This document shows, in pieces, positions 1 to 64,000 of a stretch of 64,000 nucleotides of DNA. The position numbers were made by a program, and so were the translations under genes. The first letter of the stretch is position 1. Every line of letters starts with the position of its first letter. The notes beneath the pieces are model-generated. The model saw only the letters and a program-made list of their open reading frames with translations, searched no databases and had not been told where the DNA came from. The stretch covers positions 81,220 to 145,219 of the forward strand of contig CAKPHC010000004.1 in NCBI GenBank assembly GCA_934155645.1, written 5' to 3'. The DNA is from an uncultured Bacilli bacterium (GTDB taxonomy: Bacteria > Bacillota_I > Bacilli_A > RF39 > UBA660).

Positions 1-9582: not shown

Positions 9583-9781
9583 TACAAGTAATCAAGAAAA
9601 CTTTAAACAATATAATAAAAATAATAATATGAGAAAAAATATAGGTCCTGTTATAGAATATGATAATGAAGGTAATATCATATCTTGGAATGGTAAACCT
9701 ACTGTATCAGAACCTATGAGTAAAGAAGAAATAAAAGAATTAGAAGCATTAATAAATGAAATAACAAAAGGAGATGAATAA
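9470..9781 (+). CDS. Overlapping +1-frame ORF; plausible C-terminal continuation of the 9256 gene across an A8 tract
   Basis: This ORF overlaps the previous one in a different frame. An A8 homopolymer at about 9548-9555 is where the two frames could be joined by a 1-nt indel. Confidence 0.25.
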   Translation: MVILFYSMIRKKKIISKEKLWYQKYSKKRISDIQKNLNTSNQENFKQYNKNNNMRKNIGPVIEYDNEGNIISWNGKPTVSEPMSKEEIKELEALINEITKGDE

Positions 9782-9991
9782 TTAATTGGTTAACAAAGTC
9801 ATACATTATAAAGAGGTGACTTATGTTTAATATAAAAGAAACATTTAAAAAAGATTCTCCTGATTTAATCTTGTTGATAACTAATTATATAAAAAGTGTG
9901 ATGAATAATGTGTAGAACGATGGCGATATATTGTATTTTTATGGTACAATATATTTGGCTTTAATATGTTATACATAAGAAAGGAGTATAA

Positions 9992-11581
9992 ATGTATAAC
10001 ACTTTAATACAGATGCCAGAGTTTTACAAAGCAGGAATATATATAAGATTATCTGAAGCAGATGAAGGGAAAGCTTACGAATCTGATAGTGAGAGTGTCC
10101 TTAATCAAAGAAATATGCTAATGAATTTTGTAAAAGAAAAGAGTTTTATCTTTGTAGGAGAATATGTTGATGATGGTTTTTCTGGTACTGATTTTGATAG
10201 ACCGGGATTTAACAAAATGATGGAAGACATCAAAAATAAAGTTATCAATCTTGTAATAGTAAAAGACTTATCAAGACTTGGGAGAGATCATGTTATGACT
10301 GGATATTATGTGGAAACGTTCTTCCCTGAAAATGGAATAAGATTCATTTCTATGCAAGAAGGTTATGATAATGCTTTAAATCAAGCAAGTAATGATTCTT
10401 CAACCTTTATAATAGCTTGTAATGATTACTATAGTAAACAAAACTCAGTTAAAATAAGGAATGTTTTAAATGATAAAAGAAAAAATGGTAAGTTTATTGG
10501 TAGTGCTCCAAGTTATGGTTTTTTAAGAGATCCGGAAGATAAAGGGCATTTAATACCAGATCCTGAATATGCACCAGTAGTTAAGAAAATATTTGATATG
10601 GCATATAAAGGAGTAGGCTTATCCGAGATAACAACTTATCTAAATGATAATAAGATTAAAACACCAAGTAGTCTTAAAAGAAAAAATGCTCATGCTAATA
10701 ATAAATATAATCCAATGTGGACTATATCTTCTGTAAAAAAAATTCTTAAAAATCAAATGTATGTTGGTGATATGGTTCAAAGTGTTCAAACTAAAGTGTC
10801 TTATAAATCAAAAAAGAAAAAGGCATTACCTAGAGCAAATTGGAGTATTGTTAAAAATACTCATGAACCTCTTGTTGATAGAGTTATATTTGAAAAGGTT
10901 CAAAATAATGTTAAAAGGACTAATGTTACTAATAATACAAAAAGAGAAAAAAGACTATTTGAAAATTTGTTATATTGTAAGGAATGTGGTAATACATTAA
11001 CTATTATTTATAGGAAAAATCATGACTATTGGACTATTAATTGTAATAGATATTCGAGAGATCCAAAAAGAAAAATGTGTTATCCACATTTTATGCCTTA
11101 TGATAAGCTAGAACAAGCATTATTAGATGTTATTAAGGGTACTTGTAAAAAATATATAGCCGCTATTAATGTATCCAATATAGCAAGTGAGATTAATAAT
11201 AAGAAAAGAAATGATTCTAAGCTAAAGGAAAAAATAAATGAGTTACAGAATAAAGAAAAAGAATATCTAAGTAAATTGGATATGCTTTATGAAGATAAGT
11301 TTAAAGGCATAGTATCAGATGAAATGTATAAAAGAATAGCAAATGATACAGAAGTTTTACTAACTAAATTACGTAGTGAAATAAATAAATTAAGAGCAGA
11401 TACAAAGGTAATTAAAAATAAGACTGATGATTTAAAATGCTATGAAGATAAAATAAAATCTTTAATTGATATTGAAAATCCTACAAGAGAATTAATGCAA
11501 ACTATTATTGATAAAATAGTTATAGATAAAGATAAAAATATTGAAATAATTTACAAATTTAGTATATTAAATAATATTTAA
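9992..11581 (+). CDS. Large serine recombinase (resolvase/invertase N-domain + recombinase domain + zinc ribbon + coiled coil)
   Basis: Resolvase catalytic region (YIRLSEAD ... VKDLSRLGRD), a Cys-rich zinc ribbon (CKECGNTL ... C ... C) and a C-terminal coiled coil. Length is 529 aa. An AAAGGAG RBS precedes the start. Confidence 0.9.
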   Translation: MYNTLIQMPEFYKAGIYIRLSEADEGKAYESDSESVLNQRNMLMNFVKEKSFIFVGEYVDDGFSGTDFDRPGFNKMMEDIKNKVINLVIVKDLSRLGRDHVMTGYYVETFFPENGIRFISMQEGYDNALNQASNDSSTFIIACNDYYSKQNSVKIRNVLNDKRKNGKFIGSAPSYGFLRDPEDKGHLIPDPEYAPVVKKIFDMAYKGVGLSEITTYLNDNKIKTPSSLKRKNAHANNKYNPMWTISSVKKILKNQMYVGDMVQSVQTKVSYKSKKKKALPRANWSIVKNTHEPLVDRVIFEKVQNNVKRTNVTNNTKREKRLFENLLYCKECGNTLTIIYRKNHDYWTINCNRYSRDPKRKMCYPHFMPYDKLEQALLDVIKGTCKKYIAAINVSNIASEINNKKRNDSKLKEKINELQNKEKEYLSKLDMLYEDKFKGIVSDEMYKRIANDTEVLLTKLRSEINKLRADTKVIKNKTDDLKCYEDKIKSLIDIENPTRELMQTIIDKIVIDKDKNIEIIYKFSILNNI

Positions 11582-11643
11582 ACTTTGCTCCTTTTGGAAC
11601 AAAGTAAACATAGAATAGATGAACTACTTATAGGGGGGACAAA

Positions 11644-12495
11644 ATGGAAGAAAAAGATATGATATTTATTGAACAATTAGTAAAGACAAATTTTGTAAAA
11701 CCAATGAGAAGATATATAAAGAAATATTTAAAGAATTTATCTGTTACAGAAAATATTAGCATTGAAACAATCAATTTATTGCAACAGGCTAATAATACAA
11801 TTAGTAATGTTTATAAACTTTTAAGAAAAAAAGACTTAGTTGATTCTGCAACGTTGATGCGTTCTTGCATGGAAAAAATAATGATGTCAATGATGATATA
11901 TTTTGATCCAAAGAATACATTTGAAGAATTTAAGAATTTAGAAAAATGTGGCAAAACAGATAATACACGCCCTACTGCAATACTAAAGAATTTTAAATTT
12001 AAATTAAAAGAGATTAACTCTATTTTATTTGAAGAATTTGAAGATGATGAATTACAATTACTGTTGGAAGAGACTTATGAAAAATTATGTTTATATACAC
12101 ATAGCTCAATTGTAGTTAGTATGATGATAGAAGTAAATAGAAACAAAGATGAGGATTTATTTGCTTTATATTTTTATCTGATTGCTTATTTTTTAGAATT
12201 ATTAATATATTCATCTTTAAAATATTTAATTGCTGACAAAAAAGATCATATAGATGCTTTTTGTATATTTATGGGATTTGTATTATTGTGTTCAAAAGTA
12301 GACAAAAATAAATTAACTGAAGATTATACTAATAAATATAAAGAATATCTTCATTGGGAGATTAATGAACATTTTTCAGATAAATATAAAGGTATATTAG
12401 AAAAAATGAAAATTGATTGTTCAATTTTACAACAAGAGATAAATGAAAATAAAAAAGTAATTGAAAATTATATAATGGATTTAGCAAAAAAATAA
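11644..12495 (+). CDS. Hypothetical protein, cargo gene at the element edge
   Basis: 283-aa ORF with a G-rich RBS (TAGGGGGGACAAAATG). No recognisable motifs. It ends 16 nt before the amidase fragment begins. Confidence 0.5.
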   Translation: MEEKDMIFIEQLVKTNFVKPMRRYIKKYLKNLSVTENISIETINLLQQANNTISNVYKLLRKKDLVDSATLMRSCMEKIMMSMMIYFDPKNTFEEFKNLEKCGKTDNTRPTAILKNFKFKLKEINSILFEEFEDDELQLLLEETYEKLCLYTHSSIVVSMMIEVNRNKDEDLFALYFYLIAYFLELLIYSSLKYLIADKKDHIDAFCIFMGFVLLCSKVDKNKLTEDYTNKYKEYLHWEINEHFSDKYKGILEKMKIDCSILQQEINENKKVIENYIMDLAKK

Positions 12496-12511
12496 AAACG
12501 TTACACAATGA

Positions 12512-13648
12512 CCATCACCAGGTGGCGAAGGCGCTGAAGTAGTCTATGCTCTTCGCAACGACCCAACATTAGCTAACAGTATTCTTGAAGAAATAGGCTT
12601 AGAAGGTCAAAAAATACGTAAGGCATATCAAAGAAGATTACCTGAAAATCCATCAAAAGATTATTACTTCATTCAAAGACTAACTGGTGATACAGAATCA
12701 TTACTTATCGAGTACGGCTTTATAGACAATCCTAACGATTTAAAAAAGTTGCAAAACAATTTACTTGACTATGGTGAAGCCGTAGTAAAGGCTGTTGCTA
12801 ATTACATTGGAGTACCATATACTGCACCAGATGGTTCTAACTATAACACATACGTTGTACAAAGAGGAGACTCACTATATTCTATAGCAAATAAATATGG
12901 AGTTACAGTTGATGAACTTAAATTTGCAAATAACCTAACATCTAATCTCTTAACTATAGGCCAAAGATTAACGATTCCTAAATTACCAGCCGATAATACT
13001 ACTCCAGGTGATTATATAGTTTATACTGTTCAAAGTGGTGATACTCTATATAAAATAGCTAACCAGTACGGAACATCAGTCAACGACATAATAGAATTTA
13101 ATCAATTACCAACTACTGTATTAGTTATAGGACAACAACTATTAATCCCAAATTCAAAATCAAGTCAAAATAATACATATACAATTAAAAGAGGAGATTC
13201 TTTGTGGAAAATAGCAAACGAGTATGGAGTAACTGTTAATGAACTAATCCAAGCGAATAATTTAAATACAACTACTTTAAAAGTAGGAGATGTACTTATC
13301 ATTCCAAGTAAAAATCAGTCAAATGCTCCATTACCATCACAACCAGAAGATAACGTAATTGAATATGTGGTTCGTCCAGGTGATAGTCTATACAGCATTG
13401 CTTTAAAATATGGAATAACTCCAAACGAATTGCAGTCATATAATAACCTTGCATCTACATTATTAGTAGTAGGGCAAATACTTAGAATTCCTACTACCGA
13501 AAATTATGTTACATACTATGTTAAACCAGGTGACAGTTTATATAACATAGCAAGAGCTAATAACACAACAGTTGATGAAATAAAAGCTCTTAATGGACTG
13601 ACCTCAAATACATTAAGTATAGGGCAATTACTAATATTACCTAAATAA
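12512..13648 (+). pseudogene. 3' fragment of N-acetylmuramoyl-L-alanine amidase (Amidase_3 C-terminal half + 5 LysM repeats), 5' part missing/disrupted
   Basis: The frame is open from 12512 (PSPGGEGAEVVYALRND ... LLIEYGFIDNPNDLKKL) and matches the C-terminal half of the Amidase_3 domain. There is no ATG, GTG or TTG start before the TTG at 12749. Five LysM repeats follow (YVVQRGDSLYSIANKYGV...). Confidence 0.65.
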
Positions 13649-13651
13649 TCA

Positions 13652-13678
13652 AAAATCTACACATCGTAGATTTTTTAC
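13652..13678 (+). terminator. rho-independent terminator after the amidase/LysM gene
   Basis: Stem ATCTAC / GTAGAT with loop ACATC, followed by TTTTTT. Confidence 0.65.
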
Positions 13679-13759
13679 TTGCCTAAAATTATAAAAAGAT
13701 TAAATGAGTTATTGTTTATTAATTTTTATTGTGCTATAATACTTACATACCTAGCAAAT

Positions 13760-13833
13760 AGGGGCGTAGTTAAATGGTATAATAATGGTCTCCAAAACCA
13801 CTGTTGGGAGTTCGATTCTCTCCGCCCCTGCCA
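13760..13833 (+). tRNA. trnW: tRNA-Trp (anticodon CCA)
   Basis: The sequence AGGGGCGTAGTTAAATGGTATAATAATGGTCTCCAAAACCACTGTTGGGAGTTCGATTCTCTCCGCCCCTGCCA has a cloverleaf with anticodon loop CTCCAAA and an encoded CCA end. It is near-identical in architecture to Bacillus tRNA-Trp. Confidence 0.9.
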
Positions 13834-13890
13834 TTTGAATATTCGAACTATATAGTTCTTTTTTTTATAAATGAAAGGAGAAACTTATCC

Positions 13891-14142
13891 ATGCGAAATC
13901 TTGAAGGAATAAAAATAGTAGAAGTTCCAGAAAAAGAAATTGAGTCATCATCAATAAGAGTTTCTGATATTGATACTCCGGATGACTACGAAAACTTCAG
14001 ATTAATTGAAAAGGACAAATTATTAAAATTAAAAGAGCAGCTAGAAGAAGCACAGTTTTATGATAGTTGTGTACCAAAGGCTCAAGTAGAAGAGGAATAT
14101 AAGTCAGAAAACTATGATGATTGTGGAAAAAAATCCATGTAA
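13891..14142 (+). CDS. Small acidic hypothetical protein (83 aa)
   Basis: An internal ATG carries a good AAAGGAG RBS. The track ORF starting at 13804 would overlap tRNA-Trp. Confidence 0.4.
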   Translation: MRNLEGIKIVEVPEKEIESSSIRVSDIDTPDDYENFRLIEKDKLLKLKEQLEEAQFYDSCVPKAQVEEEYKSENYDDCGKKSM

Positions 14143-14199
14143 AATAAAAAATACCATATACAAAATAGGTATTTTTTTTTACGCTTGATATGAACCAAT

Positions 14200-14718
14200 C
14201 TATTTTTTTACTTTGCATAGTATTTTATATGTACCTTCATCTTTGCAACAACTTATCGTTTCAAAAGTAGTATTTCTTGCTAGCAAGAATTCATTTTCGT
14301 GTTCCATTGAAGATATATATTTAATATAGGCTCCTCTTACCTTAGGTTCTAGCAAAATCTTAAGTTTAACGTTAGAGGCTTCACCGTATAAGCCAGTATT
14401 AGTAGAACAACTTGAATAAGCTTTTTCCAAGAAAGAGCCTTTCTTCACCGAATAAAGATATTTATTAAGCAAGTCACGATTTAAAAACATCAGATTTCTA
14501 TAAACAACTAACTTTCTTCTTAAATCAAACTTAGAAATAGCACTATCAATTGCTAATATTTGCTCTTCAAAAAAGACACGACTAGGGTTATTGCGTCTCA
14601 AACAATTATTTATGTCAAAATGTTCAGCCGTATACGTAAGAATTGCATCCTTTTCAATTTTAGTAAGTTTAACAGGATATATATTTTTAGCATAATACTC
14701 TAAAGACATAACAATCAC
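14200..14718 (-). CDS. ADP-ribosyltransferase (R-S-E class, C3/VIP2-like fold) without signal peptide
   Basis: Arg motif (VVYRNL), STS-like motif (YSSCSTN) and ExE motif (EHENEF). It has its own promoter and an AAGGAG RBS. Confidence 0.55.
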   Translation of the reverse strand: MIVMSLEYYAKNIYPVKLTKIEKDAILTYTAEHFDINNCLRRNNPSRVFFEEQILAIDSAISKFDLRRKLVVYRNLMFLNRDLLNKYLYSVKKGSFLEKAYSSCSTNTGLYGEASNVKLKILLEPKVRGAYIKYISSMEHENEFLLARNTTFETISCCKDEGTYKILCKVKK

Positions 14719-14733
14719 TCCTTAACGGCTTTT

Positions 14734-14762
14734 ATTATATATAATCTACACCAATAAGGCAA
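14734..14762 (-). promoter_or_regulatory. sigma-A-like promoter for the ADP-ribosyltransferase gene (TTGCCT-17-TATAAT on the minus strand)
   Basis: On the minus strand the sequence reads TTGCCTTATTGGTGTAGATTATATATAAT. Confidence 0.45.
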
Positions 14763-14778
14763 GACTCAAATAATTGCC

Positions 14779-14802
14779 AAAATAAAAGACACCTAAGTGT
14801 CT
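14779..14802 (-). terminator. terminator directly after the CofE-like gene (minus strand)
   Basis: Hairpin AGACAC / GTGTCT followed by TTTTATTTT on the minus strand. Confidence 0.5.
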
Positions 14803-15990
14803 CTATTCAGCATAATTTGTGAAGTAGTTTTGTACTAATACAACTGGTGTTCCTTTATCACCACTACCACTAGTTAAATCGCATAGTGAACCAATCAAGT
14901 CAGTATATCTTCTGGGAGTAGTTCCTTGAGTTTCAATTTTACCTTTCAAGTTTTTATCTTTTTCCTTTATTTCCTTTCTGATAGCTTCTTGCAATTCTTC
15001 ACCTTTCAAATTACTAAATTTATTATCAGATAAATATTTAAGTTTTAACTCGTTAGGACTTCCTTCCAATCCACTAGTATAAAAAGGACTTACAACGGGG
15101 TCAGCTAGTTCCCAAATTTTACCAACTGGGTCCTTAAAAGCTCCATCACCATAAACCATTACTTCAATTGTTTTACCAGTCTTTTCTTTTAACTTTGCTT
15201 GAATATCTAAAACTAATTCCTGACCATTATCTGGAAATAGTTTCACCTTTTCTTCAGTTGCTCGATTTGACCCTAGAAGACCATATTTACTATTATATCC
15301 ACTACCATCAATACTTTGATTCATAATGTCATCAAGGCCAAGTACTTTATTAGCACCATTTTCCAATAACTTTTTCTTTGTCTTATATCTAGTATGAATA
15401 TCAGCTGCTATAACATCCTTTGTGTAATTTAAAATAACTTCAGGACGATTAGCAAACACAAACTCAATTTCACAGTTTTCATTTTTTACCAAGTCACGAT
15501 AGAAATCTACCATGTTAACTCCAGTAAAAATATGTTTAAAGTCACCGAACTTATCCATGTATTCTTTTTCACTAATAATATCGGAATAAGGATTAATATT
15601 TAATTCTTCCATCCTTTCACTATCCAATATATCATTACCAACTTCATCAGAAGGATAGCTCAATAACATAGTAATTTTATCCATTGCTCTAGCAAAACCT
15701 TTTAAACAAAGAGCAAATCTATTTCTACTCAAAATAGGAAATACTATTCCAATGTGCTTACTTTCAAACTTGCTTTGAACATCTTTAGCAATATCATCAA
15801 TAGTAGCATAATTACCAGCACTTATACTGACAACAGCTTCAGTTATTGCCACCACATCTTTATCATTGAAACCAAATCCTTCACTTTGGCTAGCTTCAAT
15901 TAAAGAATTAACTACCACATCACTTAAATTATCTCCTTCTTTAATTATAGATGTTCTAATACCTCTTACCACAGTTCCTACTTTTCTCAT
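14803..15990 (-). CDS. CofE-like (F420-0:gamma-glutamyl ligase family fold) protein of unknown role
   Basis: N-terminal VGTVVRGIRTSIIKEGDNLSDVV and C-terminal KTGKTIEVMVYGDGAFKDPVGKIW ... GTPVVLVQNY segments fit the CofE family pattern. An AGGAGG RBS precedes the start. Confidence 0.4.
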   Translation of the reverse strand: MRKVGTVVRGIRTSIIKEGDNLSDVVVNSLIEASQSEGFGFNDKDVVAITEAVVSISAGNYATIDDIAKDVQSKFESKHIGIVFPILSRNRFALCLKGFARAMDKITMLLSYPSDEVGNDILDSERMEELNINPYSDIISEKEYMDKFGDFKHIFTGVNMVDFYRDLVKNENCEIEFVFANRPEVILNYTKDVIAADIHTRYKTKKKLLENGANKVLGLDDIMNQSIDGSGYNSKYGLLGSNRATEEKVKLFPDNGQELVLDIQAKLKEKTGKTIEVMVYGDGAFKDPVGKIWELADPVVSPFYTSGLEGSPNELKLKYLSDNKFSNLKGEELQEAIRKEIKEKDKNLKGKIETQGTTPRRYTDLIGSLCDLTSGSGDKGTPVVLVQNYFTNYAE

Positions 15991-16008
15991 AATAACCTCC
16001 TAGTATTA

Positions 16009-16737
16009 TTATATCACATACAACTTAGAATAAGGAATTACTACTTCGAAATTTCCAAAACTATAAGGTGCAACTTGATACTGTTCAAAAAATATAATTA
16101 ATCCATCATTTGAAAAAGCAAAATTTTTAAAATTATCAGCGGTTGGCTTAGTTCCTTCATCAATCATTTTCTTTATGTCACTACTTGTGTCATTAAACCT
16201 TTTATCCTTTTTTAATGCACTTTTGCTATAAGATGATAATGTATCTAAAATAGTTGGGTCTTTTTTTATTAAATCATTTATATCAATTATTTCGTTAGTA
16301 TCAATGTCATAGCTGATTGTCCATATAGTATTATTTGGATGTGCTCCACCTGTATAACTACTTATATAAAAAACATATGATAAAAAATTCTTATAACTAT
16401 ATTTATCATAATTTATAAACAAAGAATAATATTGATTTGGCCTTACTCCATATTCTTTAATTGCATCTAATAATAAATTTATTTCGGCCCTTATCTTTTC
16501 TTCAATTGTTTTATTCAATAATTCATAAGAAGTGTAGGGATAGTAAATATTTAATTTATATCTCGGATTATCTGACCTTTTTACAATTTTTTTCTCTAAA
16601 GTAGTTTCATTATTATTAATTGCGATTGTATTAACCGCATCATTAATAGAATTTCTAAGTTTTAAATTGTCTCTTATCAAAATAAGAGTAGAAATACATA
16701 AAACAATTATAACAATCCCAACTAAATACTTTTTCAT
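16009..16737 (-). CDS. Membrane-anchored DUF4163/DUF3298 (RsiV-like extracellular domain) protein
   Basis: N-terminal TM helix and the hallmark motif SYTGGAHPN. A GGTGAGG RBS precedes the start. Confidence 0.65.
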   Translation of the reverse strand: MKKYLVGIVIIVLCISTLILIRDNLKLRNSINDAVNTIAINNNETTLEKKIVKRSDNPRYKLNIYYPYTSYELLNKTIEEKIRAEINLLLDAIKEYGVRPNQYYSLFINYDKYSYKNFLSYVFYISSYTGGAHPNNTIWTISYDIDTNEIIDINDLIKKDPTILDTLSSYSKSALKKDKRFNDTSSDIKKMIDEGTKPTADNFKNFAFSNDGLIIFFEQYQVAPYSFGNFEVVIPYSKLYVI

Positions 16738-16912
16738 AAAACCTCACCATTACTAATGTATTCATAAGAAACAATTACATGAAATATTAATCATTTTTAA
16801 TGGTATAATATAAGAAAAGAGGTAAAAGCAACCCCAAGTTTACAAAAAACAACTTAAAATTGGTAGATTGCTACATGGTTTTATTATAAGATTTTTGCGT
16901 GAGGTGAAAGAA

Positions 16913-18475
16913 ATGAAATTTAGTGAAAAACTTCAAAAGTTAAGAAAGGAAAATAAATTATCACAAGAACAATTAGCAGATAAACTTGATGTATCACGTC
17001 AAGCTGTATCGAAGTGGGAGAGTGGCCAAACATATCCAGAAATGGATAAATTACTTACCATGTGCAAAATATTTAATTGTACATTAGATGAACTTACCAA
17101 TGATGAAATCAGTGAACTAGGAACTACTCAAAAAAATAAAGGCATAGGTAGCAACTTAGTTGACGAAGTATTAGAAACAATAAATAGAACTTGTAAAATA
17201 TTTAGAAATTTATCATTTGGAACAATTCTTAAAATAATATTTGAAATGTTTATAGTATTTCTAATTATTAATATATTGAGAATACCACTTAACTATATTT
17301 ATGATTTAGGTAATGATGTATTTATGAATTTTGGAAATCATGTAGGACCAGTATTATCAAGTATTTTTAAATTTATTTTGTATACAGCATATTTCATATT
17401 AGGTTTAATTGTATTCGTATATGTATATAAAATAAGAGTATTAGACTACTACGAAAAAATAGTTGATGATATTACTAAAAAAGACAGCAACTTGCAAGAA
17501 GAAAAAAACAGCAAAAATCAAGAAAAGAAAGATGAGCCACTTAAAGTAAAAACTCAAAGATATACCTTCATCGATACTTTAGGTGAAATCGTTATGGCAT
17601 GTGTAAAACTATTTGTAATATTTATGACTATACCTTTTATATTTAGTTTATTCTTTTTATCAATAGGATTAATTTTAGGTATTGTAATTTTATTTAAAGG
17701 AATATTCTTTCTTGGAATAATTCCTGCCATATTAGCATGTATAGCTATTAACATAACTCTATTAGAACTAGTATTCAACTTTCTTTTTAATAAGAAAAAT
17801 AATTTAAAAAGGATTTTCTTAACATTTATAATTTCTATAGTAGTTTTAGGAATAGGAACCGGAATAACTGCATGGGACTTTAGTAGTATGAGTTATATTG
17901 AAGGTGTTCCTGAAAGAATAAAAGCTAGCGTTTATGAAGTTAGTTATCCAATGAACAACAATACAACAATCATTGATCGATATTATGATAATATTAATTA
18001 CGTTATAGATGAAAATATGGGTGACAATATTAAAATAGAAGTAAAGTATTATAATGATTATTCTGATATTACAATTAACTACATTGATAATGAAATAAAT
18101 ATTTATGGCAATAGAAAAGATTATACATTTAAAAATTTTACTGCCAGTGTATTGAAAGACTTATCTAAAAAGCAATTATATTTATATCGTGGATTATACT
18201 CGTATGATATAACTGTCTATACAACTTCTAAAAACAAAGAAATATTATTTAGCAATAGAGAAAAGTACTTTACTAATCAAGCAGAAATTGAATATAACAA
18301 TGAAATTGCAAACTATGAAAATAAAATAAATGAATTAGAAAATAAAATAGCAGAATTAGAAGAAAAAAATGATAATCTAGCGATAAAAAATAATGAATTA
18401 CAAGCTCAAATAGATGACTACAAAGAAACAATAAAAGAGTATGCAAACAAAATAAATGATTTATTAGAAAAATAA
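16913..18475 (+). CDS. Membrane-bound XRE-family HTH regulator with multiple TM helices and a C-terminal coiled coil
   Basis: Cro/C1-type HTH (KLRKENKLSQEQLADKLDVSRQAVSKWESGQ), several hydrophobic helices and a terminal heptad-rich segment. RBS GAGGTGA. The 15-codon N-terminal extension in the ORF track is rejected. Confidence 0.65.
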   Translation: MKFSEKLQKLRKENKLSQEQLADKLDVSRQAVSKWESGQTYPEMDKLLTMCKIFNCTLDELTNDEISELGTTQKNKGIGSNLVDEVLETINRTCKIFRNLSFGTILKIIFEMFIVFLIINILRIPLNYIYDLGNDVFMNFGNHVGPVLSSIFKFILYTAYFILGLIVFVYVYKIRVLDYYEKIVDDITKKDSNLQEEKNSKNQEKKDEPLKVKTQRYTFIDTLGEIVMACVKLFVIFMTIPFIFSLFFLSIGLILGIVILFKGIFFLGIIPAILACIAINITLLELVFNFLFNKKNNLKRIFLTFIISIVVLGIGTGITAWDFSSMSYIEGVPERIKASVYEVSYPMNNNTTIIDRYYDNINYVIDENMGDNIKIEVKYYNDYSDITINYIDNEINIYGNRKDYTFKNFTASVLKDLSKKQLYLYRGLYSYDITVYTTSKNKEILFSNREKYFTNQAEIEYNNEIANYENKINELENKIAELEEKNDNLAIKNNELQAQIDDYKETIKEYANKINDLLEK

Positions 18476-18519
18476 TGCTTTAGAATTACATTTATGATAT
18501 AATTCTCCTAGGTGAGATT

Positions 18520-19530
18520 ATGAAAGAAGTATATTCAAATAAAATAAAAGAATCTTTAAAATTAGGCAATAGAAGATTGATAATAACAATTATATTAGTG
18601 CTTATGACTATAGGATTTATAGTATGGGCGGTTATAGATAGTCAGAAAGAATATCCAACTCCTAAATATTTAAATAATGTAATTATGGAAGGCAAAAATG
18701 AAGAGGGAGTTTATTCTTGCGTAAATGTTACGGCAATTCCTTATGTTTTTGCTGAAACTTCCACTAACGAAATGGAGAATAAATACTATTTTATCCGCGA
18801 TGACAACTATTTCTATATAGCGTACCTAGATTACAAGACTTTTAGTTCTTTAAATCATGAATCTATTGAAGATAATCCAGTAGCAATATGTGGAATGACA
18901 TCATCAATTGAAAGTAATATAAAACGTCTTGCAATAGAAGTATATAATAGAGATATGGAAAGTGAAGTTGTAAATGATTCAAACTTTAACAATTATTTCG
19001 GTGGTGTATATCTTGATGTTGTTGCTGACGTAAATGATATAACAGTTCAAATATGTCTTGCCATCATAACAGGAGTATTTGCAATAATAATTGGTGCAAT
19101 AACAATCGTATTCAAAACTAAAACTAAGAAATTTATTAAAAATGTAACAGCTGAAGAATGGCAACAAATTAATAATGAAATAGAATCTTCAGATACCAAG
19201 TATTACAAGCAAGCAAAAATATATTTAACTAAAAACTACTTAATAGATTTTTCAAATTGCTTATATGCAGTTAAATATTCTGATATTGTATGGCTATACC
19301 CATATGAATTAAGACAAAATGGTATAACAACTGCCAAAAATTTAATAGTCTTTGACAAATCTTTTACTAAACATACAGTTGCAGGAATAGGAAGTTTAGG
19401 CAAGAAAAATAAACAAATATTTGAAGAGATAACAAATGAAATTCTAAGTAAAAACAAAGATATAATTTGGGGATTTAACAGTGAATCAAAAGAAAAATTC
19501 AAAGAATTAAAGCAAACTAAAAGAGGTTAA
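18520..19530 (+). CDS. Hypothetical membrane protein (2 TM)
   Basis: ORF with a GGTGAG RBS and two hydrophobic helices. A terminator hairpin spans the stop codon. Confidence 0.5.
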   Translation: MKEVYSNKIKESLKLGNRRLIITIILVLMTIGFIVWAVIDSQKEYPTPKYLNNVIMEGKNEEGVYSCVNVTAIPYVFAETSTNEMENKYYFIRDDNYFYIAYLDYKTFSSLNHESIEDNPVAICGMTSSIESNIKRLAIEVYNRDMESEVVNDSNFNNYFGGVYLDVVADVNDITVQICLAIITGVFAIIIGAITIVFKTKTKKFIKNVTAEEWQQINNEIESSDTKYYKQAKIYLTKNYLIDFSNCLYAVKYSDIVWLYPYELRQNGITTAKNLIVFDKSFTKHTVAGIGSLGKKNKQIFEEITNEILSKNKDIIWGFNSESKEKFKELKQTKRG

Positions 19531-19533
19531 ATT

Positions 19534-20655
19534 TTAAAACCTCTTTTTTTCTTTGGCAGTATTTACTTTTTTTAGTATCTTTTCTTTACCATTTAAGAAA
19601 GTGCTTATTGATTCATGATTATTTAGTGCATTTATTATTTGAGTAATATGTTCTGAACAATCTACTTCATTAAACCACTCTAATTTTTTAGTATCTTCTG
19701 GTACATAAGATAAATTTGTTGTATATAAGTTATCAAAAACTTTATTTTCATATGCTCTTTGAAATAATTCAACACTTTTAGGTCCATCACTGAATAATGC
19801 AAATGACGATATTAAATGAATATTTTTAGCACCTTTTTCTTTTAATTTATCTGCAACCTCTAACATAGATTGACCAGAAGAAATCATATCATCTACTACT
19901 ATAGCATCTTTTCCTACAACATCTGTACCAATGTATTCATGTGCTACAATAGGATTCTTTCCATTAACCACACGAGTGTAGTCGCGTCTTTTATTAAATT
20001 GTCCAATATTTGAACCAAGTATATTAGCAAAATACTCAGCTCTATCAGAAGCACCTGTATCAGGAGCAACAATAATTAAATCATCAAAATTAATATTTTC
20101 TTCATCAATGAATTGGTCCAATATTGTATGAGTAAGGTATACATTATCAAATGAACAATGTAGTAGGGCATTTCTAACTCCAGGGTCATGAGCATCACAA
20201 GTAATTATTCTTTTAACTCCTAAAAATTCAAGTTCATGTAACATTAAAGAACAATCTTGGGACTCACGTGCTTTTCTTTTATGTTGTCTTGATTCATATA
20301 AGAAAGGCATAATTACTGTTATAGAGTCACTAGCACCATTCATTGCTGATATAACTCTTTTTATATCTTGATAATGGTCATCAGGACTCTTATGATTTGT
20401 AAACCCATGCATTTGATATGTACAATCATAGTTTAGAACATCAGATAAAATATAAACATCTTTAGCTCTTATTGATTCTTCTATTACCGCTTTGGCTTCA
20501 CCGCTTGAAAACCTAGGTAAAGAATTAGGAACAATAAAACTGAATCGATCATCATTAATTTCTCTCATCAGTTTTAAGTGCCCATCGACTTTTTTTCCAA
20601 AGTCTAAAAAATTATCCATTACAATTAAACGTAAATTATTAGATACTAACTCCAT
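19534..20655 (-). CDS. Ribose-phosphate pyrophosphokinase (PRPP synthetase)-family protein, divergent long form
   Basis: PRPP-binding loop (VVDDMISSGQS) and a CDAHD motif. The start was reassigned to the ATG preceded by AATGGAGG. Confidence 0.65.
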   Translation of the reverse strand: MELVSNNLRLIVMDNFLDFGKKVDGHLKLMREINDDRFSFIVPNSLPRFSSGEAKAVIEESIRAKDVYILSDVLNYDCTYQMHGFTNHKSPDDHYQDIKRVISAMNGASDSITVIMPFLYESRQHKRKARESQDCSLMLHELEFLGVKRIITCDAHDPGVRNALLHCSFDNVYLTHTILDQFIDEENINFDDLIIVAPDTGASDRAEYFANILGSNIGQFNKRRDYTRVVNGKNPIVAHEYIGTDVVGKDAIVVDDMISSGQSMLEVADKLKEKGAKNIHLISSFALFSDGPKSVELFQRAYENKVFDNLYTTNLSYVPEDTKKLEWFNEVDCSEHITQIINALNNHESISTFLNGKEKILKKVNTAKEKKRF

Positions 20656-20774
20656 AAAAACCTCCATTACTTTCACTTACACTACTATAGTAACATAACT
20701 TTTCTTTGCAAATAACCCCATTTTACACAATTTGATAAATAAAATGTGTTATAATCATCAATAGGTGAAGTATA

Positions 20775-21422
20775 ATGAAAAAAGTATTATTATTTCTTAA
20801 AAAAAATTTAAAATGGATAGTTAGTTTAATTACTTTAATAATGTTTATAGCTATAGTAAGAAACATATATGCAAATGAAATAGCAAGCTTTGATAATTTC
20901 TACTATGGATATATATCAAAACTTATTTCTGACCAAATGACTTTCTTTGTCAAAGTAATAACTAATTTAGGTAGTGCCTATGCACTTATATCTATTGCTG
21001 TCTTAATGTTATTGATTCCTAAAAAGAAAATATATGGTATATTAACTAGTATTAATTTAGTAACTATCTTTTTACTAAACTTATTACTTAAATATATTTT
21101 TACAAGACCAAGACCTACCGACATAAATTTAATAAAAGAACTAGGGTATAGTTTTCCATCAGCCCATGCGATGGTTGGAACTGCTTTTTATGGCTTCTTG
21201 ATTTATCTAATATGGCAATCAAATATTAAAAATAAACAGAAATGGTTTTATTCAATTTTACTAGGAATTTTAATTATACTAATTTGTATAACAAGGATAT
21301 ATTTAGGAGTTCACTTTGCTAGTGATGTCTTTGGAGGATTCTTAATTTCAATATCTTACCTAGTATTATTTACAAGTATTATTAAAAAGTATTTACCCAA
21401 TAAAAAAGTTCCTACAGAGTAG
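20775..21422 (+). CDS. PAP2-family phosphatase (undecaprenyl-diphosphatase-like)
   Basis: The three PAP2 motifs are present: KYIFTRPRP, PSAH and TRIYLGVHFASD. The protein has multiple TM helices. Confidence 0.8.
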   Translation: MKKVLLFLKKNLKWIVSLITLIMFIAIVRNIYANEIASFDNFYYGYISKLISDQMTFFVKVITNLGSAYALISIAVLMLLIPKKKIYGILTSINLVTIFLLNLLLKYIFTRPRPTDINLIKELGYSFPSAHAMVGTAFYGFLIYLIWQSNIKNKQKWFYSILLGILIILICITRIYLGVHFASDVFGGFLISISYLVLFTSIIKKYLPNKKVPTE

Positions 21423-22923
21423 GAATTTTTTCTTTTGTAGCTGGAGTAGCATGTTCATGTCCCCAGGTTCTAATTTTATTAATTTTTTCAGGATTAGTCT
21501 TAGATAATGAAACTGTATTATTAAATGCATCAATAAATGTATTTTGAGTTAATGTAATATTATTTGCAACAACTTGATAAGCAATTTCTCTAATACATGA
21601 CTCTAAATCTGAACCAGCAAAACCTTTAGATAATTCAACTAATTTGTTTATAAACTCATCATTAACTTTAACATTTAAATATTTAAGTAAATATAATTTA
21701 ATTATTTCAGCACGTTCATTATCACTAGGTAAGTCTACAAAGAACATTTCATCGAATCTTCCTTTTCTAAGCAATTCAGCAGGAAGTGAATCAATATTAT
21801 TAGCAGTAGCTACCACGAATACTTCTTTTTTGCACTCTTGTAACCAGAATAAGAATTGTCCAATCATACGATTAGTAACACCAGAATCACCGGATGTACC
21901 AGACAATCCCTTTTCGATTTCATCTATCCATAGTATACAAGGAGAAACATGTTCAGCAGTTTCTAAAGCTTCCTTTAACTGTTGTTCACTTTGTCCAACA
22001 TATCTTCCTTGAACTGTAGCAAAGTCTAGTAAATATAAAGGCATTTGCCATTTAGCAGCAATTGCTTTAGCAGATAAGCTCTTACCGCAACCAGGAACAC
22101 CTACGATTAAAATGCCTCTAGGTGGCTTAATACCTCTTTTAATCATTTCTTCTTTTTTATCAGGTGCAAGTAACTTTTTCTTTTCATCTAACCAGTCTTT
22201 TAATCCATCTAATCCACCAAATGCAATGGAAGGGTCTACTTCAATTTTTTCTAGTCCGTTTATATCAGAAAACATACTATCCTTAGCAAATTTCAAATCG
22301 ATTAAGTCACTCTTTAATAAAGAACCTTTAGCAATTAGAGAAGAAATAACATTTTTAACTTCAACTTCACTTAATCCTAGTAGAATTGTAGCAGCTTCTT
22401 TAAAATTATTGGTGTCCCATTCAATAGTAATTTGACCTTGATAAGGATTAGTGCAATTTGTAATCAAGTTATATAATTCCTTTTCATTTGGAAGAGCAAG
22501 TTCAATATTCATACCCATACGTTGTAGATTAGTCCAAATAGGGGAAGAAGTAATAACTATAATAGAACCACCTTTTTCTTCAGCTGTTGTTACTATATCA
22601 TTTAAATATCTAGAAACTGTGCTTTCTGTCTCTAACTCGGATACATCAGTCAATACAAAAGTAGCATTTTCTTTTACCTTTATTTGTTCACCAATGAAAT
22701 CAAGTGCTCCCATAATTGTTTTTTCATCACTAATCAATTCGTTATTAGTAACAGAAGTAATCCCTTTAGACATAGAGAAAACATTAATAGGTAGATTTAG
22801 TTCATTAGATAAATCCTTTAAAAGTGCTAGGGCACGATTCTTTTCAATTGTTTTAATAGCTATAAAAGGAATTCTTGCTAAAAGATATTGTCTCATTAAT
22901 TTTTTTGTTTCTTCATAATTCAT
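21412..22923 (-). CDS. AAA+ ATPase (classic-clade, CDC48/FtsH-like single AAA domain with about 270-aa N-terminal domain)
   Basis: Walker A (GILIVGVPGCGKSL), Walker B (ILWIDEIEK) and sensor/Arg-finger region (ATANNIDSLPAELLRKGRFD). A GGAGG RBS precedes the start. It is the last gene of a 4-gene operon. Confidence 0.8.
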   Translation of the reverse strand: MNYEETKKLMRQYLLARIPFIAIKTIEKNRALALLKDLSNELNLPINVFSMSKGITSVTNNELISDEKTIMGALDFIGEQIKVKENATFVLTDVSELETESTVSRYLNDIVTTAEEKGGSIIVITSSPIWTNLQRMGMNIELALPNEKELYNLITNCTNPYQGQITIEWDTNNFKEAATILLGLSEVEVKNVISSLIAKGSLLKSDLIDLKFAKDSMFSDINGLEKIEVDPSIAFGGLDGLKDWLDEKKKLLAPDKKEEMIKRGIKPPRGILIVGVPGCGKSLSAKAIAAKWQMPLYLLDFATVQGRYVGQSEQQLKEALETAEHVSPCILWIDEIEKGLSGTSGDSGVTNRMIGQFLFWLQECKKEVFVVATANNIDSLPAELLRKGRFDEMFFVDLPSDNERAEIIKLYLLKYLNVKVNDEFINKLVELSKGFAGSDLESCIREIAYQVVANNITLTQNTFIDAFNNTVSLSKTNPEKINKIRTWGHEHATPATKEKIPTL

Positions 22924-22926
22924 AAT

Positions 22927-23367
22927 TTAATCCTCCAAAACATTTATTTTACTGTTTTTAACTAAAGTCATTATTTCACCAGTAGTATCTATTCCTTGAA
23001 CACTGTTTTCAATTGCTTCATTTATTTCGTTAGCAAATTTTTGTAATGTTTCACTGAACTTCTTTTTATTTTCATCAGGTATTATTGGTAAATTAATTAT
23101 TTTCTTTGAAAACGCTAGTTCTTTTTTGATATTTATTATTTCAAGTGATAACAAATTAACGTCATTGTTACTAGATATTTTATGTAGTGTACCTTCTAAA
23201 GCATTTTTAAGTCTAGTTCTTACCAAATTATTTACGTGTTTTATAAAACGATAAAGCATATTTCCATCTAATTCGATTGAACTATTATAAAGCTTCTCTA
23301 ATAAAACTTCATCTCTAGGACCAGACTTTAAAATATCAAAACTATTAATCCACTCATAGTAAGTCAT
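22927..23367 (-). CDS. Hypothetical protein (146 aa), operon partner of the AAA+ ATPase
   Basis: There is a 4-nt gap to the ATPase gene. An AAGGAGAG RBS precedes the start. Confidence 0.5.
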   Translation of the reverse strand: MTYYEWINSFDILKSGPRDEVLLEKLYNSSIELDGNMLYRFIKHVNNLVRTRLKNALEGTLHKISSNNDVNLLSLEIINIKKELAFSKKIINLPIIPDENKKKFSETLQKFANEINEAIENSVQGIDTTGEIMTLVKNSKINVLED

Positions 23368-23549
23368 TATCGATTCACTCTCCTTACTACTTCATAAGGA
23401 GGTGTTAAATCCCAATCGGGTAGACCAGTTACAAATGCTTGGGCTTGTGTTTCAACACTTTCTTCATGCTTATCATCATCTTTAGTTATAACTTTTTCTT
23501 CATTATTATCTTCAGTATTTACATAAGTAAAAGTATCATCGTTATCCAT
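23367..23549 (-). CDS. Small acidic protein (about 60 aa), operon partner
   Basis: The start was reassigned to an internal ATG preceded by GGAGGT. The protein is highly acidic with a basic C-terminal tail (LPDWDLTPPYEVVRRVNR). Confidence 0.4.
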   Translation of the reverse strand: MDNDDTFTYVNTEDNNEEKVITKDDDKHEESVETQAQAFVTGLPDWDLTPPYEVVRRVNR

Positions 23550-25284
23550 TGTTACCTCCATCTATAATTATATTTCTACTATTAGAAGTATCAACTTTAA
23601 TATAATCTTCACAATTAAATGAATTAATGTAATTTATAAATTTTTCTCTATCTTTCATACTATCTTTATAAATAAAGTAATAATCTACTATTTCAGCAAT
23701 TATATTAGATAATAAAACTTTATGTTGCTTTTTAATATCATTTAATTGATTTATCTTATTTTCGCGTTTTGAATAGTTTTTGATAAATTCTACAACATTA
23801 AAGATTAATACAATACAGAAAATTATAGCGGCAACAATAGGTTGCTTTAATGTTAAAAATATACCTAATAGACCAATTACAATTGATATTAACATTTTTA
23901 AATTGAACAAGCGGTCACTGTATACCTCATCATGAAATTTATCATCTAAGAAACTAGCAATATTTTTTTGTAATTCAATTTCATTGCTACCATTTTTAGT
24001 TGACCCAGTCCAGTCATTAATAGTTATATTAATATCAGGTAACAAGTCAATAGATTTATATTTAGATATATTTGAATATCCATCAATAATAAAGTTTTTA
24101 GATAATGCGATAGCAAACTTTTTAGTATCAAGACTAGCATCAACATTATTATTAATTGCAATATTAGTAATGTGACTATAAAAATTATTGGTTTCTTCTA
24201 AAGCAATACTAGTTTTATTAAACTTATCAAGAGCTTTAGAAATATCACCGTTTTCTTCAATGATATGTTTATTCTTTTGAATATCGCGTTTTAATTGTAA
24301 TTCCTCTTTATCATAATTAAATACTAATATGTGTAATAAGTTATCTATTTTATTTGTAGTACTAACTTTTTTATATTGCTTTTCTTCCATAGTATTTTTT
24401 AAATCATTATAAATATTTTTGTGTACTCTAGAAGAAGAAATAACATCATGAATCATTTCACTTTCTATAACATATTTATCAATATATGGGAATTCATTAT
24501 CATTGATTGCTTCTAATTTTTCTCTAAAGTATTCTTCCCATCTCTTAATTTCATTAGCTTTAATCTCGTTATAACTATTTAGTTCTAAAACCCACTCATT
24601 AACTTTTTCTAAACAAGTTTTCTTAGCACTAGTCCCAAATACTCCACTGGTAATAGCATCTAGCACCGTTATAATTTTACTTTCCATTTTAGTTGGGTCT
24701 TGCATATTTAAATATCTATTCAACCATTTCATTGATGTATCAATTCTATTAGCCCTTAAATGTACTAAGCAAAATAATAATGAAGTTTTTTCATCGTCTC
24801 TAGCCATTGCTTCTTTTAAAGCTTTATTAGCAAGTTCTTTATTATTTGTATACCATGAACAAAGTGCCACCATAGCAGGGGATAACCAATAATCAGGAGT
24901 ATTAACGATTGTTTCTTCACTTATATTTTCTACAGTACTTTTCTTAATTGCATTTATATCTACTGATTGAAGTAATCCATTAACACGTCTTCTAACTTCA
25001 TCTCTATGACTAAATTTTTTATTGAACTCAGCTTGGTCCATCAAAATAGTTTGCCTAGCATTAGAAACAATAGTACCTTGTTTAATTTCTACCATAAATT
25101 TCTTTATTTCTTCTTCTAGACTTTTAACATCATTTTTAACGGTATTTACTTGTCCTTCAACATCATTGATATGACCATTAACAGTGTTTACATTATTAGA
25201 TACAGTACCGATATTATTTGCTAAAACTTGTAGATTGTTTTCTAAAGTAGCCAAGTTAGCCGCACTAATTACTAAAGTACTCAT
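23542..25284 (-). CDS. Coiled-coil protein with two C-proximal TM helices (580 aa), first gene of the AAA+ operon
   Basis: N-terminal coiled coil, an internal helical region and the hydrophobic hairpin LISIVIGLLGIFLTLKQPIVAAIIFCIVLIF. It has its own extended -10 promoter (TGATATAAT), and a terminator hairpin lies upstream. Confidence 0.55.
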   Translation of the reverse strand: MSTLVISAANLATLENNLQVLANNIGTVSNNVNTVNGHINDVEGQVNTVKNDVKSLEEEIKKFMVEIKQGTIVSNARQTILMDQAEFNKKFSHRDEVRRRVNGLLQSVDINAIKKSTVENISEETIVNTPDYWLSPAMVALCSWYTNNKELANKALKEAMARDDEKTSLLFCLVHLRANRIDTSMKWLNRYLNMQDPTKMESKIITVLDAITSGVFGTSAKKTCLEKVNEWVLELNSYNEIKANEIKRWEEYFREKLEAINDNEFPYIDKYVIESEMIHDVISSSRVHKNIYNDLKNTMEEKQYKKVSTTNKIDNLLHILVFNYDKEELQLKRDIQKNKHIIEENGDISKALDKFNKTSIALEETNNFYSHITNIAINNNVDASLDTKKFAIALSKNFIIDGYSNISKYKSIDLLPDINITINDWTGSTKNGSNEIELQKNIASFLDDKFHDEVYSDRLFNLKMLISIVIGLLGIFLTLKQPIVAAIIFCIVLIFNVVEFIKNYSKRENKINQLNDIKKQHKVLLSNIIAEIVDYYFIYKDSMKDREKFINYINSFNCEDYIKVDTSNSRNIIIDGGNNG

Positions 25285-25356
25285 ATAAACACCTTCCTAT
25301 TCTATAAAAATTATATCACATTAAATAAAAAAGCAAAATAAAAAAGAACCGAAGTT

Positions 25357-25896
25357 CTAATTATTTTGTGAATAATAAACGTAACCAATGATTTCAATAA
25401 CAGAATAAACCATTATACAAAGACCAATCATCTTGAAAACAAGATTACTTCTTAAAATCATATATATTCCACCAGCAATCATTAATCCTGCTAAAACAAT
25501 TAATATTCCATAAGAACTATCATTAGCTTTCCTACCTTTAATAGAATTAACAAGAAGATTAATACCGTTAAACAATATCCATGCTCCTGTAAGAACTCTT
25601 ATAAGTACTTCAACCGCATTAGAAAAAATTACTAATATAAGACCAGATAACAAAGCCACAATACCTATACTTAAATCTCTTATAAAAACTTCTTGTTCTT
25701 TTTTTCTAGCAATACTATAACTAATAATTTTAAATAATCCAACGACGATAAAGCAACCACCTAAAACATATGCAATGAACTTAACCGTACTATTTGGATT
25801 AGTAAAAATAATACTACCTATAATAAAAAATATAATTGCACTTATTAAACTAGTAATATTTGAATAGTTCTTATCCTTTAATTTATTTAACTCCAT
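25357..25896 (-). CDS. DUF308 (HdeD-like) membrane protein
   Basis: Multi-TM small protein. An AGGAGG RBS precedes MELNK. It is followed by a hairpin and T-tract terminator. Confidence 0.55.
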   Translation of the reverse strand: MELNKLKDKNYSNITSLISAIIFFIIGSIIFTNPNSTVKFIAYVLGGCFIVVGLFKIISYSIARKKEQEVFIRDLSIGIVALLSGLILVIFSNAVEVLIRVLTGAWILFNGINLLVNSIKGRKANDSSYGILIVLAGLMIAGGIYMILRSNLVFKMIGLCIMVYSVIEIIGYVYYSQNN

Positions 25897-25999
25897 AATT
25901 ATCCTCCTAAAACTAAACATATTATATAATAAAATAGATATAATTGGTAGATAAAATATTTAAATATGGTATACTACTAATGAAAGAAGAGGTGTCATT

Positions 26000-27637
26000 A
26001 TGAAGAGTGATATTGAAATTTCAAATAATTGTAAAAAAGAAAACATTAAAGATGTTGCTAAAAAAATAGGAATAAAAGAGGAAGATTTAATCCTTTATGG
26101 TAACTATAAAGCAAAAATAGATTATAAAAAATATAAAAATAATAATAAAGGTAAACTAATACTAGTAACATCAATTAATCCAACTCCTTATGGAGAAGGG
26201 AAAACTACTGTAAGTATAGGACTAGGAGATGCTCTTAATTTAATTAATAAAAAGACAATGATTGTTTTAAGAGAACCTTCTTTAGGACCAGTATTTGGTA
26301 TAAAAGGTGGTGCTACTGGGGGAGGATATGCTCAAATAGTACCAATGGATGATATTAACTTACATTTTACAGGTGATTTGCACGCTATTACAAGTTGTAA
26401 TAATTTAATTAGTGCAGCAATAGATAATCATTTATATTTTGGTAATAAATTAAATATAAATCCAGATAAAATTACTTTTAATAGATGCATGGATATGAAT
26501 GATAGAGCTCTTAGAAATATTACAATTAATAGTAAAGTAGTTCGTAATGATTCATTTAATATTACAGCAGCTAGTGAAGTAATGAGTGTTTTCTGTTTAT
26601 CAAAAGATTTAATGGATTTAAAGAAAAATCTAGGTAATATTTTAATTGGTTATACTTATGATAATAAAGAAGTACTTGCCAAAGATTTGAATCTAGAAGG
26701 TTCTTTAGCAACACTATTAAAAGATGCAATTAAGCCTAATTTGGTACAAACACTAGAGAATAATCCCGTTTTAATTCATGGTGGACCTTTTGCTAATATT
26801 GCTCATGGTTGTAACAGTATTATTGCTACCAATCTAGGACTTAATTTAGCTGATTATGTAGTAACAGAAGCTGGCTTTGGTTCAGATTTAGGAGCTGAAA
26901 AATTCTTTGATATAAAATGCCGAAGAGCAAATTTAAAACCCGATTGTGTAGTCCTAGTAGTAACATTAAAAGCACTTAAATATAATGCTAAAGTAGAAAA
27001 AGAAAACATATTAACACCTTCTGTGGAAAAAGTAAAAGAAGGATTACCAAATCTAATGGTTCATGTGGAAAACCTAAAAAAATATACTAATAATTTAGTT
27101 GTATGTTTAAATAAATATACAACAGATACAGATGAAGAAATAAAAGTAATTGAAGATTACTGTAAAAGTACTAATGTTGAATTTGTTACTGAAGATAGTT
27201 ATGTAACTGGAGGAAAAGGTTCAATCGATTTAGCAAATAAAGTAGTTGATTTATGTGATAGACCAAATGATTTCAAATTACTATATGATGATACTTTATC
27301 TATAAAAGAGAAAATAGAAAAGATTGCTAAAGAAATATATCATGCCGGTAAAATAGAGTACACTGACATTGCTAATCAAAAAATAGAAGAATTAAAAGGA
27401 TATGAACACTTACCAGTATGTATTGCTAAAACTCAATACTCTATAAGCGATAATCCTGATTTATTAGGATACCCAAAAGATTATCAAGTAACAGTTAAAG
27501 ATGTTAGATTATATAGAGGTTCTTCTTTTATAACTGTTCTATTAGGTGATATACTAACAATGCCGGGTTTATCTAGAATACCTAATTTAGAAAAAATAGA
27601 TATAGATGAAAACGAAGAAATAACAGGTTTATTTTAA
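26000..27637 (+). CDS. fhs: Formate--tetrahydrofolate ligase
   Basis: The hallmark INPTPYGEGKTTVSIGL and overall FTHFS-length conservation. Confidence 0.9.
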   Translation: MKSDIEISNNCKKENIKDVAKKIGIKEEDLILYGNYKAKIDYKKYKNNNKGKLILVTSINPTPYGEGKTTVSIGLGDALNLINKKTMIVLREPSLGPVFGIKGGATGGGYAQIVPMDDINLHFTGDLHAITSCNNLISAAIDNHLYFGNKLNINPDKITFNRCMDMNDRALRNITINSKVVRNDSFNITAASEVMSVFCLSKDLMDLKKNLGNILIGYTYDNKEVLAKDLNLEGSLATLLKDAIKPNLVQTLENNPVLIHGGPFANIAHGCNSIIATNLGLNLADYVVTEAGFGSDLGAEKFFDIKCRRANLKPDCVVLVVTLKALKYNAKVEKENILTPSVEKVKEGLPNLMVHVENLKKYTNNLVVCLNKYTTDTDEEIKVIEDYCKSTNVEFVTEDSYVTGGKGSIDLANKVVDLCDRPNDFKLLYDDTLSIKEKIEKIAKEIYHAGKIEYTDIANQKIEELKGYEHLPVCIAKTQYSISDNPDLLGYPKDYQVTVKDVRLYRGSSFITVLLGDILTMPGLSRIPNLEKIDIDENEEITGLF

Positions 27638-27669
27638 TAGAAAAGGTCCATAATACTAATGGTGATATT

Positions 27670-28377
27670 ATGGATTTTTTTTATGTGTTTATAAAAGCAG
27701 TCGCATCAATGGTAATTTTGTTCTTTTTTACCAAGGCAATGGGTAGAAAACAATTATCTCAACTAAACTTATATGACTATATAGTAGGTATTACAATAGG
27801 AAGCGTTGCTGCCGATATTTCGATTGATTTAGAAACTCACTTTTGGCATGGCGCCCTTGTCATGTTTGTCTATACAATAGTGTCAATCTTAATCTCTCAC
27901 TTTACAGCAAAAAGTATTAAATTTAGAAGATTTGTAACAGGAGTACCAATTATAGTTATAGAAGATGGAAAAATAATTGAAGATAATGTCGAAAAATCGA
28001 AGTTAGATATCAATGATTTATTACAAGAAGCTAGAACAAATGGTTATTTTGATATAAGTGAAATAGAGTTTGCTATAATGGAATCAAACGGGAAAATAAG
28101 TTTCTTACAAAAGAGTAAATATAGTCCTTTAACACCTAGTGATGCCAAAGTAAAAGTAGATTATAAAGGAATATGTTCTAACCTTGTGATTGACGGTCAT
28201 ATTATGTCAAATAATTTAAAAATTATAAAAAAAGATGACAAGTGGTTGTTAACTAGACTAAAGAACGAAGGCTATAATAATCCTAAAGATTTATTACTAG
28301 TAACTTGTGATTCTAAAGAAAAATTAACTATTTATAAAAAGGGTGAAGCAAGTACTAAGAGTGGTTGCCTTGAATAA
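27670..28377 (+). CDS. DUF421 (YetF-like) membrane protein
   Basis: Pattern typical of DUF421, with N-terminal TM helices and GRKQLSQLNLYDYIVGITIGS. Confidence 0.55.
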   Translation: MDFFYVFIKAVASMVILFFFTKAMGRKQLSQLNLYDYIVGITIGSVAADISIDLETHFWHGALVMFVYTIVSILISHFTAKSIKFRRFVTGVPIIVIEDGKIIEDNVEKSKLDINDLLQEARTNGYFDISEIEFAIMESNGKISFLQKSKYSPLTPSDAKVKVDYKGICSNLVIDGHIMSNNLKIIKKDDKWLLTRLKNEGYNNPKDLLLVTCDSKEKLTIYKKGEASTKSGCLE

Positions 28378-28415
28378 GTAAAATATGATAAACTTTTTAT
28401 AAGGTAGGTGTACTT

Positions 28416-29819
28416 ATGAAGAAGTTTAATTGGAAACTCTATTTAATTTTCGCAGGTATTTTATTGTTTGCACTATTTAATTTTGGCTTTGGTAATGATT
28501 ACTATTGGCACGTTAAAGCAGGGGAATACATGGTAAATAATTTAAAAATTCCTTATCACGATATATTCTCTTGGTATGGAATTAGTAACAACCTTTACTG
28601 GATGAGTCACGAGTGGTTAAGTGAAGTGGTCTTATACATTTATAGATACATTTTTAAAGGACTAGGACCGTTGATATTTAATCTAAGTATGTATCTGCTT
28701 CTAATAACAGTAATATATAAACACAATAAAGAAAAACTAGAAAAAAACAAAATCTTTACTTTCCTTTGGGCTTTAGTAGGATTCCTAATCTTTTCTAAAG
28801 TAATGCTTCCAAGACCTCATATGATTAGTTACACTTTACTAGCTTTCACAATTTATATTTTGTATGATAACTTTAACAATAAAAATTCTAAAAAAATTTA
28901 TTTTTTACCTGTAATAAGCCTATTGTGGGCAAACTTCCATGGTGGTTCATCTAATCTTCCATATGTATTATGCTTTATGTTTATGATTGTTGGATTATTT
29001 AGTTTTAAATTTGGAAAAGTTGAAGCTAAAAGAATAGATAAAAATCAAATAAAAAAGTATTTGATTTGTGGGCTATTAAGTATATGTGCTATTGCTATTA
29101 ATCCTCATGGATTAAAAATGATTACATATCCATATATAAATATGGGTGACAAACTAATGCTTAGTAATATTGTTGAGTGGGGTTGTCCAGATTTAAATGA
29201 TTTTGGTGATATAGCAGCTTTTGCTGTTTTAGGACTAGTTATAATAACGATGATTATATCGAATAAAAAAATAAAATTAATAGATTTAATAACTTTAGGA
29301 GCTTTCTTGTTCCTAGGATTTAAAAGTGTAAGATTTGTTCCACTACTATATATAGCTGCTACTTATGCTATCTTTAATATAGTAGAAGATTTTAAACTAA
29401 ATTTACCTAGTAAAGCATATATAATAATTTTATCCACAATTGTTGTGTGCTTTGGAATTCTTACTCCTAAATTAATAAGAAATTACAATAAAAAACCTAT
29501 TTCTGATACTGCAATAAATTATATAAAAGATAATAAACCTAAAAGATTATTTAATTATTACAATTATGGTGGATATTTAATATATAATGATATAAAAGTT
29601 TTTATTGATGGTAGAGCAGATATGTATTCTAAATATAACTTTAAAGATGCAGTTGATTTACAAGATAGGGGATATAAATATTTATTAGATGGCTATAATT
29701 TTGACATGTTAATAATTCCTAATAATATAGCTTTAAATATTCATTTATCAAATAATAATGATTATATGGCAGTATTCCAAGATGATACCACAGTAATCTA
29801 CGAAAAGAAGACAAAATAA
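28416..29819 (+). CDS. Polytopic membrane protein, possible GT-C-fold glycosyltransferase-like
   Basis: At least 10 predicted TM helices across 467 aa. No diagnostic motif was recognised. Confidence 0.4.
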   Translation: MKKFNWKLYLIFAGILLFALFNFGFGNDYYWHVKAGEYMVNNLKIPYHDIFSWYGISNNLYWMSHEWLSEVVLYIYRYIFKGLGPLIFNLSMYLLLITVIYKHNKEKLEKNKIFTFLWALVGFLIFSKVMLPRPHMISYTLLAFTIYILYDNFNNKNSKKIYFLPVISLLWANFHGGSSNLPYVLCFMFMIVGLFSFKFGKVEAKRIDKNQIKKYLICGLLSICAIAINPHGLKMITYPYINMGDKLMLSNIVEWGCPDLNDFGDIAAFAVLGLVIITMIISNKKIKLIDLITLGAFLFLGFKSVRFVPLLYIAATYAIFNIVEDFKLNLPSKAYIIILSTIVVCFGILTPKLIRNYNKKPISDTAINYIKDNKPKRLFNYYNYGGYLIYNDIKVFIDGRADMYSKYNFKDAVDLQDRGYKYLLDGYNFDMLIIPNNIALNIHLSNNNDYMAVFQDDTTVIYEKKTK

Positions 29820-29838
29820 AAAAAGCACTTAGTGCTTT

Positions 29839-30915
29839 TTATTTTATGTATTCATTTAATGGTTTAGTTCTATATTTTAACTCATCCATCTTTTCAGTAG
29901 TAACAAATCCTGGTTTAGCATTAATTACATCAGGAATTCTATTAACTACAGTAGCACAAGTAAGTTCTACTGTACTAGGACGTGCTACAACGATTGTTGT
30001 ATTAGGTTCACCATAAACTGTCCATTCATTTTTATCATAATCAGTATCAGCATATACTTTACCAATACACTCAGTCTCTAATGTAATACCCTCTTCAGTT
30101 TCAGTAGTAACTACAGCACTCATTCCAGTAGCATCTCCAGCTTTAACAGTCATCCCTAAAGTAGAAGAGTTAATATCACTTGTATGAGTTTGAGGAACAC
30201 ATTTTTGAGTTTGGCTTATTACAGTTAATCCTAGTTTAGATGCTAACCAACCATTAACGTTCCACATATATGATGGAGCATATTCTCCATTCATAATAAG
30301 TTTATTACGTTCTTCTGTAGGCATTCTATCAGCAGAAGCAACATCTCTATCAAATTCCTCTAGTGTTAATCCAGCACCATGTGCTTTAGCAAGAGCTATA
30401 CCATAGTCTTCTACATTGTAACTAGAACTTCCTTTGATTTTAGTAATTTTATTACTAGATGCAGCAATAGCACTTATTAATTCTCCCCAATATATATCTT
30501 GGTAACCACTACCAGTTATTGTACAACCAGTATGTTTTGCAATAGCATCAATAGCTTTAGTAGCCTCAGGATTAGAATTCCATGAGAAGAAAGCTTCTTC
30601 ACATGTAGTAATAGCATTAATTCCTAACTTAGCACATAACATTAATGCATCATATACATCATTTAATAAACTCATAGTAGTAACAATACAAATATCAGGT
30701 TTAATTGCTTGTAACATATCTCCAGCATCTTCAAGAGCAGTAACTTTTACTGCAGTGTTATCAATACCCATGATTTCACCGATATCTTTACCAATAACAC
30801 TTGGATTAATGTCAATAGCTCCAACTACTTCACAACCATGTTCCATAGCATATCTCATTGTGTACACAGCCATTTTACCAGTACCAAATTGAGCAACTCT
30901 AATTTTTCTATTCAT
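29839..30915 (-). CDS. NAD(P)H-dependent amine dehydrogenase family (2,4-diaminopentanoate dehydrogenase-like)
   Basis: N-terminal Rossmann motif (KIRVAQFGTGKM) with DapB-like architecture. The start was reassigned to the ATG behind AGGAGGATAAT. Confidence 0.55.
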   Translation of the reverse strand: MNRKIRVAQFGTGKMAVYTMRYAMEHGCEVVGAIDINPSVIGKDIGEIMGIDNTAVKVTALEDAGDMLQAIKPDICIVTTMSLLNDVYDALMLCAKLGINAITTCEEAFFSWNSNPEATKAIDAIAKHTGCTITGSGYQDIYWGELISAIAASSNKITKIKGSSSYNVEDYGIALAKAHGAGLTLEEFDRDVASADRMPTEERNKLIMNGEYAPSYMWNVNGWLASKLGLTVISQTQKCVPQTHTSDINSSTLGMTVKAGDATGMSAVVTTETEEGITLETECIGKVYADTDYDKNEWTVYGEPNTTIVVARPSTVELTCATVVNRIPDVINAKPGFVTTEKMDELKYRTKPLNEYIK

Positions 30916-31036
30916 TTTTATTATCCTCCTATGATATAAATATACACTATATTTCATAAAAATACAATAAAATAACGTTCCTTGACATAAATTAAACAAG
31001 GTATTATTATATATAACTAAAAGAGGAGGAATTGGT

Positions 31037-31852
31037 ATGGAAGAAAAGAAAAGAGATTGTGATAATCATGAAAAAAATTACTATAAAAAACTAACTATTC
31101 CTAACATTTTAACCGTATTTAGAATGATTTCATCAGTAGCACTTTGTGGATATATAGCAATGCATGGAATTACTTCTCCGTTATTAATTACATTAGCAAC
31201 AATAGGTATAGCTTCAACCGATGCGATAGATGGATTTTTAGCAAGAAATTGCGGGATGTCTTCACAATTAGGAAGTATTCTAGACCCTATCGCAGATAAA
31301 ATATTCAATTGGGGACTAGGGATTACTTTAATGGCTACAGGTATTATGCCTTTATGGCCACTTCTAATAGCAGCAAGAGATGCAACAGTATTTACTATAT
31401 CAAGTTACCAATTTAAGAAAACTGGTAAAGAAATGTTTCCAACAATTCCAGCTAAGTTAAAAATGGCTTTACAGAGTGCTGGTGTAGTATCAACTCTAGC
31501 ATTTGGTTTTGGAGACAGTGGGTTAGGATTAATCGCCCCAATATGTATGGCATCAGCTATAGCTACAGCAATTCCAGAAGCAATTTGTATAAAGAAAAAA
31601 TACTTTAGTAAAAATAATTCTTTAGAAACTAATGAAGACGTTACTACTACTAAAAAAGATGAAATAGAAGAAATCAAGCCAAAAGAAAAGAGTAAAGAAT
31701 TAGAATACTCTAAAACTACTCCTAATATCAATTATGAAGAAGAATATATAAATAATTCACAAATAGAAAAACCAAAAGTATTACAAAAAAGTATTTATAA
31801 TAAATCAATCTTTCATAGTAAAAACAATAATAACAAGAACACAAATGAGTAG
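31037..31852 (+). CDS. CDP-alcohol phosphatidyltransferase family protein with low-complexity C-terminal tail
   Basis: Motif DAIDGFLARNCGMSSQLGSILDPIADK, matching D-x2-DG-x2-AR...G-x3-D-x3-D. An AGAGGAGG RBS precedes the start. Confidence 0.75.
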   Translation: MEEKKRDCDNHEKNYYKKLTIPNILTVFRMISSVALCGYIAMHGITSPLLITLATIGIASTDAIDGFLARNCGMSSQLGSILDPIADKIFNWGLGITLMATGIMPLWPLLIAARDATVFTISSYQFKKTGKEMFPTIPAKLKMALQSAGVVSTLAFGFGDSGLGLIAPICMASAIATAIPEAICIKKKYFSKNNSLETNEDVTTTKKDEIEEIKPKEKSKELEYSKTTPNINYEEEYINNSQIEKPKVLQKSIYNKSIFHSKNNNNKNTNE

Positions 31853-32088
31853 TAATATACCTAGTAAAAATAATGAAGAAATAGTTTCAGCATCAAGTAT
31901 CATTTTATCACCTAGTACAATTATATAATAAAAAGAAAAAATTAAAAGTATAAAATTAAAAATAATCGTTCATTATATTAATATCATATGGTGATATATG
32001 ATTAAGTGCTTAATAACTCGCAAGAGTTATTTTTTTTCTATTCAAATACGTCTATTTTTGATATAATATATTGGTATTGGAGGTAATT

Positions 32089-32385
32089 ATGACTGATAGA
32101 TTAACAAAAGAAGAAGTATTACACGTAGCTCACTTAGCACGTATTGCAGTAAGTGAAGAAGAAATAGAAAAGTATCAAGTAGAATTAAAAAGAATATTAG
32201 ATGCGGTTGATAAGATAAAAGAAGTAAATGATTATGATGAAGAATTACTAATCGCACCACATGACCATGACGCTAATTTAAGAGAAGACGTTAAAGGTGA
32301 AATGTTAACAAATGATGAAATAATGAAAAATGTACCTAAACATAATGGTAATTTTGTGGAAGTTCCGGTGATGTTAAATGAGTAA
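32089..32385 (+). CDS. gatC: Asp/Glu-tRNA amidotransferase subunit C
   Basis: MTDRLTKEEVLHVAHLARIAVSEEE, and its position upstream of gatA. A GGAGG RBS precedes the start. Confidence 0.85.
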   Translation: MTDRLTKEEVLHVAHLARIAVSEEEIEKYQVELKRILDAVDKIKEVNDYDEELLIAPHDHDANLREDVKGEMLTNDEIMKNVPKHNGNFVEVPVMLNE

Positions 32386-33829
32386 GTATCTAGATTTAAG
32401 TATTAGTGAAATAAATACACTATTAAAAGCAAAAAAAATTAAACCAATCGATTTAGTTAATGAGTGTTTTGATAGAATAGAACAAAATAAAGATTTAAAT
32501 GCTTTTATAACTTTAAATAAAGAAGAAGCAATAAAGAAAGCTAAAGAATTAGAAAATGTTCCAGTTGATAATATCTTATTTGGAATCCCTATAGCTGTTA
32601 AAGATAATATTGTAACTAAAGATTTAAAAACTACTTGTGCATCACATATATTAGAGAACTTTATTCCTATATACGATGCCACTGTAGTAGAAAAAATAAA
32701 CTCTAAAAATATGATTATCATTGGTAAATGTAACATGGATGAATTTGCAATGGGTTCAACTAGTAGAACAAGTTATTTTGGAGCACCTAAAAATCCTTGG
32801 GATAAAACTAGAATATCTGGAGGATCTTCTGGAGGAAGTGCAGTATCAGTTGCAAGTCATTTAGTACCTTTATCACTTGGTACAGATACAGGGGGGTCTA
32901 TTAGACAACCAGCAAGTTACTGTGGATTAGTAGGGATGAAGCCAACTTATGGTAGAGTATCTCGTTATGGATTAGTTGCTTTTGCTTCCAGTCTTGACCA
33001 AATTGGTCCAATGAGTAGAAATGTTTATGAAAATGCTCTATTACTTAATGTTATAAGTGGTAGTGATGATAAAGATTTAACTTCTTCTAATAGAGAAGTA
33101 GAAGACTATACAAGATTAATTGGTAAAGATATAGCTGGTATGAAAATAGCTGTTCCTAATTACTTTATGAGTGAAGTAGTATCATCTGAAGTAAAACAAA
33201 AAATAGAAGAAATAATTGATAAATTAAAAGAGTGGGGCGCAACCGTTGAATACATTGACATTGATTATATTGAAAATGCTGTTAACCTATATCAAATAAT
33301 TGCTATGGGTGAAGCAAGTAGTAATCTAGCAAGATTCGATGGTATTCGTTATGGATACTCTTGTGAAAATCCTAAAAATGTTGAAGATTTATATAAAAGA
33401 ACTAGACAAGAAGGTTTTGGAGACGAAGTAAAAAGAAGAATAATGGTTGGGTCATACCTATTAAGTGGAGAAAACGCTACTATTTATTACAACAAAGCTC
33501 TACAAATAAGAGATGACATAAGAAAAAGCTTTAAAGAAGCATTTAAAAAATATGATTTAATTATCGGACCTACAGCAACTACTGTCGCATATAAATTAAC
33601 CGATAACTTAGATGACCCACTTCAAAACTATTTAGACGACGTTTTAGTAATTCCAGTTAATATGGCAGGACTTCCTGGTATGAACGTACCTGTTGGATTT
33701 AATAAAGATAATATGCCTATAGGATTACATATAATAGGTGACAGTTTTGAAGAAGCTAAAATGTATCAATTAGCAGCTTTCATTGAGAAAAAATTAAATT
33801 TAGATTTAAATGCAAAAGAGGTGAAATAA
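32378..33829 (+). CDS. gatA: Asp/Glu-tRNA amidotransferase subunit A (amidase signature)
   Basis: Amidase signature region (GGSSGGSAVSVAS ... GTDTGGSIR). Confidence 0.9.
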   Translation: MSKYLDLSISEINTLLKAKKIKPIDLVNECFDRIEQNKDLNAFITLNKEEAIKKAKELENVPVDNILFGIPIAVKDNIVTKDLKTTCASHILENFIPIYDATVVEKINSKNMIIIGKCNMDEFAMGSTSRTSYFGAPKNPWDKTRISGGSSGGSAVSVASHLVPLSLGTDTGGSIRQPASYCGLVGMKPTYGRVSRYGLVAFASSLDQIGPMSRNVYENALLLNVISGSDDKDLTSSNREVEDYTRLIGKDIAGMKIAVPNYFMSEVVSSEVKQKIEEIIDKLKEWGATVEYIDIDYIENAVNLYQIIAMGEASSNLARFDGIRYGYSCENPKNVEDLYKRTRQEGFGDEVKRRIMVGSYLLSGENATIYYNKALQIRDDIRKSFKEAFKKYDLIIGPTATTVAYKLTDNLDDPLQNYLDDVLVIPVNMAGLPGMNVPVGFNKDNMPIGLHIIGDSFEEAKMYQLAAFIEKKLNLDLNAKEVK

Positions 33830-35244
33830 TGAGTAATTATAAACCAACTGTAGGAATAGAAGTTCATGCAGAATTAAAAACAGCAACTAAAATATTTTCT
33901 GATTCAGTAAATGGATATGCTAATATAGCAAACACTAACGTTAATGTAGTAGACTTAGGATACCCTGGTGTTCTTCCTACATTAAACAAAGAAGTAGTTA
34001 ACAAAGCTTTAACTGCTGCACTTATTCTTAATTGCAAAATAAATAAAAAAATGCACTTTGATAGAAAAAATTACTTTTATCCAGACTTACCTAAAGGTTA
34101 TCAGATAACTCAAGCAAGAACTCCTATTGGAGTAGATGGATATGTTGAAATAGAAGTAGATGGAAAACCTAAAAAAATAGGTATCCATGATATTCATATA
34201 GAAGAAGATACTTGTAAGAGCATTCACTATAATAATAGCTCATTATTAGACTTCAATAGAGCAGGAGTACCTTTAGTAGAAATAGTTACTAAACCAGATA
34301 TTTCTAGCAGTAAAGAAGCAATTCTTTATCTAGAAAAATTAAGAGAATTGCTTTTATATGCTGATGTTTCTGACTGTAAAATAGAGGAAGGAAGCATGAG
34401 ATGTGATGTTAACGTATCTATCAGTAAAACAGAAGAATTAGGTACTAAAATAGAAGTTAAAAACATTGGTTCTATTACTAATGTAGGTATTGCAGTAGAA
34501 AGTGAAATTAAACGTCAAGAAGAATTGCTTAATGAAGGTGAAACATTACACGAAGAAACTAGACGTTTTGATGACAAAACAAATTCTACTATTCTGATGA
34601 GAGTTAAAGAAACAGGCAATGACTATCGTTATTTTCCCGAAGCCGATATTCCTTTCGTAACATTATCTGATGAACATATAGATGAAATAAAGAAAAAAAT
34701 TCCTATGTTAGCAGACGAAAGAAGAAAAATATATCTAGAAAATGGTATAAGCCTAATTAATGCTAATAAAATTATTCAAAATAGAGAAGTATCTGAGTAC
34801 TTAAATAAATACTTAGATAAAAACATTAACTTAGTTATTGCAAGTAACCTATTACTAGGTGATATTGCCGCATATTTAAATAAAAACAATAAAACTATGA
34901 AAGACACTTGCTTTAGTGATGAAAAATTCATAAAAGTAGTAAATATGCTTAATAACGGTGATATGAGTAGCAAAATATTTAAAGAAATATTAAACGACTT
35001 ATTTGAGACAAATGACGAAGTTGAAACTTTATTTGAAAAACATGGAATTAGTAAATTAAGTGATGATGACTTAAGAGCAATTATTAAGAATATAATAGAT
35101 AATAATAGTGAAAATGTCCTAGAATACAAAAATGGTAATGAACGTTTACTAAAATATTTTGTAGGACAAGTAATGAAAGAAACTAAAGGAAGTGCTAATC
35201 CAGAATTAGTTAATACTCTATTATTAGAAGAATTGTCCAAATAA
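33829..35244 (+). CDS. gatB: Asp/Glu-tRNA amidotransferase subunit B
   Basis: Conserved GatB N-terminus (KPTVGIEVHAELKT) and a C-terminal YqeY-like domain. Confidence 0.9.
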   Translation: MSNYKPTVGIEVHAELKTATKIFSDSVNGYANIANTNVNVVDLGYPGVLPTLNKEVVNKALTAALILNCKINKKMHFDRKNYFYPDLPKGYQITQARTPIGVDGYVEIEVDGKPKKIGIHDIHIEEDTCKSIHYNNSSLLDFNRAGVPLVEIVTKPDISSSKEAILYLEKLRELLLYADVSDCKIEEGSMRCDVNVSISKTEELGTKIEVKNIGSITNVGIAVESEIKRQEELLNEGETLHEETRRFDDKTNSTILMRVKETGNDYRYFPEADIPFVTLSDEHIDEIKKKIPMLADERRKIYLENGISLINANKIIQNREVSEYLNKYLDKNINLVIASNLLLGDIAAYLNKNNKTMKDTCFSDEKFIKVVNMLNNGDMSSKIFKEILNDLFETNDEVETLFEKHGISKLSDDDLRAIIKNIIDNNSENVLEYKNGNERLLKYFVGQVMKETKGSANPELVNTLLLEELSK

Positions 35245-35298
35245 TTATATAAATTGATAAAACAAAAATACTGGTGTATAATTGATATGGAGGTATTT

Positions 35299-35778
35299 AT
35301 GAATTATATAAAAAAGAATAAGCTAACAACATTAATAATAGTAATATTTGTAGTAGTTGTTTTTATTGGGGCTTACTTATATAATCTACTATTCACAAGT
35401 GGAAGACGTGAAGCTTATGGAAATAGATTAGATGGTATAGAACAAGTAGAAATTACTGATACTCAATATAAAGAAATTAAAAACAAAATACAAGAAAATG
35501 AAAATGTTACCAAAGTAACTACTGATTTAAAAGGAAAAGTAGTAAATATTATTATTACTGTTAAAGATGAAGTTACTAAAGATAGTGCGAAAGCTATAGG
35601 AGCAACTGCATTAGAATCTTTTGATGCTGACCAATTGAAATTCTACGATATTCAAATCTTTGTAAAAAAAGATAACGAGGCATTAAATGATTTTCCTATT
35701 ATTGGATACAAACAAAATGGTAGAGATGGACTTACATGGACAAAAGATAGACAGGTGACTGAAAATGAAGATAAATAA
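35299..35778 (+). CDS. Membrane-anchored hypothetical protein
   Basis: A GGAGG RBS precedes MNYIKK. It has a single N-terminal TM helix. Confidence 0.5.
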   Translation: MNYIKKNKLTTLIIVIFVVVVFIGAYLYNLLFTSGRREAYGNRLDGIEQVEITDTQYKEIKNKIQENENVTKVTTDLKGKVVNIIITVKDEVTKDSAKAIGATALESFDADQLKFYDIQIFVKKDNEALNDFPIIGYKQNGRDGLTWTKDRQVTENEDK

Positions 35779-37801
35779 AAAATTAATAATTTTAGTACCA
35801 ATTATAATTGCTATAGTAGTATTCTTATCTCTTTACTTTTATTATAATAAGGAAGACATAAACTCTCTTACCGTAAATGATAGAAAATGGATAGAATCTA
35901 ATGTATCAACAATTTATGATTTTGAGTTAGTTAGTAACTATCCTATATATGGTGAAAATGGTATTTTCTATGAATTTGTAGATGACTTATCTAAAGATAC
36001 AGGCCTTGAATTTAATGAAGTTCCTTATCTAAAAACTAGTAAACCACAAGGAACTGGATTACGTTTTAGAGTTTTAAAAAACGATGAACAATTAACAGAT
36101 AAAGATTTATTCTTAGGTGATGATGTATACATTACTATTAGTAAAACTAATCTAAAAATTAACAGAGTAACTGATTTTAAAGATATGACAATAGGAGTAT
36201 TTACAAGTGATGTTGGTGAGATTAGTTATTACTTAAAAACAGGAACTAATATAACATATAAACCTTATGATGCAATTGAAAAAATGACTGCAGCTTTAGA
36301 CGAAGGAACAATTGAATGCATGATTATTCCTAATCTTATGTATTTAGATAAAACTATTGCTAATGATGAATATTTCATAAATTACACTTTAACAGAAATG
36401 AATAATAAACTAGTACTAACACTAAGTGATAGCAACGAACGTTTAAATGAAATCATTAAAAAGTACTATGACAATTGGAAAAATAAAAAATATGTTAATT
36501 ATTATAACGAAAATTTATTAAACTATTATATTTCTAATAATAACATTAATGATATGACAAAAGCAGATTTATTATCTAGAAATTACGTATACGGATATGT
36601 AGAAAACGCACCATATGAAGCAACTGTTGATGGTAAATTAGTTGGTATTAGTGGTGAATACATTAATAGAATAGAACGTTTAACAGGAATAGATTTTACT
36701 TTTAAAAAATATAAAACTGTTACAGACTTAAAAAAAGCTATAGATAATGGCGATGTAGATATTTATTTCAATTATTATAATTATGAAAGGTCTAATTATA
36801 AGGCAACTACTTCGACATTTATAGAAGAATATGTAGTATTAGCTAAAACAAAAAATGCTTACGTTATCAACTCTTTTGAAGCTTTAAAAGGTGTTAAAAC
36901 AAGTATTATAAACAACAATGCTTTATACGATTACTTTAGAGATAATAGTAAAGCTAATCTAACTCCATATGACACATTAGATAAAATGTTATCTAAAGCA
37001 ACAGATGGAGTACTAGTTGTAGATAAAGAAGTTTATACAATTAATAGAAATAGTAAGTTCAAAGATTATGAAGTTTTATATAACGGAATTATGACAAATG
37101 ATTATAACTATATGGTTAAAGACAGCAACATGGCATTTTATAATTTATTTAACTATATAATTAATACTAATTCATATTACCGTTATCGTAATAGTGGAAT
37201 TAATAATTTAAATCCATCTATTGTTGATAGAACTACATTTGAACAATTATATGTAATAATTCTAGCAATTATATTTGTACCACTTATTATTTTAACTATT
37301 ATGTATGTAATGCTTAAGAAAAGAAGTAAAGTAACTGCTGTTAGAAAAGAAGAACGTAAGAAATATACTGATATGCTTACTTCATTAAAAAACAGAAACT
37401 ATTTAAATTTAAACATGAAAGCATGGAATGAAACTAATAAATATCCACAAGCTATAGTTATGATAGATTTAAATAATGTTAAATATGTTAATGACAATTA
37501 TGGTCACGAAGCAGGCGATAAGTTAATTGTTAAAGCAGCAGGTATTTTGGTAAATACTCAATTAGAAAATAGTGAGATAATAAGAACTGATGGTAATGAA
37601 TTCTTAATTTATCTAATTGGTTACAGTGAACAACAAGTATCAACTTATACTAATAAATTAACTAAAGAATTTAAAAACTTACCATATGGATTTGGTGCCG
37701 CTTTAGGTTACAGTATGATTATGGATGAAATTAAAACAATTGATGACGCAATAAATGAAGCAACACTAGAAATGAGAACTAATAAAGAAGATTATAAATA
37801 A
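35765..37801 (+). CDS. Sensor protein: two solute-binding (SBP_bac_3-like) periplasmic domains + TM + GGDEF-type domain with degenerate DGNEF motif
   Basis: The GGDEF-domain core (DLNNVKYVNDNYGHEAGD ... RTDGNEFLIY) has DGNEF in place of GG(D/E)EF. Confidence 0.7.
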   Translation: MKINKKLIILVPIIIAIVVFLSLYFYYNKEDINSLTVNDRKWIESNVSTIYDFELVSNYPIYGENGIFYEFVDDLSKDTGLEFNEVPYLKTSKPQGTGLRFRVLKNDEQLTDKDLFLGDDVYITISKTNLKINRVTDFKDMTIGVFTSDVGEISYYLKTGTNITYKPYDAIEKMTAALDEGTIECMIIPNLMYLDKTIANDEYFINYTLTEMNNKLVLTLSDSNERLNEIIKKYYDNWKNKKYVNYYNENLLNYYISNNNINDMTKADLLSRNYVYGYVENAPYEATVDGKLVGISGEYINRIERLTGIDFTFKKYKTVTDLKKAIDNGDVDIYFNYYNYERSNYKATTSTFIEEYVVLAKTKNAYVINSFEALKGVKTSIINNNALYDYFRDNSKANLTPYDTLDKMLSKATDGVLVVDKEVYTINRNSKFKDYEVLYNGIMTNDYNYMVKDSNMAFYNLFNYIINTNSYYRYRNSGINNLNPSIVDRTTFEQLYVIILAIIFVPLIILTIMYVMLKKRSKVTAVRKEERKKYTDMLTSLKNRNYLNLNMKAWNETNKYPQAIVMIDLNNVKYVNDNYGHEAGDKLIVKAAGILVNTQLENSEIIRTDGNEFLIYLIGYSEQQVSTYTNKLTKEFKNLPYGFGAALGYSMIMDEIKTIDDAINEATLEMRTNKEDYK

Positions 37802-37814
37802 TAAGGAAGATAAT

Positions 37815-38630
37815 ATGAAAAGAAGGATTGAAGTTCTATATAATAGGTTAATTAAAAATATAAGAAAACCAGAAATGTTAATCCTACCGGGTCAACTATC
37901 TTTCTTTTTTCTTGTAACAATAGTCCCTTTAGCAGCACTTTTTATAAGTATTTTCTCGAGATTTCATATTTCCACTAAATTTATAGGAGACTTAATAATA
38001 AATAACGTACCAGAAGCAATGATTAATATGGTTACTACTTTAGCTAGTAGTGCTAAGGCTAATACAAATACAATAATATTATTTGTGTCAGCTCTTATTC
38101 TTGCTTCTAATGGGACAAACTCTATGATTATTGCATCAAATAAAATATACAATGTTAAAGATAAATTCTTTCTTACTAGAAGATTAAAATCAATAGTAAT
38201 GATGCTTGTCTTGATATGTCTATTATTATTTATATTTATTGTACCAGTATGTGGTGATATGATTGTAAACTTAATTCAAAGTGTAACTAGTACAACATTT
38301 GGTAATATTATAAGATTTAGTTATACATGTCTTAAATATCCAATATCATTTTTACTAGTATTTGTATCAGTTAAATTACTTTATATTATGGCACCAGATA
38401 TAACAATAAATCCAAAACATGTAAATTATGGAGCTATATTTACTAGTGCTAGTTGGGTAATTATTACAAGAGTTTATGCTATATATGTTGCTAATTTTAG
38501 TAATTATAGCAACCTTTATGGTAGCCTATCAAATATATTAGTACTTATGTGGTGGATATATATACTAGCATACATATTTGTATTAGGTATGGGTCTTAAC
38601 GTAACTAAATATCAATTAACTAATGAATAG
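37815..38630 (+). CDS. YihY/BrkB-family membrane protein
   Basis: Characteristic N-terminus (LILPGQLSFFFLVTIVPLAAL) and 6 TM helices. Confidence 0.7.
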   Translation: MKRRIEVLYNRLIKNIRKPEMLILPGQLSFFFLVTIVPLAALFISIFSRFHISTKFIGDLIINNVPEAMINMVTTLASSAKANTNTIILFVSALILASNGTNSMIIASNKIYNVKDKFFLTRRLKSIVMMLVLICLLLFIFIVPVCGDMIVNLIQSVTSTTFGNIIRFSYTCLKYPISFLLVFVSVKLLYIMAPDITINPKHVNYGAIFTSASWVIITRVYAIYVANFSNYSNLYGSLSNILVLMWWIYILAYIFVLGMGLNVTKYQLTNE

Positions 38631-38706
38631 TTTATCTATTCATTTTTTTTGTTGCCATTTGACCAAATGCCCATTATAATAAATAAATTATCAGGGGGAA
38701 TACTTT

Positions 38707-39681
38707 ATGCTAACAGAACAAGATAAAAAAATATTAACAGAAATAAAAAATATTACAGAAGAAATAAAAAAAGTTTATACACGACTATTCTATATTGAAA
38801 CTACTAATGAAGGACTTGATAAAACTGAATGTATCAAACAATTAAGAAAATTAAAAGAACAAGAAAATGATTTGTATGATGAATTAGAAATAGATACTAA
38901 TAAAGCAAGTACTATTACATATTATTTAACTGGTGAAAGCGCATCTTCAAAAATGTCAGAAGATAATATTTTTAATGCTATATATGCAGATGATTTTGAT
39001 AGATTAGTAACAAGTAGAATAATAAATAAAATTTGTTTACTTGCAGTAAGCGATGATGACTATTTAATGGAACATTTAGAAATGACATATGAATACGATG
39101 ATGAAGATGAAGACGGTTTAGAAAGTGACATAGCAATTACTAGATTAAATGAATCGCTAGACAATGACTTTGAAAGATTATTTTTAGTTCTAAATGAAGA
39201 AAACATAAAAGCTAATCCGGAAAAAGATAAATACTCTAAAGTAAAATATGAATTACTTTTCTCTTCACCAAACTCTGAAGATTATTTCTTAGATGTTGTA
39301 GAAAAAGATAAGGTATATATTTCATTTCATATGTATGGAGAAATGTATCGTATAATGGAACCCATAGTAGGGTACTTTCAAGTAGAAAAAGCAACTAATT
39401 GCTGTGCCAAAGCTATAAATGCAGTATTACATATAAATGATCCTGATGATGAAAACAGCATAATGTTATATACTTATATTAAAGCAAGTTTTACATTATT
39501 ATCTTCTAATAAAGAGTCATATAATTTAAATATATATTCAATAAAAGAATCACTCAAAGGATTAGATATAGATAGTGAATACAGTATGAGTGATACTATT
39601 AAAGAAATTAATAAATGCTTAGATAATAAAAAACTTCATCATGAAAAGTGCAAATACTTACATATAATAGAACCTAAATAA
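38707..39681 (+). CDS. Hypothetical acidic protein
   Basis: ORF with a GGGGG RBS and no recognisable motifs. Confidence 0.45.
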   Translation: MLTEQDKKILTEIKNITEEIKKVYTRLFYIETTNEGLDKTECIKQLRKLKEQENDLYDELEIDTNKASTITYYLTGESASSKMSEDNIFNAIYADDFDRLVTSRIINKICLLAVSDDDYLMEHLEMTYEYDDEDEDGLESDIAITRLNESLDNDFERLFLVLNEENIKANPEKDKYSKVKYELLFSSPNSEDYFLDVVEKDKVYISFHMYGEMYRIMEPIVGYFQVEKATNCCAKAINAVLHINDPDDENSIMLYTYIKASFTLLSSNKESYNLNIYSIKESLKGLDIDSEYSMSDTIKEINKCLDNKKLHHEKCKYLHIIEPK

Positions 39682-39759
39682 TTACATTTTTGTAATTATT
39701 TTTAAATATTTGTAAAAAACATAATGAAGTGTTATAATGTAGTAAGCGAGGTTGGGTTT

Positions 39760-41868
39760 ATGAAAAAAAAGATTAAAAACAATAAGCATAAGATAGATAA
39801 ACATATAATAAAAGATAAAATAAATAAAGTGGTAACAAATCCTGGGAAATATATTTTAAAAGGCCTAAAAGCCACAAAGAAGGTTTTTTCAGAGAATAAA
39901 GTTTTCTGTGCTTTTGTATTTTTAAATGTCGTTAATGCTTTTTTACTTAGAATGCTTACTATGAATAATACTAGTAATTTTTTTGCATTTCAACCGCTTT
40001 TAGCTGATTTTGCATTTGTACTTATTGTAGGGTCATTCGGATTTTTATTTAAAAATAGAGGAAGATACATTTATTATTTAGTTGTAACTATAATACTAAC
40101 AGCAATATGTATGATTAACTCATCATATTATACATTTTATACTTCATTTTCTTCTATATCACTAATATCAACTCTAAAATTTATAGGACAAGTAGGAGAT
40201 GCGGTAGTTGATAACGTTATGAAACCTAAAGACTTTATTTACTTACTTAGTCCAATTATTATGATTCTTATATGTTTAAAAAAGCGTAAAGAAGACAAAA
40301 TATTTAAAAATGATTATGTTGATAAACCAAAAGCTTTAAAAGTTTTAGCAGTAGGTGTTGGTTGTGTAATAGTATTTACAGCAACATTAACATCAACTGA
40401 TATAGGGCGTTTAGTAAAACAATGGAATCGTGAATATATAGTTATGAAGTATGGTATTTATACATATCACTTAAATGACTTATTCAAAAGTATTGAGCCT
40501 AAAATAACATCTTTATTCGGATATGATGAAGCAATGCGTACATTTAAAGAATACTTTGCTGAAGATAAAAATCATCCTTCTAACAAATATACAGGTATAT
40601 ACGAAGGTAAAAATATAATTGCAATTCACGCTGAAAGTATGCAAAACTTTGTTATTGGCTTAAAATTTAATGGTCAAGAAGTAACACCTAATTTAAATAA
40701 ATTAGCAAATAGTGGATTATATTTTAATAATTTCTATTCACAAGTTAGTACAGGAACAAGTAGTGATAGTGAATTTACTTACAGTACTTCATTAATGCCT
40801 GCAAATAGTGGTACAGCTTTTGGTAGTTATTATGATAGATATTATATAACTACTCAAAAAATGCTTAAAGAAAAAGGATATTATACTTTCTCAATGCATG
40901 GAAATAATGCAGATTATTGGAATAGAAGAATTATGTATCAAGCAATTGGATATGACAAATTCTATGCTAAAACTGATTATGATATAGATGAAGTTATTGG
41001 ACTAGGTATTTCTGATAAATCCTTCTTCCGTCAATCAGCTGAAAAAATTAAAAAGATTAACGAAGAACATCAAAACTTCTATGGAACTGTTATCATGTTA
41101 ACAAACCATACACCTTTTGCTGAAGTAGATAAATATGGTGAATTTGACCTTGCCTTACACGAAACAGTTTACAACGAAGCAACTGGAACTTATGAACAAG
41201 TTGATTATCCATACCTAGAAAATACTAAACTTGGTAGATATTTAAAGTCAGTTCATTATGCTGACAGTGCTTTAGGTGAATTTATCAATGAATTAGACGA
41301 AGCAGGAGTATTAGAAAATACTGTTATAGTTTTATATGGTGACCATGATGCAAGATTACCTAAAGAAGATTACCAAAAAATGTATAACTATGATAAAACA
41401 ACAGATGGAATTCTTCCTGAAACTTCTGAAGGTTACATTAACTTTGATAGTTATCAATATGAATTAAATAGAAAAGTTCCATTTATCATTTGGACAAAAG
41501 ATGGTAAATATAAAGAAGTAAACTCTAACGTTATGGGAATGTATGACGTATCACCAACTCTTGGAAATATGTTTGGATTCAATAATCCATACGCTTTAGG
41601 AAATGATATTTTTAACATTGGTGAAGATAATATAGTAGTATTCCCTACAGGAAACTGGGTAACTAACAAAGTATATTACAATAGTCAAAAAAGTGCTTTC
41701 ATGACTTTAAAAGATACAATTATTACAGATGAATATATTGAAGAGTGCAATGATTATGCAGATAGATTATTACGTGCTTCAAATGCTGTTATTGTATATG
41801 ACTTAATCAAAAAAAGTAATGAAGAACAAGCAAACGAATCTCAAGTAATAGAAAATACATCAAAATAG
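39760..41868 (+). CDS. LTA synthase family protein (LtaS-like, 5 TM + sulfatase domain)
   Basis: N-terminal TM helices followed by an extracellular sulfatase-fold domain. The start was reassigned to MKKKIKNN behind GAGG. Confidence 0.75.
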   Translation: MKKKIKNNKHKIDKHIIKDKINKVVTNPGKYILKGLKATKKVFSENKVFCAFVFLNVVNAFLLRMLTMNNTSNFFAFQPLLADFAFVLIVGSFGFLFKNRGRYIYYLVVTIILTAICMINSSYYTFYTSFSSISLISTLKFIGQVGDAVVDNVMKPKDFIYLLSPIIMILICLKKRKEDKIFKNDYVDKPKALKVLAVGVGCVIVFTATLTSTDIGRLVKQWNREYIVMKYGIYTYHLNDLFKSIEPKITSLFGYDEAMRTFKEYFAEDKNHPSNKYTGIYEGKNIIAIHAESMQNFVIGLKFNGQEVTPNLNKLANSGLYFNNFYSQVSTGTSSDSEFTYSTSLMPANSGTAFGSYYDRYYITTQKMLKEKGYYTFSMHGNNADYWNRRIMYQAIGYDKFYAKTDYDIDEVIGLGISDKSFFRQSAEKIKKINEEHQNFYGTVIMLTNHTPFAEVDKYGEFDLALHETVYNEATGTYEQVDYPYLENTKLGRYLKSVHYADSALGEFINELDEAGVLENTVIVLYGDHDARLPKEDYQKMYNYDKTTDGILPETSEGYINFDSYQYELNRKVPFIIWTKDGKYKEVNSNVMGMYDVSPTLGNMFGFNNPYALGNDIFNIGEDNIVVFPTGNWVTNKVYYNSQKSAFMTLKDTIITDEYIEECNDYADRLLRASNAVIVYDLIKKSNEEQANESQVIENTSK

Positions 41869-41911
41869 GTAGCAAATACCTATTTTTTGATAATAGAAAG
41901 AGGAAAAAATC

Positions 41912-43102
41912 ATGGAAAGAGTAATAATGATAAAATATGGTGAATTATCCACTAAAAAGGGAAATATTAACTACTTTATAGGGACACTATATAAAAATAT
42001 TCAAAACAAATTAAAAAATAATAATGTAAATATATATAAAGATATATCTAGGATGTATATAGAATTTGATGACAAAGAATTAAATAATATTTTAGAAAAA
42101 GTAAATAATATATTTGGGATACATGAATATCTAGTTGCATATAAAATCGATACTGATATTGAATTAATTAAACAAACAGTTATAGATATAATGTCTAAAG
42201 AAAAATTTAATTCATTTAAAGTAGAAACAAAAAGAAGTGATAAAAAATTTCCTATTTCTAGTTTAGACTTTTCAAGACAAATAGGTGGTTTAATTTTAAA
42301 AAATATTGAAAATAAAAAAGTAGATGTTCATAATCCAGATGTATTATTACACATTGAAATAAGAGAACACTTTACTTATATTTATACTAATGAATATAAA
42401 GGTTTAGGTGGATATCCTAATGGAACACTAGGAAAAGGAATGCTAATGTTATCTGGTGGTATTGATTCCCCAGTAGCAGGATATCTCGCTTTAAAACGTG
42501 GTATGACTATTGATGCTGTATACTTTGAAGCAATTCCTCATACTAGTCTAGAAGCAAGAAATAAAGTAATAGAATTAGCAAAAAAACTTTCAAAATATAC
42601 TAATAAAATAAAATTACATGTAATTCCATTTACTGATATTCAAGAATCTATCTATAAAAATATAGACCCAACATACTGTATTACTATTATGCGCAGAATG
42701 ATGTATCGTATAATGGAAAAACTTGTAAAAATAAATAAAGCTCAAGTAATAGTTAATGGTGAATCGATTGGACAAGTAGCAAGTCAAACTTTAACAAGTA
42801 TGCAAGTAATAAATAATGTTACTAACTTACCAGTAATTCGTCCAGTCGCATGTCTAGATAAATTAGAAATAATAGATATTGCTAAAAAAATAGATACATA
42901 TGATATAAGTATTTTACCTTATGAAGATTGTTGTACTATATTTGTACCAAAACATCCAGTAATTAATCCTAATTTAAGTGATGCTATAAAATATGAAGAA
43001 ACATTTAATTATGAAGAAAAAATAGATGAAGCAATTAAAAACAGATTAATAATAGAAATTAATGATAATCAAAATGAAAATAAATATACATCTTTGTTAT
43101 AG
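41912..43102 (+). CDS. thiI: tRNA 4-thiouridine(8) synthase
   Basis: THUMP-like N-terminus and PP-loop (LSGGIDSPVAGY). Confidence 0.85.
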   Translation: MERVIMIKYGELSTKKGNINYFIGTLYKNIQNKLKNNNVNIYKDISRMYIEFDDKELNNILEKVNNIFGIHEYLVAYKIDTDIELIKQTVIDIMSKEKFNSFKVETKRSDKKFPISSLDFSRQIGGLILKNIENKKVDVHNPDVLLHIEIREHFTYIYTNEYKGLGGYPNGTLGKGMLMLSGGIDSPVAGYLALKRGMTIDAVYFEAIPHTSLEARNKVIELAKKLSKYTNKIKLHVIPFTDIQESIYKNIDPTYCITIMRRMMYRIMEKLVKINKAQVIVNGESIGQVASQTLTSMQVINNVTNLPVIRPVACLDKLEIIDIAKKIDTYDISILPYEDCCTIFVPKHPVINPNLSDAIKYEETFNYEEKIDEAIKNRLIIEINDNQNENKYTSLL

Positions 43103-43178
43103 GTAGATTTTACCAGTAAAAAAAACGTATGAATTGTTAAATTTTTCACATTCTATAAATGTATAGGAGGTGAAAAAG

Positions 43179-43391
43179 ATGAACGGTAACAAAGATTCAA
43201 TGAAAATGCACGTTCCTGGTGCTAAACAAGCTATCGATAAAATGAAATATGAAATAGCTAATGAATTCGGTGTTAACTTAGGACCAGATACAACTTCACG
43301 TGCTAACGGATCAGTTGGTGGTGAAATTACAAAAAGATTAGTTCGTAGCGGTATGAACCAAATCAGCTCAGGTTACAGTAACAATTTCTAA
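43179..43391 (+). CDS. alpha/beta-type small acid-soluble spore protein
   Basis: [45 protein letters not shown] is the SASP signature. A GGAGGTG RBS precedes the start. Confidence 0.9.
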
Positions 43392-43420
43392 TTAAGATAA
43401 ATTAATTAAGAACTATCAAC

Positions 43421-43450
43421 AAAATCGTTGATAGTTTTTGTTTTAAAAAA
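43421..43450 (+). terminator. rho-independent terminator after the SASP gene
   Basis: Stem AACTATCAAC / GTTGATAGTT followed by TTTT. Confidence 0.7.
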
Positions 43451-43507
43451 AGTTGGTAAAACGCCTATATATATGTTAAAATATTCTTATTAGAAAGAGG
43501 GATAATT

Positions 43508-44689
43508 ATGAAGATAATGTCAATTAACGCAGGAAGTAGTTCCTTAAAATTCAGTTTATTTGAAATGGATACTAAAGAAGTTTTAGTATCAGGTTTATTT
43601 GAACGTATTGGTATTGAAGGCAGTCAATATACAATTAAGTATCAAGATTTTAAAATCAAAGAACAAGTTGAATTAAAAGACCATACCGATGCAGTTAAAA
43701 TTTTATTAAACAAACTAATTGAATTAAAAATAATCGATAGTTTAGAAGAAATTGATGGAATAGGTCACAGAATAGTACATGGTGGTTCTGAATACACAGA
43801 ATCAGTTATGGTAACTAATAAAGTTGCAGAAGACATTTTAAAACTTAGTGACCTAGCACCATTACATAATACAGCTCACTATTTAGGAATAAAAGCATTT
43901 AGAGATGTATTACCAAAAACACCAATGGTTGTAGTATTCGATACAGCTTTCCATCAAACTATGGAAAAAGAAAATTATTTATATGCTTTACCATATGAGT
44001 GGTATACAAAATATAAAGTAAGAAAATATGGATTCCATGGTACTTCACATAGATACATAACTAAAAAAATTAGTGAAGAACTAGGAAGAGATGATTTAAA
44101 AATTATCAGTTGTCATTTAGGAAACGGTGGAAGTGTAACTGCTATAAAAGATGGTAAATGTGTTAATACTTCTATGGGATTTACTCCACTTGCCGGAATA
44201 GTTATGGGAACTAGAACAGGAGATGTAGACTGTTCAGTAATTCCATACTTAATGGAAAAAGAAGGTAAAAGTGCTGGTGAAATCTTAAGCGATTTCAATA
44301 AAAAGTCAGGACTTCTAGGAATAAGTCAATTAAGTAGTGACTCTAGAGACATCGAAGATGGATGTAAAGAAGGAAAAGAAAACTGCCTTTTAGCTCAAGA
44401 AATGTTTGTAAGGTCAGTTGTTAAATACATTGCTCAATACTATGTAGAACTAGGTGGAGTAGATGTAATTTGCTTTACAGCAGGAATTGGTGAAAACAGT
44501 GCTGATACTAGAAGAAGAATAGTTGAAAAACTAGGAGTATTAGGTATTAAATTAGATTTAGAAGCTAATAACACAAGAGGAAAAATTGCTAAAATTAGTA
44601 GTGAAGATTCTAGTAGCTTAGTATATGTAGTACCTACTAACGAAGAATTAATGATAGCATTAGATACTTTAGAAATAATAAATAGATAG
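43508..44689 (+). CDS. ackA: Acetate kinase
   Basis: MKIMSINAGSSSLKFSLF, and overall length and motifs. Confidence 0.9.
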   Translation: MKIMSINAGSSSLKFSLFEMDTKEVLVSGLFERIGIEGSQYTIKYQDFKIKEQVELKDHTDAVKILLNKLIELKIIDSLEEIDGIGHRIVHGGSEYTESVMVTNKVAEDILKLSDLAPLHNTAHYLGIKAFRDVLPKTPMVVVFDTAFHQTMEKENYLYALPYEWYTKYKVRKYGFHGTSHRYITKKISEELGRDDLKIISCHLGNGGSVTAIKDGKCVNTSMGFTPLAGIVMGTRTGDVDCSVIPYLMEKEGKSAGEILSDFNKKSGLLGISQLSSDSRDIEDGCKEGKENCLLAQEMFVRSVVKYIAQYYVELGGVDVICFTAGIGENSADTRRRIVEKLGVLGIKLDLEANNTRGKIAKISSEDSSSLVYVVPTNEELMIALDTLEIINR

Positions 44690-44697
44690 GAAAAATT

Positions 44698-45657
44698 ATG
44701 TTAAAAGATATTTATAAAGAAATTAAAAAATATAATAATATTGTTATTGCTAGACATATTGGTGTAGACCCAGATGCTTTAGCTAGCCAAATTTCTTTAA
44801 GAGATTCTATTAAAAAAACATTTCCTGATAAACATGTTTTAGCAGTAGGTGGTAGTAGTGCAAAATTTAATTACTTTCCTAAACTAGATAAAACAGAAGA
44901 ATTAGATAATGCCTTATTAATAGTAGTAGATACACCTGATAAAAGAAGAATTGATATTCAAAATTTTGAAGGATTTGACAGCTATATTAAAATCGACCAT
45001 CATCCCTTTATTGAAAAGTATGCTAACTTAGAATATATAGATGATACTGCAAGTAGTGCTTCAGAATTAGTCTATAGATTGATTGAACATACTCCTTTAA
45101 AAATGGATATGGATATAGCAAGAACAATAATTTTAGGAATTGTATCAGATACTAATAGATTTTTATTTAATTCAGGAGCAGTAACGTTCGGAGTTATGAA
45201 AGATTTATTAGAAGAATATCCAATTAATATGCCTGATTTATATAAAGATATATTTATGAGACCTTTAAGTGAAATAAGATTACAGGGCTATATTGCAGAA
45301 AACTTTAAAGTAACTGAAAATGGTTTAGCAAGTGTTAAAATAACTAATGACATTATAACTAAATATGGAGTAGATTCAGGTTCAGCAGGTAATTTAATCA
45401 ATAATTTTAATTATATTGAAGAAGTACTTGTATGGGTAACAATATCAGAAGATACTAAAAATAATTTAATTAAATTAAATATAAGATCACGTGGACCAAT
45501 TATTAACCATATAGCAGAAAAATATAATGGTGGTGGTCATCACTTTGCAAGTGGTGCTAGAGTAACTAGTATGGAAGAAGCAGAGGCCTTATTAGAAGAA
45601 CTAGATGAAGCATGTGAAAATTATATAGAGAATTTAGGTGATATAGATGAAGATTAA
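44698..45657 (+). CDS. nrnA: DHH-family phosphoesterase (NrnA-like oligoribonuclease/pAp phosphatase)
   Basis: DHH motif (KIDHHP) and a DHHA1-like C-terminus (GGGH). Confidence 0.75.
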   Translation: MLKDIYKEIKKYNNIVIARHIGVDPDALASQISLRDSIKKTFPDKHVLAVGGSSAKFNYFPKLDKTEELDNALLIVVDTPDKRRIDIQNFEGFDSYIKIDHHPFIEKYANLEYIDDTASSASELVYRLIEHTPLKMDMDIARTIILGIVSDTNRFLFNSGAVTFGVMKDLLEEYPINMPDLYKDIFMRPLSEIRLQGYIAENFKVTENGLASVKITNDIITKYGVDSGSAGNLINNFNYIEEVLVWVTISEDTKNNLIKLNIRSRGPIINHIAEKYNGGGHHFASGARVTSMEEAEALLEELDEACENYIENLGDIDED

Positions 45658-46240
45658 CAGTGTAGATTTATATATTAGTGCTGTAAGAAGAAGTCAGTAT
45701 CCTACAGAAGGTAAACCAGAATTCTTACTTGTTGGAAGAAGTAATGTAGGTAAAAGTAGTTTTATAAATACTGTAGTAAATAGAAAAAATTTAGCAAGAG
45801 TATCAGCTACTCCTGGTAAAACTCAAACTTTAAATTTTTATAATGTAAATGATAGTTTTTATTTAGTAGATGTACCTGGATATGGATATGCATTAACTAG
45901 TAAAGAGCAACAAAAGAAATTTGGATTAATGATTGAAGAATACTTAGAGAAAAGAGCAGAATTAAGAAGAGTATTTATGTTAGTAGACTTTAGACATAAA
46001 CCAACTGAAGATGATTTACTAATGTATAACTTTTTAAAGTATTATCATGTTCCTGTCACTATAGTAGCAACTAAAGTAGATAAAGTTAATTCAAGTAAAA
46101 AAGATGCTAACTATAAGGCATTAACAGATTCTCTAGATTTAGTAATGGGAGATGACATAGTACTATTCTCTAGTGTTACTAAATTAGGTAGAGATGAAAT
46201 AATACAAAAAATAGATGACTTGACAACCGAGATTGTATAA
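45647..46240 (+). CDS. engB: Ribosome biogenesis GTPase YihA/EngB
   Basis: G1 motif (GRSNVGKSS) and G3 motif (DVPGYG). Confidence 0.85.
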   Translation: MKINSVDLYISAVRRSQYPTEGKPEFLLVGRSNVGKSSFINTVVNRKNLARVSATPGKTQTLNFYNVNDSFYLVDVPGYGYALTSKEQQKKFGLMIEEYLEKRAELRRVFMLVDFRHKPTEDDLLMYNFLKYYHVPVTIVATKVDKVNSSKKDANYKALTDSLDLVMGDDIVLFSSVTKLGRDEIIQKIDDLTTEIV

Positions 46241-46265
46241 ATAGCCAACAAGGCTATTTTTTTAT
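46240..46265 (+). terminator. rho-independent terminator after engB
   Basis: Stem ATAGCC / GGCTAT with loop AACA, followed by TTTTTTT. Confidence 0.6.
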
Positions 46266-46295
46266 TGCCAAATCCCTAGGGGGGGGGGGTATAAT
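46265..46295 (+). promoter_or_regulatory. sigma-A-like promoter (TTGCCA ... TATAAT) whose spacer contains an 11-G homopolymer
   Basis: TTGCCA at 46265-46270, a 19-nt spacer ending in G11 (46279-46289), then TATAAT at 46290-46295. Confidence 0.5.
46279..46289. repeat. poly-G(11) homopolymeric tract
   Basis: A run of 11 consecutive G in an otherwise AT-rich intergenic region. Confidence 0.95.
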
Positions 46296-46329
46296 GATTA
46301 TGGATAAAACATAATTCGGAGGGAGTAAC

Positions 46330-48036
46330 ATGACAAAAAAGAAGATAATTATTGCAATGTGTATAGCAATACTTTTTATGATAGTAGGCTATTCATTATT
46401 ATCAACTAATTTAAATATAAAAGGTACAAGTAACTTAACAGATACTTGGGGTATTAAGATAAGCAATGTTACATATACACCAACCGGTAGAGCTTATAAC
46501 ATAGAAGAACCAACTTATACTGATACTAATATGACATTTAATGTAGGAGTAAAAGAGCCAGGCGATAAAATGGTATTTGATGTAACAGTAACTAATTATG
46601 GAACATTAGACGCTATACTAGAGAAAATTGATGCAACAACTAGTGGTAGTCAACTAATCATTTATAGTATTACAGGAATTGAAGAACAATCTAAATTAAA
46701 AAGTGGTGAAAGCTTAACTTTTCAAGTTACAACAGAATTTGATATAAATGCAACACGTTTACCACAAAGTAATAAGACTTTAAATATTAAATTATCTTAT
46801 GTACAAGATGATGGACAAAGCCTAACACCTAGTAATCCAGGTATCACTGATAATACTTTATTAGTTAAAGAAATATTAGCAAATAACACACCACAGCCAG
46901 ATACCAATATAGATTTTTCACAAATAAGTAGCGATACCAATGGTAAAGGGCTTTATTATACTTCAACTAATACAGAAGATAATAAAACAACATATTACTT
47001 TAGAGGAGCCGTAGAAAATAACTATGTAAAATTAAGAAATGCACCTGTATCAACGTGTACATATAAAGGGGAAAAATTAACATATTATAATAAAGAAGAT
47101 GACAACTACTATGATAAAGATATTACAGAATTACAATGCTTATCAACGAATGTTTGTGCTTTCTACGATGAAGATGGCACATTTGTAAACGGAGTTGTAG
47201 GGTATGATAGTGAAGAAAGTTGCAAAAATGATTGGAAAGGGACATTACTAAATGAAAAAGCAACGTATGAAACTATAGATGAATTATGGCGAATAGTAAG
47301 AATAAATGAAGATGGTAGTGTGAGGTTAATTAGGCAGGAAATAATAGAAAAGAGTGCTTTTAATGAAGAATATGAAGATAATGCCTATGTAGGATACATG
47401 TATGGAACGCCAGGTTCAACAACATATGCAGCAACGCATGCAAATATAAATTCAAGTACAATTAAAACAATGTTAGATACATGGTATCAGAACAATCTAA
47501 CAAATTATTCGTCAATAATAGCGGATGCAGGATCTTGTGGTGACAGAAGTGTAGCTCCTAGTGGGAGTACATATAATGGTTGGGACACTGCTTTAGGATA
47601 TGGAACTAATAATACAATTTACGGACCTTCATCAAGACTTATTCCAAACTATGGTAGTAGTGGAATAAATCCACAATTTAAATGTCCACAAAGTAATGAT
47701 TTATATACAACGGCAACTTCAACAAAAGGTAATAAAGCACTAACTTATCCAATCGGATTAATAACAGCCGATGAAGTAGCATATGCAGGAGGTGTACATC
47801 CCACTACTGCCAATACCGATTATTATCTAACTAATAGAGATTTTTTTTGGACAATGTCGCCTTTTTATTTTACAGGTTCGAGTGAAGTGGGGATTGTTTT
47901 TCGTGATGGTCTTATGGAGGGACACAGCGTCGACCGCGGGTGGGGTGTGCGCCCGGTCATCAATCTGAAATCTACTGTAGAAATCACAAGTGGAGATGGC
48001 ACTAGCTCTAATCCATATGTAATAAAAACTAATTAA
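46330..48036 (+). CDS. Surface/secreted protein with N-terminal signal-anchor and C-terminal DUF1566 / Fib_succ_major-like domain
   Basis: N-terminal hydrophobic helix, and a C-terminus (FFWTMSP ... GHSVDRGWGVRPVINL) resembling the ...SVRCV terminus of DUF1566/Fib_succ_major paralogous domains. It sits behind the poly-G promoter. Confidence 0.5.
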   Translation: MTKKKIIIAMCIAILFMIVGYSLLSTNLNIKGTSNLTDTWGIKISNVTYTPTGRAYNIEEPTYTDTNMTFNVGVKEPGDKMVFDVTVTNYGTLDAILEKIDATTSGSQLIIYSITGIEEQSKLKSGESLTFQVTTEFDINATRLPQSNKTLNIKLSYVQDDGQSLTPSNPGITDNTLLVKEILANNTPQPDTNIDFSQISSDTNGKGLYYTSTNTEDNKTTYYFRGAVENNYVKLRNAPVSTCTYKGEKLTYYNKEDDNYYDKDITELQCLSTNVCAFYDEDGTFVNGVVGYDSEESCKNDWKGTLLNEKATYETIDELWRIVRINEDGSVRLIRQEIIEKSAFNEEYEDNAYVGYMYGTPGSTTYAATHANINSSTIKTMLDTWYQNNLTNYSSIIADAGSCGDRSVAPSGSTYNGWDTALGYGTNNTIYGPSSRLIPNYGSSGINPQFKCPQSNDLYTTATSTKGNKALTYPIGLITADEVAYAGGVHPTTANTDYYLTNRDFFWTMSPFYFTGSSEVGIVFRDGLMEGHSVDRGWGVRPVINLKSTVEITSGDGTSSNPYVIKTN

Positions 48037-48109
48037 TATTTGGTACATTATATGTACCTTTTTTTATACCCAATATTTCTAATTCACATAATATACATTA
48101 GGTGATAAG

Positions 48110-48574
48110 ATGAGGCTTGATATAATTGATGATGATAGTTATAAGATATTTATTAACAGCAATTATATAGAAGATATAGATGTAAAAAATAAAGATGAAC
48201 TGGGTAAAATAGTTAAAGAAATAATTATAAAAATTAAGAATATATATAATATAATGTTAGAAGGCTTTTATGAAGTACACGTATATCCATTAAAATATCT
48301 TGGAATAATACTAGAAATAAGAAATATAGATAATTATTTAAATAAAACAGTAGACCTTAGAATAATTGTTCATAATGATGAAGAAATATATATTAATATA
48401 TATCTTTTAGAGTTAATAAAGAATTATAAAAATATTAAGTATTTAAACAATTCTTTTTATTTAAATATAAATGATTTGAAAAAAGAAGATGTCTATTCAC
48501 TAATAGAAAGTTCTAATATTATTTATGGAGAAGAACTTTCCAACATTAAATCTCATTGGCACAATTTGACATAA
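48110..48574 (+). CDS. Hypothetical protein
   Basis: ORF with no recognisable motifs. Confidence 0.4.
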   Translation: MRLDIIDDDSYKIFINSNYIEDIDVKNKDELGKIVKEIIIKIKNIYNIMLEGFYEVHVYPLKYLGIILEIRNIDNYLNKTVDLRIIVHNDEEIYINIYLLELIKNYKNIKYLNNSFYLNINDLKKEDVYSLIESSNIIYGEELSNIKSHWHNLT

Positions 48575-48618
48575 TAGTGTAAATATGTTATAATTACCAC
48601 TGTTTATAGGGGGATTGT

Positions 48619-48993
48619 ATGAGTAAATTAGGTAAAATAGTATTAGAAAATAATTGTGGTAATCCTAAGGTAATTATTGCTGAAGGTGGAAGATATCCTA
48701 ATGGGATTGAATTAGTTCAAAACTGTGAGGGTGAAAACTTTGTTAGTATACCAGATGATGCCATTGTTAAAACTAATTACCGTGGAAAGAAATTAGATAA
48801 CTGTAAAGCCAATTTAAATAATACAGCTATTTATAATTTAAAAATAAGAGAAATCGGTTGTTTAACTGAAGAAGGATATTATAAATTATTAAGACAATAT
48901 GTTAGTTATCAAGCTTATTTAGGTGGAACTAATTCATCTTATAAGATGGTAAGAACAGAAGTACAAGAGCAATTAATTAAAAAAATGAAATAG
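48619..48993 (+). CDS. Hypothetical small protein
   Basis: ORF with a GGGGG RBS. A terminator hairpin follows. Confidence 0.4.
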   Translation: MSKLGKIVLENNCGNPKVIIAEGGRYPNGIELVQNCEGENFVSIPDDAIVKTNYRGKKLDNCKANLNNTAIYNLKIREIGCLTEEGYYKLLRQYVSYQAYLGGTNSSYKMVRTEVQEQLIKKMK

Positions 48994-49040
48994 TTATACG
49001 GTGAATTATCACCGTTTTATTAAGAAAAGGAAGTGATATT

Positions 49041-50345
49041 ATGAAATTACCAGTAATCGCACTAGTAGGTAGACCAAACGTTGGTAAAAGTACAATTTTT
49101 AATAAAATAGTAGGTAAAAAGATATCTATAATAGAAGATACTCCAGGTGTTACTAGAGACAGAATTTATAGTGAAGCTACTTACAAGAATTATCGATTTA
49201 ACGTAATTGATACTGGTGGTATAGACGCTTCCATAGAAAAATTTAATGATGAAATTAAAATGCAAGCAGAAATTGCAATAAATGAAAGTGATGTTGTTAT
49301 TTTTGTTGTAGATGGTAAAGAAGGCCTTACATCAAATGATTTAATAGTAAGAGATATTTTAAGAAAAAGTAATAAAAAAGTAATAGTTGCTATTAATAAA
49401 GTTGATAATAAAAAAGCTAATGACCATATATATGATTTCTATGAATTAGGTTTTGATATATATATTCCAATTAGTGGTGAACATGGAATTGGATTCATGG
49501 AGTTAATGGATGAAGCTACAAAAGACTTTAACGAAAAAGAAGATAAAGAAGATAAAAGATTAAAATTTTCAGTTATAGGTAGACCAAATGTAGGTAAAAG
49601 TAGTCTAATTAATGCTATGTTAAATGAAGAACGTGTAATAGTAAGTGATGTTGCAGGTACTACAAGAGATGCAATTGATACAATTCTTACATATCAAAAA
49701 GAAGAGTTCGTAGTAATAGATACAGCAGGAATGCGTAAAAAAGGAAGAATTTACGAAAACGTAGAAAAATATAGTTTATTAAGAAGTATGAAAGCTATTG
49801 ATAGAAGTGATATATGTCTATTAGTTATCAATGCCGAAGAAGGTATTATTGAACATGATAAACATATAGCAGGATACGTTCTTGAAAAAGGTAAAGGACT
49901 TATAATAGTTGTTAATAAATGGGATACTGTTGAAGACAAGAAAACTATTAAAGATTATTTAAAAGAGGTACGTAGTGAATTTCAATTCTTATCATATGTA
50001 CCAGTAATATTTACTTCAGCATTAACTAAAAAAAGAGTTCATACAATTATGCCAGAAGTCTTAAAAGTAAGTGAAAATATTAAACGTGAAATTAAGACTA
50101 GTGTATTAAACGATGTGATTCAAGAAGCATACTTATTAAATTTACCACCTTCATATAAAGGCAGAAGATTAAAAATATATTACGCTAATCAAACAGGAGT
50201 TAAACCTCCTAAATTTACGTTCTTTGTTAACAGTAAAAACTTAGTTCATTTCTCATATGAAAGATATTTAGAAAATAAATTAAGAGAAAACTTTGAATTA
50301 GAAGGTACTCCAATAGTATTACAATTTAAAAATAGAAACGAATAA
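49041..50345 (+). CDS. der: Ribosome biogenesis GTPase Der (EngA), double GTPase + KH-like domain
   Basis: Two G-domains (GRPNVGKST and GRPNVGKSS). Confidence 0.9.
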   Translation: MKLPVIALVGRPNVGKSTIFNKIVGKKISIIEDTPGVTRDRIYSEATYKNYRFNVIDTGGIDASIEKFNDEIKMQAEIAINESDVVIFVVDGKEGLTSNDLIVRDILRKSNKKVIVAINKVDNKKANDHIYDFYELGFDIYIPISGEHGIGFMELMDEATKDFNEKEDKEDKRLKFSVIGRPNVGKSSLINAMLNEERVIVSDVAGTTRDAIDTILTYQKEEFVVIDTAGMRKKGRIYENVEKYSLLRSMKAIDRSDICLLVINAEEGIIEHDKHIAGYVLEKGKGLIIVVNKWDTVEDKKTIKDYLKEVRSEFQFLSYVPVIFTSALTKKRVHTIMPEVLKVSENIKREIKTSVLNDVIQEAYLLNLPPSYKGRRLKIYYANQTGVKPPKFTFFVNSKNLVHFSYERYLENKLRENFELEGTPIVLQFKNRNE

Positions 50346-50388
50346 CAAAAATAGGCTTCTTACATATAATTATGTAGGAGGTTTTTTT

Positions 50389-50628
50389 ATGTTTGGAGAT
50401 TCTTTTTTCAATAAGGTAGAGAAAAAAACAAAAGTAAATAAGGAAACTATTATGTCTTTAGCATCTAAAGTTCAAAAATCAGATATGAAAGATGAAAAAG
50501 TACTGCGTGATTTAATTAAAGAGATAAGTGGAATAGCAGGAAAAGAGGTAAGTGAAGAAAAAACCAATAAAATTATAAATGCGATTGTTCAAGATAAAGT
50601 ACCTAAAAATTTAGATGGAATGTTATAA
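50389..50628 (+). CDS. spoVIF: Stage VI sporulation protein F-like
   Basis: FFNKVEKKTKVNKETIMSLASKVQ ... DEKVLRDLIKEISGIAGKEVSEEK resembles SpoVIF (FFKNIEKKTGV ... DEKTVR ... AGKPVS). Confidence 0.6.
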   Translation: MFGDSFFNKVEKKTKVNKETIMSLASKVQKSDMKDEKVLRDLIKEISGIAGKEVSEEKTNKIINAIVQDKVPKNLDGML

Positions 50629-50717
50629 ATAGTGATTATTCACTATTTTTCTTTGGTATAACTTAAAAATAAAGTCATATATTTAATTGAAAATGAAAAA
50701 AGAGAGTGGGTAAATAT

Positions 50718-52193
50718 ATGGATAAACATGAAATAATTAAAAACATTGCAGAACGTACAGGAGGAGATATTTATCTTGGAGTAGTAGGAGCGGTAAGAAC
50801 GGGTAAAAGTACTTTTATAAAGAAATTTATCGAAACTTTAGTTGTTCCTAATATTAAAGATGAATATGAAAGAAAACGTGCATTAGATGAAATACCACAA
50901 AGTTCTAGTGGTAAAACAATAATGACAATTGAACCTAAATTTGTTCCTAATACTGCTGCTAAGATAGATATAGATGATTTTAGTTGTAATATTAGGTTAA
51001 TTGACTGTGTAGGTTATGTTATTAATAATGCTAAAGGTGCTGAAGATGAAAATGGACCTAGAATGGTTAAGTGTCCTTGGTACAACGAAGAAATACCGTT
51101 TGTTGAGGCAGCAGAATTAGGTACTGAGAAAGTTATAAAAGACCATTCTACTATAGGTATTGTAGTTACTACTGATGGTTCTATTGGGGAATTTTCAAGA
51201 AATGATTACTTAGAAGCTGAAACTAGGGTAATTAGTGAACTTAAAGAGTTAGGTAAACCATTTATAGTTATCTTAAACTCTACACATCCAACATTACCAG
51301 AAACAGAAAGATTAGCAGAATCATTAAAAGAAGAACATAATGTACCTGTAATTCCAATCAGTATTGAATCTATGGGCGAAAAGGATATTTATAATATCTT
51401 ACGTGAAGCATTATATGAATTTCCAATATTAGAAGTTAAAGTAAATATGCCTGAATGGATTGCTATTTTAAATAGTAAAAATCCTATTAAACAAAGTTAT
51501 ATCAACAGTATTAAAGAAAGTATTGTGGAAGTAGATAAATTAAGAGACATTGAAAATATTACTAAACATTTCTTAGATAATGAGAACATTGAGAAAGCTT
51601 ATTTATCTAACGTTGATCCATCAACAGGTGAAGTAATTGTATCGTTAGAAGCACCATGTGATTTATATAATAAAGTTTTAACTGATATAATTAAAATAGA
51701 TGTAAAAAATAAAGCTGAGTTATTATCGTTGTTCCAAGAATATAATGAGGCCAAAACCGAATATGACCAAATTAAATATGCTTTAAAGATGGTAAAACAA
51801 ACCGGTTATGGAGTAGCATCTCCTACTTTAGCTGATATGAAATTAGATACACCAGAAATAATTAAACAAGGTTCTCGTTATGGTGTTAAACTAAAAGCAG
51901 TAGCACCATCTATTCACATGATAAGAGTAGATGTTCAATCAACATTTGAACCTATAATTGGTAGTGAACTTCAAAGTAAAGAACTAATCAATTACTTAAT
52001 GAAAGATTATGAAACTAATCCATCTAATATATGGAAAAGTGAAATATTTGGACGTAGTCTAGATGTTATAGTCCAGGAGGGTATTCAATCTAAAATATCT
52101 TTAATGCCTGATAATGTAAGATATAAGTTAAGTAATATACTAAGTAAAGTAGTAAATAAAGGTTCTAATAACTTAATTGCTATTGTTATTTAA
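50718..52193 (+). CDS. spoIVA: Stage IV sporulation protein A
   Basis: N-terminus DIAERTGGDIYLGVVGAVRTGKSTFIKKFIE is nearly invariant in SpoIVA. Confidence 0.9.
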   Translation: MDKHEIIKNIAERTGGDIYLGVVGAVRTGKSTFIKKFIETLVVPNIKDEYERKRALDEIPQSSSGKTIMTIEPKFVPNTAAKIDIDDFSCNIRLIDCVGYVINNAKGAEDENGPRMVKCPWYNEEIPFVEAAELGTEKVIKDHSTIGIVVTTDGSIGEFSRNDYLEAETRVISELKELGKPFIVILNSTHPTLPETERLAESLKEEHNVPVIPISIESMGEKDIYNILREALYEFPILEVKVNMPEWIAILNSKNPIKQSYINSIKESIVEVDKLRDIENITKHFLDNENIEKAYLSNVDPSTGEVIVSLEAPCDLYNKVLTDIIKIDVKNKAELLSLFQEYNEAKTEYDQIKYALKMVKQTGYGVASPTLADMKLDTPEIIKQGSRYGVKLKAVAPSIHMIRVDVQSTFEPIIGSELQSKELINYLMKDYETNPSNIWKSEIFGRSLDVIVQEGIQSKISLMPDNVRYKLSNILSKVVNKGSNNLIAIVI

Positions 52194-52301
52194 TAAAAGC
52201 ATGTAAAATAATGAAAAATTCGTTGCTTTTGTACTGAAAACATGATATTTTATATATGTAAGCATATAGTGCTTAAAAATAAATACGGAGGTAATAATAT
52301 T

Positions 52302-52574
52302 ATGAAAAAAGTAGAATTAGTAGAAGCTGTTGCAACTGCTACAGGATTAACAAAAGCAGATGCTACAAGAGCAATCGATGCTACATTTGCTACAATTACA
52401 GGAGCATTAGCTAAAGGAGATAAAGTACCACTAGTTGGATTTGGAACATTTGCAGTTTCAAAAAGAGCAGCTCGTGAAGGACGTAATCCTCAAACTGGTG
52501 CTACAGTTAAAATTGCAGCTAGAAATGCTGTAACATTTAAAGCTGGTTCAGCATTAAAAGACGCAGTTAATTAA
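52302..52574 (+). CDS. hup: DNA-binding protein HU
   Basis: MKKVELVEAVA ... GFGTFAVSKRAAREGRNPQTG, 90 aa. A GGAGG RBS precedes the start. Confidence 0.9.
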   Translation: MKKVELVEAVATATGLTKADATRAIDATFATITGALAKGDKVPLVGFGTFAVSKRAAREGRNPQTGATVKIAARNAVTFKAGSALKDAVN

Positions 52575-52583
52575 TATTATTGA

Positions 52584-52610
52584 AACAGAGCTTAAGACTC
52601 TGTTTTTTTT
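52584..52610 (+). terminator. rho-independent terminator after hup
   Basis: Stem AACAGAG / CTCTGTT followed by TTTTTTT. Confidence 0.7.
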
Positions 52611-52655
52611 AGGAATTTTATTATATTTGTGGTATAATTATGTAGGAGGGTTTCT

Positions 52656-53744
52656 ATGTTAGCAACAGCATTAAAAGTACTAAAAAAAATAGAAGATCAT
52701 GGATTTAAAGCCTATATAGTTGGTGGTTTCGTAAGAGATTACTTACTAGAACGTGAATCTACTGATATTGATATAACAACTTCGGCAACACCTATGGAAA
52801 TAAAAAAAATATTTAAAGATATTTTTATACCTAAAGTTGAATATGGCTCAGTTACAGTTTTCTATCATAATATTAGATTTGAAATAACTACTTTTAGAAG
52901 AGAATTAACATATCTAAATAATAGAAAACCTATAGAATTTGAATATATCAATGATTTAGAAGAAGATTTAAGGCGAAGAGATTTCTTAATTAACACTATA
53001 TGTATGGATAGTAACGGTAATATTATTGATTTATTAAACGGTAAAAAAGATTTAGAAAATAAAGAAATAAATACAGTAGGAAATAGTTACGAAAAGTTTT
53101 ATGAAGATTCATTAAGAATACTAAGAGCTATAAGATTTGCAACAATCTTAGATTTTAAATTAAGCGATGAAGTAAAAGAAGCAATTAAAAAGACTAAAGG
53201 TAACTTACTTCGCCTTTCATATCAAAGAAAAAAAGAAGAATTAGATAAAATATTCTCAAGTAAAAATGCCAAATACGGTGTAAGTTTAATAAAGGAACTA
53301 GAACTTGATAAAGAATTAGAAATATATAATATAGATGATATTAAATTAAATGTCGATATATTAGGTATATGGACTTCACTTAAAGCAAGTGATAAATATC
53401 CGTTCTCTAAAAGTGAAAGAGACCTAATTAATAAAATAAGAGAAGCAATGACTAAAGATAATTTGAATAATGAAGTTTTATACAAATATGGATTATACGT
53501 TAATAGTATTGCAGGTACATTAAAAGGAATAGATAAGAAAAAGATAACTAATAAATATAATGCATTACCTATAACTAATAAAAATGATATAGCAGTTACT
53601 AGTAAAGACATAATGAATATTTTGAATAGAAATGGTGGAGAATACTTAAGAAATATTTATAATGACTTGACTTCAATGATTTTAAATGAAAAAATAGAAA
53701 ACAATAAAGAAATTTTAGAAAAGTATATTATAAGTAATTATTAA
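52656..53744 (+). CDS. cca: CCA-adding tRNA nucleotidyltransferase / poly(A) polymerase family
   Basis: Pol-beta superfamily head (AYIVGGFVRDYLLERESTDIDITT). Confidence 0.8.
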   Translation: MLATALKVLKKIEDHGFKAYIVGGFVRDYLLERESTDIDITTSATPMEIKKIFKDIFIPKVEYGSVTVFYHNIRFEITTFRRELTYLNNRKPIEFEYINDLEEDLRRRDFLINTICMDSNGNIIDLLNGKKDLENKEINTVGNSYEKFYEDSLRILRAIRFATILDFKLSDEVKEAIKKTKGNLLRLSYQRKKEELDKIFSSKNAKYGVSLIKELELDKELEIYNIDDIKLNVDILGIWTSLKASDKYPFSKSERDLINKIREAMTKDNLNNEVLYKYGLYVNSIAGTLKGIDKKKITNKYNALPITNKNDIAVTSKDIMNILNRNGGEYLRNIYNDLTSMILNEKIENNKEILEKYIISNY

Positions 53745-53764
53745 AAGTAAGGAGGATAGTATTT

Positions 53765-54430
53765 ATGAAAAACAAAAAAATATTAGAATTTATTAAATCA
53801 CGTGATATTGTTATTCCACTATATTTATATAAATATTATCCTAAATTAAATATCAGTTTAGAAGAATTTGTCTTCTTGATGTATTTATCTAATAGAGGAG
53901 ATAATTTATTATTTGACCCTACAGTTATTGAAAATGATATGGGACTTGACTTAAAGAAAGTTATGGAATTAATTAGTAAACTTACTGATAATAAACTTAT
54001 TAATTTAGAAGTTAAAAAAAATGATAAAAACATTATGGAAGAATATATATCATTAGATAATTTCTATCAAAAGATTAATATGATTATTATAGATGAATTA
54101 AATACTAAAGAAGAGAAAGATACAACAGTATTTTCATTGATTGAGCAAGAATTTGGAAGAACATTAAGTCCAATCGAATATGAGATAGTAAAAGCGTGGT
54201 TAGATAGTGGTATATCAGAAGAACTTATAAAAGAAGCTTTAAAAGAAGCTACGTTTAACGGTGTGAATAATTTAAGATATATAGATAAAATACTTTATGA
54301 ATGGGGTAAAAAAGGTATTAAAACAGCTAACGATGTAGAGAAAAATAGAACTAGCCATAAAGAACAAAAGAAGGAAAAACTTGAAGTATTTGAGTATAAC
54401 TGGTTAGAGGACGATAATAACGATGAATAA
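53765..54430 (+). CDS. dnaD: DnaD-domain replication initiation/membrane attachment protein
   Basis: DnaD C-terminal domain (LSPIEYEIVKAWLDSG ... LIKEALKEA). It also lies in the conserved dnaD-nth arrangement. Confidence 0.7.
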   Translation: MKNKKILEFIKSRDIVIPLYLYKYYPKLNISLEEFVFLMYLSNRGDNLLFDPTVIENDMGLDLKKVMELISKLTDNKLINLEVKKNDKNIMEEYISLDNFYQKINMIIIDELNTKEEKDTTVFSLIEQEFGRTLSPIEYEIVKAWLDSGISEELIKEALKEATFNGVNNLRYIDKILYEWGKKGIKTANDVEKNRTSHKEQKKEKLEVFEYNWLEDDNNDE

Positions 54431-55040
54431 AATAGAGAATTATTTAGATGAGTTATTCCCTAATCCTAAATGTGAATTGAATTATAACAAAGATTATGAG
54501 CTATTAATAGCTGTTATGTTAAGTGCTCAAACTACTGATAAAAGAGTAAATCAAGTAACTGAGGTATTATTTAATAAATATCCCACAATAAATGACTTAT
54601 CTAAGGCTGATATAAATGATATTATGGAAATAATTAAACCTATTGGGACTTATCATAAAAAAGCTACTTTCGTTAAAGAAATAGCAAATATTTTAGTTAA
54701 TAATTATAATGGACAAGTTCCAAATGATAGAAAGGTATTAGAACAAATGCCTGGAGTAGGGAGAAAAACTACCAACGTTGTTCTAAGTAATTTATTTGAT
54801 GTTCCTGCAATAGCAGTTGATACCCATGTAGCACGTGTTAGTAAAAGGCTTGGTTTAGCCGATAAGGACGATGATGTATTAATAATAGAAAATAAGTTAA
54901 TGAAAAAATTTGCCAAAAAGAATTGGAATAGAAGACATCATCAAATGGTATTGTTTGGACGTTATTATTGTAAAGCAGTCTCACCAATGTGTGAGAATTG
55001 TAAGTTGAAAAGAAATTGTAATAATGCACAAATTAATTAA
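54423..55040 (+). CDS. nth: Endonuclease III
   Basis: HhH-GPD domain and a C-terminal 4Cys cluster (CKAVSPMCENCKLKRNC). Confidence 0.85.
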   Translation: MNKIENYLDELFPNPKCELNYNKDYELLIAVMLSAQTTDKRVNQVTEVLFNKYPTINDLSKADINDIMEIIKPIGTYHKKATFVKEIANILVNNYNGQVPNDRKVLEQMPGVGRKTTNVVLSNLFDVPAIAVDTHVARVSKRLGLADKDDDVLIIENKLMKKFAKKNWNRRHHQMVLFGRYYCKAVSPMCENCKLKRNCNNAQIN

Positions 55041-55130
55041 ATATAGCGGTTGCTATATTTTTTTTCTACTTTTAATATAACTAATTTTATTCTATAATAT
55101 ATATAGAGGTAACATACAAGGAGGAATAAC

Positions 55131-56393
55131 ATGAAGTTTGTAGAATTATCAAAAGAAGAATTTCAATCTTTTGCTGAAAGTCATGAACAAGAAAGTTTCT
55201 TTCAAACTGTAGAAATTGCTGAATTGAGAAAAAGTTATGGAAGTAAAATATATTACCTAGGAGTTAAAGAAAAAAACACCATTATAGCAGGTGCTATGTT
55301 TTCTGTTACTAAAACCTTTGCAGGTAAATATACCTTTTACGCACCACGTGGTTTCTTAATGGATTATCATAATAAAGAATTACTTAAATTTTTTACCGAA
55401 GAGTTAAAGAAATATTGTAAAAAAAGAAATGGATTAATGATTAAAATAGATCCTAATGTAATATATAGAGTAAGAGGTAATGACGGCAGTATCATTAGTG
55501 ATAAAAAAGATGATGAGACAATTAACAACTTGAAGAAAATAGGATACAAACATTTTGGCTTTAACACAGATATAGTTAATACTCAATCACGTTGGAATTT
55601 TAGAGTAGAATTAAATAAACCATATGAAGAATTAAAAAAAGATTTTTCAAAAAGCACTAGAAAAAATATAGACGCTACATATAAAAAAGGAATTCAAGTA
55701 AGAAAAGGAACTATTGAAGACCTAGAAAGTATGGAAGAAATATTAATTAAGACAGCAGAAAGAAAAGGCTTCAATTATAGAAGCTTGGAATATTATACAA
55801 GAATGTATAAGTGTCTAAAAGATAAAATGCAAATATATCTTGCTTATTTGGACCCAGATGTATATTTGAATTCATCCCTTGAATTGTTAAAGAATGAAGA
55901 AGAAAATAATGCAAACATAAATAAAAAGATGGAACATGATAATGTAGGCAATAAACTAATAAATCAAAAAAGTACTTCTGATAAATTACTAGAGAAATAT
56001 CGTGATGAAGTTGAGCTTGCTAAAAAATTTAAAAAAGAAAATCCTAAGGGAAAAGATATAGGAGTATTGATTTCGTTAAAATCAGGTCAAGAGTATTTAA
56101 CTTTATACAGTGGCTTTTTAGTAGAATACAAAAGATTTACTCCAAAATATGCAATGTATAATGAACACATATTAGATGCTTATAAGTATAAAATACCATA
56201 TGTTAATTTTTATGGTATTTCAGGAATATTTAATCCTAAAGACGAAAACTACGGTATGTATGAATTTAAAAGAGGTTTTGGAGGTAATGTAGTAGAATTA
56301 ATAGGAGAATTCACTTATTCATTAAGTCCTTTGTATTATGTATATACCAATTTACGAAAAATAAAAATATTTATAAGAGCTCATAAGAGCTAA
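55131..56393 (+). CDS. FemAB-family peptidoglycan bridge-formation aminoacyltransferase, paralog 1
   Basis: FemAB-family N-terminus (FAESHEQESFFQT) and the conserved YAPRGF motif. Confidence 0.75.
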   Translation: MKFVELSKEEFQSFAESHEQESFFQTVEIAELRKSYGSKIYYLGVKEKNTIIAGAMFSVTKTFAGKYTFYAPRGFLMDYHNKELLKFFTEELKKYCKKRNGLMIKIDPNVIYRVRGNDGSIISDKKDDETINNLKKIGYKHFGFNTDIVNTQSRWNFRVELNKPYEELKKDFSKSTRKNIDATYKKGIQVRKGTIEDLESMEEILIKTAERKGFNYRSLEYYTRMYKCLKDKMQIYLAYLDPDVYLNSSLELLKNEEENNANINKKMEHDNVGNKLINQKSTSDKLLEKYRDEVELAKKFKKENPKGKDIGVLISLKSGQEYLTLYSGFLVEYKRFTPKYAMYNEHILDAYKYKIPYVNFYGISGIFNPKDENYGMYEFKRGFGGNVVELIGEFTYSLSPLYYVYTNLRKIKIFIRAHKS

Positions 56394-56402
56394 GGAGGAA
56401 CT

Positions 56403-57689
56403 ATGAAATTAGTAACATTAACATCGGAAGAGTTTGAAAACTTTGCAAGTAATCATGAACAATCTACTTTTCTTCAAAGTATAAGTTGGACAAAAGTAAA
56501 AGGTGAAAACGGATGGAAACATACTTTTTTAGGATTTAAAGATGATAGTGAAATAGTAGCAGCAACAATGATTTTATCAAAACAAACACCAGTAAAAAAG
56601 AAAATGTTTTATGCGCCACGTGGTTTTTTAATAGACTATCACAATAATGGTTTGTTAAAAGAGTTTACTTCTGCTGTTGCAAAATATGTAAAGGATAATA
56701 ATGGTATTTTCTTTAAGATTGATCCGTACCTTATGTATCATCAAAGAAATAGAGATGGAAATATAGTAGAAGGTGGAAAAGATAATTCTGATGTTGTTAA
56801 TGAATTAAAAAAACTTGGATTTAAAGAGAAGTGTGCACGCCCTGGAGTTCAAACTCTTCAATCTAAATGGATGTACCGAATTAATTTAAAGGATAGAACA
56901 CTAGATGATGTAATGAAAGATATGACTTCTAAAACAAGACAAATGATTCGTAAAAATGAAAAAAACGGCGTAGTAGTAAGAGAAGGTTCATATGAAGAAT
57001 TAGATAAATTTGAGAAAATTATGAATCATACTAGCAAAAGACGTGAGTTTTTGAATAGACCTTTAAAATATTATCAAAATATGTATAAAGCATTTGGTAA
57101 TGGTAAAGATTTAAAATTATACTTAGCAGAATTACAAATAGAAAAAACACTTAATACATTAAAAGATGAAGTATCTAAATTGGAAGAAGATTATAATAAA
57201 GTTTTATCTAATATAGAAAATGGTAAAGCTAAAATGAATGAGACTAAGTTAAAACTAAAGCAAGATGAAATAGAAAGAACTAAAAAAAGAATAGTTGAAT
57301 TTGAAGAATTATATCAAAAGCATGGCAGTATTTTAACGTTAGGAGCTATATTATATTTTATCCGTGGTCGTGAAGTAATTTCATTTATCGGAGGAGCTTA
57401 TGAAGAATATTTAGAATTCCAACCATTCTACAGTCTTAATTACGAAATGATTAAATATGCCGTAGATAACAAATATGATTATTATAATTTCTATGGTATT
57501 TCTAGCGATTTATCTCCAAAAGACCCAATGTATGGTATTTATATATTTAAAAAGGGATTTGGTGGGGAAGTAGTAGAATTAATTGGTGAATATGATTATA
57601 TAGTAAGTCCTATGTATTATCTTTTATATGATGTTAGTTATAAAGTAGTTCATAAATTAAAGAAAATTAAAGCAAAACTTCATATTTAA
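56403..57689 (+). CDS. FemAB-family peptidoglycan bridge-formation aminoacyltransferase, paralog 2
   Basis: Tandem paralog with the same YAPRGF motif and a coiled-coil insert. Confidence 0.75.
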   Translation: MKLVTLTSEEFENFASNHEQSTFLQSISWTKVKGENGWKHTFLGFKDDSEIVAATMILSKQTPVKKKMFYAPRGFLIDYHNNGLLKEFTSAVAKYVKDNNGIFFKIDPYLMYHQRNRDGNIVEGGKDNSDVVNELKKLGFKEKCARPGVQTLQSKWMYRINLKDRTLDDVMKDMTSKTRQMIRKNEKNGVVVREGSYEELDKFEKIMNHTSKRREFLNRPLKYYQNMYKAFGNGKDLKLYLAELQIEKTLNTLKDEVSKLEEDYNKVLSNIENGKAKMNETKLKLKQDEIERTKKRIVEFEELYQKHGSILTLGAILYFIRGREVISFIGGAYEEYLEFQPFYSLNYEMIKYAVDNKYDYYNFYGISSDLSPKDPMYGIYIFKKGFGGEVVELIGEYDYIVSPMYYLLYDVSYKVVHKLKKIKAKLHI

Positions 57690-57768
57690 AAAAGAATCCA
57701 TTTTTATGGATTTTTCTTTTGCATTATAACTAAAAAGTTACATAAAGTTAAATAGGTGATAATATAAT

Positions 57769-58530
57769 ATGACTAATATAAAATATAGTTTCATAATAAC
57801 ATCCATAGCCGGATTATCTACAATGCTTGGTTCAATTTTAATATTTTTTAAATATAGAAATACAGATAAAGTTGTTTGCTCAGCACTTTCTTTTGCAGCA
57901 GGGGTAATGTTAACTGTAAGTGCTACTGACTTAATACCATCATCTATAACAGGATTATTAAATATTTATTATTTATTTCCAGCCTTATTAATCGCCTTAA
58001 TATCTATCGTCTTCGGTATTGCTATTTCGACTTTAATAAATAAATATATTCCAGACATTAACTCAGAGAAAGTAGGAAATAAAGGATTGTTTAAAGTAGG
58101 TATTATTTCGATGATTGCTATTATATTGCATAATGTTCCAGAAGGAATAGCAACATTTATGACTTCTACTAAAGATATTCAACTAGGGCTTTCTTTGGCC
58201 CTTGCTATAACACTTCATAATATTCCGGAGGGTATTAGTATTTCAGTACCAATTTATTACAGTACTAAAAGTAAAGCTAAAGCATTATTGTATACATTTG
58301 TATCGGGAATCTCTGAACCTCTCGGCGCTATTATTGCTTACTTATTTTTAGCCCCATACATGAACGATCTTATTATGAGTATTTTGCTTTCTAGTATAGC
58401 TGGAATTATGATAGCTATTTCTATATATGAATTAATACCAGCATCATTAAAATATAACAATACCAAACGAACGACATTGTACTTCTTAATTGGTAGTATA
58501 TTTATGATGATATGCCATTTATTTGTATAA
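57769..58530 (+). CDS. zupT: ZIP-family zinc transporter
   Basis: HNVPEGIA and HNIPEGISIS motifs across 8 TM helices. Confidence 0.8.
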   Translation: MTNIKYSFIITSIAGLSTMLGSILIFFKYRNTDKVVCSALSFAAGVMLTVSATDLIPSSITGLLNIYYLFPALLIALISIVFGIAISTLINKYIPDINSEKVGNKGLFKVGIISMIAIILHNVPEGIATFMTSTKDIQLGLSLALAITLHNIPEGISISVPIYYSTKSKAKALLYTFVSGISEPLGAIIAYLFLAPYMNDLIMSILLSSIAGIMIAISIYELIPASLKYNNTKRTTLYFLIGSIFMMICHLFV

Positions 58531-58533
58531 AAA

Positions 58534-58562
58534 AATAGAGTAAGTTTTCTTACTCTATTATT
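58534..58562. terminator. bidirectional terminator between zupT and the PBP gene
   Basis: Stem ATAGAGTAAG / CTTACTCTAT flanked by A- and T-tracts. Confidence 0.6.

Positions 58563-64000: not shown

Follow-up and report, generated by a model that had tools for sequence, protein, structure and literature searches.

Interruption of the amidase gene

In the genome of an uncultured Bacilli bacterium (GCA_934155645.1, CAKPHC010000004.1:81220-145219; the 64,000 nucleotides analyzed are referred to as the window), the reading frame of a LysM amidase opens without a start codon just downstream of an AT-rich block encoding a large serine recombinase. This arrangement raises the question of whether a mobile element has split the gene and, if so, whether and when the split could be reversed.

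12523..13648, + strand: 3′ fragment of the LysM amidase gene (native codons 86-461), without a start codon of its own
13652..13674, + strand: AT-rich hairpin (AAAATCTAC/GTAGATTTT) with a T run downstream, read directly from the sequence
13760..13833, + strand: tRNA-Trp (CCA) in the host flank (ARAGORN)

Between an in-frame TGA (12509-12511) and the TAA at 13646-13648, the frame is uninterrupted from 12512 onward; ahead of the LysM repeats it contains a single in-frame ATG, GTG, or TTG codon, the TTG at 12749, all as the preliminary description had stated. Its proposal that the frame encodes the C-terminal half of an Amidase_3 domain and five LysM repeats agreed with Pfam (five LysM matches, E = 2.4e-84). 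The Amidase_3 match covers profile positions 85-173 of 174; the catalytic domain is thus reduced to its C-terminal half, which contains the conserved glutamate of IEYGF. The 3′ fragment is 98% identical to the full-length protein P0001, and the intact conspecific gene product (P0133) is a peptidoglycan amidase of 461 aa composed of Amidase_3 and five LysM repeats; 85 native codons are missing at the N terminus, in line with the earlier estimate of 80 or more. The hairpin downstream is probably the terminator of the amidase gene; it was passed over by the terminator scan because its stem contains too few G-C pairs.

When the 5′ half of the gene was sought, it was found where it had been expected, at the other end of the element: a 90-aa Amidase_3 ORF on the same strand, 13.15 kb upstream and just outside the window, at 5105-5377 of the longer locus L002 (L002:5105-5377). 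The amidase has no signal peptide, its catalytic domain beginning at residue 5, and on these grounds the enzyme is predicted to be cytoplasmic. By homology to solved Amidase_3 enzymes, the 5′ fragment should retain the three zinc ligands and the 3′ fragment the catalytic glutamate together with the LysM repeats, so neither fragment should be active. Among NCBIfam models, the best match to the amidase was CwlD, at only 72 bits.

Attachment sites and empty sites

1..12522, + strand: right-hand 12.5 kb of the element (window position 1 = L002:5994)
12500..12544: attR, composed of the element arm GTTACACAATGACCATCACC (12500-12519), the core AGG (12520-12522), and the host arm

The left end of the element, attL, lies at L002:5364/5365, 628 nt before window position 1, and from the attL and attR cores a length of 13,151 bp was computed. 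The recombinase-bearing block is indeed more AT-rich than its surroundings, with a GC content of 22.6% compared with 27.5-27.7% in both flanks. The sequences of attL, attR, and attB (the latter supplied by L008 and L009) align to a common core, attL and attR sharing only AGG with attB. The predicted crossover is the GG at 12521-12522, within the codons for HINSGG|GEGAE, and not in the interval 12496-12511 to which the junction had been assigned. The element contributes the arm of attR between 12500 and about 12520, and with it the PSP codons at which the open frame begins; the distance of 16 nt between the stop of the preceding ORF (11644-12495) and the opening of the frame was as described.

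The reconstructed attP is a symmetric site of 44 bp with GG at its center and 8-bp terminal inverted repeats; in our own alignment, its 20-nt half-sites match as inverted repeats at 16 of 20 positions. Short sites, an imperfect dyad, a central 2-bp crossover, and the lack of a long target duplication correspond to attachment sites of the large serine recombinase type, and the sites of a second element (L034/L010) are arranged in the same way. Joining attL and attR at the GG in silico yielded a 461-aa ORF only three residues different from P0133; recombination between the two sites at this dinucleotide would restore the exact reading frame.

Comparison with related strains lacking the element, as had been suggested, identified two conspecific loci (L038 and L039) with an uninterrupted amidase gene and identical synteny. 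They align to L002 1-5373 and 18513-19789, thereby skipping the element, and the flanks are 97.4-99.2% identical. The amidase gene is thus not naturally short, and all relatives with the same arrangement carry a recombinase. A megablast search against 50,697 phage records returned no match to the element, and Pfam detected no phage domains in its genes, which sets it apart from prophages. A 13,151-bp non-phage element with a large serine recombinase is inserted in the LysM amidase gene; the truncation first read from the reading frame is borne out by the 5′ fragment, the att core, the rejoined ORF, and the empty site. Insertion together with a reversible geometry is close to certain. Elements of this kind are already known; the amidase is a new target gene.

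Core genes of the element

9256..9781, + strand: HTH_36/DnaD_N-like core gene (Pfam HTH_36; 160-189 aa in relatives)
9800..9808, + strand: CATACATTA, a sigmaE/sigmaK-like −10 motif, read from the sequence
9823..9915, + strand: micro-ORF MFNIKETFKKDSPDLILLITNYIKSVMNNV of 30 aa, a candidate recombination directionality factor
9942..9950, + strand: TGGTACAAT, resembling an extended −10 element and preceding the recombinase gene, read from the sequence
9992..11581, + strand: large serine recombinase of 529 aa (Pfam Resolvase 1.7e-21, Recombinase 1.2e-24, Zn_ribbon_recom 1.2e-10)

The recombinase at 9992-11581 had been recognized from the outset, and Pfam detected all three of its domains; with a resolvase catalytic domain, the serine nucleophile, a Recombinase domain, and a zinc ribbon, it has the composition of a large serine recombinase. 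R19-L20-S21 are invariant in an alignment of nine family members. The closest solved catalytic domain is that of TnpX (1.2e-21), and identity to phage integrases is at most 35%. The HTH_36/DnaD_N-like gene has homologs upstream of the recombinase in L003, L010, L013, L018, L033, L035, and L023; here, a single additional A in the poly-A stretch near 9550 (8 A, compared with 7 A in the aligned L003 and L013) breaks it into two overlapping ORFs.

The micro-ORF was present in all 11 elements examined, encoding 30-37 aa and located 59-82 nt upstream of the recombinase gene, with the conserved pattern ..F/I-K-DL-I..Y-I/L... An HMM of it matched these elements only, among 131 loci, and it belongs to no Pfam family. 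CATACATTA lies 4 nt upstream of its Shine-Dalgarno sequence GAGGTGA (9813-9819), and CATAnnnT recurs at this position in all 11 of the related elements as well as in L124, so that micro-ORF and motif occur together in 12 of 12 elements; no sigma70-type match was called at 9800..9808. TGGTACAAT is conserved in related elements as a TGGTAnAnT-like sequence and may serve as the recombinase promoter.

Defence cargo

1..3748, + strand: 3′ part of the gene for a 1,291-aa P-loop (GSNGIGKT) protein, called on the contig
4008-4610, + strand: AbiEi-like gene (PADLOC AbiEi 1.1e-54)
4623-5459, + strand: Fic-domain gene (PADLOC PDC-S72 9.6e-80; Pfam Fic)
5475-7409, + strand: fused double D12 adenine methyltransferase (Pfam MethyltransfD12 x2; PADLOC MTase_II 1e-127)
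7399-8955, + strand: AlwI-like endonuclease (Pfam RE_AlwI; PADLOC REase_II 1e-148)
11644..12495, + strand: 283-aa ORF with a weak DUF5677 match (Pfam)

The methyltransferase and the endonuclease (5475..8955) form a type II restriction-modification pair, and the 1,291-aa protein matched neither Pfam nor PADLOC models. Homologs of the 283-aa ORF adjoin attL in L034 and follow the recombinase gene in L003 and L033; owing to this variable position, it was counted as cargo rather than core. Both PADLOC and Pfam matches in the element and eight relatives place them among anti-phage defence islands. Their cargo is variable, comprising restriction-modification types I and II, AbiEi/Fic, ThsA-like STALD, and TIR-domain PDC-S73, besides PDC-S01, reverse transcriptase, HEPN, Mrr-nSTAND3, and a SLFN-like helicase.

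Recurrence of the split and spread of the elements

The amidase gene is split at this very position in 14 of ~25 species-representative genomes (~60%) of uncultured gut Bacilli. Recombinase homologs lie upstream at the split loci, with 48-85% identity in 10 other species, and within the window's species three recombinase lineages, on different elements, use the same GG. The same break point in 14 other species and in three elements within the species is therefore not a chance feature. A second recombinase family targets the GHGG motif of the same gene. The trees of recombinase and host disagree: L010 and L035 have recombinases 98% identical but amidases only 63% identical, L011 and L014 have amidases 94% identical but recombinases 66% identical, and in L003 the left end of the element is 99-100% identical, whereas the N terminus of the host amidase is only 56% identical. 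The recombinase phylogeny shows horizontal spread of the elements.

Despite the frequent interruption, the 3′ fragment is fully open in all 14 split species, and no decayed amidase allele was found among these species and the three within-species alleles. Within-species pN/pS is 0.01-0.05, with values of 0.04-0.05 even between split alleles, and among the listed members of the 90% protein cluster, ~41 contigs are truncated and 4 intact. These data suggest that the amidase gene is still under selection; intact fragments and low pN/pS are no proof of selection on the split state, because element turnover is fast.

Sporulation context

50389-50628, + strand: spoVIF (Pfam SpoVIF 5.1e-24), preceded by AAC-N16-CATATAATT at 50344-50371
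50719-52193, + strand: spoIVA from its ATG (SpoIVA_ATPase 4.8e-108 plus the middle and C-terminal domains), with CATATATT at 50676

The host belongs to the uncultured low-GC gut Bacilli, and full-length SpoIVA and SpoVIF are encoded in the window (Pfam). A relative carrying the orthologous amidase, CAG:822 (L019), is placed in the GTDB order RF39, members of which are predicted to be spore-forming (PMC10868615). The host is probably a spore former as well, sporulation being a genomic prediction in these uncultured organisms. In relatives, the neighbors of the amidase gene are cwlD-like (TIGR02883, 192 bits), spoIID-like, and cwlJ-like (142-146 aa) genes, the cwlJ-like one being absent from this position in the window's own species.

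Nearly all amidase orthologs are preceded, ~5 nt upstream of the Shine-Dalgarno sequence, by CATAnnnTA, which resembles a sigmaK/E −10 element. Among 438 ORFs scanned, the motif preceded 12 cwlJ-like genes, 8 amidase genes, 1 cwlD-like gene, and 4 others, its frequency in other genes being about 1%. In the window, spoVIF shares the bipartite motif AAC-N16-CATAnnnTW, although over all 64,000 nucleotides this pattern is no more frequent than expected (3 occurrences against 3.6). With the −10-like motif as little as 4-5 nt away from the Shine-Dalgarno sequence, leaders would be unusually short. Ideal spacing of the −35 "AC" is seen in some amidase orthologs only, and ahead of the micro-ORF the "AC" is absent; moreover, CATAnnnTA overlaps a sigmaA-like TAnAAT. 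In the window's species, a distal sigmaA-like TTGACA-N16-TAAGAT also lies upstream of the amidase gene; L008, whose allele is 95% identical, and other species lack this distal sequence but retain the proximal CATAnnnTA.

Proposed excision and competing explanations

Sequence signals suggest, indirectly, that excision of the element in sporulating cells reconstitutes the amidase gene, a link that the preliminary description had offered as speculation. The amidase gene would be a mother-cell sporulation gene whose product is either a lysin like CwlC or a cortex hydrolase associated with the spore, and the element would be a gene-intervening element of the skin, SPbeta, and gin kind. The recombinase would be made from its own extended −10 promoter, and the 30-aa product of the micro-ORF, putatively transcribed from a sigmaE/sigmaK-type promoter, would act as the directionality factor. 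Excision would then take place solely in the terminally differentiating mother cell, where the amidase would be rebuilt and expressed, while the forespore would retain the element. We assign this whole explanation, insertion plus sporulation-coupled excision, a probability of about 0.55. The amidase site would thereby be a cost-free harbor, which would explain its occupancy in most genomes.

The data may also reflect a plain disruptive insertion, by which a dispensable or redundant amidase is knocked out and the element excises sporadically during transfer, irrespective of development. A second, cwlD-like Amidase_3 paralog is located nearby, large serine recombinases often integrate inside ORFs, with domain disruption being commoner for serine than for tyrosine integrases (PMC7192596), and fast element turnover alone could account for the intact fragments. 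Neither the attP junction (exact and degenerate patterns against IMG/VR and JGI metagenomes) nor the exact rejoined amidase protein (in a collection of 15 billion proteins) was found, the intact alleles identified being those of other strains. A knocked-out gene is, however, difficult to reconcile with conservation of the amidase and its promoter motif across species, with the low within-species pN/pS, and with the lack of decayed alleles among the 14 species and three within-species alleles when ~60% of species are split and truncated forms dominate the listed contigs; it also leaves the conserved micro-ORF with its sporulation-type motif unexplained. A plain insertion is accordingly regarded as the less probable reading, yet one to be taken seriously.

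Considerably more doubtful is a vegetative switch resembling "active lysogeny," in which excision and reintegration in growing cells would toggle an autolysin upon a signal such as stress or phage attack, independently of sporulation. The att geometry is precisely reversible, the distal promoter is sigmaA-like, and regulated gene integrity outside sporulation is known, Listeria comK being cited as an instance (PMC7192596, PMC4191935). Against such a switch speak that it is CATAnnnTA and not the distal promoter that is conserved, that the micro-ORF shares its motif with cwlJ-like and spoVIF genes, and that IMG/VR and JGI metagenomes yielded no attP-containing contigs; moreover, lacking a signal peptide, the amidase would need a holin or cell lysis to serve as a vegetative autolysin. 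Metagenomic assemblies could in principle be chimeric, and the 299-aa, TTG-start ORF that gene callers report for the amidase fragment might be taken for a naturally short LysM protein beside an unrelated island. That there is no real interruption at all was rejected as having a negligible chance: the junction was assembled independently in 18 or more contigs (ENA and Logan samples), the 5′ fragment lies on the same contig, full-length conspecific alleles exist, and conserved Amidase_3 residues are encoded upstream of the TTG.

Sporulation-coupled excision can be extended to a broader proposal, which we hold more tentatively, at somewhat below even odds: a late mother-cell amidase may be the preferred safe harbor for a guild of anti-phage defence islands in genome-reduced, RF39-like Bacilli, used by at least four serine-recombinase lineages at two motif-coding sites, with mother-cell-only excision via a ~30-aa factor. 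If so, this directionality factor would be the smallest known, defence islands would traverse the spore at no host cost, and cell wall amidases would join the developmentally rebuilt genes. Sporulation-coupled rearrangement would then be a general parking strategy for defence cargo, beyond a few Bacillus and Clostridium prophages.

Relation to known systems

CwlC of Bacillus subtilis is a sigmaK-dependent mother-cell lytic amidase. The amidase described here resembles it in its N-terminal Amidase_3 domain without signal peptide, its C-terminal peptidoglycan-binding repeats, and a sigmaK-like promoter motif; the repeats are, however, five LysM and not SPOR, making the architecture analogous without establishing orthology. 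Given the cwlJ-like neighbor in relatives, the enzyme may alternatively act in cortex lysis in association with the spore.

Elements of the SPbeta/skin type, at 48-134 kb, are prophages or what remains of them, whereas the present element comprises 13 kb without phage genes. SPbeta in spsM (SprA/SprB) and skin in sigK (SpoIVCA; directionality factors Skr and CD1234) split a late mother-cell gene, as the amidase gene is proposed to be, and combine an independently expressed large serine recombinase with a small directionality factor gene that has a sigmaE/K-type −10 directly upstream (PMC4191935, PMC5025042). The 58-aa SprB has a mother-cell promoter directly upstream, with a perfect −10 and an imperfect −35, a picture that the motif ahead of the micro-ORF resembles, while sprA is expressed whatever the cell state (PMC4191935). 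The candidate factor proposed here is half the size of SprB, and its developmental timing is deduced from the motif.

The gin element in gerE of Bacillus cereus ATCC 10987 is also a non-prophage element with a large serine recombinase (GirC); it lies inside a mother-cell gene, as is proposed here, and its directionality factor GirX has 42 aa and no motif (PMC5595907). Both systems share a tiny, motif-less, often unannotated ORF, a candidate for the directionality factor in the present element, and a precise excision that would rebuild an ORF. They differ in the target (amidase, not gerE), the anti-phage defence cargo, a recombinase only distantly related to characterized ones, and the host, an uncultured RF39-like gut lineage in which excision and micro-ORF function are deduced from sequence.

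Mageeney et al. 2020 (PMC7192596) recognized candidates for regulated gene integrity by a tight integrase clade with independent integrations into the same domain at the same position, a pattern also displayed by the 14 species and the three within-species elements that use the same GG. The main text of that study makes no mention of "amidase"; the present taxa are lineages represented by metagenome-assembled genomes only, which surveys of isolate genomes would miss. Compared with other integrative defence islands, which occupy tRNA or intergenic hot spots, those described here use one intragenic site in a sporulation-type gene.

Interruption of the amidase gene by an integrative element

The window is very AT-rich (~25% GC). 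The frame that encodes the five LysM repeats follows an in-frame TGA at 12509 and runs uninterrupted from 12512 to its stop codon at 13646–13648. Its residues 6–96 cover positions 85–173 of the Amidase_3 Pfam profile (174 positions); because the alignment begins only at position 85, the C-terminal half of the catalytic domain alone is encoded there. The earliest in-frame ATG, GTG, or TTG is the TTG at 12749, and the fragment has neither a start codon nor a Shine–Dalgarno (SD) sequence of its own. When frame, stop, Pfam domains, and start codons were read again, everything that the preliminary description had stated about the sequence of the amidase/recombinase region held. By exact protein matching, the window was traced to a 150.9-kb contig of a Hadza gut metagenome, ERZ4559904, and to no fewer than 17 further contigs. 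The missing 5′ half of the gene, which had been expected at the other end of the element, was indeed found there, on L002, the contig locus that spans the window (window position 1 = L002:5994).

Features of the split amidase locus (window coordinates unless prefixed)
L002:5105–5377 (888–616 nt left of window position 1), amidase strand: amidase 5′ half, 90-aa ORF matching Amidase_3, translated MDYKIVVDAGHGG…LSNHINSGGGEG, then stop
L002:5866–9741 (window 1–3748; gene start 368 nt before the window): cargo, 1,291-aa P-loop protein (P-loop GSNGIGKT)
9256–9781: HTH_36/DnaD_N-like gene
9823–9915: 30-aa micro-ORF
9992–11581, + strand (amidase strand), upstream of the amidase: large serine recombinase, 529 aa, domains Resolvase, Recombinase, and Zn_ribbon_recom
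ending at 12495, amidase strand, upstream of the amidase: 283-aa ORF

Recombination sites (the slash marks the joint)
attL: …AAATTCAGGAGG/AGGAGAAGGTTAATGTGTAAC
attR: GTTACACAATGACCATCACCAGG/TGGCGAAGGCGCT…
Intact alleles, uninterrupted site: …AAATTCAGGAGGTGGCGAAGGTGCT…
Rejoined attB: …AAATTCAGGAGGTGGCGAAGGCGCT…
Reconstructed attP, 44 bp: GTTACACAATGACCATCACCAGGAGGAGAAGGTTAATGTGTAAC

The crossover lies at 12521–12522, ~10–25 nt to the right of the junction as first estimated. Only AGG is common to attL, attR, and the intact alleles. The reconstructed attP ends in inverted repeats of 8 bp, its half-sites agree at 16 of 20 positions, and GG is at its exact centre, as expected for the site of a large serine recombinase whose crossover spans 2 bp; the same geometry was observed for L034/L010, the second element of which both ends could be read. 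Rejoined in silico at the GG, the two fragments form an ORF of 461 aa, the intervening element being 13,151 bp in size. Comparison with element-free strains, which the preliminary description had advised, revealed two contigs from other samples (L038 and L039) with flanks 97.4–99.2% identical to those of the window's strain; in both, the same upstream genes are followed by the uninterrupted gene (461 aa), and the alignment omits exactly the element. With the 5′ half, the att sites, and the empty-site alleles found and the ORF restored in silico, it is established that a recombinase-borne mobile element has inserted into the amidase gene.

Judged by homology to solved Amidase_3 enzymes (Cwp6 and CwlD of C. 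difficile) and by the established fold, the three zinc ligands, H (GHGG), E (EKD motif), and H (SNHIN), should stay with the 5′ fragment, and the catalytic glutamate (IEYGF), together with the wall-binding repeats, with the 3′ fragment. With ligands and glutamate thus separated, neither fragment should be active.

Defence cargo and core module

Besides the P-loop protein, the element carries AbiEi with a Fic protein (PADLOC PDC-S72) and a fused double D12 methyltransferase with an AlwI-like endonuclease. Cargo of related elements comprises type I restriction–modification, type II methyltransferases, PDC-S01, a ThsA-like STALD protein, a TIR protein (PDC-S73), MazG-like, SLFN-like helicase, Mrr-nSTAND3, and HEPN proteins, and a reverse transcriptase with an LlaJI-type endonuclease. 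These elements are small defence islands borne by recombinases. The element contains no phage genes, the identity of its recombinase to phage integrases does not exceed 35%, and megablast of 9000–14200 against 50,697 phage records gave no nucleotide match, which argues against a known prophage. Neither the 1,291-aa protein, nor a 110-aa ORF, nor the micro-ORF matched any family in Pfam or PADLOC. The 1,291-aa protein, which is 99% conserved between two elements whose other cargo differs, may be an undescribed STAND-like defence NTPase.

The core module common to related elements consists of the HTH_36/DnaD_N-like gene, the micro-ORF, and the recombinase gene. The HTH_36/DnaD_N-like gene encodes 160–189 aa in related elements and is split into two overlapping ORFs here by one extra A in a homopolymer (poly-A near 9548–9556); this may reflect a true pseudogene, slippage, or an error in sequencing. 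The 283-aa ORF beside attR was rejected as a core gene or recombination directionality factor (RDF) because its position differs from element to element.

Recurrence at the same site

One genome per GTDB species was scanned, and the amidase was found at 25 loci, all from uncultured "Bacilli" MAGs and relatives (Firmicutes bacterium CAG:822, Clostridium sp. CAG:710, "Tenericutes" UMGS, and Erysipelotrichaceae RUG); the GTDB genus CAG-822 belongs to the order RF39 (PMC8035907). At 14 of these loci the amidase is limited to residues ~76–87 to 461, invariably with the break …GGT/GGNGAAGG. A recombinase homolog (48–85% identity) is present on the same strand at all 10 split loci with enough upstream DNA, the other four ending at a contig edge or with too little upstream sequence for its presence to be judged. 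Within a 90% protein cluster, among the matches listed, truncated forms occur on ~41 contigs and intact 461-aa forms on 4.

The identities of recombinase and host gene are incongruent: 98% and 63%, respectively, for L010 versus L035, 97% and 62% for L011 versus L020, and, conversely, 66% and 94% for L011 versus L014. In L003 the left end of the element is 99–100% identical to that of the window's element, and the host amidase N-terminus is only 56% identical. The window's species alone harbours three recombinase lineages with differing cargo at the same GG, and a search for old, vertically inherited insertions by co-divergence of recombinase and amidase found none. The elements thus move horizontally. 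Judged as in Mageeney et al (PMC7192596), the amidase site qualifies as a candidate case of regulated gene integrity.

Another, distantly related family of large serine recombinases (28–31% identity to that of the window) occupies a second site of the same gene in relatives (L009:1–960, L023:8335–10060, and L034:7855–10260). Its joint lies immediately 5′ of CATGG(T/A)GG, the codons of the GHGG zinc-ligand motif near residue 10. With both sites occupied, the amidase gene of the CAKOWQ01 genome (L034 and L010) is in three pieces. An ORF of ~46 aa upstream of the second-family recombinase in L034 is similar to the micro-ORF. At L026:7515–12830, a shorter (384 aa), apparently intact amidase is followed by ~3.9 kb of unrelated genes and an attR-like arm (ATTACACAATGACCATCCCCAGGT) joined to a 90-aa, internally deleted amidase 3′ remnant. 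This stretch contains no recombinase; it looks like a decayed element trace or a rearrangement between LysM repeats.

Sporulation context and promoter-like motifs

The labels "Tenericutes" and "reduced Bacilli" suggested hosts that do not sporulate, a view that was dropped because the window encodes SpoVIF and full-length SpoIVA (three domains, E = 4.8e-108) and RF39 is predicted to be thin-walled and able to form spores (Field et al, PMC10868615). In relatives with intact loci, the amidase closes the block rplM–rpsI … cwlD-like – spoIID-like – Abi_2 – HtrA – amidase (cwlD-like gene, TIGR02883, 192 bits) and is followed by a convergent, cwlJ-like Hydrolase_2 gene (142–146 aa), the N-terminus of whose product resembles that of B. 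subtilis CwlJ. In the window's species the cwlJ-like gene does not adjoin the amidase. The amidase has no signal peptide, its catalytic domain beginning at residue 5.

About 5 nt upstream of the amidase SD lies a −10-like motif (CATAAAATA, CATACAATA, CATACACTA, CATATATTA, or CATATTTTA; loci L002, L008, L038, L040, L012, L017, L029, L019, L021, L022, L026, and L003), around which the sequence cannot be aligned among more distant species. It fits the σK −10 consensus of Bacillus, CATAnnnTA, and in several cases that of σE, CATACAnT. With an AATAACA block 16 nt upstream, CATAnnnTA precedes 15 of 16 cwlJ-like genes and also spoVIF in the window. Between −42 and −20 it occurs at 25 of the 438 RBS-preceded ORFs of the window and 27 host loci, namely, at 12 cwlJ-like genes, eight amidase genes, one cwlD-like gene, and only four others, so the background is ~1%. 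In the window's species the −35 spacing ahead of the amidase is imperfect. The unusual proximity of the motif to the SD implies very short leaders. Altogether, this makes a good, if indirect, case that the amidase would belong to the mother-cell regulon.

In scans of the window, the bipartite AAC-N16-CATAnnnTW was found three times (3.6 expected; not enriched overall), once in the spoVIF promoter region, and a σ70 promoter/terminator scan of 9200–13900 yielded 36 sites (35.1 expected) and no terminator, which is uninformative in such AT-rich DNA. The four other motif-bearing genes include one for a 154-aa protein without family match (window 48110–48574) and one for a collagen-like (GPTGPRG…) repeat protein (L021:5064–5720) reminiscent of exosporium proteins. 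spoVIF and spoIVA adjoin (50344–52193) between der (49041–50345) and an HU gene (52242–52574); the clean AATAACA-N14-CATATAATT motif of spoVIF, 5 nt from the SD, may help as a seed in delimiting the mother-cell regulon in this uncultured lineage.

On the element side, a micro-ORF of 30–37 aa lies 59–82 nt upstream of the recombinase gene in 11 of 11 related elements and in L124. Across 131 loci, its HMM matched these elements only; among 77 IMG/VR loci with distant recombinases (≤37% identity), the exceptions were L045, a family member, and L123, where the match is non-adjacent. The micro-ORF SD is preceded at 4–5 nt by CATACATT, CATACACT, CATAAAAT, CATAGAAT, CATAAATT, CATAAGAT, or CATAGTCT, and the recombinase gene has a conserved, extended −10-like TGGTAnAnT of its own. 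In SPbeta, sprA is expressed whatever the cell state, and a mother-cell promoter whose −10 is perfect and whose −35 is imperfect lies immediately ahead of the gene for the 58-aa RDF, SprB (PMC4191935). The present arrangement is similar: a −10-like element for the recombinase and a mother-cell-type motif at the small ORF. The non-phage gin element likewise has a tiny RDF, GirX (42 aa, no motif, often unannotated; PMC5595907), and we infer that the micro-ORF is a candidate for this function.

Developmental excision or plain disruption

We favour, at a probability of roughly 55%, a gene-intervening element of the skin/SPbeta/gin kind: the recombinase and the micro-ORF product would excise the element in the mother cell, which would rebuild a late mother-cell amidase. 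The main rival, a plain disruptive insertion into a dispensable gene, is possible but less likely. The frame of each of the 14 split 3′ fragments is uninterrupted between the joint and the normal stop, and with pS of 0.10–0.13 between alleles within the window's species, pN/pS is 0.04–0.05 for split–split pairs, 0.01–0.04 for split–intact pairs, and 0 for the one intact–intact pair. The gene is under strong purifying selection, which, given that it is split in most sampled genomes, is hard to reconcile with permanent inactivation. However, these values, low throughout (0.00–0.05 among split and intact alleles), do not discriminate, and since the elements move horizontally and turn over rapidly, conserved fragments do not prove selection on the split state. 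The attP junction had no match (exact in IMG/VR; degenerate in IMG/VR and JGI metagenomes), hence no sign of a free circular form, and exact look-up of the in silico rejoined 461-aa protein in the protein collection found it absent; the intact alleles found differ from it by at least three residues and stem from other strains.

In the literature consulted, the genes reconstituted through excision of an element during sporulation are few (sigK, spsM, spoVFB, gerE, and yabG) and all from cultured Bacillus or Clostridium, and no amidase is listed among the interrupted genes. Developmental excision, if true, would add a peptidoglycan amidase to the targets and widen the range of hosts to an uncultured, host-associated lineage for which sporulation is itself only a prediction. 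Unusual features are the defence-island cargo, the very high site occupancy across this lineage, and the use of two catalytic-motif sequences of one gene by two recombinase families. As the passengers are defence islands rather than prophages, this suggests that mother-cell-only genes offer a cost-free integration niche shaping where anti-phage systems accumulate in gut spore-formers, which would join the fields of sporulation-gene rearrangement and anti-phage defence. Defined attB/attP pairs for several divergent large serine recombinases at one crossover site, and likewise a candidate directionality factor of ~30 aa, could aid genome engineering. Even without developmental excision, this is a clear case of one conserved catalytic-motif sequence that acts as a landing site across species.

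Variable flanks of the amidase gene

The DNA upstream of the amidase varies in gene content, too (L002:1–4980 versus L008:178–1018 versus L040:8778–9890). In the window's species, HtrA and the amidase are separated by genes for a LysR regulator, a BglII-like endonuclease, and a 312-aa protein that has sigma-70 region 4 only, and by a 572-aa ORF; in L008 (a 95%-identical allele) BglII directly abuts the amidase, as HtrA does in other species. Just downstream of tRNA-Trp, 14200–14718 (−) encodes a 171-aa protein with an ADP-ribosyltransferase exoenzyme domain (C3/exotoxin-like, E = 6e-19), conserved in conspecific strains and without obvious partner gene. In one conspecific strain (L128:4023–4967), a tyrosine integrase and ~6 kb of small ORFs follow the amidase in place of the window's tRNA-Trp, which suggests a second integration hot spot immediately downstream of the amidase.

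Follow-up and report, generated by a model that had tools for sequence, protein, structure and literature searches.

The window, the 64,000-nucleotide stretch of DNA that we analysed, carries on its minus strand an operon of four genes, A to D, that are translationally coupled, with reading frames that overlap or abut. Gene A (25284..23542) encodes a protein of 580 aa, gene B (23549..23367) a peptide of 60 aa, gene C (23367..22927) a protein of 146 aa and gene D (22923..21412) a protein of 503 aa. Gene B could also be read from 23561, which would give 64 aa; a GGAGG lies 5 nt 5' of the ATG at 23549, making this codon and the 60-aa peptide the likely choice. With this start, read from the sequence, A and B overlap by 8 nt (ATGGATAA), and B and C share 1 nt (TAATG), both as described in an earlier note on this DNA. 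The gap between C and D, given there as 4 nt, is 3 nt and has a GGAGG upstream. The genes and coupling of the self-contained operon proposed in that note were thus confirmed from the sequence, and the unit is conserved elsewhere.

By sequence inspection, the intergenic control region (25310..25358, minus strand) contains a weak hairpin, a -10-like motif and a ribosome-binding site. The hairpin (AGAAC-TTCG-GTTCT followed by a T-run, 25358-25339) comes after an upstream DUF308 gene, the extended -10-like TGATATAAT lies at 25318-25310 upstream of A, and AGGAAGGTG forms the ribosome-binding site directly 5' of the A start codon. The hairpin and the -10-like motif had been proposed to bracket the operon upstream; both are present, but neither was called by a consensus scan. 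The terminator scan missed the hairpin because its stem has only two G-C pairs, and the promoter scan missed TGATATAAT because it has no good -35. Both are motif matches, and we treat them only as putative signals. Downstream, the convergent gene that had been noted encodes a PAP2 protein (20775..21422, plus strand) and shares its last 11 nt with the end of D. A scan identified a bidirectional terminator-like hairpin at 21403..21431, with 13 pairs on the plus strand, 7 pairs on the minus strand and a T-run after each, which is common to D and the PAP2 gene and covers both stop regions.

Gene D encodes an AAA+ ATPase. PF00004 matched residues 271-397 (E 9e-30), in line with the classic-clade AAA module described previously. 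This module, with a C-terminal helix and tail, occupies residues 226-503 (21412..22248, minus strand) and has every catalytic and pore-loop residue expected in a threading AAA+ ATPase, all invariant in two alignments: Walker A (GVPGCGKS, residues 275-282), pore loop 1 (RYVG, residues 307-310), Walker B (ILWIDEIE, residues 330-337), sensor-1 (N375) and Arg fingers (R386 and R389). Judged by residue content, it is probably an active AAA module. The preceding region, which the earlier note had taken for an N-terminal domain of about 270 aa and unknown specificity, is instead a degenerate AAA-like (D1-like) domain (residues 1-225; 22249..22923, minus strand; AlphaFold pLDDT about 90). It has IKTIEKNRAL in place of the P-loop and no Walker A, and it is highly conserved (for example, A16, R17, I18, P19, E27, R30, G54, R135 and G137). 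In the full-length AlphaFold model (pLDDT 84), this N-terminal domain comprises an alpha/beta core and a lid, and Foldseek aligned the model to the D1-D2 chains of p97, Cdc48 and Rix7 over about 530-600 alignment columns with a TM-score of up to 0.68. The best PDB sequence matches were to VAT and to D2 of p97. Over its full length D also matched phrog_8638, a family of unknown function (E 3e-89), and between phyla its sequence identity is about 50%, a level expected of a core enzyme.

Protein A belongs to a family of 876 clusters at 50% identity (among 1.84 billion representatives), nearly all of 550-600 aa. No Pfam, NCBIfam, PADLOC or PHROG family could be assigned to it, and its AlphaFold model (pLDDT 79) had no significant neighbour in PDB or BFVD. 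Both features reported earlier, an N-terminal coiled coil and a C-proximal transmembrane hairpin, were present in the sequence and in the model. The coiled coil is rich in Asn and Val (residues 8-106; 24967..25263, minus strand; model helices 8-35 and 40-106, pLDDT 50-80), gave only weak matches to generic coiled coils (sigma-1, Lpp and a phage tail needle) and is presumably an oligomerization element. It is followed by a helical-repeat (TPR-like) domain (residues about 115-255; 24520..24942, minus strand; model pLDDT 80-90), which the alignment identified as the most conserved block of the protein, with invariant residues that include P130, Y132, W133, W144, E165, T167, S168, R177, W187, Q195 and P197. 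Foldseek returned only weak TPR matches for this domain (PilF/PilW, probability about 0.6, E > 0.1). The transmembrane helical hairpin (residues about 458-505; 23770..23913, minus strand; model helices 462-477 and 482-554) has the short loop TLKQP and basic flanks, and in the model it leads into a long cytoplasmic helix that extends to about residue 554. The hydrophobic hairpin is kept in all aligned family members, and also in the Chryseobacterium, Streptococcus and Fusobacterium versions. A has no signal peptide and both of its termini are predicted to be cytoplasmic, and the model suggests a cytoplasmic scaffold of coiled coil and helical repeats held by the membrane hairpin.

Peptide B, the acidic product of about 60 aa ending in LPDWDLTPPYEVVRRVNR that had been noted before, has an acidic N-terminal stretch of low complexity (net charge -11), then a conserved motif towards the C terminus and a basic tail. 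The core motif is LPDWDLTPP (23397..23423, minus strand), and its family consensus, [LF]-P-x-W-[DNS]-[LI]-x-P-[PLA], occurs in each of 23 B peptides, and three further loci (L022-L024) encode it too. The mini-B peptides of these three loci are only 19-21 aa each (L022: MNEDVVKLPDWDLLPPVTIGG) and retain no part of B other than the motif. Outside the motif the remainder of B ranges from 0 to about 50 residues, and at one locus (L025) a zinc ribbon precedes the motif in place of the acidic tail. The last residues are not conserved (…VNR, …RQK, …KTQ and …IGG). B had no match in Pfam, NCBIfam or PADLOC, and nothing annotated in PHROGs. From its sequence, B appears to be essentially a short linear motif, [LF]PxW[DNS][LI]xP. 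A+B pairs persist without C, D and E in Chryseobacterium oncorhynchi, which points to A as the partner of B, and four further Chryseobacterium loci likewise have no D. The conserved helical-repeat domain of A is a candidate docking site for the motif.

In an alignment of 17 members of the protein C family (mean column identity 31%), an N-terminal (T)Y-x-(E/D)-W motif is near-invariant and one Arg (R52) is invariant. C matched no family in any library searched (Pfam, NCBIfam, PADLOC and PHROGs). From the sequence we assume a helical fold, and C, which evolves fast, is a putative adaptor or regulator. The arrangement as a four-gene unit holds in the gut Bacilli lineage to which the window belongs; elsewhere a fifth gene, E (about 160 aa), joins the cassette; the window lineage lacks it. 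One Cys and two His residues are invariant in E, which had no match in Pfam, PADLOC or PDB and nothing annotated in PHROGs. The C-terminal tail of D differs according to whether E is present.

The earlier note had suggested looking for the four-gene linkage in other genomes, and there it proved to be conserved. Of 37 genome loci centred on A, 30 have D just downstream of it; these come from gut Bacilli and Mollicutes MAGs, Defluviitaleaceae and Chryseobacterium; tblastn detected C in 27 of these 30 A-D loci, and B is present in every one, L022-L024 included. The linkage also holds in all six plasmid, satellite and viral loci. Carriers outside the 37 genome loci are the Fusobacterium vincentii chromosome, Komagataeibacter nataicola plasmids, a Comamonas antarctica megaplasmid, the Streptococcus satellite phage Javan368 and two IMG/VR elements. 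Gut Bacilli, Bacteroidota, Fusobacteria and Proteobacteria therefore share the cassette as a conserved unit, and because the gene order recurs across phyla the A-B-C-D arrangement is not due to chance. The cassette is rare, with four hits in 72,556 plasmid records and a single phage-collection record.

The cassette is horizontally mobile and is carried on mobile elements. In the 14-kb Streptococcus satellite phage Javan368 it forms the cargo at one end; phage satellites have been documented to carry antiviral systems (PMC9122126). On small plasmids it sits beside RelE/ParE, IS elements and an integrase, and on a 26-kb plasmid an IS3 transposase gene flanks it on one side and an integrase gene, about 1.8 kb past D, on the other. 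One IMG/VR contig (L043) places it next to two large serine recombinases, and another locus (L042) next to a HerA/FtsK-like ATPase. A single chromosomal slot in Chryseobacterium holds either the full E-A-B-C-D set or only A-B plus unrelated genes. The operon occupies a fixed site beside the formate-THF ligase gene (fhs), among housekeeping genes, in the window and in no fewer than 15 related MAG species, across fhs identities of 58-92%; L126 provides a third housekeeping context. Known defence genes were not enriched in the 83 flanking ORFs, which included only one or two HerA-like matches and one E1-E2-like match.

Considering these data together, we tentatively favour a mobile, membrane-tethered AAA+ unfoldase module that acts in conflict (anti-phage or anti-MGE) or in envelope protection. 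D would assemble into a two-tier p97-like ring in which the degenerate D1-like tier serves assembly and docking, and the aromatic pore loop of the active D2 tier threads polypeptide. The hairpin of A would sit in the membrane and present the coiled coil and the conserved helical-repeat domain to the cytoplasm, where the B motif would most likely plug into a conserved groove of A. C may be a rapidly evolving adaptor, and B and C together could link A to D or control when the two are linked. The system would then be switched when a target at the membrane is unfolded or extracted at the expense of ATP; this target could be A, B or a foreign protein that enters the cell. The most likely role would be that of an anti-phage or anti-MGE conflict module, or of envelope protection during such attack, spread by plasmids, a phage satellite and integrative elements and settled beside fhs in one lineage of gut Bacilli. 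A defence or membrane-remodelling function is plausible. Relative to the fhs-adjacent loci L007-L019, identity is 60-65% for D, 45-48% for A and 27-36% for C, a rate asymmetry that seems typical of conflict systems. The fixed position beside fhs is a stability unusual for a defence system and counts against a conflict reading, as do the non-enrichment of defence genes in the flanks, the strong conservation of D and the existence of an intact orphan A.

The fixed site and the lack of defence-gene enrichment favour a resident housekeeping or stress module for membrane-protein quality control or envelope remodelling, in which A would be a receptor that passes damaged or mislocalized proteins to D, as with Msp1, p97-ERAD and FtsH, B and C would be adaptors, and mobile copies would be incidental. 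The gut Bacilli MAGs that share this site have diverged deeply. The rate at which D evolves is similar to that of fhs, which is 59-64% identical at L007-L019, and genes for DUF2997, DUF1257 (ycf35) and ferredoxin lie beside members of a wider D-like family (31-33% full-length identity). In cyanobacteria, stress induces the ycf46 operon, and D and Ycf46 may belong to a common family. We consider this role possible but on balance doubt it: the distribution is patchy and rare on the cluster, plasmid and phage counts given above, a satellite, plasmids and integrative elements have repeatedly taken up the cassette as cargo, gene content varies at the Chryseobacterium slot, B and C evolve fast, and no protease domain was detected in the four window proteins (Pfam and NCBIfam).

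Carriage on small plasmids, a satellite and a serine-recombinase element would also suit an addiction or competition module, with A as a latent membrane-damaging effector that B (with C) restrains, and D continually remodelling or removing the inhibitor, such that loss of the element or entry of a rival leads to damage or exclusion. The small, labile-looking B beside a large membrane protein fits this scheme, as does the faint likeness of the hairpin and long amphipathic helix of A to an alpha-pore-forming toxin (SmhB, probability 0.2-0.35, not significant). However, the intact orphan A, which has none of B, C and D in its vicinity, shows that A does not strictly depend on these genes in cis and is not a toxin requiring B. 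Stable chromosomal inheritance in gut Bacilli and the lack of similarity to any known toxin or antitoxin family (Pfam, NCBIfam and PADLOC) also make this scheme unlikely. Pup is small and disordered, and B, at about 60 aa and disordered-looking, invites the comparison: B could be a modifier or degron delivered to D, which is akin to proteasomal ATPases at the AAA core, with E as ligase or peptidase given its invariant Cys and His residues and the D tail that varies with its presence. The sequences largely refute this, and we regard it as very improbable. The unconserved end of B means that there is no conjugation end of the Gly-Gly-Gln/Glu type, the mini-B peptides of about 20 aa hold little beyond the motif, no PafA/Dop-like ligase, proteasome or other peptidase family was found in window A-D (Pfam and NCBIfam), and E, itself without a Pfam family, is missing from the window lineage. 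As an analogue of SpoVK, the cassette might instead serve sporulation or germination in Firmicutes; the low-G+C Bacillota host (RNase P class B; closest MAGs labelled Bacilli) and one related locus near ylbD/ylbE-like genes would suit this reading. The occurrence of the cassette in Chryseobacterium, Fusobacterium, Streptococcus, Komagataeibacter and Comamonas, genera that are not known to form spores, refutes this reading, of which the earlier note had suggested the sporulation part, and we give it almost no weight.

Finally, we compared the set with known systems. Consistent with the earlier failure to match it, D scored far below the cut-off of every NCBIfam family listed, and A, B and C had no family. 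The matches to D listed down to E = 1 included no SpoVK, EccA or CbbX model; a T7SS reading is not supported. In the defence library searched, PADLOC 2.0 (2023), D had AAA-core matches to IetA and TRIP13 only. Its AAA core makes it a relative of proteasomal ATPases (PAN, E 8e-34; Mpa-type, E 7e-17), but it reached 61 bits against the cut-off of 505 for the Pup ATPase model. With p97, Cdc48 and Rix7 it shares a predicted D1-D2 fold. The set is a new cassette around a known enzyme type and, being conserved, mobile and without a match to any described system, a good candidate for a conflict or stress machine of a new kind that acts at the membrane.

Four open reading frames, A (25284..23542, 580 aa), B (23561 or 23549..23367), C (23367..22927, 146 aa) and D (22923..21412, 503 aa), are arranged head to tail on the minus strand of the window. 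The 3′ end of A reads …GGT AAC AAT GGA TAA and contains an ATG at 23549 (ATGGATAA), and GGAGG stands 5 bases 5′ of this ATG. These features suggest that B most likely starts there and is 60 aa long, with the 8-nt overlap with A that the earlier note had claimed. B and C have one base in common (TAATG), and the gap between C and D, which is preceded by GGAGG, measures 3 nt rather than the 4 nt first counted. On the 5′ side of A, directly past the stop codon of a DUF308 gene, a short hairpin (AGAAC-TTCG-GTTCT) is followed by a T-run, then by TGATATAAT and by a ribosome-binding site, AGGAAGGTG. Because a consensus scan upstream of A called neither hairpin nor promoter, these two elements remain motif-level observations. 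On the 3′ side, the last 11 nt of D (21412-21422) are shared with the end of a convergent PAP2 gene, and a strong bidirectional terminator hairpin (21403-21431) spans the stop codons of both genes.

The operon has ordinary neighbours (PRPP synthetase, PAP2, DUF308, formate-THF ligase and YetF). The window has a G+C content of about 26%, that of a low-G+C Bacillota chromosome, and its class B RNase P RNA (62590-62927, 273.6 bits) and lone tRNA-Trp(CCA) (13760-13833) are likewise unremarkable and consistent with a Bacillota host that uses the standard code. The nearest metagenome-assembled genomes (MAGs) carry the label 'uncultured Bacilli bacterium' and derive from human and animal guts. Elsewhere in the window, positions 1-8000 have a very low G+C content (19.5-22%), a strongly positive GC skew and a 1168-aa ORF at 242..3748. 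Two further ORFs, at 18520-19530 (336 aa, with a central transmembrane segment) and 28416-29819 (467 aa), lack a Pfam match; the shorter one is kept beside the PRPP synthetase gene in the closest MAGs (L001-L003).

Using a profile built from 31 A homologues, we searched one-genome-per-species contigs and recovered 37 loci. D lay directly downstream of A in 30 of them by tblastn, and one more was interrupted by a contig end. Among these 30 A-D loci, tblastn detected C in 27 and B directly in 18, and every one has B once ORF and motif scans are added; B and C evolve faster than D. The four-gene linkage seen in the window is conserved across phyla, and A-B-C-D is a conserved functional unit. The hosts recovered with the A profile were gut Bacilli, MAGs labelled Mollicutes or Tenericutes, one Defluviitaleaceae MAG and seven Chryseobacterium species or MAGs. 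The cassette is also present in Fusobacterium vincentii, on two Komagataeibacter nataicola plasmids, on a Comamonas antarctica megaplasmid, in the Streptococcus satellite phage Javan368 and in two IMG/VR contigs. Where annotated records were examined, they name A, B, C and a fifth gene described below, E, 'hypothetical protein' and D 'AAA family ATPase'. The F. vincentii record (L041, NZ_CP084075.1, 'plasmid pSB055A') is filed among plasmids; it is 2.1 Mb long, carries one annotated feature and is evidently chromosomal, and its cassette lies just downstream of genes at about 7200-7500 that look by eye like tRNA genes.

In an exhaustive HMM search with the A profile, 1.84 billion representatives yielded 876 clusters (50% identity); 430 of these clusters score below 1e-30, and nearly all members are 550-600 aa long. 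The A family is therefore diverse, fixed in architecture and rare. Two loci (L124 10001-14037 and L125 1232-5268, of the P0089 lineage) hold an intact orphan A, 45% identical to that of the window, followed by a 313-aa protein, either membrane-bound or secreted, and by an IS110 transposase, with no B, C or D nearby. We considered whether the 313-aa gene might be a truncated D and rejected this, as it is unrelated to D. On a Logan contig (L127 140-4163), A and B are present twice, as inverted copies that face each other; palindromic misassembly is the most likely cause.

D contains a single Pfam AAA domain (PF00004, residues 271-397, E 9e-30) within its second tier (residues 226-503), the active AAA module. 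D has the motifs of a classical-clade AAA+ threading ATPase: Walker A (GxxGxGK[ST], here GVPGCGKS), Walker B (hhhhDE, here ILWIDEIE), an aromatic-hydrophobic-Gly pore loop (RYVG) and the arginines of the second region of homology (R386/R389), all invariant in 30-31 aligned homologues. The earlier note had assigned the ATPase an N-terminal domain of unknown specificity. In an AlphaFold model of D (pLDDT 84), that region, residues 1-225, instead forms an AAA-like α/β core with a helical lid; D starts straight at this D1-like fold with no extra N-terminal domain, and the full-length model aligns to the D1-D2 tiers of p97, Cdc48 and Rix7 with a TM-score of up to 0.68 (Foldseek). The position of the P-loop in this first tier reads IKTIEKNRAL, so the tier is a degenerate one. 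D is a p97-like unfoldase with a degenerate first tier.

D falls well short of the cut-off of every curated family listed. Against the CDC48/p97 model (TIGR01243) it scored 120.2 bits for a cut-off of 802.65, matching the D2 part of the model through residues 235-466 only, and it has one Pfam AAA domain and no P-loop in its N-terminal 225 residues. The proteasomal ATPase models gave 117 bits against 500 (PAN, TIGR01242) and 61 against 505 (Mpa-ARC, TIGR03689). D also lacks the proteasomal-ATPase layout, since its N-terminus is an α/β AAA-like fold rather than a coiled coil with an OB domain, and its C-terminus (…KEKIPTL) is not an HbYX or GQYL docking motif. Scores were similarly low for CdvC (85.5 bits against 650), FtsH (97 against 600) and IteA (NF042959, 78.5 against 510), and Pfam found no MIT or peptidase domain in D. 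SpoVK, EccA and CbbX models were absent among the NCBIfam matches to D listed down to E = 1. In PADLOC, TRIP13 matched D over about 50 residues only (E 7e-4), and neither Pfam nor PADLOC found a HORMA or CD-NTase in the operon. With family models below cut-off or absent among the listed matches, and with the partners missing, the earlier statement that the operon matches none of T7SS, SpoVK, Pup/Mpa and CBASS/TRIP13 holds. D matched phrog_8638 from end to end (D residues 10-498 to profile positions 25-541 of 568, E 3e-89). A protein search with the N-terminal domain of D alone returned mainly fragments and no informative names.

The other members of the cassette matched nothing comparable. Searches of Pfam, NCBIfam, PADLOC and PHROGs with the four window proteins returned only the AAA core of D and phrog_8638, and A, B, C and E from four hosts had no PADLOC-DB 2.0.0 match better than E = 0.01. 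A belongs to no family in any library searched and has no significant structural neighbour: Foldseek of its model against PDB and BFVD gave nothing with E below 0.06, with weak likeness to TPR, SMC and coiled-coil proteins, and PDB sequence searches with the A and E profiles returned generic coiled coils or noise. In the model of A, residues 8-106 form a coiled coil rich in Asn and Val, and residues about 115-255 form a helical-repeat block that is strongly conserved and contains many invariant aromatics. The model also has further helices with a small β element, a transmembrane helical hairpin at about 458-505 whose loop is TLKQP and which has basic residues on its flanks, and a long C-terminal helix. 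A has no signal peptide, and with the modelled hairpin this implies that both of its large parts should be cytoplasmic, on the same side as B, C and D. A is thus a hairpin-anchored cytoplasmic scaffold.

B is conserved only in the motif [LF]-P-x-W-[DNS]-[LI]-x-P-[PLA], which is usually followed by a basic tail. The part N-terminal to the motif ranges from highly acidic (net charge -11 in the window) to neutral and is nearly absent in loci L022-L024, where the peptide has about 20 residues. Because this part is variable, replaceable or nearly absent, B behaves as a free-standing short linear motif; it is a motif-only micropeptide. The shortest forms (L022 about 4540-4600, L023 about 2710-2770 and L024 about 9700-9770; example MNEDVVKLPDWDLLPPVTIGG) hold little beyond the motif, lack the basic tail and are shorter than the usual gene-calling length. 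In the Defluviitaleaceae B (L025 3155-3349), a CxxC…CxxC zinc ribbon replaces the acidic part and is followed by the motif GLPDWSIEPP. Conservation is weak in C, where mean column identity is 31%; the protein carries a (T)Y-x-(E/D)-W motif at its N-terminus and a single invariant Arg.

Cassettes of Streptococcus, Fusobacterium, Defluviitaleaceae, Chryseobacterium, Komagataeibacter and Comamonas include the fifth gene, E, which encodes a protein of about 160 aa with invariant K92, C93, G96, P98, E100, H102, H113, G117, P121 and E140. E lies downstream of D in Streptococcus, Fusobacterium, Defluviitaleaceae and locus L043, and upstream of A in Chryseobacterium, Komagataeibacter, Comamonas and locus L042. 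Its coordinates are 12980-13474 in the F. vincentii record, 5449-5943 in the Defluviitaleaceae locus L025, 7502-7981 in Chryseobacterium elymi (L030), and 13775-14257, 1106-1576 and 8429-8914 in loci L038, L039 and L040, respectively. E is missing from the window (tblastn, E ≤ 1) and from all gut Bacilli loci. For Streptococcus and Chryseobacterium, E and C matched nothing in Pfam, PADLOC or PHROGs, and A matched nothing in PADLOC or PHROGs.

The presence of E covaries perfectly with the type of C-terminal tail on D (L025-L043 versus L001-L024 and the window, 21412-21440). In every E-containing cassette the D tail is basic-hydrophobic (…RKVLV, …RRTIII, …RRAVLLG), and in the Chryseobacterium and proteobacterial-type cassettes (L039, L040 and L042) C ends with the same kind of tail (…RKIIF, …RRILL). 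In cassettes without E, D ends in …E-x-L-I or …PTL types; examples of E-less ends are …KIPTL, …ETLI and …LEVL. This covariation suggests that E may read, bind or process the basic-hydrophobic tails of D and C.

Mobile elements repeatedly carry the cassette. In Javan368 it forms the last third of a 14-kb satellite, past the integrase, regulator and replication genes. On a Komagataeibacter plasmid it is flanked by an IS3 transposase gene and by an integrase gene about 1.8 kb past D, a few kb from RelE/ParE; the L043 cassette adjoins two large serine recombinases and the L042 cassette a HerA/FtsK-like ATPase. In Chryseobacterium, a single slot, bounded by a TPR histidine kinase/LuxR pair on one side and by GNAT/EngB genes on the other, varies in content, holding E-A-B-C-D in C. 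elymi and A-B with unrelated genes in C. oncorhynchi. In the latter (L027 7902-9794), A is intact and is accompanied by B, without C, D or E, and then by proteins identified by eye as TM2-domain-like, YegP-like and HsdR_N-like. Four other Chryseobacterium species (L028, L033, L034 and L037) have A with no D nearby. In the window lineage, by comparison, the operon stands divergently next to fhs in 15 or more species-level genomes, in which fhs is 58% to 92% identical to that of the window, and in a different Bacilli lineage it lies between RNase HII/methyltransferase genes and bipA. The cassette is mobile in many hosts and resident in the window lineage. Defence-island enrichment was not found among 83 flanking ORFs at 12 loci, which included one or two HerA-like proteins and one E1-E2-like protein. 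The score of the 1014-aa HerA-like protein in L042 was weak, and we read this protein as a conjugation-type ATPase.

D also belongs, by collinear similarity over its full length, to a wider family of AAA proteins of about 500 aa with a degenerate N-terminal AAA-like domain. D-like proteins with 26-43% identity over residues about 5-500, N-terminal domain included, are common in viral contigs, with no A, B, C or E near any of them, and others occur at 31-33% identity on Bacillus, Paenarthrobacter, Rhodococcus and cyanobacterial plasmids. The AAA ATPase of a Pseudanabaena plasmid is 33% identical to D over residues 13-490, N-terminal domain included. DUF2997 and 4Fe-4S protein genes adjoin the D-like gene of a B. 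cereus plasmid, and the one on the Pseudanabaena plasmid has DUF2997 and DUF1257 genes as neighbours. The COG name given by JGI points to Ycf46, and the poorly understood Ycf46 may belong to this wider family; the link is a lead. DUF1257 corresponds to ycf35, and cyanobacteria are known to have a DUF2997-ycf35-fed7 gene cluster (PMC4284462); cyanobacterial ycf46 sits in a three-gene operon induced by stress (bioRxiv 10.1101/2025.07.21.665879).

DUF2997 and DUF1257 neighbours are absent at the window operon, and B and C are unrelated to both. The possibility that C or B is a diverged DUF1257 or DUF2997, and the cassette accordingly a variant Ycf46-type neighbourhood, was rejected at an hhalign probability below 1%. 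A 'YxEW' hexapeptide common to C and a 167-aa protein of the Pseudanabaena plasmid was attributed to chance because the latter looks like a PD-(D/E)xK enzyme. The D proteins linked to A, B and C are at least 45% identical to D, whereas the DUF2997-linked and phage copies, which lack A, B, C and E, are 26-43% identical. Since C is unrelated to DUF1257 and to the 167-aa neighbour, the clade with at least 45% identity is a distinct branch that has its own partner set. The Pseudanabaena galeata plasmid (pPg_01, L129 826-9713) places its D-like ATPase (33% identity) inside a multi-gene cluster of a PIN toxin, GrpE, an Hsp70-family protein, DUF1257, an ATP-binding protein, the 167-aa protein, DUF2997, the AAA ATPase, a 734-aa hypothetical protein and a transposase, which may be another uncharacterised multi-gene system around a sister ATPase.

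We propose a model in which B would dock into a conserved groove of A, as suggested by the persistence of A and B without C, D and E. C and B would couple or gate D at the membrane, where D could unfold or extract a target, and E, where present, might bind the basic-hydrophobic tails.

As to biological role, we tentatively favour a conflict or protection function, because the cassette is rare and patchy, travels as mobile cargo and varies in presence at a given locus, and because phage satellites habitually carry antiviral systems (PMC9122126). A role in membrane proteostasis or stress comes close behind and would fit the stable, housekeeping-type residence of the operon in gut Bacilli; set against the mobile and patchy occurrence elsewhere, we consider it rather unlikely. 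An addiction or exclusion module ranks third and is improbable. A sporulation module, one of the readings offered in the earlier note, is essentially excluded by the distribution of the cassette. A Pup-like pathway is essentially excluded by the sequences: the C-termini of B differ (VNR, RQK, KTQ, IGG) with no conserved GG[QE], Pfam and NCBIfam detected no ligase family among the proteins of the window operon, and E has no Pfam match. The boldest reading would make A-B-C-D(-E) a hitherto unrecognised class of membrane-anchored AAA+ machine, in which an [LF]PxWDΦxP micropeptide motif couples or gates a p97-like unfoldase to a hairpin-anchored scaffold. Its function would be immunity or exclusion, and satellites, plasmids and integrative elements would have carried it into four or more phyla; this combined proposal is possible and, taken whole, doubtful. 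If true, such a machine would be a bacterial counterpart of eukaryotic p97-cofactor logic at the membrane.

The enzyme type, an AAA+ unfoldase with dedicated adaptors, is already known. Bacterial classical AAA+ unfoldases are known mostly as protease partners (FtsH, Mpa), and free-standing p97-like machines with dedicated cofactors are regarded as a feature of archaea and eukaryotes. The present two-tier, p97-like ATPase comes with three or four dedicated partners, a fixed set drawn from uncharacterised families, one of them a peptide that is essentially one docking motif, and the set crosses phyla on mobile DNA. In the libraries and literature searched we found no description of the cassette, its three or four partner families or the B motif; the literature searches covered the accessions, AAA+ proteins with satellites or defence, tandem or degenerate AAA operons and Cdc48-type defence. 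A defence or exclusion system of this kind would have a new effector logic, unfoldase-driven membrane action, and would escape defence-island methods because the cassette often lies among housekeeping genes. A stress module would offer a handle on the wider family of two-domain AAA ATPases of about 500 aa, possibly including Ycf46. Culturable carriers exist (S. oralis, F. vincentii, Chryseobacterium spp. and K. nataicola), so the question is directly testable under either reading. The finding is well founded, widely distributed and accessible to experiment.

Among known systems, the best PADLOC match of D is IetA of IetAS (E 1.6e-31), confined to the AAA core (residues 255-489). IetAS is also an AAA+-based cassette on mobile DNA, but the present cassette has no IetS-like (subtilisin-like) protease, and A, B and C have neither a counterpart there nor a protease domain (Pfam). 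The family phrog_8638 comprises phage and satellite proteins of no known function, and nearly all phage and viral-contig relatives lack A, B, C and E. Ycf46-like ATPases have the same length and two-part architecture as D, and their DUF2997-DUF1257-ferredoxin neighbourhood is likewise a small operon of an ATPase with small uncharacterised proteins; it differs in having no A-like membrane protein and in partner genes unrelated to B and C. Among PDB sequences the closest are VAT and p97, whose D2 resembles the AAA module of D (E 1e-64), and the whole model of D superposes on D1-D2 chains of p97, Cdc48 and Rix7. The pore loop, Walker motifs and arginine fingers of p97 are also intact in D, and cofactor binding through short linear motifs and a C-terminal tail is probably common to both. 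D differs from p97 in that its D1-like tier lacks nucleotide-binding motifs, it has no N-terminal double-psi-barrel cofactor domain, and the partners in the cassette are unrelated to Ufd1/Npl4, UBX and PUB proteins. The likeness to Msp1/ATAD1, FtsH, Vps4-ESCRT-III and NSF-SNAP-SNARE is an analogy. D has no transmembrane segment, MIT domain or protease domain, and A, B and C have no homology to ESCRT-III, SNAP, SNAREs or tail-anchored substrates, but the working principle would be the same: a hexameric classical AAA+ ATPase recruited to a membrane-anchored coiled-coil partner by adaptors and short motifs.

Follow-up and report, generated by a model that had tools for sequence, protein, structure and literature searches.

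The window, meaning the whole 64-kb stretch of DNA that was analysed, has a GC content of 26.7%, and its genes near the locus include SASP, SpoVIF and SpoIVA. Over 7.7 kb it is 100% identical to a contig from a Hadza gut metagenome (L001), and its relatives are MAGs labelled 'Bacilli bacterium', Clostridium sp. CAG:710 and Candidatus (Allo)scybalousia. The nearest named relative is placed only in 'Bacilli incertae sedis' in the NCBI taxonomy. The gene under study encodes a protein of 568 amino acids (Table 1), and its upstream neighbour is the GTPase gene engB/ysxC. A terminator-like hairpin directly abuts the −35 element of the 568-aa gene and is predicted from its sequence to insulate it from engB read-through. 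Another such hairpin lies 3′ of the ORF. Flanked in this way by terminator-like structures, the gene would seem to be monocistronic and to rely on the promoter described below. No further paralogue of the gene is present within the 64-kb window.

Table 1. Features at the locus of the 568-aa gene, in window positions.
Feature	Position	Strand	Basis or remark
Terminator-like hairpin AAATAGCC-AACAA-GGCTATTT with T run	46239-46264 (hairpin 46239-46259)	+	Terminator scan
−35 hexamer TTGCCA	46265-46270	+	5/6 matches to TTGACA; every family cassette has TTG 6-9 nt 5′ of the tract
Promoter spacer, 19 nt, AATCCCTA + G11	46271-46289	+	Read from the sequence
G11 homopolymer, proposed slipped-strand switch	46279-46289	+	Unique in the window; G10-G12 in relatives
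−10 hexamer TATAAT	46290-46295	+	GGG immediately 5′; without TG extended −10 motif
Ribosome-binding site GGAGGGAG, 4 nt before ATG	46318-46325	+	GGAG kept at this position in relatives
568-aa gene	46330-48036	+	ORF; profile searches; structure model
Allelic replacement segment	46930-48090	+	54-76% identity to L004; flanks mostly 98-100%, lowest 200-nt block 96.5%
Terminator-like hairpin GGTACAT-TAT-ATGTACC with T run, 3′ of the ORF	48042-48065 (hairpin 48042-48058)	+	Terminator scan

Upstream of the start codon (ATG at 46330) lies a promoter that is putative, to judge from consensus and conservation, and by its consensus probably of the sigma-A type. The hexamers TTGCCA and TATAAT are 19 nt apart and the last 11 nucleotides between them are all G, exactly as the initial annotation had read them. 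With the transcription start site placed by consensus, the 5′ UTR would be about 27 nt long. Because GGG precedes TATAAT, the TG of an extended −10 element is absent, and the promoter should therefore depend on its −35 element and the spacing. The automatic promoter scan accepts spacers of 16–18 nt only, and for this reason the site, with its 19-nt spacer, was not listed by it. A perfect 8-bp palindrome, CCCTAGGG, at 46274-46281 overlaps the start of the tract. In an Rfam search of positions 45500-48700 (E ≤ 1) nothing was found at the promoter or 5′ UTR, so that an RNA element is not indicated there; two sub-threshold sRNA matches fell over the 3′ terminator.

The G11 tract is the sole run of G or C longer than 6 in the 64-kb window. 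The next-longest are two G6 runs, and C runs of 6 or more are absent throughout the window. Runs of G9 or longer occurred 0.00 times in 100 dinucleotide-preserving shuffles of the window, which bears out the earlier statement that a tract of this length is highly non-random at about 27% GC. Uninterrupted G/C runs of about 8 or more were counted as slippable simple-sequence repeats, a class to which G11 belongs, and the repeat occupies part of the spacer in the gene's predicted promoter (TTGCCA-19 nt-TATAAT). Two other roles for the tract were considered and rejected. An intramolecular G-quadruplex was dismissed by reasoning, being impossible from a single run of G, and the position of the tract, 5′ of the −10 element, spoke against transcriptional slippage.

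The gene had been annotated initially as encoding an N-terminally anchored protein of about 568 residues, and the ORF indeed encodes 568 amino acids with a predicted N-terminal hydrophobic helix. The protein has thousands of relatives in a large paralogous family that corresponds to no Pfam family, and single contigs of relatives hold several paralogues. In an AlphaFold2 model (mean pLDDT 82) based on 65 family sequences, the hydrophobic helix (residues 3–27) is followed by an Ig-like β-sandwich (about 40–165) and a large α/β C-terminal domain. This last domain is a putative enlarged C-type-lectin-like domain, a likeness that would hold at the level of the fold only. To that extent the earlier label 'DUF1566/Fib_succ_major-like' may apply, as a possible resemblance of folds; sequence profiles lend it no support. 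Pfam searches at E ≤ 0.01 and E ≤ 10 gave only a weak Ig-like match and NCBIfam only a sub-threshold choice_anch_D match, with no DUF1566 or Fib_succ in either, and the family profile had no match among PDB sequences at E ≤ 1. Foldseek searches with the model matched only generic Ig-like domains.

When the DNA upstream of relatives was read, a common cassette became apparent: TTGNNN, 6–9 nt, an uninterrupted run of G10–12, TATAAT, about 30 nt, GGAG and ATG. The paralogues and orthologues that it precedes lie at unrelated sites in the chromosome and belong to different species. The cassette stands behind engB in the window, L002 and L004, behind murB/POTRA genes in L005, L006 and at the second family gene of L206–L211, and behind an acyltransferase gene in L007 and L226. 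It was found in Hadza, Brazilian ('BRZ') and rabbit MAGs, in Clostridium sp. CAG:710 and in uncultured gut 'Bacilli' of human, rabbit and other hosts. Among 31 distinct contigs the tract is G10 in 11, G11 in 15 and G12 in five; the commonest assembled state is thus G11, with its nominally suboptimal spacer of 19 nt. TATAAT directly follows the tract in all listed family cassettes except those of L011 (TGTATACT) and L002 (ATAAT), and the L226 and L227 cassettes have it as well. Eight nucleotides of the spacer in the closest clade are not part of the G run, which brings the spacer to 18 nt with G10, 19 nt with G11 and 20 nt with G12. Among the family cassettes the length of the non-G part does not compensate for that of the tract.

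Distant family members, below about 45% identity, have no G tract, and one of them (L076) carries A18 before TGATAAT in its place. Decayed tracts are also found among the relatives (G5AG6, G5TG6, G5AG5, G7TGG and A7G4), and in three contigs (L025, L026 and L229) ordinary sequence replaces the tract, with a 17-nt spacer. Promoters that are naturally interrupted, or 'locked', have spacers of 17, 18, 19 and 20 nt. Judged by comparison, the coexistence of intact, interrupted and replaced tracts matches the decay expected for contingency loci.

Tract length can be followed most closely at a paralogous locus that is present in six independent assemblies (L206–L211), one from a Hadza sample, one from a MERR22 sample and four from samples of a third study. 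The tract in front of the second family gene on these contigs is G10, G10, G11, G11, G11 and G12. In a multiple alignment the six do not differ at any of the upstream 3,041 nt (100% identity), and the tract forms the first variable columns. Two groups of downstream alleles occur at this locus, and each of them contains more than one tract length. The same six contigs carry an identical upstream paralogue, P0041, whose promoter, TTGCCA ATTCCTTA G5AG5 TATAAT, is likewise identical on all of them. This locked promoter has a 19-nt spacer and stands before an intact, widely conserved gene. A family promoter without a tract (P0081) is identical in ten assemblies. The invariance of these two controls argues that the changing element is the uninterrupted run. 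The initial annotation had proposed counting tract-length variants in raw reads or across isolates; the count gives G10–G12 between assemblies of this one paralogous locus, not an invariant G11. Some of the one-G differences seen between Illumina assemblies might, in principle, be consensus errors in the homopolymer.

Of seven assemblies compared at the window's own locus, six have G11 and one has G10 with a GT deletion; the identical protein is encoded on 16 other contigs as well. The six are the window itself (identical to L001), L004 and L222–L225. The exception is L002, a 99.4%-identical strain in which the tract is G10 and the following T is lost, leaving TTGCCA-17 nt-GATAAT. With six of seven assemblies at G11, the locus looks less variable than its paralogue in L206–L211. 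In L004, from the same species, the C-terminal 60% of the gene is replaced and the tract is G11. The L004-type allele recurs in four further samples (L222–L225), again with G11, behind a different upstream gene, and the upstream hairpin has moved together with the cassette. Two contigs from one sample, L003 and L228, end at or inside such tracts. These breaks fit heterogeneity of the tract, but repeats or poor reads could also cause them and they are only suggestive.

A further source of variation is found in some paralogues. Downstream of the paralogue in L226, whose promoter carries G11, the 3′ end of this gene is repeated over 97 nt, and at every mismatch between the two copies (17/17) the downstream, or template, copy has A. 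Behind the template repeat lie a bAvd-like gene and a reverse transcriptase gene (RVT_1). By its sequence features the L226 locus is a textbook diversity-generating retroelement. Template-like copies are also present 3′ of paralogues in L005/L006 and L227, which have G12 promoters, and in L021. The variable region is C-terminal in the paralogues of L226, L005, L021 and L227, with the template repeat just downstream. Within the 64 kb around the window gene no template repeat, no repeat of its 3′ end and no Avd or reverse transcriptase homologue was found. Its 3′ end did not fit the relatives' template repeats at non-A positions, and comparison with these templates gave no support for targeting of the window gene in trans. 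The gene does retain a 3′ segment that is rich in GC (47%), and its 3′ boundary sequence is that of its relatives. Diversification by retroelements is a layer separate from the promoter switch. Because of the hydrophobic helix, the Ig-like and lectin-like domains, the allelic replacement between strains and the paralogues targeted by retroelements, the 568-aa product looks like a variable surface protein.

The G11 tract is probably a hypermutable spacer tract that serves as a heritable, reversible, slippage-driven expression switch of a surface-protein gene, a reading to which we would give a probability of roughly 0.78. The anatomy, its conservation and the length polymorphism at a single locus with stable controls are observed directly. 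Slipped-strand mispairing during replication would add or remove single Gs in the tract. The distance between −35 and −10 is 8 + n nt, so that G9, G10, G11 and G12 would give 17, 18, 19 and 20 nt, and RNA polymerase, lacking the contacts of an extended −10, should depend on this spacing. Transcription would then rise and fall heritably yet reversibly in sub-lineages. Each tract-bearing paralogue would switch on its own, and the outcome would be combinatorial expression of Ig plus lectin-like surface proteins. Slippage, reversibility and the effect on transcription are what we infer from the comparative data. The initial proposal of a candidate phase-variation switch is strengthened by the comparison, in which the cassette is conserved and G10–G12 occur at one locus with identical flanks.

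The direction of the switch is a separate matter. Bacterial promoters favour a spacing of 17 ± 1 nt, and by this rule G9–G10 should be strongest and G11–G12 weak. Shorter tracts (G9–G10) are therefore probably the stronger ones, with G11–G12 weaker or off. The locked promoters have spacers of 17–20 nt, including the 19-nt spacer of P0041, and for this reason the relation between length and activity is not obvious. The prevalence of G11 may mean that most copies are low or off in most populations; another reading is that the promoter tolerates longer spacers.

Tolerance of longer spacers also underlies the most serious alternative, namely that the tract is hypermutable without regulatory effect. 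Spacers of 17–20 nt would all be tolerated, or the −10 element and an upstream T-rich element would be the main drivers of transcription, and the polymorphism would be neutral noise at an inherited quirk. The 17–20 nt range of the locked relatives, the predominance of 19 nt and the lack of compensation in the non-G part of the spacer are all compatible with this, but we consider it unlikely. An uninterrupted G10–12 has been retained between TTG and TATAAT across many paralogues and species at 27% GC, whereas neutral tracts this long are expected to decay fast, and decayed copies do occur. The −35 element should not be dispensable in a promoter without the TG of an extended −10. Moreover, the promoters of porA and tp0126, which have identical architecture, are length-sensitive (PMC3899988, PMC7864442).

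It is very improbable that the real tract is fixed and that the differences in length arose as errors of sequencing or assembly in a long G homopolymer. The data are all short-read metagenome assemblies, some of low coverage, and poor read quality after poly-G could explain why L003 and L228 break at or near the tract. Against this, the tract is internal, with conserved sequence on both sides, and it was recovered in different studies and by different assemblers (SPAdes NODE, MEGAHIT k141, scaffolds), at about 12–48x where the contig name gives the coverage. Consensus lengths of 10, 11 and 12 recur, and the interrupted and tract-less controls do not vary. For one allele G11 was obtained in four unrelated samples (L222–L225), which indicates that consensus calling is reproducible. 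Two-colour poly-G artefacts, for their part, fall at the ends of reads or contigs, not between −35 and −10. Equally remote is the idea that the conserved element, for example at the palindrome, binds a protein or acts through its structure, with a regulator in control of the gene and slippage incidental. The perfect 8-bp palindrome is present in most cassettes of the closest clade, but other clades have the G tract without it (…TTTTTCT-G10, …TCCGGA-G10, …ACCGAT-G10 and …TTCAAT-G10). What is conserved across the family is the TTG, the G run and the TATAAT, and no regulator gene is linked to the cassette.

Metagenomes were also scanned for the pattern TTGMMA-N-G(9 or more)-TATAAT. The matches listed belong mostly to other organisms and include one locus of this family (L091). 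Among them the same device stands before lipoprotein-like genes of other gut Firmicutes of higher GC content, and tracts of G9 to G15 are seen at seemingly the same genes in different samples. The scan is biased by its pattern, into which length polymorphism was not built. Literature searches yielded no description of this protein family, and none of poly-G switches in the promoters of commensal gut Firmicutes, which is not proof of novelty.

It can be suggested tentatively, and with rather less confidence than the switch itself, that the window gene is one unit of a multi-locus, two-tier system. An Ig plus lectin-like family would be diversified by retroelements and allelic recombination, each copy would be gated by its own poly-G promoter, and the same switch would be widespread in other gut Firmicutes. 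A recent review has raised the question of whether multi-locus phase variation is truly peculiar to pathogens, or whether database bias makes it seem so (PMC11868660). If the two-tier system is real, SSR 'phasomes' would not be a speciality of pathogens. Tract length differs between human samples, and several paralogues combine the switch with retroelement hypervariation of the lectin-like domain (predicted). The system therefore offers a testable entry point, by way of existing metagenomic reads, into stochastic surface variation, evasion of immunity (IgA) and phage, and the strain dynamics of commensals.

Homopolymer switches in promoter spacers are textbook material for a handful of pathogens, in Neisseria, Treponema and Mycoplasma. 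In Mycoplasma hyorhinis a poly-A tract in the spacer of each vlp promoter gives combinatorial ON/OFF expression of a multigene surface family, the Vlp proteins. Like the family described here, the vlp genes belong to the low-GC Bacillota/Mollicutes radiation, encode a set of variable surface proteins and each have a homopolymer promoter of their own. The Vlp tract, however, is poly-A, although the A18 of the distant family member L076 is a parallel to it, and the Vlp products, which are lipoproteins with repeat regions, differ from the Ig plus C-type-lectin-like proteins of the present family. The C-type-lectin fold is itself familiar from retroelement target proteins of the Mtd/TvpA type. The paralogues of L226, L005, L021 and L227 resemble these targets in their C-terminal variable region and template repeat, unlike the window gene, around which the 64 kb contain neither a template repeat nor an Avd or reverse transcriptase gene.

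Among poly-G systems, the mechanism is experimentally established for Neisseria meningitidis porA, whose transcript level changes when the promoter spacer gains or loses one G (PMC3899988; PMC7864442). There too a homopolymeric G tract lies within the promoter spacer of a surface-protein gene. PorA is encoded by a single gene of a Gram-negative pathogen, with an optimum at 17-nt spacing, whereas the present system belongs to uncultured, low-GC, spore-forming gut Bacilli, has many paralogues and an effect on transcription that is predicted. The tp0126 gene of Treponema pallidum has poly-G between −35 and −10 with an optimum of 17 nt, and tract lengths in the poly-G promoters of this organism vary within and between isolates; the spacing-dependent mechanism has been established experimentally for tp0126 and tprL (PMC7864442). 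As with tp0126 and the tpr genes, the poly-G promoters described here serve a paralogous family of putative surface proteins. The Treponema proteins are unrelated outer-membrane proteins of a spirochaete, and several tpr tracts lie just upstream of the transcription start, not strictly in the spacer. In Campylobacter jejuni, with a genome of about 30% GC, tracts of 8–12 G are found mainly in genes for surface structures (PMC6321876, PMC8355987). This organism is also a gut coloniser with long G tracts in a low-GC genome, but most of its tracts are intragenic and act by frameshift, in contrast to the promoter-spacer tract of the window. Switches of this type are well known, and the novelty lies in the host and context: a large Ig plus lectin-like family of uncultured commensal gut Bacilli in which the switch is coupled to retroelement targets.

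Diversity-generating retroelements target paralogues of the surface-protein gene of the window in four of the loci compared (L226, L005, L021 and L227; coordinates in the table). In L226, the variable region (VR) and its template repeat (TR) are followed downstream by Avd and reverse-transcriptase (RT) genes, and the template base is A at all 17 of the 17 mismatches between the two repeats. Several of these targets carry poly-G promoters, with G11 in L226 and G12 in L005 and L227. No description of a retroelement target and a poly-G promoter in one gene was found in the literature searched.

Coordinates of retroelement-associated features and of the poly-A run in members of the surface-protein family
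Locus	Feature	Position
L226	VR	3021-3117
L226	TR	3306-3402
L226	bAvd-like gene	3575-3919
L226	RT	3903-4698
L005	Repeats of retroelement-target paralogue	4542-4620/4843-4907
L021	Repeats of retroelement-target paralogue	3748-3843/4035-4110
L227	Repeat of retroelement-target paralogue	3272-3330
L076	A18 run	~40-60 nt upstream of gene start at 2441

The 3′ end of the window's own gene (47930-48030) has 47% GC compared with 27% for the genome, and shares the 3′ boundary GTGTGCGCCC...ATCAATCTGAAATCTACTG with the bona fide variable regions of the paralogues. Neither a template repeat nor Avd nor RT was found within the 64-kb window. This 3′ end may once have served as a variable region, or it may be one that is targeted in trans. 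Between the window and L004, a strain of the same species, identity falls to 54-76% across the C-terminal 60% of the gene (window 46930-48090), whereas the flanks are mostly 98-100% identical. This divergence is an allelic replacement or gene conversion restricted to the lectin-like part.

Between the surface-protein gene and der lie two small ORFs of 154 and 124 aa (48110-48993), which are kept in every strain seen and had no match in Pfam or NCBIfam; the promoter of the second, of 124 aa, matches TTGACA-17-TATAAT perfectly and includes TG (48566-48594). Further along, at 55335-57620, two tandem paralogous genes are indicated by direct repeats (62 and 141 nt) that are 73-76% identical and lie ~1.27-1.28 kb apart; they have no relation to the poly-G finding.

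A terminator hairpin with a T run lies 5′ of the -35 element (window 46239-46264). Since it travels with the promoter and gene to another genomic context in L222-L225, it may be part of the cassette rather than of the upstream engB gene. In the six assemblies with the paralogue P0041 (L206-L211), the G5AG5 promoter is locked at 19-nt spacing. The start assigned by the gene caller is the ATG within TATAATG of this promoter (MIVVKNKFGVSDMRKK..., 1486-1503), and the true start is probably the downstream MRKK.

In a 99.4%-identical strain (L002 2952-2961, corresponding to window 46279-46290), a GT deletion leaves G10 and removes the T of TATAAT that follows the tract. This restores TTGCCA-17 nt-GATAAT and may represent an escape to optimal promoter spacing. 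Many contigs end 0-30 nt from the tract or gene start (L022, L042, L050 and L051 at their starts, as well as L003, starting at window 46300, and L228, starting inside the tract). Tract heterogeneity within the sample could account for these ends, but so could the repetition of the cassette or low read quality after poly-G.

In a metagenome scan, TTGACA-N-G9..15-TATAAT was found, among the matches listed (L086-L205), upstream of small lipoprotein-like genes (e.g., MKMAKKLLAVVLAGVMAVSMLTGC...) in other, higher-GC gut Firmicutes. Among these same matches, tract length varies between samples at genes that seem to correspond to one another (G9/10/11; G10-13; G11/12/15; G10/12). Switches of this poly-G spacer type may be common among gut commensals. 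In L076, which is distantly related to the rest of the family (28% identity), A18 takes the place of the G run directly before TGATAAT; by analogy, this may be a poly-A switch like that of the Mycoplasma vlp genes.
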